NCBI GenBank assembly: GCA_002633005.1
Contig: NMRA01000501.1
Location: 1-64,000, forward strand
Source of the DNA: Phoronis australis
Taxonomy: Eukaryota > Animalia > Phoronida
Reading direction: 5' to 3'
Length of the DNA stretch: 64,000 nucleotides
A program made the position numbers and the translations under genes. The notes below the pieces were generated by a model. The model ran no database searches. It was given only the letters and a program-made list of their open reading frames with translations, and had not been told where the DNA came from. Of this stretch, positions 1 to 64,000 are shown piece after piece. Position 1 is the first letter of the stretch, and each line of letters starts with the position of its first letter.

Positions 1-2833
1 AAAATCGGGGCAAGCAGCGTAAAGTTATTGCAATTTTTGTGGCGAAATTTGGGTCACTTTGTTTGGATAGCGTCGGCCATATTGGAGGACAGCGGGATAA
101 GTTACGAGCTTAAAACTTTGTGTAAATTGTTTTCGCCAACAATTTACAGTGAAATTTAGTGAGACATATTCTGCATGATTCAATGGTTTTCACCAAAATT
201 CAGCCTCGCGGTTCTTACTTATTAAGTGATAAATGTGCTCACAATTCTCGTTGGACTTCGTCTCATTTCTGGCGGTACCGACAACAAGGCGACTTTTGCT
301 GAACTGAAAGGCATGTTCAACCTGTTACTTTGTAATTTGGGAAGATTTAACGTTGATACATTTTGAAAAACGTTGCTACAAAGAAGAGTTTTGTTCAATT
401 TTCGTGTTTTTGTGCAAAAACTACATGTATAACATATATTTGAATTATTTTACTGTGACTTTTCCACTCAGGTGACCTTACTCTTAGCTAAACAAATAGT
501 TGAAATGATTTTGAAATGTTTTTTATTTGACTGTCAACTGCTGTTCAAGGCTTGATGAGATGTCACAAAATGACTCATATTTTTCTAAAGTTTAAGTTTA
601 AGTTTAAATTGCTTTCAAGTCATGTTTTTTAGCTTATTGCTTTCTTAATTCAGATTATCAAGTCAACAATATGAAAAATCTTAATTAGAGAAATAAGCTA
701 TGTTGGATTGTGAAGCTTCAAACCTCCAATTCTTGTTCCTTGCAACTTTGTATTTTCTTTAAATCATGCGTCTCAAATTCTGGTGTAAGGAAACACTATT
801 CGGTCACCATGGTAAGAGTTACACGTACATGTATGTCCAACTTTCATATCATGGAAACTTGTGCTGTTGGATAGTGTTTGTAATGCTTAAATGTTGTAAA
901 GTATTGTGCATTATAAGTTACTTATTATGGTAAAAGGTTGAGTCGTTTTGGCATAATGAATAAAAATGATAACATTTTGTATTGAACTTGTCATACTTAT
1001 GTGCTCGAACGAGCCCCTTATTTGGAGAAATGGAAAAGGGTCTGCCTCAGTTATAGAAGCACGAACTCCGAAAAAAGTAGAAAACGAGACAAATGTCCAC
1101 TAGAAGACAGGAAGTACCAAAATTTAGCGTCTGCAATTCATAGCTCTGAACATACCCAGTGAATCTTATAGTAAAAGGTAGACATTCCCAAAAATTCCAG
1201 CCCCCCCGCCCATTTTTAAGACTTGGTGCGCTCATGCAAAGTCTGGGCAAATCTGTATTGAAAGCCATCTTTGCACAGTTCGCCAGAAGACCCCAAGTTC
1301 TAAATAAACCTCGTTTGAGCGAGCGCTGTGGCCAGGGACCAGGTAGGCCTAAGGGTAGCCTTGGCGCAAAGCTGTATAGGCCCACTAACAAACTGTATTT
1401 TGGCGATAGTCTTCATACTGGTAGCAGGCACTGAGGCTAGCTAAGGGCTGCCGCGGCAGTGTGACACAGGACTAACCAGCCCGTAATTTTATGTAAGTGT
1501 CTGAAACTATCTTTGAATATATACGGCATTCATGATTTGAACATTTCACTTCGACAAAACAGCTTGCAACCGCATGCCTTTACCGTTCGCCAGTGTCTGG
1601 TCTCGATCCGCACTGGGTGCGATAGGCTGCTGCCCCCAGTCCGGCAAAATAATTTCTGTCAAAATTTATACGCCACAGTTCTTCAGCAAATTCGATAAAA
1701 TTGTCCGTATTTTGATTTTATTAAACTTAAGGCGCGCTGTCGAGTATTTTATCCCCGTTTGCAGGCTGGTAACAGGCACTGCTCCAGTCGCACTGACGGC
1801 GTTTTCTTAGCCTGGGTTCCTGAATGAATTGTACTTCCAGGTTCGTGGCAAGTTCAAAATGGCGGTGGTTCTTCGGGTGCGAATCGTGAGTGGCGCGTTC
1901 ATTTAAACTTTTTTCGAGTACGGATCGTGTATTAGTTATGGGGTAGGTACTTCTTCGATCCTTATAACATCTTCTAACCATGTAATAAGGGTTAACAATG
2001 TGTGCTTCTTGGACTTAAAGCACCCAGCGTGTTGCATTTGTTTGCTGTGTTTTTCCTTTGACCCAGTAGGTGTGGGTTAGTCCCTGGGACAAATAGATAC
2101 ATTGCATAAACAATCCCTGGGATATTTTTGCTCTGTTTGAAGAAAATTTAATTTCGAAAATATCGTCTGAAAATGAACAAAAATGTGCATTAGTAAAATC
2201 TACAAGTTTTTAAGTGGTTTCAAAAACAGTCGGTAAATGCACCGATTTTCGTCTCAGTTCTTCGATGCCTCTTTCTACCGAGAGGTTAGCAGACGAGCAC
2301 TACAAATTGGAACGCTAAGTCCCGCGTGTCTGCGCTGCGCTGCACACGAAAGAAGATGGCGGACGACCATTGGAGCCTGACAACGATAGGTATCCCGACG
2401 ATATACTAAATACACAGCTTTGCGCCGACGTGGGTAAAAAACTAACCATGTAAAGTCTGCCACAAAATTATTGTCTTTATAAAGACGACATTCTTCCTTG
2501 AGTAGACTAAATTATTTACCGGCGTTCTACCGTTATTCTGCTGCTAAAGTTGTGGAGCGATCTTTTGCGTCAGCTTTCTCTGGCATCATAGATTATAGTC
2601 TGGCGGCATAATGATGAAATATTGCGTCACCTGTGAGCCAGTTTTTTCGCCGATTTTTAAATCAACTATTGTTCTTTTATAAGGTTGCGTACACGTCACA
2701 ACAACTTATCGGATCTGGTTTCATTTCAATATAAGTTTTTAGAATTTTAATACTAGCAAACCGAATTTCAGAACAAATCGCAGAAAGTTAAGAAATGGCG
2801 CGTGCGCTTGTCACGAGCGTACATGTACTTTAA

Positions 2834-3849
2834 AAGGGAACTGTATTTTATTCTGAATAAATTCTGGATAGTTTTCTATGAATTGTTGATTAATTTCACA
2901 AATAATTCAACACCAGACATTAAACTTATATTCTCTAACGAAGCTCAAAAAAATACCGGCTTGGAGCGCTGCTTAGTCTCGTGACGTATTTGGCGGGGGC
3001 CAAGTCACTGTCCTGTGTTAGCGTGCAATCAAGTAGCGTTTTTCATATTGTCGGAATAAGAAATTTTAGTGTGAAATGTCGGGTCACCAGGGATACCTGT
3101 TTGAGCCGAGGCAACACAAATTGATACCCAGTCATCGTCATCGTAAAACGAAAATTTGCCGGTGCAACCAGTCCGTATCAACAGTTTACACTGGTGTGAC
3201 TGTGCCGAGGGCAATGTGGACTCTAGCCATCTAGTCAGCCAGCTGTCAGCCAATACTCACNNNNNNNNNNNNNNNNNNNNNNNNNNNNNNNNNNNNNNNN
3301 NNNNNNNNNNNNNNNNNNNNNNNNNNNNNNNNNNNNNNNNNNNNNNNNNNNNNNNNNNNNNNNNNNNNNNNNNNNNNNNNNNNNNNNNNNNNNNNNNNNN
3401 NNNNNNNNNNNNNNNNNNNNNNNNNNNNNNNNNNNNNNNNNNNNNNNNNNNNNNNNCCAAGGCTTGGGTAACCCGGCGATGGTATGCGAAGACCATCCCA
3501 TTAGAAGACACCTTTTTCGAAGCGTTTGAGCAACCAGGTGCCATACAAAAAGGCATAGCGAACCTTTTACAGTACTGTGGCAAACAATAAAAAATAAGGA
3601 CGATTGATACAATGATAAATTACGATGTAAACTCTTCAAATATGACATAAGCAATGAATGTGTAAAGCAGCCGATACCCCGCCGTTCACGTCACTGACAC
3701 ATCAGCCAATCAGCGATCGCTTTCAGAATTCATTGTTTTGACCATGAATATGATTCGGCTTTTGTTTGGCACGCAAGTCAGGCAAATGTGAGTTTTATTT
3801 GTGTTTTAGAACCGATTAACTGCAACATTATTTTGACTACAGTCCCCTT
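2834..3849 (-). mobile_element. Kolobok-like DNA transposon remnant (spans gap 3261-3456)
   Basis: TTAA at 2830-2833 and 3850-3853; TIR aagggaactgta / aaggggactgta. THAP-like start MPFCMAPGCSN on minus strand (ATG 3556); convergent disrupted plus-strand GYLFEP...RINSLHWCDC (3091-3203). Confidence 0.7.
3261..3456. other. Assembly gap
   Basis: Run of N. Confidence 1.
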
Positions 3850-4417
3850 TTAAACGATGACATAGTTTTCTTTGTTACAAAAGGTGGAGAATTACGCCAC
3901 AAAATGACGTTTATTAGATTGTTTTTCACTTTTAAAAACGGCTGTAACGGGCAAGGTGAGTGTCGATTGACTCCCAGATTTTGCCTGCACCCCGTCCGGT
4001 CTTTAGCTCTACATGTTGATACAAAATACACGGCAAGGTGACGAGCAGAACTACCCGGGTTGTGTGCAATTTAGAGATCTGTCAGCGCTGAACACACAGT
4101 GGTACCGAGCTGTATTTTGACAATACCGTCATACACCTGGGTACACTGTGTGTTGAGCTCCGTTAGTACCCGAAATTTCACACAGGTCGTGTAGTTATGC
4201 TCGTCACCTCGTCGGGAAAACGATATCAACATCTAGAGCTAACGACCGGCTGGCTGTAAGCAAACTGCGAGTCAACCGACACTCACCTTGCCCGTTACGG
4301 CCGTTTAAGTTAAAAATAATGTAATCAACGTCTTTTTCTGCCTTTTGTAACGAAGAAAAGTCTGTCGTCGTTTTTGAAAACAGTACGCTCGTGACACGCG
4401 CACACACCATTTCTTAA

Positions 4418-5384
4418 ACAGTACACACCATGGATTTTTGCACATTTTGAATTACCGGTGGCCACAGACCAAATGTATGACGTAAAATTTAGGTAAATCC
4501 ATGTTTATTTTGTGTAATTAGCTCGAAATTTTGATTTTTCTTTCAATTTTGCCAATTTTCACATTCCCCGCCATGTGACGTCATGGGTTGAACACAAGAG
4601 ATCAGTGACTAGCATTGAACAATGGCTGAGAGCAGGGAATTTGAAAGCGACGACGATTATGAGCAAGAATTGAACGAATACTATATGAAAAAACGTACGA
4701 GCATGGTGGCCAGAATGAGGAAATGAGGTTGCACGAAAGCGAGAACAAGTTTAATGTGCTTCCGGCTGCGTACTTTTCTACTTTGAGCCTTACGAACTGG
4801 ATCCTTCCGCGAAAGAAGCGGCCTCGGGCTCGGCAAGTCAACCCAGTCATTCAACAGACGATCCTGAATTATGAGCTGATGTTGTTTCTGAATGATAAAT
4901 ATTGTCTTTTATTGAACCAGTCCTTCATCGTAACGTCTCTTGTGACTGGAGTCGAAACACGAGTCCTCAAAGTGGGCAGAACACAGAGTGACCCCGGACA
5001 GAATCGCTTGTTCCACGATGACGTCCCGCACTCTCGTTCGGCGCACGAAGCGATGCCACTTCTGCGCAACTTTGATGTCCTTCGGAACACCGAGACGTTC
5101 TCCGCCTGGCTGCTGTTGCTGAAGCCTCCGGAAACACATCTTTTGACCCCTCTACGAACCTTCTAGACGCTAAATGTACTTTGCTTTCTCTTCACTCTAT
5201 ACACTTTGTCTCTGATCCGAACAGTATGGCAAACGACTTGGGTTCAACCCATGACGTTGTATATAATTATTATTTTTTCAATTTTTGCGTGTTTCTTTAT
5301 GAGCTGTGCACTAAAGGCAATGAAATCAAGTAAGATATAATAATAAAATTTATTTTGAGGTACTAGAGTCATGTTGTGTACACT
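4418..5384 (-). mobile_element. Kolobok-like non-autonomous element with THAP pseudogene
   Basis: TTAA at 4414-4417 and 5385-5388; TIR acagtacacaccatg / agtgtacacaacatg; internal inverted repeat acgtcatgggttgaac (about 4578 and 5257); convergent ORF remnants. Confidence 0.75.
4950..5147 (-). pseudogene. Frameshifted THAP zinc-finger remnant
   Basis: KRCVSGGFSNSSQAENVSVF / frameshift / PKDIKVAQKWHRFVRRTR...LCSAHFEDSCF fits the THAP consensus (C..C, FP, W, LCSxHF). Confidence 0.8.
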
Positions 5385-6126
5385 TTAAATTTTTGCGACT
5401 CCGTAGACTACATTTATAGTACATGGACTGCTATTTCCAATGGACGAAATATGTGATCTTGCGCATAAGCCTTGACGTCATTAGTCACTAGCGACACCTG
5501 GCAGACATAGCACGCTTCACTACCGGCAAGTACGTCGTCTGCTAATCATGGTCATTTCGTCGGGACCTGGATTGTTGGTTTTGTCCAACTCACATCTGTG
5601 TTTTAATAAATTGAACGCTCGTATCTCGTACTTCAACACTAGGAACCAGTAGTTCAAAAGCAATTTACATACTTAACGAGACGTTTCATTTTATTCGTGA
5701 ATGCACGCCAGTGCCGCTCAAAATTTCTGGACTCTACTGTTGGAAGGCCGTTTCAATGCCGAAATATTTTTTCGTCGTTGTACTAGACAGTAAAATAGAT
5801 GGAATAGTTTCCCGTCACAATACACTAGCCGGAAGATGAGCTTTCTATGTTTAGAAGGTGGCGCCTCCTCTACTCTGGGATATTTCGCAAGAAAATGTCG
5901 GAGTTGTGAATTTGTTGTCTACAATCTATGATTTCTCGTACGGGCAGAAAAAAAACGCAGCCAAGATTTCCGCGGTGCCACATCGGCTGACATTTCGATC
6001 AATGTTTAGCACAGATCCGATGCCTCAATTTTTATCAAAATATCCCGCTCATTCAAAACGGAGTACCCGTTTTTTCATTCTCCAGTGTTTGCAACGACAG
6101 TAGTCCGAAATAAAATTCCGTCATGC

Positions 6127-6190
6127 AATAGTTCGACGGACCGATAGTCCGACGGACCAATAGTCCGAAGGGGCTATATTCCAAAGGGCA
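6127..6190. repeat. Degenerate 15-bp tandem repeat (aatagtccgacggac-like, about 4 units)
   Basis: Direct reading of the sequence. Confidence 0.7.
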
Positions 6191-7135
6191 TATCTCTTGG
6201 AGAAAAGTATGGAAATGTCCTTAACTTGTAATGGAAGTCAGCGTCGTTCTCATTATGAAAAGACATAACCATTAAATAGAATAGTCACAAGTCAATTTTG
6301 TGTCAAATGTGTGTGACCACAATGAAATGATTTTAGATAGTAATATTGGCTTAATGGTGAAATCAGTATTGCAAATGACAAGACAACAATCAGTCCAACT
6401 TTTAAGAAGTGAAACAGATATTTCTTCATTTCAGATAATAACACTATTCGTCACACTCTCAGCAGCCTTAGTGGTGAAGGAAGACAACAAGATGTTCTTC
6501 AAGAACGGGACGTTTGCAGGAAAAGAAGTGAAAACGTTAAGTAAGGCCCACAAATGTTAAACGACCCCACTTTATTTTCGAGAAGGCGGGAAAAGTGGGC
6601 GCACAAGCACCCAGTTAGTCCCACTGTGTCTAAAGCGTAAAATCAGTCTGATCATTAAAAGTTGATTTTTTGCCTAATACACATGTATGTAAGAATGCAC
6701 TCGGGGATGGCACAGCAATTAAACTCTCTGTCCCACTAGCACTTACCACGGATCTGGGAATCCTGAGAACGGGGTGAAATTAATGCATCACTACATTTCA
6801 CGAAGCTTATCAAGCATAGATAAAACTAACGGTGCACAGATAAGCTTGAAGCGAGGGGTATTGGTCTGTCTTTGTGCGCTCGTATTTCAGTCTTCGTTGT
6901 TACATGTATATTCCCGACGTAAGGTCCTCCTCCCAGATAAATGTTCTGCAGTCCGTGGGGAGGGTTAACTACTGCCACTATCACAGCTGTGGGCGATTTA
7001 AGATAACTGGCCTATACACTGTATGCCAATTGGGGGATTTCATCTAAGGCGATGCTCTCGTACTGTGGGACGGTTGGCGACTCGTAAAATCACGTGACAT
7101 CACAATGAAGTGCACAAACTTTAGATTACTGTGTG

Positions 7136-7400
7136 CATGCGCGCACCCAGCCTTTAATATGGGGGGGGCTCGAATTTCCGACGATATGGGCCTTTTACCG
7201 ACAAAAAACCGAAGGACTAAAAAAAACCGGGTACCACGTCCAGAGCTGTGAATTGTGCGTTTGCGCCTATTTAGTGGACTTTTTGTCTCCTTTTCTCTGC
7301 CTTTTTGTTTCTCTGAGACGGACCTTTTGGTCCACCTCGCCAAATGGGGGGCTCGTTCGAGCCCCCCCCCCCCCCCCCCCCCCCCCCCNGTGCGCGCTTG
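7136..7400. mobile_element. MITE with 5-bp TSD (family also at 15262-15490; diverged inverted copy about 25010-25235)
   Basis: TIR catgcgcgcac / gtgcgcgcttg; TSD GTGTG at 7131-7135 and 7401-7405. Confidence 0.8.
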
Positions 7401-8068
7401 GTGTGAATGCACTTCAAACCAAAAATCTCTGCGCAGCCTAATTCACATTGAGTCCCAGTTTCGAAATTCGTGCGCATAGAACAAGCTGGATCATCAAAAA
7501 ACGTGTGTAGCGTGAATTGACCCAAAAGTCCATGGGCCAGTTTGGAGAACACATGGGCCGTGCTAGATTTTGTCCTTTTTCGCTTCCATTTTTAATGGGC
7601 CCGTTGGCTCGAGGTCACCAATTACATTGCGCCAATGAATGAAATTATTTTTACGCCACTGGCTCGAGGTGCGCTCCTACAATTATACCTGTTGAACGCG
7701 ACCAAATAATGTCACTAACATTTAAATGCGTTGTCTACTGTTCCAGAGAAGCCTCTGACTGGCGTTGTAGCTACCTACGCTATTTGGAGTGTGTCGTCAT
7801 TTGTAGGATACATCGGCTGCGCACAGGTGAATATCCCTTCCAGACTGCACGTGACAGTGCTATAAATCGTCTTCCAACACAACGACCAACTGTTGATTTA
7901 GACCACATAATATTATTATGAAAGCGGTCTCAAACTGTTTCTTAGTCAAACTGGAGGTGGTTTCAATGCTTGGGACGAACTGGCAATTCGTTATTGCTTG
8001 TTATCAGGCTCGACAACTTGGTTTGTCAGTGCATGTCATTTTATTGCGCCGAGTATGGTCTCGCGAAA

Positions 8069-8409
8069 CAGGGCCAACGTTCATCCGAGGGGAAAGGTGT
8101 ATGTGGCTACTGAGAGTGGAATTTTTTTCAAGTTATGGTAAATTCTATCTCTCGATCACCATCAATAGTACGCCCGCGCTGTTGCAAGCTCTCAGAGGCT
8201 GTGCCTCAAGTAGCCAAAACTAACATCTTGTGCTCTTTCAAATTGTCACCCGCGTGGGTTACAAGTGATTTGAACCTCAAGGGGAAATTTTCAATCACTC
8301 AAGGAGAATTTTCGGGCCTCATGGGAGGAATTTCGCGTGATTTTTCAATACTTTTAATTGGGAAATAGGGCCGATATTCGACTCCAAAATCGAGGGATTG
8401 GGGGCCCTG
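8069..8409. mobile_element. MITE with 5-bp TSD (homologous copy about 60633-60950)
   Basis: TIR cagggcc / ggccctg; TSD CGAAA at 8064-8068 and 8410-8414; internal sequence shared with 60644-60950. Confidence 0.8.
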
Positions 8410-10073
8410 CGAAATAACGAACTCCTAGTACTTTGCAAACCCAAAAGTAATTCCCCATCTGATTAAGGAACACTTTGACGTCAGTCTTACAGCGCTTGGT
8501 CAAATTAGAAACTCGGGTTGGCGGACAGAACGCGGTGTTTATAGCCGATTTTAATTTTAGTCTTGGAAGTATTGTGCTTTTAACTTGTGAAACCTAAGAA
8601 ATCATAGAATACTTTCAGTGGCTCACCTTTGTTACAGCTAGCGTCTTTGTGCTTGCTTCAAAACCTACAAGCAAATTACCATAACGAAAGCACTCAGCAG
8701 CGAAATTTAGCTAAGCCAACTGAAGAAGTAAAATGTACCAGACACCAGTGACGACCACGATCTCTATAGATGACGGTGATATCGAAGACGACATCGAAGA
8801 CTACGACACCGCCAAATACAACCCGACCGAAACTTTTTGACCAGTGCAAGCCCCAATTACAATGACGTTGACTTTAAAACCGACGATTCCACCACTGAAA
8901 TGAAATCAAACGAAGTTAAGTCAACGTAAACAAAAAAAAAAATAAAACATGGACGAATGACGATTAAAATATTATTCCGTATGCAAAAGATTAGGCCTAC
9001 TTCAAAATGATGAAAAAATATTTATTCTTGGCCTTCCTGAATTAAGCCAGGGTCGACTACCTGTACCAAAATTCAATTGGTCAAGTGACAGATTACAAAA
9101 CGAATTCCTACACGTGCCTGCGAAAGTAGATTAAAAACGATAAGGTTAAAAACTGGGATATACATGTAATGGTAAGTGTTTCTCATTAAGAAAGAAAATC
9201 AGTTACTACCACTGAATTCAATTTGACAAGTCTCTAAATCGATTTTTCCCTGCCAACGTCTACAGAGGTAGGCCTACCAGACCTTTCAGTCGGATTCTCA
9301 AAGCCGTATCTGAGTCCCAAAAACAACTGGAAAAATCAAATTTCAGTGCATGAAAAGAAAAAAACAGACCTCGTACACTTAGGGTTTGACGAGATCTATT
9401 CACACAACAAATTTCATTAAGATTCGATGGAGGACGACGGTGCTGTCATTCTGACACCCGCAGTAGATGTTCATTTTTATGTGTCTACCCAGTGTATACT
9501 CAGTTTTATTGTCCACCATCTGATGAATTCACAAAACATTGTCGAATAAACCGAAAAAAAACGTGTGAGGAAGAAATAGAAAACATGATAAAAGAGTTAC
9601 ATATTCTTTAAGGATGCCTGTTCAACTTGATCCTTATTAAGATGTGGCTTAATTTTGTCATTGTTTGAAGCCATGCAGGGCGTAACAAGTGAACTTGTAG
9701 ACCGTTTTGTCACAGAAGAAAGGCTATGGCCGCTTTGAAATTGAGAACGGAAATTTGTAAGTAGGCACCTATTCGGATGTTTAGTGATGACGTGTCATTG
9801 CTGTAGCTGACCCAATTTCGATCCGAAAATAAGAATAGACATGCCGTCACACTGGGTCCAAAACGTCATAATGACGTCAAAATGAAAATAACACAACACT
9901 TAAAATACACTTTTTAAGCTTGGCTTTGTAACTAATAGGGGACTAGGCGGTAATGTCACGTCAACAGAAGTTAATACAGAAAGTCGGAGGACATTGGGTG
10001 GTCTCTAATGAGCCATGAGGGTGCACCCGGCTTAACATAAAAACCCCACCGTGAACTGACAGTTTGACTTTAA

Positions 10074-10535
10074 AGAGGTCTGGAACGCGAGAAGCCGATT
10101 AAATTGCATTACTTTGCCACTGAAACAGAATTCAACCTGGTCATCAAGTATTTTTCGGTTTGTTCGTAAAAATGAATTTTTGATAAAATTATTTTTATTT
10201 TAGTTTCAAATTTCAAAAAACGATGTGTGAACTGCCCCTTGTTTCGTCGTTTTTTCTTCCACAATGCAAAGCATGTCCCCCTTATTCGGTATGGCAAGAC
10301 TTATAGACCTAACACATTCCCCTTATTTGGATTATGTGACCTTTGACTTTGCTGTTCAAACGAAACAATGTTGACTTCAAGTAACAGCTAGTCCCATTAA
10401 GAGGCGTATTTCAAAAGTCTTGAATTTTTCTAGAAATTCCTTCACAGGGAAAGTGAATAACTCTGTAGCAGAGGGTGAGATATGACACTTTCGTCAGGAA
10501 CTTTTTTTTGAAAAGATTTCGCGTTCCATGCCTCT
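10074..10535. mobile_element. TTAA-flanked MITE with AG...CT ends (Kolobok-type)
   Basis: TIR agaggtctggaacgcga / agaggcatggaacgcga (15/17); TTAA at 10070-10073 and 10536-10539. Confidence 0.8.
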
Positions 10536-11812
10536 TTAAATGTCTAAAGCTCTATGAATTGGAGCTCAAAAGGTATCAGAGGGCAGAATAAAACGTCTAC
10601 GGGCACGGGGTCGCCAGTGTGCGTAGCGAGGTTATAACTTTACTATGTTGCCTATAGATATTCTTGCGATATATTTTTTAATTTGTAGATGAACTGGATT
10701 TTACTGGGGCAGTTCTTCGTCGTCTCCATATTGTGTAAAGTCTTTACACTGCTGGGCATTGTTGTCGTACTTGGAAATGGCCATTTTAGTAAGTGCAATC
10801 AGGGGTGCGTTCTGTTGAGCAAGTTTCCTGGGTGTTTGGTGAGATCACACAACTTCATGCAAAACCACGCGATTGAATTTCACTACGGCGTGTATCATGA
10901 GTAAGCTTGCGACCTTCACAGCGAACGCAAGCGAATTGCTGAAAGAGACTGGACGATGAGGTTGGAATTTTGGATTATGTTTTGGTTGTACGATGAGTCA
11001 AGACTTCTCGCTACAAGTGTCTTGCGAGAGTCTGGCATTACGGAACGCGCCTCACGTTATCGTCATCAGCGATCTTCGTTCCATTCCGCTTAATTCTATA
11101 CGGGATTTCAAGCAGATCGTGTATGATTCTGTTTGCGCTAAAAATACAAATCGCTGACAAAGGCATATTTCAGTTTTCCATTGAACCTACTGCTATTCAG
11201 GCGATTTTCATCTTTAGCAACGATACTGAAATGATTTGGCCTCCCTATCAATTTCTGGAAACTTGTTTCTGCCATTAATTGAGCGCCACAATGATCTCGT
11301 GACGTTGGTTTTCCATTTCGCGCCTCCCCGCCCGCGCCTGTCCGTATGATGTAGAATACGTGTACGACTCCAATATTTCACTGAATTGGAATAGGCGGGT
11401 AGACTTTTTTATTTAGTTGTGAAAATAATTGAACAAACACTTGCGATGCTCAAATGCTGTTTCCCATTTGGTACGTAACACTGTAATGAGTTTATGGTCA
11501 AGAAAATGGGTTCAACTAAAGTATGCGCCGAGAACAGGGTCGAGTTCAGTAACGCCAATATTTCCTCAGAAAAGCAAGATCTCGCGAGATATCGCCGTGC
11601 GTTTTCAATGAGAGCGCGTGATTTTCACTAGATACTGTCTCGCTGCGAGACAGTTTTTGATCTCGACCAAGGGATATTGGGAGCTAAAATCGGGATTATA
11701 TGAGCTGCTATAATGTATGCTTGCAGGTACGTAGTTATTTGTGAATAATTGTCTAAATGAAGAATGCTCTAGTTGAGAGAACTTCAGTGGGATAACACTA
11801 GGCTTGCCTTAA

Positions 11813-12244
11813 AGATGGTGTGTCTCATTAAAACCGTGAATATTTGAATTTGTAACAAGCGCCACCTAGTGACTTCCTAGAGAAATATGTACAAGAAAAA
11901 TCAGGAAAAGAAACATTTTGTAAATAAATTACAGTTTTAAAGAAAACACCATCACTGATACACTAAGAACACATGTAAACATACAAAATCCTAGTAATTC
12001 CGGATATTACGCAACCGTTATTTGATAGTGAAATAATAAAAACTGTCTTGTTTCATTAGGGTAACGATGAAATATTACCATACTCATTTACATAAAAAAG
12101 TGGCTTAGTCTCGCAATTCGAGATTTTTGCGAGGTTGTAATGGTAACTGGTTCTCGGATGGTTTCCGGCACATCGGAAAACCTGGGGTTGTTTGTACACT
12201 GGTACGTCCTATACATATTCACAAGTTAATGAGACATAGCACCT
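11813..12244. mobile_element. TTAA-flanked MITE with AG...CT ends (Kolobok-type)
   Basis: Imperfect ~30-bp TIR (..tgtctcattaa..gtgaatat); TTAA at 11809-11812 and 12245-12248. Confidence 0.7.
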
Positions 12245-14759
12245 TTAACTTTATGAATGAAAATCGCACATATCAATATAAAGAGTTGTAACTGCTTTTC
12301 ACTTACTAGGCCTACTATTGTCACTGGTGGTGTATTCACCAATTTCTGACCGAAACTTTTAAGCTGTATTCACTCTACAAAATTGTTAACGGCGTGGCTG
12401 CAATCAGTGCTGCTGACGACTTAACCCCGCTTTTCTAGATAGTGCAACAATCTCAACCTAGACACTGTTGCTGCCGTTCGTCATAGGATAAGCGGCTCAG
12501 ACCATTCTCAAAAATAAAACAGTGCACATGTTTGTTTTTGAACCTGCAATATACACCTCAACTGTATAATACACTTAATTGCTTATTAATTTGATAGCAA
12601 TATTGCCTCCGGAGTGACGTTCACCAGCGCCTTCAACTTGTGAAGTTCGGTGTTGTAGGAAGAATAAGAAGACACAAATCAAGGCATTTCACACTAGCTT
12701 TTAACGTCTTTTTGTTGCGTTGCCTCATATCCCGATAATGTTGTTCGGTAATTTTGTGTTTTTATTGGCTACGTACACGGTTCGCTACTTAATTGTCAAT
12801 TTCATTCCAGCCATTTTCTTCGAGTTTGAACTCACAGGGGGCCTAATGGTGTTTGGTTTCTTTATACTCATTGGAGAGGTAAGTATTGGCCACCTTTTCC
12901 GTTTCCGGTTTAACATTCTGTGCAAGATAGTTGGTGAAGTCTTTTTTGCTTCAAAATATGCAAGGTCCTAGCATTCAAGTGTCCAAAGATGTTAGATTTT
13001 TGGAAGCCTTCTTAAGGTCTTGTTTGGATTAAATTGTTCCCTTGAAACATATTACGCCATAGGGAAGCAAAACAGCAGCACGATTTTGGGCACGTGACAA
13101 AACCGCTTCAATTTCCGCGTAGCCTGGTGCGCAGTTTTCATACATGGGCATGATAGTCTAGAAAATTCACCGGTTTTGAAGAAAATAAGACTATGGGAGT
13201 TCATTTTTATTTTAACCATCTCGGAATCTCATTAGCGTTGGGTTTTCTAAAAAAATTCATGCGATAGCAGCGCTCGACACCTAGCTTGACGCGAAAATCC
13301 CAGGTGGCCAAACGTAATCTGAGGTCAGCAAAACTGACGCCGAAATCGTCAACTAAAAAAACAAAAAGATCGTACCGTACTCAGTTCTCAGACACTTACG
13401 CATACCTCTTCAATTTCTTCCTGTAAAAATATGAACCATTCAACCTCTCCATTCACAACGAAGATAGAACGCAGACGATGGCATACTCCGTTCTTACCCG
13501 ATTTTTGCCGAATAATACCGACTTCCGGATGTGTGCTGACCTGCTGTGTTAGCGGATGCACTGAATTCACGAAATAAACGGAACAATTGTGAACCAAAGG
13601 TATTAAATCTAGCAAAAGTGTTAGTAATTTAAAGTTTGGAAATAAAAATAAACTCTGTAACCACTTTCGAGGCGGTGATCCAAACGTGACATCGCGCGTT
13701 TTTTAATTATCTCGGGATTTCAAGGTAATTTTCCCCAGTGTGTCGCTGTTCGTGAACAGTCATCTGGTGCATTCCAGTGGTGTATCTACAGGGGTTCAGG
13801 GGGTTTAGCCCCCCCCTCGGGCCTGGACCCAAAAATTAAAAAGAAAACAAAAAAACGTCTCCATCAAAACAAAAACGGCACCGCCAGCGTATGTAAATCC
13901 CAAGTAATCCAACTTGGAAAAAAATGAGGGGGGTTTCACTCTGAAAATGTATTCTTGCATTATGAATTGCTGTTATGAAAATCAACGCGTTTCGAGTCTT
14001 CGTGGCTCATCGGCAAAATTCCGGAGATCAATTGTGCGCGCGCTTCCGACGACACTTCTGAAGTAGCCAAGCATTTTAGATGGATCCACCGCTGAAAGAG
14101 CAGCTCTATAGCTCTATTTCTTTTGGTAACTAGCTTCTTTACTCTAAGATATGTTTTGATTTGATCAGGGAAAATACTGTGGTGCCGCCTCCCTGATATT
14201 CAGGCGAATTGACGTGCAACGTTTTTACCTCATCTTTCATGCCGTGTCATCCTAGTACACCCCACACGTTTGTAACTCGAATTTGACTGGTGTATAGTAA
14301 AGTTGTCTTGCGCAATATCATACAGTGTGCATGTACATGTAATACTTTTGAAAAAAACTCGTTTTCCGAAGAATTGCTATTGTGGCGGGCGCCGTGGTCT
14401 GGTCGCGAATCTGTTTGAAGATGCACTCTGACAAGTTATGTCTATACAAGGAATGACCAAGGGGGCACTCACATTTCAAAGTGACCGCATTCGCGAACAA
14501 TGTACGGTACCAGAAATTGCGAGGAGGCTGTATTTTCACAACAAAGTCTCATGCGATGTTCAATGGGCCTCCTAAGGAGCCCTAGTGCCGACCTCAACAC
14601 CTACCGTCTTTCTACCTGCAATAAGCACCACTGCCGTTTTCTATACTGGGAATTTCCGCAGAAAGGCCCAACCGACGAAACGCCCATGCCCATGGGCATT
14701 TATTTGATGTTAGTACTTCCGGTTTCAAGCGTTTAGACATTGGGACGTTTATTTCGAAA

Positions 14760-15060
14760 ATTGCAAGAGATGCAAATGGGTCCTGGGATACATCGTCAAG
14801 GTTTGAAGTAGTCCATGATGAACCGATCAAATTTAGTTGCGCATGCTGTAAGTCTTTTGAATGGACTTGGTAACCTCAGGGGGCTTAGTGCCAACTGAGC
14901 TGCGAAACGAGATGCTGACAATGTAGAGGCGTACAAGCTCATTGACACAGCAGTTGGCGAAGTGCAAGCGTTGGGAACAAACGTCGAAGATGTCTGGGTA
15001 GAGTGGTTCCACGAGGATCAAACCCGGTTTTACGCCAGATATAATCGCATGTGCTGCTAG
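14760..15060 (+). pseudogene. Degenerate hAT-type (THAP12/ZMYM1-like) transposase fragment
   Basis: Frame reads AVSLLNGLGNLRGLSAN*AAKRDADNVEAYKLIDTAVGEVQALGTNVEDVWVEWF, resembling the LS.kLQ...D...A region of hAT transposases; judged by eye. Confidence 0.45.
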
Positions 15061-15261
15061 AAACGTTTAATGTTGAGTCACCTGTCTGATTACATGTGCG
15101 TAAAATGCAGAAAACTTTCCAGTGCAACTGTCATTTGAATAATATGATAAAGTGATATGCCCATCACAATGCCATGACTCAGAAATATGAGGCTTTAAGG
15201 AGTACGATTGAAGAGGTGCACTCGCGAAAAATTACTTTTAGATTACAGTATAAGTAGGAAC

Positions 15262-15490
15262 CGTGCGCGCACCCAGCCTTTAATATGGGGGGCTCGAATT
15301 TCTGGCGATGTGGACCTTTTGCTGACAAAAAGCGGGAGGGCTAAAAAAAAATCGGGGTACTACCTTCGCTGTGCGTCTGTGCCTTTTCAGTGGTCTTTTG
15401 TCTCGTTTTCTCGGGTTTTTTGTTTCTCTGAGGCGGACCTTTTTGGCCACTTCGAGCGCCCGAGCCCCCCCCCGCCTGTGTGCGCGCATG
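15262..15490. mobile_element. MITE with 5-bp TSD, same family as 7136-7400
   Basis: TIR cgtgcgcgcac / gtgcgcgcatg; TSD GGAAC at 15257-15261 and 15491-15495. Confidence 0.85.
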
Positions 15491-16062
15491 GGAACCACCA
15501 TCTTTAATTACAGTTTTACTCGGGTGGTACTCGGATTTTTTCCGGCTAGGATTATGCTGAATTATTGGCTTTCCTTTAGAACATTTATTTTCTTCTACAA
15601 CGTGCCTGCTGCCCTTATTATACACAGTTATACTTAGTACAAAGTTAGGTGATATACTTCGTCCCTTCTTTTACCAGCTGTCAACAGTCACATACATGCA
15701 CGTACAGTAGCAATTTTTAAATAGTTCCCGTCAAATTTTGAGGGCTTTCGTGAGTTTTTGAGTTAATCTTGTCCAACTGAGGCCGACCGGTCCAAACCTC
15801 TGGAACTTTTGATTTTTCTTTGTTACGCCGTTTTCTTCCTTTTTTCTCCACCCACGGGCCCCCTTAACTGCCTTGGCCCCGGGGTTGTGGGCCCTCCTGT
15901 CCATCACGTCTCATGCCCCTGACCATGCATTCAATTGAGTTTGCAACGTGTTTTTATTCAAACTTCTTCGTGTATTCGTTCTGAAAACCACGATTTATTA
16001 GTTGAGACCTATGGGCTTTTGAAAACAGACTGTGGTGATAGAATCGTGATGCCGAGATAAGG

Positions 16063-16216
16063 CGGGATCTCGAGATCCAGATATAATTACAGATGTAAGT
16101 CGGGATCTCGAGATCCTGGGATAATTGAGTCGGGATCTCGAGATCCTGGGATAATTGAGTCGGGATCTCAAGATCCTGGGATAATTGAGTCGGGATCTCG
16201 AGATCATGGGATAATT
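16063..16216. repeat. 30-bp minisatellite (gtcgggatctcgagatcctgggataattga, 4 units plus 1 diverged unit)
   Basis: Direct reading; the consensus unit contains the palindrome GGATCTCGAGATCC. Confidence 0.95.
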
Positions 16217-19200
16217 TGGGCCACCGTACTACGGGTTGGACTATTGCCAGACTTTGATGTTCGCAGTGTCGAGTTTGCGGCAACTTCGCCAAATACAATC
16301 TGAGGTCGCATTAGCGACATAAAGCACTGCATCGTGAAAACTGAGCGCAATGTTCAAAACTACAATTGTAAGGCCGTTAAAGATAAAATATACAGGTTAT
16401 GAATAACCTGTCAGCTCTCTACATGAGGTGCTTCAACTCTCCTGCGCAAACGAGAATCGCCATAATAGCTTAGGTTGTTTTGATCCGCTGCCTTTCCAGT
16501 TGATTTGAATTCACAAGTATTAAGATGGACCTCTTTTATTTCCTTGTTGACAGGCATTAGGTCAGGTGATCGTGTTCCGTACTACCCGATACATGTTTGG
16601 ATTGGCTAAAGAGGATAGCCGTGAGTACTTTAAACAGTTATTCTCTCTCTGAGAGTTTAAGAATATGTTTAAGTCTATAAAACTGGACTTCGTTTTCAGG
16701 GTCTGCGATCATCAAACTTTACTTTTAAATTCCTTTTATTACGTCATTGAAGTAAGGCACCGATGGCGCCTTTTCAGAGGAGAGGACGAAGATAGTGTGA
16801 AATCATTAAAGAAGGGTTAATTGTTAAATGTCTTGAGTAAAGATTGATGGTTACATGCCCAGTGCTGCAACGTTCCGCCGAGTTGAAGGGAATGTATACA
16901 CGCACATTGTATTTCGGCAGGGTTGACCAGTTGGTTGTATTTTTCCTAAAGCGACAATTTCAATGGTGTCTATCTGTCGACCAATGTTCAATTTTTAACC
17001 GAAGTGTTTTAGTGTTTAAAACATTACCACGCTCATCTAAATTTGAATTGTAGACGTCGCCAGCAGACAATGCAGACAATGCCTACGTGCACCATTTTCG
17101 AATTCGCGATTTCAGGGTTATTAACAGCAATAAACTCGAAGCAATTTCTTGGGCCACTGATGGTTTCTATGTTCTTGTTGGCAATGGAAATCGAGTAGTA
17201 TAATGGTAAAGAATATTTTGAGTCTGATTTTATGAGCTTATGTGGCTTAATTTATTTTTCGTTTTTGGCAGGAGTAGCCAGCGAGTCCTGAGCAGTAGCA
17301 GATCATTTCGTGAGTACTCCCACCTGGCAATTCACTGTTTTCTTGTATGACTGCATAAGGTGTCATCATTTAGAAAGTTCCCACGCGTCACGGTGCATAT
17401 TTTTATGCATTGAATTGACATGTATGTGGGACCGTGGAGGACGATGTTAACGACAGCAATGGCCAATCACAGATTTGAGATACTCGTTTCTGGTACCCAC
17501 GGTGATGTATTCCTGCGCGGGTACCAGAAAAAGAATCGGGAATGCCTAAGAACATTGATAACTTTTCCTCACTTCAAGTTTTCGCCTCTTGCATGCCACA
17601 GTGGGTACTTCAAATCAATTGCGGAGCTCTCCCGAATAGTTTCAAAATATGTAAGTTGATTTTGAATCATTACTTCAGTGTGAAGAAGGGCAGAAAATTG
17701 ATGGCGGACTAGCAGAAGCGTAGCGTATTCGATAGGGGTCCAAACGCGAAATTGTTGGATGATCTTGGTGTGGACTGAAATATGTGGCAACCTGGAGAAT
17801 TTTGAAATGAACAAGAGGCTGAACACGGGATAGAAATAACTTTTGACAGGGCAGGGGTTTTTACATTAAGCAAAGTCATAGGGTAGTTGTGCTCCTGTGC
17901 CGACGCTTCCTGGGATGAGGTCTGGGATCATCAGTAACGCTAGTATAATTTCATGTTTTGCTTGCAGTGCATCGCGATATCTCTCGAAGATTCGCGTGAT
18001 CTTGCGTGATTGTGTTCTACGGAACTGCACGACACCTGTCCAGTTGGTACCTTACTCAACATTTTGTCACTTTCATAAAATTCATTTGAAAATTGCGCGA
18101 AAATGTGTAAATTTAATCGCGGGATTTTTTTGGATTTGAAAAGTACACATGGTTGAAGTGGAAAACTTGAAAATATAATTGCCAGGTCAAGGTACTCATG
18201 AAACCTATTTTTCGCTCCTACAGCTAGAAATTCGGGATCCGTTTCATGAAAAAAAGTCCTAAAAATAAATACATTATTGAAACAATAAATATGAATTATG
18301 TCTAGTCTATCATACTCTCATAATTACACGTGCTTGGCTAAAGTTATTGTCAGCAATTGTGAAGTGGGTGTGTGAGAACTTTGTAATTTCTGTTTTAATA
18401 CTTTAGCCACTTTCATGCAATAGACTCACGGTTATTCGTTGTTAGAAAAATTCCGAGACGGAGGCTGAGTCATCCCTGCCCCCTTTAAAGTCGAACTACA
18501 CCAATTTCGTTCAGCCCCAATTGTAAGCAATCTCTCCCTCAACTCTCTTTGCCCTCGTGAACAGTGGCTAAACGTGGTGATTTCCTTAAACAACAATGAA
18601 TCATCAACTTTTGGTCTTTTGTCTATTTTAATTTGTGCCCACCATGGCTGCACCAGTGCGCTGTCAAGGGATTTCTGGATATTAATGGTTCGTTCAGTGC
18701 GCATGTGCAGATGGCGGGAAAGCACAACAGTGGTATCTAAACAGTTCTGTCAATATGTTTTTATGGTGTCTTTAATTATTTTCATATATACAGTAAAGTT
18801 TTGAAAATAAAGGTGCAAAAGTAACTGTCAAAGTAAAGACCTAATGCATTATGCTTGGCGGGGAGGTGTAGTGCGTGCAAATCACTAAAATTAATAGATA
18901 TGTTCATTTGACTGAATAACGCAAATGTGTAATCTGGCTGCGTTTTCTAGCCACTGAGTTTTCATGTCATCTGCGTTGAGGTTTCCAACTCAAAAATGTC
19001 ACAATGCAGTGGCAATTGAACGAATCCAGAGTTAAAAAAGCAATTATAAACCTTTGTTCCTTGGTAAGCGGTACGTTTACGCTTACTTTCCGAAAAGTAA
19101 ATAACATCAACTACATCTAGTCATCTGCGCTTTCACAGCTTCATTCACGTGCCACTTGTACTGTCTGTCCCTATTAGTGCCACCATAGACTATAGATAGG

Positions 19201-20257
19201 GACTGCCAACTCCCGTTAGAGCGTGTTGCGCATGTCGCGGACCACGGGACATAAGCACTAACGATGAGAGGGCGCTGCACACGCAGGATAGAAAACTTCC
19301 GGTTTTACGGAGCGGTCGTTCCCTCGTTTCAAGATTTGGTAAAGAAATGAGTCGAATTGCTTGATTTTTTTTGGAGTTTTTAAGACTTGTAAAAATAAAA
19401 TGCGTATACTTTTCTCTGTCATGTCATTTAAAACATTCACAAGATAATGCAGACATGTTATGAGTTATTAACGCCAGAAACGTCTTCAGCTGATTTTCCC
19501 GTGTTACACTTACACAGTCGCATCAGCTGATTTTTTGTTGCAATTAGTATTGATGTTTGTTTAAATTGTGCACCGTACGAATCAGCTCATAATCATAGGC
19601 ACAAGTATTAACCAACAAAAATGAATTTGTAACAATGTTACACAATAAATATTTGTAATTCACACAGCTTTGTTCCAGGGGGAAGGGCCAAAGGCTAACT
19701 GACATTGACATCATTTGCAAAACTTGAGTGTCAAAAAGCTGTGTGTCAAAAACCTGCTGTCACTACTATCATAGCCAAAAGTACATTGTAAGGCAACTTC
19801 TAAACATAGCTACGATTATGCAAAATTGGTTCGATACATGACGCTGGTTGCTATTAACAATCTTTATTCCATTCCGTTCGTATCGTCAGAACATTGGTAA
19901 AGAAACTGACCAAGAGACGACAAACGATATTTCGAAAATACTTGTTTCATCAAGTGGAAATAAAATGACACAGTAATACCACCACAGAGCAAAAGCTAGT
20001 CAAATATGCAGTGGTACACAGCACGTGTGAAATACTGCAGACTGACAACGGAGAGGGTAACAAGAATGTCGCGCAAACAAGTGCTGCATGACCCTGTTTA
20101 CTGCTCATTTAAAACGGGCTTCGTGAATGTAATCAAAAGGGACTCTCAATATTTTCACTAGCAGCAATCATGCTCTCCATGTCAACTGAGTTGACCTATT
20201 CTCCACAGTTTCTTGACGAGTGACACTTATGATTATGAAGGTGGACTTGCTCATTAA

Positions 20258-21573
20258 AGGCGAAGGCAACCTTTTTCCATGTCATTTTGAGCTAAAATAA
20301 GGTTAGTTGGTTATCCTAGACATATTTTCCACTTAATTACAGCTTTTCGTACTTTTATTAATTACTCGTCCGCTACTCCGGAAGTGACGTTTTAGGAGGC
20401 AAGCATTTCGCGCCAATTTCTTTTCATATAGTCTGACTGTGAGAGCTGCCGAGTCAGTCATTGTTCTACCTCGGTTGTGTTAAGTTCCGTCGTCGTTTGC
20501 TTTCATTTACTAGTCAGTCAACATGCCACACTGTTGCTGNNNNNNNNNNNNNNNNNNNNNNNNNNNNNNNNNNNNNNNNNNNNNNNNNNNNNNNNNNNNN
20601 NNNNNNNNNNNNNNNNNNNNNNNNNNNNNNNNNNNNNNNNNNNNNNNNNNNNNNNNNNNNNNNNNNNNNNNNNNNNNNNNNNNNNNNNNNNNNNNNNNNN
20701 NNNNNNNNNNNNNNNNNNNNNNNNNNNNNNNNNNNNNNNNNNNNNNNNNNNNNNNNNNNNNNNNNNNNNNNNNNNNNNNNNNNNNNNNNNNNNNNNNNNN
20801 NNNNNNNNNNNNNNNNNNNNNNNNNNNNNNNNNNNNNNNNNNNNNNNNNNNNNNNNNNNNNNNNNNNNNNNNNNNNNNNNNNNNNNNNNNNNNNNNNNNN
20901 NNNNNNNNNNNNNNNNNNNNNNNNNNNNNNNNNNNNNNNNNNNNNNNNNNNNNNNNNNNNNNNNNNNNNNNNNNNNNNNNNNNNNNNNNNNNNNNNNNNN
21001 NNNNNNNNNNNNNNNNNNNNNNNNNNNNNNNNNNNNNNNNNNNNNNNNNNNNNNNNNNNNNNNNNNNNNNNNNNNNNNNNNNNNNNNNNNNNNNNNNNNN
21101 NNNNNNNNNNNNNNNNNNNNNNNNNNNNNNNNNNNNNNNNNNNNNNNNNNNNNNNNAATTCCTCGTCACCACTGCTGTGAACAAGGTCTCCGTCACTCAC
21201 ACTACTGTCACTGTGATACGGGTCACCGACTCCAGCCATTTTCAGCTTACAACACACTAAACAATCCCTAAATCCAACGTAGTTGAGTTCTCTACTAACA
21301 TATCTTGCCGCAGAATACTCGCCTATGGAAAGTGGTGGCGACATTTGTTGAAAAACAGCACAAAACAAAAGTAGAATAGAACAGATTCGCACGGTAAAGT
21401 CAACGCAAAACCAAGTGGCGAGAAACGGTTGCCTCCTAAAACGTCACTTCCGGAGTAGCGGACGAGTAATTTATAAAATTACGAAAAGCTGTAATTAAGT
21501 GGAAAATATGTCTAGGATAACCAACCAACCTTATTTTAGCTCAAAATGACATGAAAAAAGGTTGCCTTCGCCT
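20258..21573 (+). mobile_element. Young Kolobok-like transposon with ~145-bp TIRs; interior in gap 20540-21156
   Basis: TTAA at 20254-20257 and 21574-21577; termini AGGCGAAGGCAAC...GTTGCCTTCGCCT. THAP start MPHCC at 20523 (+); convergent acidic ORF MAGVGDPYHSDSSVSDGDLVHSSGDEE (-). Confidence 0.88.
20540..21156. other. Assembly gap
   Basis: Run of N. Confidence 1.
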
Positions 21574-24500
21574 TTAAGACCTAATGTCTATTTCTCTCTT
21601 TCAGCCTCTGAACATCCTCTAAATGTCACAAATACATAGAATATCAATAAAGTAATATGGAACGAAGAGTTCTATCTGGAACGTGATTTTGTGAAAGTGA
21701 ACTCTTCCCCCAGGACTCTTCTATGGCTTTTTAACAAAAAAATGAGCTAATTTTCAGTATCGCATTGAGCGTGAATGTTTAATTGCCATAACAGAATCAG
21801 TTCCACTATTGAGTAGTGGAGATGACCTGTGAATTGAAGAAGTCAAAATTTTGAAGGACCAGTTGGCACTGTAATTTTCTTTAGGGTAATGTGATGCCAA
21901 CAGATATTCAGCATTCGAAAGTAAGCTTGTATAGTATATTTTTTATAAATTAAGTTTTTATACTTTACACTTAGTGAAGGGAATTCGGTTTTAAGTGTGA
22001 TATTTTTGCCTGCAGAAGAAAAAAAGTTTTAACATGAAATGAAACCACCAACTGAAACAAAATACCACAAAATTTGAAATAGAGAACATGAGAGGGAAAG
22101 AGTCAGGTTACGAAAGGTGTTCTGTCAGCCTTATTTTTAGTGGTTATCAGATGGCACATCTCACACAAAATACACATTTTTCATTTCTTTATTTTCCCAG
22201 TTCCAACGAGTAAGTAACAGGGGTCTGAGATTCCCCTGCCTTACTTTGCAATTGTTAAGTGAAAAATGGCAACACGAATATACAATGGAATTGATTTTTA
22301 CAATGACAAACAGGAAAAAAACATAACATTACATAAAGTCAGTGTTGCATACATTTCTGAGAAGGAATACAAAAACACCCTTTGCATACTATGTTTTACA
22401 AAATAGAGCTGTCATCAGAGCAAAGCAAAATACAAATTTCATCAGAAACACTTCAATAGTCTAAAATGGTAGCTTTAGACATGCCATTAATATATTTTTT
22501 AATTTGTTTAGGCGGCTCTCGAGTTATTTAATTTTTACAGACTCAAAAATAGTCTTTTTTCAGCAAATAGCACCCAAAAATTTCAGGCCACAAAAACATC
22601 AAGTTTAGACAACTATATTTGGGAATCCATAGCTTACTGTGTTGCTAAAACAAGATAGTCCTTTACAAGTAGGTTAACAACATGACATCGTCACCAAACC
22701 ACTTTTAAACGACAAAACACTTCAAGAATTACCATGGTTCGGTGAAAATATTTCTTTTGTTCCAAAATATTTCAAATAATTCTAAAAATGAAATTGGTGT
22801 AACAAATGAATTCAAAAATAGCAAAAACCAGAAACCTAGTTTTTTCAGAGTATTTCGTCATTTATTCAAAAATCTTTGCGGTTATATGAATTATTCGTTT
22901 TACCCAAGTGAGATCAATGCTTTCACAATCTTAAGTTAAGCACTATATGATAAATATGATCAAGTGCATTTTTAATTAAACAACACTAAATTAGACAATA
23001 AAATTTCAATGAAATTTAAATCAATTTTATTTCTGTCAAATAATATACGAATTGAGAGGCGTTGTGTTAGTGACCATCCAAAAAGAGCATACTCGTATTC
23101 TAAACGGTTTTGATGCACTGCAGCCTTGAATAAACAATTATTTTAATGCAAAGTATAATTTTTTAAAAATGAAACTGATCATTGCACCACCACAAGGTAG
23201 AAAACATTTAACAAAATTATTTTTGAAGAAAATAAACTGAATCTATCCCCAAAACTGAAGTTAAATTGAATTTTAGAAATATTCTGTACTGTTTAAATGA
23301 AAATATTTCACCAATTTGGGTCACTTTATGTAATTTAGGGAAGTTTTGACTGGTTCTGTTTAATCCATTTGACCAATCAAATTGGAATTCAGTTTTAACC
23401 CTGGAAAGGTCAGCACGGTTCTTGAAAAATTACTGAATTTACCTTTTTTGGATGTATTGCTAAATGGAAATGGTGAGATGAAGTGAAAAAAATTGATGAG
23501 GAATGGATTGTTACGTTGAGAGTACATTTACAGGATTTTCCAGGTTAGAAATTGACAAGGCATTAAATTAGAAAAACAACATTTTCCCCATGCATACTTT
23601 TATAAAAAAAACAAATAAAAATGTACACTTAAGGCAGAATTTTTTAGCAAACAGTTTGACATCAATAACGGATTTAGAGGGGCGTCAAGAGGGCTACTCC
23701 CCCCTAAAATTGCCCCAGATTCCATTTGACAGATCGGGAGTGCCAATGTCTGAATGACAAAATCCTGGCTAATACTCTCTGTGGTCCCCCTAACACAAAA
23801 TCCTGGACCCGCCCCTGGATATACATATCATTAAAATCGGTTCAGTAACGGCCATTTAGCATCTGAAAATTTATCCCCTTCACAAGTGCTGCAGTACTTC
23901 GATTTTTAAAAATATTCATGAATGCCCCCATTTGTTGAAACAGATATCAATATAAAGAAAGAAGTTTAAATATTTCGCTGGCATACTTTTCATTTTCCAC
24001 CACTTTTCATGCTAATATATATGAGCTTCTGAAAATCATGGAAAATGGCAAAATTTCGCTCTTGCTGAATTTTGGATATATTGGTAAACTATGGCTTATG
24101 TACATGTACATTGTAGACGTAGTGACGAATGAAAAACTACATTTAGGTACATTCAAAATTCATACAAAATCACAAAATTCAAACTAAATTTCATGGTAAA
24201 CGACTGAGAATTAAACTAGTGAAAAGAATTATCCGTTTAGTTCAACCTTTTCATTGGACCAAACTCCTCGATTCGTGTGTTGAACTGTGCCAGCAGGCGG
24301 GCCGATCAACAACAACTTGTCAAGTTAATTCCGACACGTTTCGTGCCAACAATCCGACTTGAATGGCTCGCATACGCGATTTAGTTTGCATTAAACACAA
24401 CAAATTAATTTCAAACTCAACAAAATTGCTTGAGGTGCGCGAAATAAAAACCGAAGTTCACCTTCGTTACTATGCTTAGCCATGAGACCGGAAGTTTTGA

Positions 24501-24776
24501 ATCCTGCTCACGTACTTTTGCGTTAGACCGTGAGATTTCACGGAGTCGCCAGTCTCTTTACTAATATCTATGGTGCCACGATGTTCAATGTTCATAGCAA
24601 TGGGTGGTGCAGCACTGAAAAAGTGGGGGGATATAGCCCCCAGCCCCCTATGGTGCGCCGCCAATGGGTTGGGCTGTGAATTCATAAGTTTTTACCTGTT
24701 ATGTTGTATTTCAAAAAATTAGTTTTCTTCGAAAACGTATCATTTCATAAGGGCAAATGAAAACGCATTGATTATC

Positions 24777-24922
24777 CATGAGCGGCGCAGCACTGAAAAA
24801 TCTGGGGGACTATAGCCCCAGTCCTCTGTGCTGCACCGCTCATAAACCATGGGCGGCGCAGCACTGAGTGAAAAAAAGTTATGGGGATTTAGCCCCCAGC
24901 CTCTTATGGCGCGCTGCCCATG
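24777..24922. mobile_element. Dimeric hairpin mini-element (two ~70-bp catgggcggcgca...tgcgccgcccatg units); monomer at 24599-24666, dimer also at 52005-52146
   Basis: TSD TTATC at 24772-24776 and 24923-24927 flanks the dimer. Confidence 0.7.
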
Positions 24923-25662
24923 TTATCTTACTGGGTTTGTACATCGGCATTATGTATAGTAATAGAAATGTGAATTAACTTTCAGTGCGCGTGCTTATCA
25001 TAGCTTTGCGAACCCAGGGGGGGGCTCCCCATTTTGCGAAGTGGGCAAAAAAGTCCGCCTCAGAGAAACAAAAGGTCCGATAAAAGTAGAAAACGAGACA
25101 AAGGTCCCCCAAAAGCCAGGAATTCGGCGGCTGCACAATTCACAGCACTGAACGTATCCGTTTTTGTGTTAGTAAAACCTCGACATTCTCAAAGAAAGTT
25201 CGAGAACCCTTATTTTTAACCTCATTGCGCGCATGCTTTGCGTTGCCTGTTCCCGCTTATAGTTCCCGTTGCTTGCACGTGGGACTTCCGCCAGGAACAT
25301 GTTGCTCTAGAGCGATCTGAACTACCTTTTGACGCGGAGTCAGAAATTGGTAACAAATTGCGCCCAAGAAATTTCTTTCAGATCTCGAGTTAAAGGCGAA
25401 GGCAACCTTTTTCCAAGCATGTCATTTTGAGCTAAAATAAGGTTGGTTGGTTATCCTAGACATATTTTCCACTTAATTACAGCTTTTCGTAATTTTATTA
25501 ATTACTCGTCCGCTACTGCGGAAGTGACGTTTTAGGAGGCAAGCATTTCGCGCCAATTTCTTTTCATATAGTCTGACGGTAAGAGCTGCCGAGTCAGTCA
25601 TTGTTCTACCTCGGTTGTGTTAAGTTCCGTCGTCGTTTGCTTTCATTTACTAGTCAGTCAAC

Positions 25663-25753
25663 ATGCCACACTGTTGCTGCGTACCGGAATGTACTAGTTA
25701 TCGGCTCACGCGCGCTTTGGGAGTACCTTTGCATCGCTTTCCGATGGATGACA
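25663..25753 (+). CDS. THAP domain N-terminus (transposon-encoded), truncated by gap
   Basis: MPHCCCVPECTSYRLTRALGVPLHRFPMDD fits THAP M-P-x-x-C-x-V-x-x-C...HRFP-x-D. Confidence 0.8.
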
Positions 25754-26549
25754 NNNNNNNNNNNNNNNNNNNNNNNNNNNNNNNNNNNNNNNNNNNNNNN
25801 NNNNNNNNNNNNNNNNNNNNNNNNNNNNNNNNNNNNNNNNNNNNNNNNNNNNNNNNNNNNNNNNNNNNNNNNNNNNNNNNNNNNNNNNNNNNNNNNNNNN
25901 NNNNNNNNNNNNNNNNNNNNNNNNNNNNNNNNNNNNNNNNNNNNNNNNNNNNNNNNNNNNNNNNNNNNNNNNNNNNNNNNNNNNNNNNNNNNNNNNNNNN
26001 NNNNNNNNNNNNNNNNNNNNNNNNNNNNNNNNNNNNNNNNNNNNNNNNNNNNNNNNNNNNNNNNNNNNNNNNNNNNNNNNNNNNNNNNNNNNNNNNNNNN
26101 NNNNNNNNNNNNNNNNNNNNNNNNNNNNNNNNNNNNNNNNNNNNNNNNNNNNNNNNNNNNNNNNNNNNNNNNNNNNNNNNNNNNNNNNNNNNNNNNNNNN
26201 NNNNNNNNNNNNNNNNNNNNNNNNNNNNNNNNNNNNNNNNNNNNNNNNNNNNNNNNNNNNNNNNNNNNNNNNNNNNNNNNNNNNNNNNNNNNNNNNNNNN
26301 NNNNNNNNNNNNNNNNNNNNNNNNNNNNNNNNNNNNNNNNNNNNNNNNNNNNNNNNNNNNNNNNNNNNNNNNNNNNNNNNNNNNNNNNNNNNNNNNNNNN
26401 NNNNNNNNNNNNNNNNNNNNNNNNNNNNNNNNNNNNNNNNNNNNNNNNNNNNNNNNNNNNNNNNNNNNNNNNNNNNNNNNNNNNNNNNNNNNNNNNNNNN
26501 NNNNNNNNNNNNNNNNNNNNNNNNNNNNNNNNNNNNNNNNNNNNNNNNN
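25754..26549. other. Assembly gap
   Basis: Run of N. Confidence 1.
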
Positions 26550-28603
26550 TTGACTGACTAGTAAATGAAAGCAAACGACGACGGAACTTAACACAACCGA
26601 GGTAGAACAATGACTGACTCGGCAGCTCTCACAGTCAGACTATATGAAAAGAAATTGGCGCGAAATGCTTGCCTCCTAAAACGTCACTTCCGCAGTAGCG
26701 GACGAGTAATTAATAAAATTACGAAAAGCTGTAATTAAGTGGAAAATATGTCTAGGATAACCAACCAACCTTATTTTAGCTCAAAATGACATGGAAAAAG
26801 GTTGCCTTCGCCTTTCAGTAAAAGCTTCATTACTGCAAGGTAGTCACATGCTTACTTTGCCAATTCACGCATTTCCTTTGCAGGTATGTCTTTTTCTGGC
26901 ATGGTTTTTGCGTCGGACCGAATGCCTAAAAGAACGACAAGAGAGAAACTAAGTGTTTCGTCTGGGGCACGGCAAGCGGAGACGCGCCCGACGGATTACC
27001 GGAACAGTGGCCAGCGACCTAGCGGGTCTAGGAGATCAGGCTGGGAGTCGACTGAGATTTAGACGACAAAATGAAGTTTGTTTACGAAAAGAAACTGGAA
27101 ACTGAACCCCAATGTTCAGGCCAAAATGAAGCCACCGTTATCTTCAATTTCACCGATTGAAGAGAATGAAATTGGACTGCAAAAACCATGTTGGATTTAC
27201 TAACCAAGTCGACTTCCGTTTTAAATCTCCATTGACTCTTCCTCGTCTTTGCAGTACGTCTACATGGTAACAGGTCCCCATTCTCACGAAGTGTCACGGG
27301 GCAGGAAGTTGTTGAGGTGAAGTCAAAGACGCTATCTGTGATTCCCGAGGTCAGTCACCCGGCGTTCGGACAACAGTCAGGTTACGTGTCACCGCTGAGG
27401 CGGACTTCAGAAACTCCCAGCACTGGAGGGCCACCCGTTCCCTCCAATTCCGGTAGAAAGTCCGGTTCAATGACTTTACCCGACGAAGTGGCTACTGGGC
27501 CGTTACTTTAGGACTTCACCAAATCTGAGTTGAACGGAAAACTTTTCTGCGGTATTTTCTTTCATGCTTGTCGAATTTGAAGTTGATTCATGCTTTCCGC
27601 AACCAAGGTCACTCTGTGTTCCCCAAGTAGGGTAGCTGTCTCTGACGTCACGTCTCACTTCCCCTTCCACCGCATGTAGGTTCTAGACTGAAGTTGACAT
27701 CTCGAGTTCGAATGAAGTTTGCAGGTCGAATTTAGGGCTCATCAATCGAAAACTAGGATGTTGTATGCATAAACACGCGAGCTCCTACTCCTTGACACTT
27801 CAGTGGCAGATCTACCATTAAGCTAATGATGCACATGTATCTGGGGGCTCAGTGGATGTACCGGTATTTAAGGTGATATTTAGGGTCATTTGTACACAGC
27901 CCGGAACCGGAAGCAACAAATTGACCTAACAACATGCTACTCTTGTTAACGTTGGCTACGAGCGGCGTCGAGTGACCGAGGAGGCGTTGGGGGGAGCGAT
28001 AAGAGGTGGGCTAATTTTACATGTATCTCGGTGTTCTTGGTCCTACTATTAGGGAGATTCACACATTATGTCATCCAAAATTACCACTTTCACCCCCCCC
28101 CCTTCTCCTGTCATGACAAGTCACCATGATATAAACTCCCCTCCAGCCTTCAATATGGCATCACGGCCACCACCTGTTTTTGAAAGAACCGACAGCTCGT
28201 TGGAGATTCCGTCCTTTTTATTCTAATTACAAACCAATATCCTTTTAAAAAATCACAAGTTACAGTTACCGCTGTTGTATTGATCAATTAAATAAAGTAC
28301 GGGCGCCATGGATTTCAACTATCAAACCAAATCCTAACTAAACGGGGAAAACAATGTTTTAACAAAGGCGGCCTTTTTATGGTCCTACATATTTATCTGT
28401 ATATGGGTGCGTATGGCCGTCATCCACTGGCGCAGCCAGAACTTTTGAGTAGGTGGAACTAAATTTGGGAACCGATTATTTCCCACTTTGTATTACTTAG
28501 ATAATTACATTCATAATTATTTTAAAGTTTGTTACTTGTTTCGTCTTCGAAATATCGGTGCGTGATCGCTGTTCGATTTTACTGCAAATGAAATTTCTTC
28601 CCA

Positions 28604-28862
28604 CGAAAATAACAACGGTTTTAAAACTTGACATGTTTCGGTGTCATTTATTAAACACCATCCTCAGAAGTCATAATACAGTGGCCACCTAGCTAGGCCC
28701 AGCAACAAGTAATGAAGCACAGATACAGTCAGTTACAGGGAGTGACAATGAACTAGACCAACAATGACAACCTGTGGTGTGTCAGTTGCCTATTGNGAAA
28801 CATGTCAAGTTTTAAAACCGTTGTTATTTTCGTGAATATATGCTGTTACTTGCTATCATGGA
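28604..28862. mobile_element. Penelope-like retroelement insertion, interior collapsed at N 28796, with inverted partial pLTR
   Basis: 28602-28639 is the reverse complement of 28797-28834; 14-bp direct repeat gaaatttcttccca at 28590-28603 and 28863-28876; carries a hammerhead motif. Confidence 0.75.
28626..28671 (-). ncRNA. Minimal type I hammerhead ribozyme
   Basis: Minus strand ACUU-CUGAGGA-U-GGUGU-UUAAUAAAUG-ACACC-GAAA-CAUGUC-AAGU: core CUGANGA and GAAA, stem I ACUU/AAGU, stem II GGUGU/ACACC, palindromic ACAUGU stem III, GUC cleavage triplet. Confidence 0.8.
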
Positions 28863-31399
28863 GAAATTTCTTCCCAAATTCTATGAGAACGGTTTCAGAA
28901 GCCAACTGAGGCTTACGTGAGGACGTCAATTGTTCATTCAGGGCGCTCTAAGTCTGCAACTATCGGCTGTCTCGGGCACTCACTTTCGCACTCTAAATTT
29001 TACTTGTTTGTTGAAAAATGTTCAAGTTATCAAAGCTTACCCGCGCGCTGAAAAACTTTAATCTTTGAACTGAGAAGGTGGGGCCATTGCCCCCTTGTGC
29101 CCCACTGTGGCTACGCCGTCATCTCTCCGTCGTTTGCTGCTGTATCTTGTATGTCTTGGGGGATCTAAATGAGATTTGGTATTTGTGGGTATCTATAAAG
29201 CAGGCCTCGAATTTCTGACTACAACTCAGTTCCAAAGTAGCAATTTCAGTTTTTCATATTTGTCTCTGTATCTTTTGAGTTCTTTGATGGGTTTCCATGA
29301 AATGTGGCACATGGGTTTCTATTTAAAAGAAGACGATGACGCCTTCAAAACTTCCGACGAACTTAAGGTATTTTGCGCTACCTATTAGCCATTTATATTT
29401 TTGAGTACGTTTATCGTTAGCCTGTTTATCCGCTGAACAAAGTTCAAGGATCGACGACTTTTTAGACTGCAGTAAGTACCGCTGTGCCTGTAAGTGGCGG
29501 TTTTAGTTTACGTTTGCCTTTGTATATGTGGAGTCCCTCGATCTCGCTAGGCGGTGGCCTGCACGCAGTTATTACTCAGGAAGTTTTTTACACCGGCGTT
29601 TCTGATTGGCTGGTGGAATCCTCAACAGGCAGAGCTTTACGCAAATAAAATAGCATGACTGATGGAGGAAGTAGGCCTATAAATGTCGATTTGAATCCCA
29701 GAAAATGTAGTTGCGCCTTTTCGAAGAGCATCGTTCTAATGTCGCTGACTTTTGTTTACAATGCTGTCCGGTATCCATTCACTATGAATAACACACCGGT
29801 TAAATCAGCCAGATTTGTGTTTATTGCACATGTATGTGGTTCAAGCACGCGGCTACTTAAACATTACTGCAGAAACGAAATATTTGCTGCTACGCCAAAA
29901 ATCGTTCATGGTCCATGACTGTTGAAGTTACATCAACTGGCTAGCGGCACGCAGGGAACCAGCGACTGCTGTCCCTCCGTGGATTTTCATGAGTTTTGTC
30001 AGATAGGATTGTAATAGAGAGACGACGCGTTCCCAATTTCGGACGAGTTCGATGCTTTTTGCGCCATGTAATGGCCATTTTTTGTGATACTAAAACACTC
30101 CTTGAAGCACACCATTTGCGGTGCAGTAGGGGGTGCATTTCATCGCGCCGCATTGTTCTTGCAATATCAAATTACATCCGAGTCACTCTAGACTTCTATT
30201 AGTCCGTGACCAGTCTTCACTGAATCGGCAATCTTGAGAGCATACATGTAACTTGAGATCTAACAATGAAACTTGAGATAGTAAAACTAATATGACTTGC
30301 GTCGGTACTAAAATATATTAAAATATCCCCACGTATCGAGCGGTGCACTCTTTGTCAAGGGTGTGCTAAAGAGTCTATTTTATATTTTTATTCGTCAGTA
30401 ACTGCACGGCATTGCAACATCTATTAGATTTCAATGAAACTTGAGTTATAGCATGATAAAAAACGAAGCAAAACAACTCTGGTGTAGGGCCTGTACAGTG
30501 TAAGAATGAAAAAAAAAATCCTTTGCAACACTCCATATATGCGTAACAAGCTTGCAATGCAAATCCCATCCCCTACAAATCATGACCACGCCTTTCGCTG
30601 GACGTCCTGATCCGAGGCCTTAATGCACTTCGTCACTGCAGTCATGTAGTGGGGCTGTCGTTTGTCACGGTCTGCGAACATGTTTACAAGGTAAACCTAG
30701 TAAAATATCAAATCTTGGAAGCGTGAAACGGCAGGTCCCGGTTTTGGAATTGGTTAATTCGATGTCACCGTGAATCCAACCCCCTGCCCTCTCCCGTCAT
30801 AAATCGCAGTTTTTCCACATCCCCTCCCTCCCCTCGAGTTATGTGAACGCTCCCTTGTACTGATGATCAAATTATAGATCGCCACTGGACACTCATCTCT
30901 AGATCGTATTAGGTGCGTGCAAAACAAAAAGTTAATGATCGGCATTTCGTCTTGCGTGCTTTCAAAGACGGAGAGCCGAGAATTTTTCGGACACGTTTAT
31001 TAGTTCAACACGAAGTCCGACAAGTAAGCTTCAGTACAAAGATTTTGACGCTTGGCCGGTGTTCACTTCCCATTGTTTTACAGTTTCTTCGGCTGTTACT
31101 CAAATACGTTTTAAATAAATTAGACAACCTGTTACTTATTTATTATGTGTTAATCTCGTTATAACGCCGGATCGGAAAATATAACTTAAGTACTTGTGAA
31201 TCACAGTGATATAAAAGGGGACCGTGACTCTACACTGGAACTAATGAGACAATGTTAATCTTTGAAAAGGAGGGTCGCGATAGTTCTTTTGAGTCACAGA
31301 TTTTGAGAACCAGTTTTATGCTCGTTATTCAGAGCAGAAAACTGCTTCTCAGGCTCTCATAATCTGGAACCCCCGTAAGTGACTAAATGTGTTATCGAA

Positions 31400-34300
31400 G
31401 AGTGCATTTACCTTGCAGTCGTTGATAGGAAATAATCGGTGGCAACAAAATACAAGCCTCGTACATTACATTAATATGTATTTCAATAAGCCATCACAAA
31501 AATATACCACACATATTAAGCATAATATAAAATTGCCCGCTAGTACACAGATATGCACACAATCAAAGCAAAATGCAATTTCGTTTCAATACTTTGAAAC
31601 CCCTGACGACCCTGCGCCCATCATGCAGCGGCATTATCACAGTAACCCCTGGTTCCCATGGCATCAGACAATCTTGCCTGACTAATGTTGTCAATTGTGG
31701 AAAACCATGGAGATAAACTTTGACACCTTAAAAGCACACACAGCGCAACTTACAGGAGCACGTGACGTGGTGAGGAAGTGAATTTACAATCACTTTAGAC
31801 AAGTGGTTTTTAAACACATTATAGACTATGGACTGAGTGGGTTTTGCAGATTATTATTAGGTGCATAATGGCCACAGCGTGTTTAATTTATTCCACAACT
31901 TTGCGACTTATCATCTTCACTATTCGTCTGTACGTGCCTTTAAAACATGCCCTGACGAAACAAAAAGTCAGGTGTTCCACGTATTAAACATCAATTACTA
32001 AGACCTGAAACAACAGAGGTTTTGGTGTAACCACATTGGTAACTTGGCAAAATCATCAGGCTGATGCAGCAAAAAGGTATGCTGGTTTCCATAGTAATTA
32101 CGGCACTGCTTTGGACAGTTATAAACTAAATGCTTGGTGAAGTGAAACCCTCTAGGTGCAGACCCCAGGGTGAATATATTTAGTTTTAAAACATTCACAA
32201 AAATACAGCAAACCTTTACATTGATTTCTTGAACTACTGCATACACCTCGAGCCAAATGTATTTCTGTTACAAAAATGTCAGTCCACTGCTAAAGGTACG
32301 AGTTCATATATACATAATGACAAAATTCAACAACACAAATTGTGGTAGCCCACGAACTAGGTATGTTCACATGACACATTTGTTTTCATTAGGGTTCAAT
32401 AGTCGTCTCCAAAAGCACACATCTCAATATTTCTTGTAGCAGTGACACAAGTAAGTCATGAACCACTGAGGTCACTTTCCCACTTACTACAGCTTAATAT
32501 AAGGTAGAATAGCCGGAGAGTGACCTCAAAATACCATATGAATGGTAATAACTACGGCCAAGCTTAAAGACTCAACCCGCCTGCCAGTGAAGAAACGGGG
32601 ATGCTTGTGCACTGTCATCTACACAAACCCGAACCCAAAAAGGCCAAACCTACCGCCCTGCGAACATGCTGTGAGATAACCTAAACTAACAAACATGCAA
32701 AAGAATACAAGTAAAAAATAGCACTGTTTCAGAATATGAGCTACACGAATTTTCACCCGAGCCATTGAGTGTAAAGGGCACCCAAGTGACTGGGGAAACA
32801 GGAAGAATAGAGTGACATCTGGAAGCCAGTCCAGTTGGACAATTTGAGCCCAAGATCCAACAACCTAACTCGTGACTCCAACAAGCGCTTTTACACTACT
32901 CCAGTGTCAGGCCCTGTTGAATGCGTTTGATTTTACATTTAGTTTGTTTTGGCATTAAGTGGCAAGCCTACGAACAACTTAAATCATCCTGTATTACCTT
33001 GAAAGACTCAACGCCAAAAAACATTTACATTTGAATTGGACTACATGAACTTAATGTTATGACAATGATCGCAATCTATACTTTACTCAGGTTTGATGGC
33101 TTCTGTGATTGGTAAGAAACGAAAAATTGTTGTTTAAGAAGACTTATGTCAACATTTGAGAGCAGTCACTTTGCGTTATGGATGCATAGGGTTATCATCC
33201 AAAATGGAATGGTTCCACACCTGAACATTAGATGGAATTACTAGTTGGTGTTTAGCAGCTTAAGCCTGTTGGACTCAGAAGTTCTGTGTTGGATCTTTAG
33301 CCTTGGTGTAACCACAGAACATACAACCAAGCCCACGACAAGAACACAAACTGACTATACCTACCACCCTAAACAAACACAAAATCACTTGTACCCCTTA
33401 AGTCCAACTTCAACTGCTCTGAAATACGGACCAAACAACTTGAAAACGGGCACCAAAACAACACCGAAACTCGCACAAGTCGGATCTGCGTCACTCTGCT
33501 TAACTCAGACAAGTTCCATGATGCTACTGCTCCATTGTGTACATTGCCCTTACAGATACACGCATAAAATCTATGGGTCTGGTTGGAAATGGCTTGTGCG
33601 AGTTTAAGGCAATTTCATTATCAACACAATTTGACTGACAATACAATTGTGAAATGTTAATAAAGCCAGGTTGGTTAATCAAAACATAGAAATTTGAACT
33701 GCAATACAATATCAATATCCAGTAATGAAATAAATAAAGCCTTCTGTGATGACTAGCTTAACTTACCAGTAACTCAATGTTACATAACAGTCTGACTAGA
33801 TTTTTAACTCAAAGGAAACCCTTTCTGGATGTGCTGATTCTCTCATTTCTTTCTAATCAGTACCACCTACCATAAAATACATTAGATTCCACCATTCTTG
33901 AAATTCTATCCTTTGTATACTCTAAATGCAAAGGACTGTCAGTATACAGAGAGCTCATGAAATGCATGACTTTCAAGCAAGACCGGTGACCGCACTCAGT
34001 CTAGTTAAAATTTGGACACAACAAAAAACCACAAAATATGTTTGAGTTATAAAAACACTAAATCATTTGTTGCTTCTTTTTAAAAGAATCTAAAACAAAA
34101 AATAAAACACTGTAGTTGATGTATTCCATTGGAAACAACTCCGTTTAATTGACCACAGGCAGAGATCCAAGAGCCAAATATGGTTTCTTTCAAACTTCAC
34201 CTTCCCAGCCACAATCAGCCAACATCTTGATTTCCATACAACACTACTTCACCAAAACCTTTGACCCTTTAATTCAACTCATTTTTTTGAAATTGAACAC

Positions 34301-35566
34301 TATTTGAGTGCATAAAATGTTATATACACTAGACATCTTTGTTCCATTCATCCCTCACTCCCAAAACCTTACAAAAACACTTGCAAATGAAATGCACTTT
34401 TATGGTATACACATTTTAAATAGAGGTAATAAACCTCAGAACAGATTTCACCAATTAACAAAATCTCAAATCGCTCTTCCTGAAGATGGTGGCTGATTGT
34501 GGCTGAAAGTTATTCTGCGCCATCGATTGGTGAGACACAGGACTACCATAATCATACGCCAACTGTATGATACAAACGGAGAGAAAAGCCACTCAATACA
34601 ACAAAAACAATGGAAAACCAAAAATAGAAATACACAAAAGCAAGGAAAAGATTTGGAAGAAACTTAAATGAATATCGACCACAATAAAGCAATGTTTAAA
34701 AGGCAAACAAGTTGTGCACGGTGACTCAAGAGTCCAGCAAGTTCAAATGTGAACAGAAGGCAGGCCCACTCAAAGTGACCCCTGACCAATAACACTTTTC
34801 CCGAAAAAAAATGTTCTTAGAGAAGTAAACTACAGTACAAGTTCAAAAGACAACAGTTACAAAGCCTGATCTCAACTACACTTAAACATACACAGGATTC
34901 CTAGTGGTTGAAGGCCTAATGCACCAAGCTTGAAGAGAGATTTTCGACATTCAAACACAAATTTTTGAATAAGACAACTACGCAACTTCTACAAAATTAG
35001 CCTCGACTTATATCCGACTTGGATTGCAAATCATTTCAGAGGCTTGCTTCTTGTAAAAGGACTTAAGACTTAAAGTATTATACTTCACATAACCGTTACT
35101 AAAAATAATTTGAGAAAAAACGCCACGTTTAAAATTCCCCCATAACTGCAAGTTACTGAGAGAATTTCTACGAACTGTTTTTAGATTGCGATGCACTCAC
35201 AACAACTTAGCTAAAGCTTTATTTAGCAATTGTGAAGTGCGGAGCTTAAGACCAAATTCTGCCCTAAGTCACTTTTCATGAAACAGAACAAGAAAGTTAG
35301 TTGTCGTTTTATTTTACTAATCAATGTGACTGTAGTTCACCAAGGATAGACTGAGTGGTAGCTGGTGTTAACATTTGGTACATTAAGCCTTTAATAAGGA
35401 ACATTATACCCCCGGCAAACTAAATGCTAAGCTTGGCTCATGATGACATAAAAAATTCCCCACGTATAAACGTGTCACACACGCCTTGAGACCAATGTAG
35501 ACTTCGTCTACGCAAGGACAGATTCATGACGTTTACTAGGACACGGTACACCTTGAACCCTGGACT
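31400..35566 (-). other. Putative long 3' UTR of Pbx; end uncertain
   Basis: About 4 kb nearly free of recognisable transposons and U-rich in mRNA sense. AATAAA (plus-strand tttatt) occurs near 35308, 35218, 31887 and 31139. Confidence 0.4.
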
Positions 35567-35668
35567 TTACACCTTTGACCTTTTAGATGATGGTTCGTCG
35601 TTAGAGTCATAGTCATCGTAACTTCGATCATGCGAATCAGGAGAAGTGTTCTGACTACCATCCCCAGC
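35567..35668 (-). CDS. Pbx: Probable last coding exon of Pbx: [33 protein letters not shown]
   Basis: Strong acceptor gttttgtttcag, phase 0, open to TAA at 35569-35567, followed by long sequence that is U-rich in mRNA sense. Confidence 0.7.
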   Translation of the reverse strand, partial: AGDGSQNTSPDSHDRSYDDYDSNDEPSSKRSKV

Positions 35669-38600
35669 CTGAAACAAAACCATTACTTGAAACATTGTAA
35701 CTATGGTTACAGTCACACTACAATGGCGTTAGACTGCTTTGAACTTGTGCTCCTATTTAACATTTCATTCCACATGTCCCAAATTAATAAAAACAAAACG
35801 CTTTGGTTAAGGGTCAATGTAGCCCGAATCAACCATAAGTATCAAGCATCCGGAAGGAATTTGAACGGAAAATCGAGCGTTCTCATAGACTACAAGGTAT
35901 GCGACCTTCAAATAAATTGCGGATGGGATGGGCCCATCCAGCCCACTTTCCAGGCACGGCTACAAAAATGACGTACGTTTTCAGAATGGTTTCAAATATT
36001 TGTCCCCAGGAAATCGTGGTCCCAGATTTGCCAGTGATTATGAGGCATGGGACCCTTGAATAGGACATTGAGGATTTGAGTAATCACTGCACAAGTGTAC
36101 AAGTCGTGTAACTGAAAATGAACTTTATCTACAACTGTGCATTTCACAACCGATAAGGTTAAGTGGGAGGGTGCTTTCAATATTTTTTCGACGAAATCCA
36201 AATCATGTAAAAAGTCACCAATGACTCGTGAAAAGCCCACATTCTGTTGAATGGAGAGTTCTTGAACACACATGCCTCTACATTTTTCCCATGGCATATC
36301 TGTAAAACATTATCTTGCACATTTTTGGGAAAAAAAAACTAAATTATGCAGCAGGTTTCCCACTGAAAAATGAGCTTCTGTGCCCCAAACAAAACACAAA
36401 CTTGGGATTTGACAGAAACACAAAATTGCAATCTAGCTCTCGGCAGAAACTGAGTTAACTATAAATTTTTTGACCAGATCAGAAGCCTGAGTCAGTGTTC
36501 ACAAAGGAATCCTATCAGCAGTCTTGCAACAGGTTAAAAGCATTTACTTCCATCGCTTTGCATCAAAGTCAGGGACCAAATGTTCATTCTTTATTCTGGC
36601 CAGTCGCATGATCATCGAGGGTGGAGAAAGTCTTATTACAGATGAGGTCATGAGAATATAGCGTTAACTTGGTCAGCAGATCAGCCAGTAAGTAAGAGAA
36701 TAGATGAGATGTCCTACAGCCATTCATGTCTAATATCTTATTGGACATGTGGCGTTTGGATATCAAAAGGATGGTTGGGGGACGGGTCTGGATGGCGGGT
36801 GTGTCATCTACCTTATGGCTTCCTGCCCCTTCCTCATATCCAGACTCCTCCTTTCCGCCGTTCCATCAAAAAGCCATGTGTTGCAATGTAAAATTTTCTC
36901 AGACATTGGATAATAGACAAGACTGAATCTTTTCGCCCAACGTCCAGTTTAAACCAATACAGGGATGAATGACATGAGCAAACTTAGTAATACAACACCA
37001 TTGGATGGAAATGCGCAAAATAACAAAACGAGAATTGCTCAACAAGAGCGAGTCTGCCAGTATCGCACGAATTAAACAAGCGAGTGGTTAACACACACTG
37101 GTCAGAGGCGCAGGTCACAACATCTGTCACAACATGCCCATTGGAAGAAACAACTTTTATTTTGTAATTTGTAACAAATAATAAATGTAGATAACAAAAT
37201 TCTTAATACACTGAGAGGTTGAACGTATTGTCTTATTATTGAAACAAACCTCCAGGTCACAATTTGCCTTGACTTTTACTCTAAGCAACTATATTATAAA
37301 CTAGTATTCTCTCCAAGAAGCCATCTTTTGACTTCCACCACCAACCACTATGAAATTGGTCTCAACGCGTTCCTTACAAAGATAAGAATTGGTTCCCGGG
37401 TTTGCAAAGGGTCGACAGCTCGTTACTTGGTGAACTAAACTTGGCACATACTCGATAAATATAAGACCTAATTGTCATTCAGCTATTTTGTTGGTGCACC
37501 ACCTGAAATTCAATTAACTTGAGAGCATTTTATGTTGCGACAAAAATTATGGCAAATTGAAAGAGTTTGATTGAAATTTTTTGTTGCGAAATTGCCTGTG
37601 CATCAAAATTTGAAAACGAAATCTTTAACTAAATGCAGACAAAAGGCGAGTGTTCCATGGAGGTAAGTTAGGGACAACATAGGTGACCTGCGCCCAGACG
37701 TAAAGTAACACAGCAGGCCGACAAGCATGACATACCATGTCTCCTGTGGACGTGGGAAGCCTGCCCTGTGTGTACGGTGCATGCATTCCCGACACCTAGA
37801 AGGCAAGAAAGCACACTGCCGTTAGTCTAGATAAGAAGCACTCTAGTGAAACGTGCGCACGCGTTTCACAAAAAATGCCAGCTCTTTCATCGAAGCAAGG
37901 TGTCTCATCTTAATCCTCCCTCTACAGTACAAGCAAAAAGTATTCAGACAAAATAACCCAGAATTCTCTGACACGAGGTCAAATTCATCACAAGAGTAGA
38001 CTTTCCTTGTGACTAAGAATGAACGGCAATGAACAGGAACAACAGTAAGGTGGCTAATCAGCAATCAGAATTTCGCTGCCCTAACAGTCATTACAAGTCA
38101 TTTTGGCTGGTAACAGTTGTCATGATAGGAAAATGGTATTTTGTACGATTACTTTTGTCTTGTGTACGTTATGCCTGAACTGCAAGAAGACGCAAGTGGC
38201 CAGAAAATCCAAGCTTAAAGTCGCATTTCGCCCGTTTCCATGGTTTTGATGTTGTTGTTGGTAAAATGTAAACAGAATTCTATCACGGTAAGGAGCACAA
38301 TAAGACCAATTTCACGAGAGTAAAACGCCGAATTCGATTTTCATTTTTAACAGGCCAAACAGGGCGAAATGTCATTTTAATGTTACCGCATCTATCTTAC
38401 TATGACGCCGACCAATGTTAACTACTACAGTTTGGGCCTGTTCCCAGAAACTGACTTAAGAGATTCGTCTCAAGTTCCAAACTTTGAAACTTCCCCATCC
38501 GGTAAGTTAGTCAAACTTAAGACAAAAACTCAAGTCTAATTTAAGATCCCTTTCTTGGAGCGAAATTGAGACAAATTGAAATTGAATCAAATTTAAGATT

Positions 38601-41600
38601 TGTCTTAGCTAAGTCAGTTTTCATGGAACGGGCCCAAAGTTTCCCTCACCTGGAAATAATCTATGGGATGCCCAAGTAGAAACAAGCAAGGGAAGCATTA
38701 TGGGGGGGTGGAAACGGTCCAGTTACCTGACTCAAATACTACGTGTTACTACAGCCAGAATCGCAGTTGGTTCACGCGCAACAGAAATTTTCATTTAATT
38801 CAAATTTTGGTAATTAATCGAGTATTAAAGTTCGGAGAATTGTCCCTACTGTTGTTTTCAAAATACTGAAGGAACAAAGCTTCTAAAAAACAAAAACAAA
38901 CATTCTCTTTATCTGTATTTCGAATGTGTAATACAAGTGTTTTGAATATATATCTTGACAACTTAATATATTATTTTGCAAAAAATAGGTTTTAGAGCAC
39001 TTTACAGAGTCATTTTTGATATTCCAAAAGTTTTTATTATAATTCAAAATGTCATTAAAATGGTCACCGAAAAGTATGTGAAAATAATGCTAACTGAAAG
39101 TAGAGGGACCTATAAAAACACCAAACAGATCTTTAGGCCTTGGGGCGACTTTCAGTTAAGTGGCAAAAAGCATAAAAACAGTCAACACAAAACCTAAGCA
39201 ATGCATCCACACAACACCTAGCCTGAAACCGAATAAGTAATTGTATCAATACAACAAAACTAGTAATTTCTGCCAAGTTGTTTGTATCGATACAAGATAG
39301 TACCAAAGATAAACAAAGCACTGCATGGGTACAACACAAGCCGAGACCTACCTGTTGATCATAGAGTCCCTCCTGGTAACCCCCCGTTTGAGAGATGATG
39401 TGCCGCATGGCATTCACCTGTGAAGGCATGAGAGGATTAGACACGTTATAAGTCACAGGTTTCAGCCTGATCCGAGAGCAACCAGTCAGAAACAGGTTGT
39501 CTACCCGACTCCAACCACACAAGCAACGATCTTCTGCAATGGTGGTCGTTTATTATTCTCAACGTTTCCACAACAGAGCCACGTTCATGACTCCAGGGAT
39601 CCATACTCCTGGGCTGAGTTGCATGAAGCTTCAAAAGTTATCCGCTGGATAAGTTTGATTGTTGCATGACGTCATGTGCATTGTTCAACAATAACAACAT
39701 GACGCGTGATGATGAGACGTCATTGTTGCTATGCGGCGTATAACTTTTATGCAACTGGACCCTGGTCACAGCCAACATGCCACGGGAACATGAACGTAAA
39801 CAAAGTTTTTATCAAGAACCATTGCAACACTTATTTGACATAGTCTACATTCTCACTCAACAGTCATCATCATCTACGAAATGACAGCCTGTGTTCTTCC
39901 GGCACGTGGCTTTTCATAAAACGTGTCTCTGGCATCTAAAATCCCAAGACACCCTGACCCCACAATAAGCCAACGCAAGCTCCAGAAATAGAAAAACACT
40001 GCAGATCCAAAATTTGTCCTGTAAAACCAGCTAAACCTGAACATACCTGTGACTGCACATTGGCCGTCACACCAGCTTCCCCAGGAGGGTAGTTCTCACC
40101 ATTGACGCTCATAAACTGACCAGCCATCTGTGCCTGCGATGTGCCGTAACCCTGACCACCTGTCAAGGTCCAATAAAGGTGAAAGGTTAGCAACTTTCAA
40201 AAAGGAATTTGTAAAAATAAAATTACGTATCATGTAAATACAACGAATACAGTACAGGTCACAAATATCTCATCCAACGGACAAAATAGGGCAGCAGATG
40301 AACTTCTAGAGGATATTAAAAAATGTGAAAATAAACCAAACGTAACCTCAGAAGACACAGCAGCCGAATACAGGCGTTTGCTTTAAAATTCTTCCACATG
40401 AAATACATGTGTGCACACCTAACATTTTCCACTAACAAATGACATTATACGACATCCAATGTATCAATACTGGAAATGCTTTAGCAACAGCACTAATCTA
40501 GGTCAGCCATGCACGTGCACAAACCCGCACCGTCGGTCTGTCCCACCGCCAGCTTGGCCGCATACAGCTTGGCCTCTTCCTGTGCCTTGCCTATGTTTTT
40601 CTTGTATCGGATCCTCTTGTTGCCAAACCAGTTGGAGATCTGAAACACAAGTTAGCCCGACTGACTAAGCTGCAGGATTGGGGAACGTACCGGGTTCCTG
40701 GACCGCCGCAGCGGCCGTTTTGGCAGCGTAGAGGTTGGCCTCTTCCTGGGCCTTCCCAATGTTCTTCTTATAACGGATTCGCTTGTTGCCGAACCAGTTG
40801 GAGACCTGTAAGACAATTGACAAGTGGCACGACATCACCACAGGGGAAACAACTCCTCAACGACTGAAAGAGAGAACTTTGAAGTACAAGCACAATGAAA
40901 ACAATGCCAAATTTCGAATAAGTTTTGGAAGGGCTGGCTAGCCTGTTGATTTTTTAAACCATTTTTGACGTTCCTAAAATCACAATCAGGACATTTCCAG
41001 AACCAGTTTTGTATAAATTATAATTGCACGTGATCCACTACACGTTGTACCAGACATGCTCAGGCAGCACATGGGCTCATTGAACTTTTCACCTGGAACC
41101 ATTTTTAAGCTTTATTACTATATAGTTAAAACCGAGCTGAGGAGCTAGAGACTTGACTCAAGGGTCTAACAGTGTGCCCTATAGGGACTCGAATCCACAA
41201 CCCTGAATAAAAGAAGCAGACACTCACCACACTAGGCCACACTGCCTCCTTACCAATCTGTACAGGTAAGAGGTCAACTTGCTACTTCTGTTTGTCAAAC
41301 TGTCTCACAATTATGTCTCATTAGGCGAAACAACTCTTATGAATGCTCAACAATTTAACTTTAGAATGCTCGTGTTCTGTTATTCCCCGATGCACACCTG
41401 CACTCATTTTTTTGTGCTGCTGAACTCAAACACACGAGTCGTTTACACAGTAGAGTGTGAACGCAGTATTTTACCTGGGAGACGGTGATCTGGCATTTGC
41501 GGGCCAGTTCTTCTTTGGCCTCTTCGCTGGGGTAGGGGTTACTCAGGTGAGAGTAGAAGTACTCATTCAGGATCTCCGTCGCCTGTTTTGTGAAGTTGCG

Positions 41601-44600
41601 CCTCTTTCGCCTACGAGACAAGACCATTGAATCAGGTCAAGAATACAGGTCACATGGGACAAGATGATGAAAATACTTATAGCCTTGTAGTGACTTTTTG
41701 TTGTAGCACCGTTTAAAAGCCTCAGATGAAAACTGTTGTCCAAGAATGGGTATTTACAGACATTGCATTTGACCTTATCAGGCCAAAAAGCAGACTTGAT
41801 TCCAGCATATTGCATTTGACCTTATCAGGCCAAAAAGCAGACTTGATTCCAGCATATTTGTTTACAAAAAAAATTCAATTTGGTGGTGCAGTATTATTTT
41901 AGCTGCTCACTGTTTCTAAAACAAAAATTAACCCAAGACAAGCAAAATCAATGTGCTGGGCATGACCTCAAACATGTACAATAACTTTGTTCTTCACTGA
42001 CATATTTTGTTAACATTGTTTCCAGTCTCGCATTAATTGACCCATCACCAGGACTTTGAGTGATGGCTTAAGTGACCAATCAGAACGTAGCATTCTTGAC
42101 ACATCTTCGCTTCCAAGCCACCATTTTACCCGACAAACGTTGCCGGGTAAAACTTATTGTTTCCTTGTCTACATTTTGCAAGGGGGAGGAGCTTGCAATA
42201 GGTCAATTACCACCTTATTTAGCACAAACATAATTGCCAAAATTGTCTTTTTCCATTTTTAACAGATGAACACTATAAAATAACAGGAAATTCATCAACT
42301 CTTGTTTTGCGATATCAACATAGAACAAAGTATCCATGTTAGTAGGAGACTAAAACTTTCGGACAGTCAGAAAATTTTTTGATATTTATTTTCATCGAAA
42401 ATTTCGACAAATAGAATTTCACATGCTGGTCATAGTGTGTGTTAAATGAGAGAATCAATGCAGTTAGAAGTAATTCGAGATCGGTCTCATAGCAATATGT
42501 GGACAAAAACAAAAGGTAGTCTTTTGAGATAGGGTTAGTCCATAGCACCTTTAAAAATGACGTAGTTTGGCAGCTAAGCAAAAATATAACAAAGAGATGG
42601 GCATTAGTCGGAAAAAACGTGCCCCCATTTTGAGAACCACTTTGATGCCTGTCATTCAGTGGAGAAAACTGGTTCTCAAAATTCACACAAGTTATATCCG
42701 ACAAGTACCATGGCTTTGATCCAATCTTTGGAACTTTGGGTACTAAAAATTGAACACATTATTGCCACGGACTTGAGCAGGTTAGTACATCAAAAGATCA
42801 AAATGTGAAATAAAGTGTCTTAATTTGTTTGGAAATTTGAATCCCAACGGAATCAGGTTAATGTGTATGGGCGTGAAATCGTAGTGCGCCGTCTGAACAA
42901 TGGTTTGCGGTTTGCCACATTGTTGCAAATGCTCAAAATTTAATGTTGGTTGCTAATAGCTACATCATATAAATCATGCTAAAAGCAAAGTAAATATCGT
43001 TTTTGAGAAAGCTGACAAAATGAAATTTCCCGTCTGCTGTTTAGTGGACCAAACTGAAGAATTTTTATGTAGTAATTCGTCAAAGGTGGACTACTGTGTT
43101 ATGAAAATGAAACAAACAAGCGTCTTTATTGAGAGAGATACAAAACAAACTATGTTTATAAATGAGATAAAAACCATGTGCAACCATAATGTGTGCTACA
43201 TATTATAAAGAATACCGTCAAAAGTTGACCAAACACAAATATGCTTGTTTTGTTAAAAATTTGACAGGATGTATTAGGTACACTCTTTAGTATTGCGTTC
43301 CATCTGAGTGTAGACATATTTTCTAAATAACAGGATGGACTGCCATCAAAGTATCATACAGACAATAAATGTACAAATGTTCTTTTAAGATTTACATTTA
43401 ATTATATGTGACTGCTTTCCATCAAGTTTGGCGTCGTAACGACAATAAGTCAAGCAAATTACAGCAAAACTGACGAGACTGTTTCTATACACTTCATTTC
43501 ATTTGCTAAATAATACCTCGTAGATAGCGTGATAAAAAATAAAATTAAAAGCATGATACACCTATGACAGCATTATTAGCCAATAATGCCATGCACAAGA
43601 CCTGCACAGAGAACATAGTAATCTACTTGAGACAACATTTGAACATAAAAGTTATCAGAGGGTAATTTGTCGACAACACCTTCCACCACTACCTAAGCCA
43701 TTAGCAGCCTCCTGATGGTGGCTTTATGAGGTTTTATGGGAAAACAAGGTCTTAATGGAAAAGAGACAGGATAGCAGCAAAACGGTTGCTTAGCGACCAG
43801 ACCATATGCCAAAGTGGGAGCACTAAGCCAGTGTGTGAGAACACAAGAGATAAGCCCTAAGTGAAGGATGTGGAGATTTATGACCTCTCAGTTGGCATTT
43901 GTGCACATCCGCTGTTGCAATCTCAATCTCGTTGTTGCAATCGTTGCAATCGAGGTTAAGAATTCCGATTATTTAACATTTGTGCAGATGCCAAGTTAGA
44001 AACACAGCATATAACGAAGATGTGAATACGAAGTAGGTTGAAAATTGTTAAATGTTTTTGAGAACAAGTTTTGTAGCAAAAATTATCCGCCGTAAATCAC
44101 TGAATCGTATCCAGTAAGTATAATGCTAGCACTGTCGTTTAGTTCCTGCTATACTTTAGCATAGATAGGAGTCAGAGTGCAAATACATCTTTAATGCTCG
44201 AGACCAGGTTCAATAAGAAAGCTTTACCTAGCCAGTCACTTGAGGTGACAAACCGATATGGCCAACAAATTTGGCTGGTACGGAGACTGAAATGATGCAC
44301 GATCTGCACCGGTTGTTATGCAGGCCATAACGCTTTCGGTAATATGTGTAAGTTGGACAGAGAATCCGAGTAGCGCCATAGTAATTCAGAATGTGGTCAC
44401 TACATTGTTACTGACAACCTTCGTTACTTACCGCGCATCCAAGAACCTTGACCTGAGTATCATGACGGCTTCACACGTACTCTGTTTCAACTGCATCTCG
44501 ATGGCCGCAAACTTCTTACGAATAATACTGACCATGCGGTCTATCTCCTTTGGCGCGATTGGACGGGTGCGACTCTGTTCTCGTAGCAGATTGACCACGT

Positions 44601-47600
44601 GTGTGGTAAACTCGTTACACGCCTGTAAAGGGAGAGCGACATTGTCGGTCAAGGTGGCAAAAACTCAAATACAGTTCGGTTCCAGTTTTCGCTCTCAGGT
44701 TTTCACAATTCTGATCAGAAGTGCAAAGCAATAACTGTGTTTGTCAGTCACAGTTAAAGCATGGAATTAAAAAATATTGAGGACCATCAAAACCAAAAAT
44801 GGCTATTAAATCTACTCTTTGTTTTATTTCTGGTTATATCGCCTTATATTCTTGACTGAATGACATGGAAGCATCGGTTCCACACCAAAACCGTGGTTCC
44901 CGATCATTTTGGGTACCCCCACTACTCTGTCAGCATCTGGCATGCTTTTCTTACCTCTACTGTCGAAATAAAAAGCATGACAGTTTTGAGACATCCAGTG
45001 TGATATACTAACAAAAAGCATGGAGAATGCTGAAGCTGGCCCAACTCTGGAGTTGGCATTGTTAGGTTAATTTGACTCAGCATGCGCACTAGTTTTCAAG
45101 GTCAAAAGCTATTTGACTTCACAAACATCAAATTTCAAGGGTACCAACAATTTTTGAAAAGAAAAAACGACTCAAAAACTATAAAATATCAGAGGAAAAA
45201 CAATGCCCTGCTTAAAAAAAAAAAATCATTTCAAACTTCCTATTGTCTCTAGCACCGAGCTGTAGTCTTTTGACGTCATTAAGACTACAAAATTGATAAT
45301 GAGTGAGCAAATATAATTTTAATTGGCCCCACTGGACCACATTATCAACTTGCTGGTTTGCTCCCAACAGCAGAATGACTGACGCGTCCTTTCTCTGCAA
45401 AGGTCAACCACTGCTGCTGTGAATACATGATTGACAGATATTGCACATAAGGGGGAAGCGGATACACATCTTCCAACATAATGGAGCGTTTACCTAACTT
45501 TCATACTTAGGCTTTAGTGCAGACATAGACCTAAAATACACTACAATTATAATAACTGGAGAAAATAGTATTTCTGCCTTGACTAACAATTCTTCTACCA
45601 GCAAAAATGACTAATACAGTAACGACTCTTATGACTACGGTAGTCAACGAGTCTCCGATGATACCAGTGTTGCCTTCTTGTCACACAATGCTAGGCAGTG
45701 GTACATCCTAATTCATACTGTATGCCACAAGATTTTCTGAAAATGATGACTAACCCCTGGCTAAACTATCAAAGTCATGCTGCTATGCATATCTTTTGAG
45801 TGTAGTTGGATTTTGCTAAAACTCCTATTGTATGTTAAAATGAAGAATTGTAATTTGGTACTATGAATATTCCTGGGCTCCATTCAAACATGAGTCCAGG
45901 TGAAGGTGGAGAAACTTTCAATCCCTATGTCTTATGCATTGTTCTTCCAAACGCTGCCAAACTATTGTTATAAAGTTTCCACTTTTGTAAGAAGGATAGG
46001 ACTTTTATGCTTTAACAAAACAATAAAAATGGTATGAAACGAAAACGAAATGGCTTTAAAAGCATTTTTAAGACTTCCCCCAAGCGAAATCTTTTTATAT
46101 CCTTGTTTTGCTATGACTGCACCTTTCTTTTTTGTTAATTTCAATAAAAAGACATGGTCATGTGACCCGTTTAAGGTCAGACTACTATAAAGTAAAAAAT
46201 AATATTCAACAGGATTTATGAAATCAGGAAAGCCATTCTTTCACGGGTTCAAATCTATAGTGTAGTAGATATTTGGCTACTATGCAGACTTGTCAATAAG
46301 GTCCCGCATAACCTTAAAGAGGTGATTACCTCTTGTAAAAAATCTGCTATCCATCTGGGCAGACAACAGAACACCCACCAAAAGCAGAGCATTGTTGAAC
46401 ATGCCCTCAGTATTTAGACTAGAACGGACCGCTTCATCTATTACATAACTAAGTGCACCTGAGCTACTCAAAAAATTTAAATAGCACCTCATCCAAATTC
46501 ATCCTCTTTTAAACGTATTTCAGAACTTGACCTAATTTAATTTCAAATTACATAACGCGCCCTCTAAGTCATCAAGTGAAATATTCTATTGTCACAGAGT
46601 TACTCAATCCAGCTTCATCAGGAGTGGATATGCCACATAGTGGTCCAACCATCAAAACCACAAGGTGATTAGATCACCTGTGATTGATACATTCGATGAA
46701 AATTAGCCGTCGAAACAGACATTACATGCCATCAATTCGCAATCGAGGACGCCACCGAAGTCATAAATTACAGCGCCAGTTGACTGCGGGGTGCGCGTTG
46801 GGTGATTTATCTTGTAAAAACTATCCTGCCTTCTTGAGGACTACTAGGACTAGAGGAAGATAAATCAGAAAAATTGACAAGGTTTATTAGCCGCTGACAA
46901 AAGGCAGAAATCATTGATTGCCTCCATCTTCAGAATAGCTGCAGCACACTTGAACTTAAGTTTGAAACAGCTAAGTTAGCTATAACCTGTTAATTATCGT
47001 GCATGACCTTCCTTCAACACTGGACAGGAATTCACTTAAAATGAAGCAAGTCCCAACTACTTTTTATTTTCCGTTTCCACACTCAAATGAATCATACTCG
47101 GTGCAAAACGCGTTTCCTTTTCCAAGAGAGTTGCAAAACTAGGTGTATACATGTACACAATATGTATGAAGAGCAGTAAAGTTTAACCAGTCAAGAAACA
47201 ACAGGGCAGACAAATGAAATTTCATTTTAAACTTTAACGCATTCTCAAATGAAATGAGATTTCTCTGAAGTCTCAAAATTTTTTGTCATTTCAATTAAAA
47301 GTGGGTACAATAGAAAGGCGTTCTTGAATCCAACACTGAATTTCCTAAAATGAGTCTTTAATTAGCCATAATTAGTGTTCAAAAACTTACATTCCATCAG
47401 ACTAATTGCATTTCTCTCATGTTAATACACTGGAGTCCACTTAGAGTCATACCCAATAACAAAATATTCAGGTTATTGTCATGAAATGTCAAAAAACCTG
47501 CAAAATATAACGATTTATTGTCATCTGCTCAGATGTCATTAAAAATCACCAAAAACTGACATGAACTATTAGTATGCTACCTTTGCTTTTCTATCTAAAA

Positions 47601-50600
47601 ACAACTTAAAGTCATCTTCAATTCATTTGCCTGATCGGAATTTGGCGCTGGAGGCAAAGGCCTGTCACATGTCATTTCCAGTTTAGATGGGTTAGGCTTA
47701 CTGGACTCTCCACTTAACACGATCAGCTTGTAAGAGTGGTTTCAGTCACTGCCAAGTCACCCCCCTTATTATCATAATTTATGTCAAAACCGAGGTCATA
47801 AAATTAAGTGGGTTCCATTATATTAGATAAATATCACTAAAACAATGTTTTAAAGGAATTGTGGGCATTCATCATGCTTTTGAAAAATGAAAAATGCAAT
47901 TTTGGAAATTATTCATGGCCCAAATTTGCGATATGTGTTGCTGAAATGAAACTCATTGTAATCACTTCAGTGATGTGATTCATGTGAACAGCTTTCCCAT
48001 TTATCTTCATAGAAACATGGCTTTCATAATGAAGTACTATCCAATTCCAAAAACTGCTCTTTTTGGGGCCTTGTCTTGGTATATTCCAGAAGATTCGAAG
48101 CCATTGAAATTCTGTAGACAGTAAATTGTCATTATGAATATGGAAAACGAGAGGCCATAGATATGACGAGACATCTCACTGGTGTCGCTGAACATTAATG
48201 TGAACTATGGAGACCGTGTCACTAGAATCTTTAGTTACTAATCCATTGAAGAAAAACAGTTTTTATAAAATCTGTGACATTTCCCACTTTTGCTAGAATA
48301 TTCTAGAGAAAAAAATTAAATAAACTATCCTGAATTAAGAGCATTTTCCATACTGCATCAAAATTGTCATCATGATTGATAGAGTAGAAAATAACGGGTG
48401 TGCATAGAATCATGAGTGGGATGATTCTTGTGTCAAACCGTACGAGCGATTAACGAGCAAAGACTGCAATCAATAAACTCTGACTTTGTCTCTACGCCCA
48501 GTCATGTCTCCATATTAAAATGACGGCTAATTTGACGTCAGTTCAAATGTTCGGTGAAGGGAATTCATTGATTTCCTCATCTCAATTTTAATTAATAGTC
48601 AATGTGCTCCAGCGGTGAAAATGCTCAAAACAGTCAACGCTACACAATGGTCACGTGAATCTATGGACATTGGCTGGGAAGCAGACGTGCAAAGTTCCTG
48701 ATAGACCTTGTGTAATTTGCCGCTAACACATCACCAGTACACCTGATGCGCACGGACACGACGCACCTACATGCTGTTTAAATAAAATTTGTCCTGCCGC
48801 AAATGGACATAGTGTCATCAATGTGCCACCTGTTGTGAGGTAGAGACATGGTTGCATCCATTGTTTCATTGTACGCTGACAATGCATCTACACAGAAAGC
48901 AGTACTCAAGCAAACCATCTCCAAAACATACACATGGGTATTTACTGCCGCACTGGGCAAGCCTATTCTACTTTTTGATCAAAAACTTCCACCATCATTT
49001 TGAAGTAGTAAGTGTGAAACCGGTCATCTTGCACCATGGCAGTTAGCATGTGTCAACATTAGCATAATAAATGGAGCATAATAAATAGGTCAACCTAACT
49101 TGCCAGCAGACTTTACCATTTTAACCATGGAAGCACATTATATATGTAATTACACCACAACCCTCAATGCCTCCGTCACGTAAACCTTCCGACGACGATC
49201 TGATGAGATTGCAGCAGAAAAACAGTAATATGGGGCGGCAACTGAATGATTATTGACAGCACTGACCTGAACTCCAAACTCAAACTCGGATCATACTCGA
49301 AACTAACCAATCACGCGGCATGATTCAAGTGCCCATTAGTAAGTTCACTCGAAATGTTCATTGCCATTAGTCAATTTTCGAGTCAGTTTCGCATACAGAG
49401 ATATTAGACTCCAGACTAGGCATCAAAAATCCTCAATCGGTATTACAGATCCAATAAAAAATCACCTGATCACACTAGCCATTGGGCTATGAATCAATCT
49501 GTAGGATCAGCCGACTATAGCTCGACACGTGACCAAGGGGATAAATCAGGCAGGTACAGAGGGTATGTTTCACAACTCCGCTAATTTACCTGCTCGTATT
49601 TCTCCAGCTCTGTGTGATAGATCTGCCTGATCTGGCTTAATTTGGCTCGGTAGTCTGAATGTTCAATGGTGTTGTCTGACTGGCCACCAGAGGCCGCTGC
49701 TGTTGCACTGGCCGCTGTCGAGGGACCACCACCTAGGGGCAAAAGAAAGAACAGATTTTCAGCACCCCAATAAATGACAGTATTACCAAGCAAATAGAAT
49801 CTAAAAGTAATGCTGAAAGTAAAGAACACAAAATATGTGTGCTGCACACAATATTCTTCCTGCTGTTCAAATGTTTCCAAACAATAGAGAACTCCAAGCG
49901 ATTAATGCAACTGGTCGTAGATTATAGATTTGAGTTTCTTTTAGCTGGGTTTGCCACAAACAAAGCTAGTTTAATTGGTAACTAGTTCTTGCACACCACG
50001 TGTTACCGTGCAAGTATGTCTGAACTGGTGATACAGTTACTACTGCATTGACCTTTCTACTAATAATGAGAGAGGTTATAGCGGGATAGTGGTCAAACGA
50101 GCAGCACCGCCACCATATGTAGATATATATGATCTGCACTGCATTTCAGAAGTATTTCAAACAGTCAACACTTCAGTTTATCCTAAATGTATGTCAACGG
50201 GTAGCCTCGATCCAAAACTAACTGCCAGCTTCCTCAGCAGACAGTAGACTGCATGTTCTGAACTCCGGATTAGAGGACGTGTGCTCCACGCTCTGAGATG
50301 CGCACGCAATGATTTCCGCTCTCCGCAAAAAGGTCAGTTACTTTACACCTTTCACTACTGCCCGTGCATATATTCTCATGTGCCTATATCCGATATAATT
50401 CCTTTTTCTTCTTCGCATAAAGACGGAGACACTTAATTTGCACCAGCAGGCGCAGGGGACTGGCCATGTGTAGGTGCAAGTCTTACACGGCACGACTCAG
50501 ACTTTGTTTGGCAGTCTAGTAAAAATCCCAAGCCGCCACTAAGTCATGACGCATACATCTGATCAGCTTTTAATACTAATGAAGGTAAACAGACAGGAGT

Positions 50601-53232
50601 CAGAAATAAATGGCAAAAGCTAGAACAGCCAGGCCATTAATCATGCACAGATAAAAGGTTCTCATTGCCTGCTTTACACTTAGGCAGCAGGTGAGCCTGA
50701 ACGAGATATTAGGACCCGCCCCCAAGGGGCAACTGATAGGGCATGCTCCTCAGGTATTCCAACCAAGATCTGTTCTGCTTGCCAGTTCTTAACTTCAGTC
50801 TTTCCCTTTTACATTGCTGCTAACTATGTGTCTTTTGTAGTGGTCACGGCTTTTGCAACCCCCCTCCCCCCCAACAGGGTTTCCTTGTTTTAGCGAGGTC
50901 AATTCTCAGGAATTTTGCTAGGTTGACGAGTTGACGCTATGCTAAGCGTTGAGCCCTGAAAAGAGTGTTTTGGGTCTGTTTTGTCTATTTTCAGTATATT
51001 TCACTCAATAGCCAATGTTCAGGTGAATTCACATAAAAACATTTTCTATTTCACAATGAACACCACAAGTCAAATTCATTGTCCAATTATATTTAAAATA
51101 TCTCTTTGCTTTGATCAAGATATAGGTGGAGTTTCACATAATTATTGGCATATGATCTAATTGAACCCGTAACAATAAGCCAAAAACCTGTTGCATTCTA
51201 CGTAAAAGACCAATTAAGGCACAGTTTGTCATCAGAAACTAGAGAATGTTATTTTCCTGGCAATCAGCAGTAATGGTTGCAATTTTCAAAATCAAACTGC
51301 TTCCTGGTGCCTCTATAATCCAAGAGTGCTGCCATCTTCTGGCAACCACTCTTGGCTGGCAGAGGCGTTGACCTTTCGACCCCAGGCTGTGTGGGTTTCA
51401 GCAGACAAAGGCCACATCAGAAAAGAACAACAAAATGCAAGGCCACAGACCATTAAACCTAATATGGCATACTGCAAAGTGTAACAAAGACTGTCACAGG
51501 CACAGGCTGAATGGTTGGAAGTTATTAGTCCAATTATGGGCAGTGAGTTTATAATGAACTGGCCACAAAGGAAGCATAATTAGAAATTAATCACAATTTA
51601 ACAAGAACATAATGCCATAATGGATGGGTGATGCAACCAACTGCAGAGCTGGGCTAATCCCCTAGTCTGCTGCACAGGACTGTCATATGAAGGGAAATAC
51701 ACATCCAAGGCATGCACAGATCTAGGACCAAGTTATCTGTGAGAAACTGGTCTAATCGATAGTGGGGTCCGAGAATAAATGGTAGGAGGCGCTGAACACG
51801 AAAAATAAACAAAGACATAAACATTGTAACTTAGAACATAAAACATTTCTTCATGCAAATCTCGAATTTACTTAAATTTAAACCACAAAGTGGAAGAAAA
51901 TGGATTTTTTTTTCTGGGAGGGGCGTTACCTGGCAATAAAAAACAAGGGGGCAGTGTACACCACCTTTAGAAACCACCTCGACAATAACCCTGGCTTCCA
52001 CATGCATGGGCGGCACATGCGCTGAAAGAAGCAGGGGGGCTATAGCCCCCTGTGGTGCACCGCCCATACACTGTGGGCAGCGCAGCACTGAAAAAAGGTG
52101 GGGGGGGGCTACAGCACCCCCAGACCCCTATGGTGCTCCGCCCATGACATAACCGTTCTCACTTTCCACAGCATTTCCCCGAGTTTTCCAGAACATTAGA
52201 TTCATATTCCACGAGTTATTTCTTTGATCAAATGCAGTTGATGGAANCACATCCAAGGCATGCATAGATCTAGGACCAAGTTATCTGTGAGAAACTGGTC
52301 TAATCGATAGTGCGGTCCGAGAATAAATGGTAGGAGGCGCTGAACACGAAAAATAAACAAAGACATAAACATTGTAACTTAGAACATAAAACATTTCTTC
52401 ATGGAAATGTCGAATTTACTTAATTTAAACCACAAAGTGGAAGAAAATGGATTTTTTTTTCTGGGAGGGGCGTTACCTGGCAATAAAAAACAAGGGGGCA
52501 GTGTACACCACCTTTACAAACCACCTCGACAATAACCCTGGCTTCCACATGCATGGGCGGCACATGCGCTGAAAGAAGCAGGGGGGCTATAGCCCCCTGT
52601 GGTGCACCGCCCATACACTGTGGGCAGCGCAGCACTGAAAAAAGGTGGGGGGGGGCTACAGCACCCCCAGACCCCTATGGTGCTCCGCCCATGACATAAC
52701 CGTTCTCACTTTCCACAGCATTTCCCCGAGTTTTCCAGAACATTAGATTCATATTCCACGAGTTATTTCTTTGATCAAATGCAGTTGATGGAATTTTTGC
52801 AGATGAATTTCACCAGTGAATAACTGAACACACACACTCATGACATTTTCACCATGCATTCTTTCATTTTTCCTGTTTTATGGAAACTAATTTTTTTGAA
52901 ATCGTTTCTGTCAGCTTTAGGTTTTCCAGTTATCCATGCCATAGAGAATCACATAAATGGTTCAGCGCTTTTGAAGACAATGCCCGTTTCCAGTTGCACC
53001 AGATCAAAACAGCAAAATTTCAAAGACAGTTTGGCTCTGTCTCACAAAAAGCCCTAGCTAAAACATAAGTCACTGTTTCACTTAGAGATAACCACCTCAC
53101 TTGCATCAGCCCTAACCAGTGTTAGCTCACCTTTCTCTGGCCCAGCCACGCCCTCGGCTATCAACATGTTGTCCAGCCTCATGAGTTGGGGGTCCGGGGG
53201 CTCATCCTCCTGTGACCCTCGAATAGACAGTA
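35567..53232 (-). CDS. Pbx: PBX/extradenticle TALE homeobox transcription factor, 5'-partial multi-exon gene. Exons: 53232-53131, 49732-49590, 44622-44432, 41610-41475, [40805-40691 or 40639-40531], 40159-40047, 39417-39352, optional 37795-37736, 35668-35567
   Basis: Spliced translation gives PBC-A end, PBC-B and the TALE homeodomain ([61 protein letters not shown]). All junctions are GT-AG and phase-compatible. Confidence 0.98.
37736..37795 (-). CDS. Pbx: Candidate 60-nt Pbx cassette exon: [20 protein letters not shown]
   Basis: ACTAAC branch-like motif (plus-strand gttagt, 37821-37826), pyrimidine tract gctttcttgccttctag, donor GTATGT, phase 0/0, open frame; no homology support. Confidence 0.55.
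38433..38636. mobile_element. MITE in Pbx intron (related fragment about 35230-35290)
   Basis: TIR tgggcctgttcccagaaactgactta / taagtcagttttcatggaacgggccca. Confidence 0.7.
39352..39417 (-). CDS. Pbx: Pbx exon: [22 protein letters not shown]
   Basis: 66 nt, acceptor ttcacag, donor GTAGGT, phase 0/0; matches PBX1a VDTLRHVISQTGGYSDGL. Confidence 0.9.
39612..39761. mobile_element. Short MITE with CTG TSD in Pbx intron
   Basis: TIR ggctgagttgcat..aaagttat / ataacttttatgcaactggacc; CTG at 39609-39611 and 39762-39764. Confidence 0.6.
40047..40159 (-). CDS. Pbx: Pbx 113-nt exon (counterpart of vertebrate PBX1 exon 7): [38 protein letters not shown]
   Basis: acceptor ttgacag, donor GTATGT, phase 1/0; FMSV..NG..Y and ANVQSQ match PBX1a. 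Confidence 0.92.
40531..40639 (-). CDS. Pbx: Pbx helix-3/helix-4 exon, variant B (tandem duplicate): [36 protein letters not shown](G)
   Basis: 109 nt, acceptor tgtgtttcag, donor GTGCGG, phase 0/1 like variant A; open frame, mostly synonymous differences from variant A. Confidence 0.88.
40691..40805 (-). CDS. Pbx: Pbx helix-3/helix-4 exon, variant A: [38 protein letters not shown](G)
   Basis: 115 nt, acceptor cttacag, donor GTACGT, phase 0/1; canonical PBX recognition helix. Confidence 0.95.
41140..41249 (-). mobile_element. tRNA-derived SINE head
   Basis: Minus strand A-box TGGCCTAGTGTGG and B-box GGATTCGAGTCCC, followed by ccttgagtcaag; no intact cloverleaf. Confidence 0.6.
41475..41610 (-). 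CDS. Pbx: Pbx exon, homeodomain helices 1-2 with TALE loop (LSNPYP)
   Basis: 136 nt, acceptor ctcgtag, donor GTAAAA, phase 2/0; [45 protein letters not shown]. Confidence 0.98.
41762..41858. repeat. Perfect 47-bp tandem duplication
   Basis: attgcatttgaccttatcaggccaaaaagcagacttgattccagcat occurs twice. Confidence 0.95.
44432..44622 (-). CDS. Pbx: Pbx exon, PBC-B: [63 protein letters not shown](R)
   Basis: 191 nt, acceptor tttacag, donor GTAAGT, phase 0/2; conserved PBC-B sequence. Confidence 0.98.
45428..45437 (+). promoter_or_regulatory. PBX-MEIS/PREP decamer TGATTGACAG in Pbx intron
   Basis: Exact match to the known composite motif; function untested. Confidence 0.35.
46681..46900. promoter_or_regulatory. 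Cluster of PBX-HOX-type octamers and MEIS-like half-sites (candidate enhancer)
   Basis: TGATTGAT 46681-46688, TGATTTAT 46803-46810, ATAAATCA 46860-46867, TGACA near 46875 and 46895. Confidence 0.4.
49590..49732 (-). CDS. Pbx: Pbx exon, Ala-rich linker and start of PBC-B: [48 protein letters not shown]
   Basis: 143 nt, acceptor ccctag, donor GTAAAT, phase 1/0; contains the PBX motif [25 protein letters not shown]. Confidence 0.97.
51700..52793. repeat. ~547-bp tandem duplication split by single N (52247); probable unmerged allelic overlap
   Basis: 51700-52246 vs 52248-52793 differ by only a few SNPs/indels. Confidence 0.9.
53131..53232 (-). CDS. Pbx: Pbx exon, end of PBC-A: (V)[33 protein letters not shown](G)
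   Basis: 102 nt, acceptor ttgcag, donor GTGAGC, phase 1/1; near-identical to PBX1 [35 protein letters not shown]. Confidence 0.96.
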
Positions 53233-54130
53233 CTGCAACGAGAAGGTGATACAACAGGGTTGAGTTTTATGCTTTCTGCTTCATGTACTTAGCCAACTTT
53301 GATTCAGAGTGCGTAATTGCATGTGACCTTGTTTGAAATTTCTTGAATTTCATTTCCATGCAAGCCGCTAATAAAAGTTCTATTAGTTTGAAAAAGAAAA
53401 GAGAGAAATATTGTTAATTAAGTTGGTCAAAAACTTTAAATCATACTCGTTGGGTCAGTCAGTTACCTTCTTCTATTACTGGTGGATATAACTTATAATT
53501 CAAGCTGACTGTCTTTATAGAATTTTGCCCCCAAGCATGACTCAAGTTCTTACAGATTGGTGATCAAAACAAACATATCCATGACCTGTTCAGGGTGACA
53601 ACCTGCAGTCCCCTAAAGTGTGAGAAAATAAATATGTCAGCCTAATGCTGCTAACAAGGTTATTGGAACTTAGTGGAGAACCTTGAATAAGGTAAACCCA
53701 TAAAACTTCAATAGTTTGGTTCAAGCTTGAACAGGGTTATCCACTAATACAATAATCCTGTCAGAAAGTATTATTCAATCTTCATGAACCAAGTGTCCTA
53801 GAAGTCAGGGTCCTGTCCCATAAAACATATTCGAGGTAAAATATCACCAATTTCGGACAATAACAATATTGCCAAAGTTGATTTCCTTTTCATGTTTCAA
53901 AGGTATCTAACATTGTTATGACTGCCCACCATTTCTCAAAACAATGACCCATGGTAGATATGGTATACCGTAGAACATAGAAATGATATGACATTTGACC
54001 ACGTTAGCTATATGTGTTCTGAATAGGTGAGATTTTACCAATATAACCGAGTACAGTGCCTGAAATACAAACACGAGGTTCTTGCACAACAGGAACCCTA
54101 TGCATTAGCTCTTTAGTACAGGAGGTGGAA

Positions 54131-57100
54131 AAAGAAGTCAAAATTTTCTCCGAATTTCCATGAGGCTCTGAGTGGCCAGTGAACAGTTTACATTAGTATT
54201 GGGACAACAAATCAAGGACTACAGTACTATCACTAGGTTCACGTGTGGGACAAAAATGCTAGAAGTTTTTTATTGATAAAATCACAAGTGCTTTAGTCAG
54301 ACAGGAGAGCCATCAACATAGGGGTCACTTTCACTCGCACTTACTTCTCTTCCTCACCACCAGATTCACCAAACAATGAAACCAAGCTTCCTGCCCTGCC
54401 CATGAGTGTAACTTTCAAATAAGCAGTCTGGCTACACATGGTAAACATTGGAACAGTGTAACATGGATCTTTTTGTTCAAGGCTAATGCTGGTACCAAAT
54501 TCCCAAGTATGCTTCAAAATAGTTTGGGCGGGAATGCAGAGTAGAGGAGATGAAGCCCTACCCAGTAATCAAAGTAGAAATGGTCGCTTGGCATTGCCTT
54601 TGATGTCCGATCTTATAAGATAATTTGTACCATTTTCATATGAAAATACCACATTTGGAGATAATCTGACCTGGTCAAAGTAAGATGCACTAACAGACCC
54701 TACTGTTGGCTTATGGAGTAAATAAGGCTTCCACCCAAAACATCAATCGCAATTTGATATTTAACATTCAAAAGCACACAAGGAAATGAAATTTTCGGGT
54801 ACACATACGCTGCCCTTTGCATAGAAACCTTCCTCTCACATCACAGCAAGAACGAGTCTTGTTATGCTACTAAAACCTAAACTTCACAGTATCATTCATT
54901 TCCTACAAAATTTCTAATGAACAACCTAATTGCTATTTACAATGATCATTGGTACCTAATTAGTAATTAATGGCCTGCCACACTTGCATAAATCTCAATG
55001 TTTTGCAAGATCCAATTTGTCATGCACTGTTTACTTGTAATCATGTCCTAGTTAGTCTATCACAAATAATTTCGGACAGAAGATTTTGCGTCAAAGTATT
55101 TCCAAGAAGCTAACAGTCGCAACAGATAGTTACTTATAGTCCTTGATGTTAATGCATTATTCATAGAGTAACTGGTCACCAGATTGTACTGTAATTCTCC
55201 ACACATTTCACACAAAAATAATTAGCAAAATCAAAGGAAATTTGCTTTAACGGGCACAATGGGGCGCACTACCAAATGTCGTTTTATGACATTTACGCAA
55301 AACAACACAGGCTGGTGATCAACCGATTTTTTTAATCTTTATTTCTGTGGAGAAATTCGATCAATAAAATTTCATTTATCGACCCCCATTGAGCACTGAA
55401 TAGGTGAATTGCATTTCTTTAGTTTATTAGGAAAGTGTACAGCGGATCCTCATGTGTACATGTAGCCAGCCAATTTACAGTAAAAATTCTCCAATTTGTG
55501 AGTCTCTAGAATAAGGGACATGGAAACTCACGAAAAATTAAAATTTTATTGATCTTGGAAATTCAGACAAGAGTGATTTTAGCATTCACTATATTTCTCA
55601 AATTTCTAACATTGCATTTTCAGTCCACAGAGTGCGTAATTATGCCATCTTTCAAACGATTCTTGAATTTGGGACAACCANAAAGAAGTCAAAATTTTCT
55701 CCAAATTTCCATGAGGCTCTGAGTGGCCAGTGAACAGTTTACATTAGTATTGGGACAACCAATCAAGGACTACAGTACTATCACTAGGTTCACCTGTGGG
55801 ACAAAAATGCTAGAAGTTTTTTATTGATAAAATCACAAGTGCTTTAGTCAGACAGGAGAGCCATCAACATAGGGGTCACTTTCACCCGCACTTACTTCTC
55901 TTCCTCACCACCAGATTCACCAAACAATGAAACCAAGCTTCCTGCCCTGCCAGTGAGTGTAACTTTCAAATAAGCAGTCTGGCTACACATGGTAAACATT
56001 GGAACAGTGTAACATGGATCTTTTTGTTCAAGGCTAATGCTGGTACCAAATTCGCAAGTATGCTTCAAAATAGTTTGGCCGGGAATGCAGAGTAGAGGAG
56101 ATGAAGCCCTACCCAGTAATCAAAGTAGAAATGGTCGCTTGGCATTGCCTTTGATGTCCGATTTTATAAGATAATTTGTACCATTTTCATATGAAAATAC
56201 CACATTTGGAGATAATCTGACCTGGTCAAAGTAAGTTGCACTAACAGACCCTACTGTTGGCTTATGGAGTAAATAAGGCTTCCACCCAAAACATCAATCG
56301 CAATTTGATATTTAACATTCAAAAACACACAAGGAAATGAAATTTTCGGGTAGACATACGCTGCCCTTTGCATAGAAACCTTCCTCTCACATCATAGCAA
56401 GAACGAGTCTTGTTATGCTACTAAAACCTAAACTTCACAGTATCATTCATTTCCTACAAAATTTCTAATGAACAACCTAATTGCTATTTACAATGATCAT
56501 TGGTACCTAATTAGTAATTAATGGCATGCCACACTTGCATAAATCTCAATGTTTTGCAAGATCCAATTTGTCATGCACTGTTTACTTGTAATCATGTCCT
56601 AGTTAGTCTAACACAAATAATTTCGGACAGAAGATTTTGCAGTCAAAGTATTTCCAAGAAGCTAACAGTCGCAACAGATAGTTACTTATAGTCCTTGATG
56701 TTAATGCATTATTCTTAGAGTAACTGGTCACCAGATTGTACTGTAATTCTCCACACATTTCACACAAAAATAATTAGAAAAATCAAAGGAAATTTGCTTT
56801 AACGGGCACAGAGGGGCGTACTACCAAATGCCGTTTTATGACATTTACGCAAAACAACACAGGCTGGTGATCAACCGATTTTTTTAATCTTTATTTCTGT
56901 GGAGAAATTCGATCAATAAAATTTCATTTATCGACCCCCATTGAGCACTGAATAGGTGAATTGCATTTCTTTAGTTTATTAGGAAAGTGTACAGCGGATC
57001 CTCATGTGTACATGTAGCCAGCCAATTTACAGTAAAAATTCTCCAATTTGTGAGTCTCTAGAATAAGGGACATGGAAACTCACGAAAAATTAAAATTTTA

Positions 57101-57232
57101 TTGATCTTGGAAATTCAGACAAGAGTGATTTTAGCATTCACTATATTTCTCAAATTTCTAACATTGCATTTTCAGTCCACAGAGTGCGTAATTATGCCAT
57201 CTTTCAAACGATTCTTGAATTTGGGACAACCA
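54131..57232. repeat. ~1.55-kb tandem duplication split by single N (55681); probable unmerged allelic overlap
   Basis: 54131-55680 vs 55682-57232 are near-identical with scattered SNPs. Confidence 0.9.
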
Positions 57233-57234
57233 GG

Positions 57235-57718
57235 CAGGCCTTTATGCAGCGCACGGCCTGTGCGTCCAAATGGACGCCCCAGCACTAAGATGGACGCCCT
57301 GGCAAGGACCCCAATGTATCATTTGGACGCCCACTGTCAATAGGAACCTTTCAAGTTTGGACACACACACACATTGTAATGATTACTAGGAAGTCTCTGA
57401 AGGCTCACAGTGGGGGCTCTTTTTTCAAAGCAGGAAGAAATATACAATGAATATACAAAGTATATACAATGTTGCTATGCTCACACTTGGTTGATAGCAT
57501 TGTAAAAGTCTTGGTCTACACCAATTTTTTATTAAAAATGCTCACTACAGAGAAGGCTGTTTAGATGTAAAAACCTTGGTTTATGCATTTTTTGTAAAAA
57601 ATCTGTGTTTGGGAGGATTGCTGGGGGTGGGGGGTTACGCGTCGGAATTATGGACGCCATGGAATATTGGTAACCCCCTTTAGGACACCCTATTTTCGAA
57701 ATCCTGGATAAAGGCCTG
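57235..57718. mobile_element. MITE with CAG...CTG ends
   Basis: TIR caggcctttatgcag / ctggataaaggcctg; internal tggacgccc repeats; no clean TSD. Confidence 0.65.
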
Positions 57719-58009
57719 ACGACCAATGGCGGTTCTTTCTAGAATTTGGGACAAGCTCCAACCTGGAGCAAAAATAATTAAATTTCCATTGATCCACATT
57801 AGAGAATTTTTAAAGTAAGGGCATATAAGTCACTTTAAACAAAAGAAGTACAACTACATATAACAATGTTCATAACAATAATATAGTGACATCTTGTGAC
57901 ATTAGCAAATGGTGTAATTATGGTTAAAGCTCAACGATTTCGGACAAAAAATAATTGAAAAACCTGAACTTTTTTGCCTTTTCAAGTACTCCTAACCCGG
58001 CCGTAAAAA

Positions 58010-58058
58010 CCCACAATTCTTCAATACCCACAATTCTTCAATACCCACAATTCTTCAA
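58010..58058. repeat. 17-bp tandem repeat, 3 units (cccacaattcttcaata)
   Basis: Direct reading. Confidence 0.9.
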
Positions 58059-58124
58059 AATATTTTCTGTTAGTAGCTATGATACAGAGCTAAGCTAAGG
58101 CAAAGCATCATTCTGGTACTGTAT

Positions 58125-58755
58125 ATATTTATTTATGAAAAAAAGAAAATATAATTTCACCCGTTTGCCAAATTGTGTCTTAAATTAGTGAGGTTTTACC
58201 ATAACTAGACGTAGTTCAGATAAGAATAGCACTTTGTTGCAAGCTATGCCCTTTATTAATAAAACGTGTGATTAATTTAACATGCTTTTCTACTACTGTT
58301 ATTTTCACAAAACATCTTCCCTTTCAAATTTCCCCACTCATTTTCTAACTACAGTCTAAAATTATGCTGTTGTGAAAAGAACAGTTGAACACAATATCAG
58401 TTTCATCCGGAATTCCACCTTTACATACGAGGCAAATACATTATCTCAAAAATATTTCTAAATCTCCCTTCATTGAGTAAGAGAAATCTTATTTTGCCAT
58501 TTTTACATAAAAGACCAATTGACAAATATGTGCGTCTTTATTCCCTTGATACAGAAACTTTTAAAACACAAAACCATCAATTTCAAACCAGTCCATACCA
58601 CAGAATCATGGATATATTTATGAAACAATAAGAAAATTAAATTTCACCATTTGCCAAATTGTGTTTAAAATTGGAAAGGTTTTACCATAACTAGACGGAG
58701 TTCAGATAAAGATAGCACTTTGTTGCAAGCTATGCCCTCTATCAATAAAATGTGT
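58125..58755. repeat. Old diverged direct duplication (about 58125-58270 vs 58612-58755)
   Basis: Shared blocks aggttttaccataactagac and tagcactttgttgcaagctatgccct. Confidence 0.8.
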
Positions 58756-59840
58756 CCATGATAAACACCACTTTTAAAAGACAGAATGATCAGTTTCAAA
58801 CCATTTCAGATCATGCAATCTTGGCTCAACAGTTCGCAAGAAACCAAGCGACTATTCAACTAGGATAGATAGATTTTATGGGGACGTTGACCTTGCGAAC
58901 TTCAACCTTGCGAACTTTAAACAAAGTTTCTGACCAGGTGCCTCAGCAAAAATAGAGAATGAAATCAATGGAGCGTGACATATACAGGTAAAGTTTGATG
59001 TGGGTTTTGCAATTTTTAAAACCAGGTTAAGTAAAACCAGGTTTAAGCCACAAACAACCAGTCAACTTCACAGCCTGGTGTTGAATTATGGTTGTAACCT
59101 GCCATGAACCACAAGGGAAATATCACAATTCTTCACTCATTTAGAACACAATATGGCTGAAAAGTGAACTTCTGTCTATTCTAGTCTATTACAAGCATGG
59201 ATTGCACTATCAAGATAAAATAACACTAAAATTTTCTTACGTATGATTACGTTCCAATTATTTGTAATAAGGAAAGTAGCCTTTGGAAAAAATGACAATT
59301 TTGGCCATTATTTTTGTGCTAAAGAAGTGGAAAAGTTGCCATAAGTGTCCATCTTTATAAGATCTGAACATCATTTGTCATTTTAGGTTTAATTTTACTT
59401 AATATGTTTATCATAGCTTTGTTTGTCATTAACTTGTCAATACTTGGTGAAATGAAATGTTGGCCAAGTATTCCTACATCATTACTTCTTTGTTTGTTTT
59501 AGGCACACTGCAGATTACACTTCTTGACATATCAACTAGAGAGTCAACCCTCTGGCGTTCCTTGATGGATTTCTCTGAAACTGTACACTATGTGCATATT
59601 GAATACTCTCACCAATTTTTGACAAAAATAGTCACCATAACTGCCTTGTTTATTTTGCAAGAGTCCCTAACGTCGTTGTGACTGCCCACAGTTTTTCGAA
59701 ATGTCTTCTGGTCATAGCTGTGGTATAGAACACAGATAAGCATGAACGTGGTCAAGACGTTATTTAAGGAAAAAATTATATACTGCTATAAATTTCACGT
59801 GTCCATCATATTGTGTCCTAAATTGTCAAGAGTTTACCAT

Positions 59841-61432
59841 AGACCCTATTCACGCCGCGGCCAATAAGATCCAAAGCGAGGCTCACTGCGATAAACAAAG
59901 AGAAAGTAGACATTGTGCGAGTTACATAGCCGGTCTTTCGAGTCCAACCTGGATATTAAATTTTAATGATGTGTCGACAATTAACCACAGAGACGGAGAA
60001 AATTACATTAGAGAACAAGTTAAGGCGCCAAAAAGTTGTCTGACGAAAGGGTTTAATTTTTTTCGGAAAACTAGGTTCGAAACATGAAAGGTAAATATGA
60101 CCAAATTGCGGCGATCGTAGTGTTACGGATTAGGTATTATGCTGAATGCAGGGTTACGTTTTTTCTTGTAAATTGTAGATCAAAATACTTTCTACGCGGA
60201 CCAGGTCATGTGCTCGTATTGTTGACGAGTTGAAGACATATTCGACAGTGGTGTCTGTCATGTGCAATTAGTCACATCTGGTTTAATTTGTTGATCAAGA
60301 ATATTAACATCAAGCATAGCCTGATCCCATGCACTCACTGGGACTAACAGTTGATTTGTCATTGGTCTGAAAGAATAATTGATGTTATTAAATATATTTT
60401 TATTAAAATAAAAAACCAGGCTCGTAATTGAAAACAAAAATTATTTGACCATCAATGCTTTCTTGGTTGTAATAATTCTTACGTCTATTTCATGTGTTAG
60501 ATTTCAAATATCAATCTGAACCAAGTTGAATTTTAAAATTAAAACACCTAATTCGTTCGTCCAAAACATAACGTCGTTTTAGAACTCAATTTCAGTTAAC
60601 TGGACAATGCAATCATAGTTATCATGTTTCTGCAGAAGCCTCTTTCATCCGAGGGGAACGGTGCCAGTGCCTACTGAGAGTCGATTTTTTCGTGGAGTGA
60701 GGGCGGGAACAATCTACCTCCCGATCATCATCAATAGCACCCCCGGCCTGTTGCAAGCTCTCATAGGCTCTGCCTCAATTTAAAGTAGCCTTTTGTGCTC
60801 TTAAAAATTGTCACCTGTGTGAACTCAGAGAGATTTTTCACTAGGGGAATTTTTATGCCTCGTGGGCGGAATTTCGCGTGATATTTCAATATGTTTGAGA
60901 GGGGAATAGGGCCGATATTGGGCCCCAAATTTGAGGGATGGAGGGCCGTGTCGTTTTTGGAAAGAAAAATTATAATGTGTTGTTTATTCACCCCCCAAGA
61001 CCCGTCCTGGTTGCGCACGTGTGCTAGTCAGCAATTCGCACCCGAACTCAAAAATGGGATCTGATACAATTTTAGGGGGGGGGGGCATGCCTCCCCTAAA
61101 TCCGTAGTCATGAAAACACAGCCTGGCTGGCCCATTCTCCGGTCGTTACTATGATGCTTAAAAACTGACCGACATGCGACAAAATATAATCTAACTTTTC
61201 GAAAACATTTATAAATTTTACGCGGACACATTTTACTTCGTCGCGACAACGACCCAACGCTTCCGAATCTCCGTCTTTAGAGATTGTGAAGCAGACAGTT
61301 GCGTGTCCGTATTTTTTCTAGCCGTTTGCGGAATAACACGGTCTGAAACACAGAACGATGCCGATAAGCTAACAGAGCTATCGTAGCTAGCCTCGTTTTG
61401 GAATGCGCCTCCTGTCGGCGTGAATAGGGTCT
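59841..61432. mobile_element. ~1.6-kb TIR DNA transposon in Pbx intron (AT or TA TSD; ISL2EU-like possible), with nested MITE at about 60633-60950
   Basis: Perfect inverted repeat atagaccctattcacgccg (59839-59857) / cggcgtgaatagggtctat (61416-61434). Confidence 0.75.
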
Positions 61433-64000
61433 ATAGACCTGGTTTAGCATTAGGAGGAGAATGCCATCAATGTTTGATTGCCGGTTATCATTTTCGAGTT
61501 GTTTGAGATTTTCTGTGCACCATTCTGCTATTGATTCATTTCCATTTCCGCTTGAGTGACCCCCACCATACAGGCCTTTGTTCATTTATCAAATTCTTCA
61601 CCAACGTTTGATAGTGGTTGGTGGTGTTGATTATGGTAACAATGATGATGGTGGTGATGATGGTAACGATGCTGCTGGTGATGATGGTATGTTGGTATAA
61701 TTGCCGTCATCATCCTTGAAGTTGTTGGAAGCGAGAGACATGATTCACTTCAGTGACATTGTCGTTGGCATCACCAGTTTCGGCAGTGGTTTCATAGTCA
61801 ACCACATCGTGATTATATTTGTGTTTGTGATCACATGGTCAGTGAAATGCATTGCTGGCAGCGGTGGTGCCATCACCTTAGTCAATATTGTCGTTGATGT
61901 TTTTGGCATGATTGTTGTTGTTGCTGTTGACAATAATGCTGATATTGCATTTTTTTACTTTGTCATTGGTGCCACGCGCATTACTGTCTTCAGTGGTTTG
62001 GTCTTTGTTGTCATCTTTTCTTGTTCAGCAAATTTTTCGAGTGTCAGTCCTCGGAGCGCATTCATTCAAGTGAGTACTTCTGTCTGATCCTATGTGTTTT
62101 CAAATGTATTGGGATCTAATCTCATGCTCAATTAACGATAAATAGATCAATCAATTAATCAAATCTCTGCAAGTATTAGCAAGCGTATTCATCTGAATAT
62201 TTCAGTTTTACGCTGAGATGAGAAGACGAGTAGAAAAAATGGCTAAGTGTCACCAGACACAGAACAACAGCATAGAATTGGAAATCAAAATATCAAACAC
62301 ACACAACATGACCAAGGAACCACCAGGAAACTCTGCAATTTACCATATCTCAATCCTAACACCACATTGATCTCCTTTAACCATTAAATGGGTGGGAGAA
62401 ACTTCGTTAATACCACCGCTATAATTAGTTTCAAATTAATTAAAATAATCAAATTAATTAGACAAGAATGATTGGCAGGCCAGATGGTTTCAAAAGGAAA
62501 TTCCAGCCAGCCTTCATAAAATCAATGCTCCCATGTAATTAGAATGGCTGCAAGACAGTTGGATTCGTAGTAGATTTTAGGCTTAAACCTCTATCTCTGG
62601 TACGTACAGATAAAGCAAATTAAAGCCGACACATCTTATTAAATTTGAGAATATGTAGAATATATAAATCATAACCATGTTTAAGAATGACTCAATGTTT
62701 TCAGCTAGCGACTTCAATGAATTAGGATCAGAAATAAGCAACAGGATCAAGTTTGTTTAACAAAATAGTGACAAAGCATTGGTGTCTTGTTTGTATTTTA
62801 TCTCAACAGTGGGACAGTGCACAATTATCTCTTTTTTAACAAATGTACAAAAGGTGTACAATAAGTACAGGCTTCATAGGCTTCTCGTTTTCTTAAGGGT
62901 ACATGCTTGTAGGAACCTAGAAAAATGTCCCATTTTGGCCACTCTCAGAACATGGCATCTCAAAAATGGCTGATCCTATTCATGTGAAACTTTCAGACAC
63001 TATGCTTTACGCGCTGTTTTCCACATGGCTGTTAGGAATCGTTTTTAGAATCTTTTGCTTGAGGGGTTATCAAAAATAGAATACGTTTTTACGGAAAATT
63101 AAAGTTGCACAGCATGAAAACGAAAGAATAATTTAGAAAAAACTGTAACAGCATTTTTGAGATTTTTATCTTGAACATTTATATCGTACGAAATTTGGAA
63201 ATGTTATTGTTGTGTTGTTTTGCTATAAATGTTTGTTTCTTTTTTGCAAAATTTTCCTAAAAAACTTGGTCATGTGGCCTAATTAGTGGCAAAAATCAAA
63301 TTCTTTGAATTTTCTGCTTTCAGAAGATATAGATGTTTGTTGAGTTTAATTCTATAGTTTTGTAGATATTTGGCAAACGTCCTACAAAATTAGCTCACAG
63401 GACCTATGTAACCTTCAACTGCATAGATCAGTTCTTACAAAAATGGATGATCTCATCAAAGAATCATGACAATATCAAAGTTGTATGTTATTTCATTACA
63501 ATTTCAAAGATGCATCAAAAGCATCAAATAAAGGGTCGGACTGAATCTTTGTACACCGCCATTTTGCGAAAAATCAAACGTGAAAGCTAAGAGTCGTTGA
63601 AAAGTTCTTGTGACCATCTCATGAAAATTGCAGCTCCAAAAATGAACAAAACTCAGCATAGTAAAGTAGAATCTCCCCAAACTTGAACAAACTTAAATAC
63701 CCAAAATGCTCTTTTTGATGTTTCAAAGGCTTTGAACACTGTTGCGTGTTGCGTATGTCCATAAATTTTCAAAATATTATCTGGAGGCACCGTTGATACA
63801 GATGGAAAAACATCGATTTGTTGCTTCATTGTTTACATTATTTTACCTCGCTTCTAAAATTTTTGCTTTGAAAGGTCCTTGCAGGGCATAAAGGGACGTT
63901 ATCAATTTGATGGCCAATAACACAGTTCATTGATTATTGTTGGAGAGGATAGTATATACATGTTATTAGCTTTGACCAAAACTACATCACTACAAAATCT

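Follow-up and report, generated by a model that had tools for sequence, protein, structure and literature searches.

Pbx is the main Hox cofactor, with an extended homeodomain that is almost invariant across animals, and the usual view is of a constant partner with broad expression, specificity being placed on the Hox side (PMC4901127). In the phoronid Phoronis australis, two adjacent versions of the exon coding for the recognition helix are present in a Pbx gene, which raises the question of whether both versions are used, whether they are used one at a time, and whether the resulting proteins differ. We analyzed the stretch of 64,000 nucleotides that contains them (contig NMRA01000501.1 of assembly GCA_002633005.1, positions 1 to 64,000; hereafter, the window). 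The window contains the greater part of this gene, which is on the minus strand, with the following features:

53131..53232, minus strand: Pbx coding exon, second half of PBC-A (tblastn with Lineus and Tubulanus Pbx, 94% identity; splice ends read)
49590..49732, minus strand: Pbx coding exon, linker and start of PBC-B (tblastn; splice ends read)
44432..44622, minus strand: Pbx coding exon, PBC-B (tblastn, 89–98% identity)
41475..41610, minus strand: 136-nt exon, homeodomain helices 1–2 and PYP loop, single copy (tblastn)
40691..40805, minus strand: exon A, canonical helix-3/helix-4 exon with an alanine-rich tail, 115 nt, phase 0/1 (helix-3 motif; A-tail reads; alignment with 1b72_B)
40640..40690, minus strand: intron between A and B, 51 nt, giving an in-frame stop if retained (sequence)
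40651..40655, minus strand: CTAAC, branch-point-like motif, which would put branch A at 40652, at a distance of 39 nt from the exon A donor (motif match)
40531..40639, minus strand: exon B, second copy of the helix-3/helix-4 exon (V>I, N>K, other tail), 109 nt, phase 0/1 (sequence; 15 junction reads)
40508..40513, minus strand: TGCATG, Rbfox-type motif 18 nt downstream of the B donor, a weak lead (motif match)
40047..40159, minus strand: 113-nt common downstream exon, carrying the premature stops of the A-plus-B and double-skip forms (sequence; reads)
39352..39417, minus strand: 66-nt next exon, spliced to the 113-nt exon (loose ends of 13, 6 and 21 reads)
35567..35668, minus strand: probable last Pbx coding exon with stop, a weak match (tblastn E 0.09–0.4)

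Pbx proteins matched the PBC exons upstream of the homeodomain at 89–98% identity (tblastn), and the TALE homeodomain has the PYP loop and a G at position 50, a trait of the PBC class (Table 1 of PMC4901127). The best named matches to the exons of the window were nemertean and bivalve Pbx proteins. The gene looks like a lophotrochozoan-type Pbx, a PBC-class TALE gene. Exons 5' of 53131..53232, for the first part of PBC-A, were not found within the window. The helix-3 motif occurs exactly twice in the six frames of the window, in A and in B, and only one copy of the preceding 136-nt homeodomain exon was found there. Elsewhere in the window, near-identical tandem repeats are present in 57232–54131 (1,551 bp, 98.6%) and 52793–51700 (547 bp, 98.9%), each divided by a single N (at 55681 and 52247); these are probably haplotype duplications of the assembly.

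Exons A and B are adjacent homologues of similar length and the same phases (0/1), each with its own AG acceptor and GT donor, at the coordinates given in a preliminary description of this DNA. As had been claimed there, the reading frame runs on from the 136-nt exon into the 113-nt exon through either exon alone, and inclusion or skipping of both leads to a frameshift and a TGA within the 113-nt exon (at nt 62 for A plus B and nt 49 for the double skip); adjacency, phases, length and splice sites together are those of a duplicate exon. The count of differences was also reproduced: codons 1–29 contain 12 synonymous and 2 replacement differences (V>I at codon 1 and N>K at codon 24), and from codon 30 onward the tails, 7–9 residues long, diverge. 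At the nucleotide level, there are 15 differences between the two exons over 87 nt, 13 of them at third positions. By the Nei-Gojobori method, 13/19 synonymous sites and 2/68 replacement sites differ (Fisher p = 2e-9), with dN of 0.03, dS of about 1.8 (near saturation) and dN/dS of about 0.02. These values agree with the proposal of an old duplication kept under purifying selection; with dS near saturation, the duplication must be old, yet is not datable. The substitution pattern shows that strong purifying selection has acted on B in the frame of the homeodomain.

RNA-seq reads were aligned to positions 39900–40600, which show the 3' junctions of A and B (the 5' junctions fall outside). Three raw-read runs of one study (X2–X4), about 18–19% of each being read, and a contig run (X1) were used; read numbers are small, and the runs carry no tissue or stage labels. 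The junction of B with the 113-nt exon (40531>40159), which had been proposed for such a check, was detected in all three raw runs, with 5, 6 and 4 reads in X2, X3 and X4 (15 in total), GT-AG ends, 3–4 start sites per run and all reads on the strand of the gene. The corresponding A junction (40691>40159) was represented by A-tail joins, 4, 2 and 2 reads in the same runs (at least 8), these being lower bounds, with some reads dropped in alignment, so that the A:B ratio is only rough. On the 3' side, A was observed joined to the 113-nt exon without B. The letters of the A-tail reads match the reverse complement of exon A, bar three positions of the X2 consensus, and most aligned RNA reads were at least 99% identical to the window. 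Exon B is a major form, not noise. A complete lack of B transcripts had been named beforehand as an outcome that would refute the proposal; B junction reads were present in 3/3 raw runs, and B is therefore not a pseudo-exon. The X2 consensus (4 reads, loose ends at 40160, agreement 0.87) departs from the exon A tail at three junction-adjacent positions, which may represent an allele or a mixture of junctions. The intron upstream of the 113-nt exon (40164–40300) had 1–2 reads per run, probably from unspliced pre-mRNA, and the contig run X1 gave no alignment on 39900–40600, a blank that a filter can cause.

With respect to the 5' side, B is conserved in the homeodomain frame and this frame exists only after the 136-nt exon, which closes most of the gap. 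Reading frame and selection together make it very likely that A and B are mutually exclusive, and we consider it highly probable that they are used one at a time, giving two full-length proteins.

The change between these proteins is small: V>I in helix 3, N>K in helix 4 and a short tail. Exon A aligns to residues 48–82 of the PBX1 chain 1b72_B (E 5.5e-15) and is equivalent to this part of the extended homeodomain known from PBX1/Exd structures (PDB 1b72, 1lfu, 1puf, 4cyc). The two exons encode identical residues at codons 2–23, so the same DNA base contacts are predicted for both isoforms. Among 399 fetched copies of the motif, 5 have I at codon 1; with I as a normal residue elsewhere, the conservative change V>I is tolerated. 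Codon 24 is N in 383/399 copies and K in 0/399, which makes N>K unusual; it is the only difference in helix 4, the remainder lying in the tail. In a predicted fold of a fly Exd fragment, residues 46–75 formed one continuous helix, on which the N>K site could not be placed. An increase in DNA affinity through the fourth helix has been reported (bioRxiv 10.64898/2026.06.03.729869), and the extended homeodomain is described in another study as carrying a Hox cooperativity motif on which Hox-cooperative binding depends (PMC6426973). A region of PBX1 is described as protease-sensitive or disordered, and a trypsin-sensitive site is given at residue 308 (PMC4391845); by our mapping, the tail that starts at codon 30 is likely equivalent to the part of PBX1 immediately following this residue. 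Isoform B would differ modestly through N>K, in helix-4-assisted affinity or in Hox cooperativity, and also in its tail, and its use would be tuned by tissue or stage. On the basis of these residues a functional difference is plausible, its expected size being small, and the chances that A and B form a real functional switch in this animal appear to be about even.

Alternatively, A and B may be mutually exclusive and both used while their proteins are nearly equivalent, the pair being kept by splicing regulation that is divided between the copies, such that loss of either copy would lower the Pbx dose in some cells. This explanation, which departs from a functional switch only in the functional step, is possible but on balance rather doubtful. 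It accords with there being just 2 replacements, of which one is conservative, over the 29 codons, with the position of the diverged tail at the edge of the region that the available text of PMC4391845 gives as protease-sensitive or disordered in PBX1, and with the non-canonical copies of other phyla (described below), which share no derived residues with B. However, it leaves aside N>K at a site where K was never found among the 399 fetched copies, and the second copy of annelids keeps two derived residues, Y>F and A>G, over 9 sequences, suggesting selection for a different protein there. A functional switch would be likelier in annelids and in the nemertean Tubulanus than in Phoronis.

Exon B could also be a poison cassette that is included with A and leads to nonsense-mediated decay (NMD), thereby tuning the level of Pbx. 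The premature stop of the A-plus-B form does lie upstream of further junctions, and the reads cover only the 3' side of B, but B is out of frame after A, so that its conservation in the homeodomain frame would be left unexplained, and its junction reads are no fewer than those listed for A, which is unexpected for an NMD substrate; we regard a poison cassette as very improbable. That B is a decaying pseudo-exon or an artefact of two haplotypes assembled in tandem is practically out of the question: although the window does contain the near-identical tandem repeats described above, each interrupted by one N, which look like haplotype duplications, A and B are separated by 15 differences in 87 nt, nearly all of them synonymous, have different tails and no N between them, and each has its own junction reads among reads that mostly match the window at the identity given above.

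For mutually exclusive use of A and B, a steric clash would be the main separator. The intron between the two exons is 51 nt long, a length that the preliminary description does not mention; the six others that were measured range from 371 to about 4,970 nt. The sole CTRAY motif in the 51-nt intron would place branch A 39 nt from the A donor, against a steric threshold of about 50 nt that is vertebrate. In the available text of Hatje et al. 2017 (PMC5740500), a donor-to-branch distance of less than 50 bp was counted as steric in vertebrates, and OGDH branch points were mapped at 25–41 nt according to that of PMC7969005, with a similar vertebrate threshold of about 50 nt. As far as these texts go, OGDH exons 4a/4b (PMC7969005) and 57 human clusters (PMC5740500) resemble the phoronid pair in having a branch closer than 50 nt to the upstream donor and a frameshift upon double inclusion; they differ in that their branch points were mapped or predicted, often with longer introns and distant branch points, whereas the phoronid intron is 51 nt and its branch point a motif match. 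Since the thresholds are vertebrate, we infer the steric step here, and with the branch point taken from a motif, steric exclusion is the probable mechanism. As a back-up, the frameshifted A-plus-B and double-skip transcripts would be removed by NMD, both wrong products having premature stops upstream of further junctions. Introns of 45–60 nt are spliced in many invertebrates, and the 39-nt distance may not block splicing in this animal. RNA docking or selector pairing was not found between the flanking introns, which had only two 9-mer matches. The TGCATG downstream of B is, we presume, an Rbfox-type motif; Rbfox proteins act in exon choice in neurons or muscle, and the motif could favour B in these tissues. 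TGCATG is not enriched in the window (42 matches versus 44.6 expected).

We identified related duplications in other animals, all of them known from protein and not from DNA, in records that are largely automatic annotations. Two helix-3 copies were present in 2 of the 120 matches listed (the best 120 of 2,408): P0002, a gene model of Ridgeia piscesae, and P0001, a read-through ORF with both copies in 5/5 cluster members. In both cases, the copies are about 18 codons apart, corresponding to introns of roughly 53–56 nt if read through, which is firmer for P0001 than for P0002; in P0001 the canonical copy is second. With the second Ridgeia copy as query, 13 more proteins were detected. Twelve of them, among which are those of Dimorphilus and of two Helobdella genes, combine Y>F at codon 12 with A>G at codon 19. 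In an annelid-like cluster, P0219 and P0222 contain the two exon types with identical flanks, all of their 30 differences falling within the exon. Similarly, the RefSeq isoforms X1 and X3 of Tubulanus (P0133/P0134) have 35 differences, all in the helix-3/4 exon, and helix 4 is rewritten. Another nemertean, Lineus longissimus, lacks 27 residues including all of helix 4 in 3/11 isoforms (P0121, P0124, P0129), as use of an inner splice donor would give. The Pbx records of Dimorphilus and both Helobdella genes (P0199, P0203, P0208) have the derived annelid exon type only; the canonical copy may be lost or left unannotated.

In bivalves, a different exon is involved. The helix-1/2 exon, which precedes the helix-3/4 exon, differs by 4–6 residues within isoform pairs of Mytilus (P0138/P0072 and P0140/P0142), Ruditapes (P0034/P0153), Mercenaria (P0152/P0155) and Mya (P0180/P0179). 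Both helix-1/2 versions are present in tandem in three gene models of Mytilus (P0063, P0262, P0263). The listed isoforms had a single helix-3 exon type in Mytilus (15/29 members) and venerids (15/19), as well as in scallops, Mya, Sinanodonta, Octopus, Ptychodera, Glandiceps and Macrostomum. The preliminary description had proposed hemichordates, echinoderms and amphioxus for comparison; this set is probably wrong, since the closest Pbx proteins and the duplicate helix-3 exons of named animals are lophotrochozoan, and the listed isoforms of the hemichordates Ptychodera and Glandiceps have one exon type. A second copy was found in 0/80 metagenome loci (80 kept of 378 matching stretches; in 49 of the 80 an intron precedes the exon, and 39 of those 49 extend at least 300 nt to either side). 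Both the listed isoforms and these loci speak against a universal trait. Close relatives were also sought with the 113-nt exon; 0/25 candidates scored, and no relative with this type of B was found among them. In a search of representative sequences, P0297, the only two-stretch match among 150 listed of 446, was rejected as a degenerate repeat without the WFGN motif.

Other lophotrochozoans appear to share this design, probably because exons of the Pbx homeodomain were duplicated more than once. In a tree of 26 exon peptides (36 columns), the nine annelid-type rows have the two derived residues Y>F and A>G in common (support 91/89); these are absent from Phoronis B, Tubulanus B and the P0001 variant, and the non-canonical copies in other phyla have no derived residues in common with B. 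The 12 non-canonical copies need 4 changes on the tree, although the AU test did not reject grouping them in one clade (p-AU 0.10) on these 36 columns. Together with the inverted arrangement of the copies in P0001 and the duplication of another exon in bivalves, these results moderately favour repeated origins.

Mutually exclusive exons are already known in Meis, another TALE Hox cofactor. Exon 9 of Capitella teleta Meis is a mutually exclusive tandem duplication (Irimia et al. 2011, PMC3140891), located among the ten 5' exons coding for the Meis domain and the homeodomain. It resembles the Phoronis pair in being lophotrochozoan and in having few replacements (5 aa in Capitella); the available text presents it as an isolated case of the MEIS class, in contrast to the Pbx (PBC) exons here, which recur in several phyla. 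In Caenorhabditis elegans, exons 7a and 7b of unc-62 (Meis/Hth) show tissue- and stage-specific use and isoform-specific targets (available text of Van Nostrand et al. 2013, PMC3585033). These exons also encode part of a TALE homeodomain, although it is the N-terminal part, in a Meis protein, whereas A and B encode the recognition helix and the PBC-specific fourth helix and are known from sequence and RNA. No report of duplicated or mutually exclusive exons in Pbx or exd was found in a search that left out subscription papers (e.g., Mukherjee and Burglin 2007) and supplements, nor was a duplicated exon in vertebrate PBX or fly exd reported in the literature searched. The Pbx case and the lophotrochozoan pattern thus appear to have gone unremarked. 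Vertebrate PBX isoforms vary mainly at the termini. With this kind of event known for Meis, and several of the isoforms standing unremarked in RefSeq, the duplicated Pbx exons extend a known mechanism and are not a new one.

Expressed and selected splice variation in the recognition-helix exon makes a cofactor-side share in Hox specificity testable, and the variants offer natural probes of the fourth helix: N>K in Phoronis, Y>F and A>G in annelids, and a rewritten or deleted helix 4 in nemerteans. The recurrence across phyla is of more interest than the small protein change in this animal. Tentatively, and with somewhat less than even confidence, lophotrochozoans may have repeatedly made the near-invariant Pbx homeodomain splice-switchable, one gene giving cell-type-specific cofactors that would alter Hox-Pbx affinity or partner choice. 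The parts of this reading, held jointly with the same reserve, would be a helix-3/4 exon doubled in Phoronis, in P0001, in a nemertean with a rewritten helix 4 and in annelids, where the conserved changes are Y>F for the recognition helix and A>G for helix 4; a helix-4 deletion through an inner donor in Lineus; and a helix-1/2 swap in bivalves. If this is true, splicing in lophotrochozoans does what vertebrates do with Pbx paralogues.

Two further observations concern the helix-1/2 exon. The bivalve variant has an E>D change common to mussels and clams, which hints at one old bivalve duplication. In addition, an Exd-type gene model, P0330, contains three tandem versions of this exon, and helix-1/2 exon clusters may thus also occur outside Lophotrochozoa.
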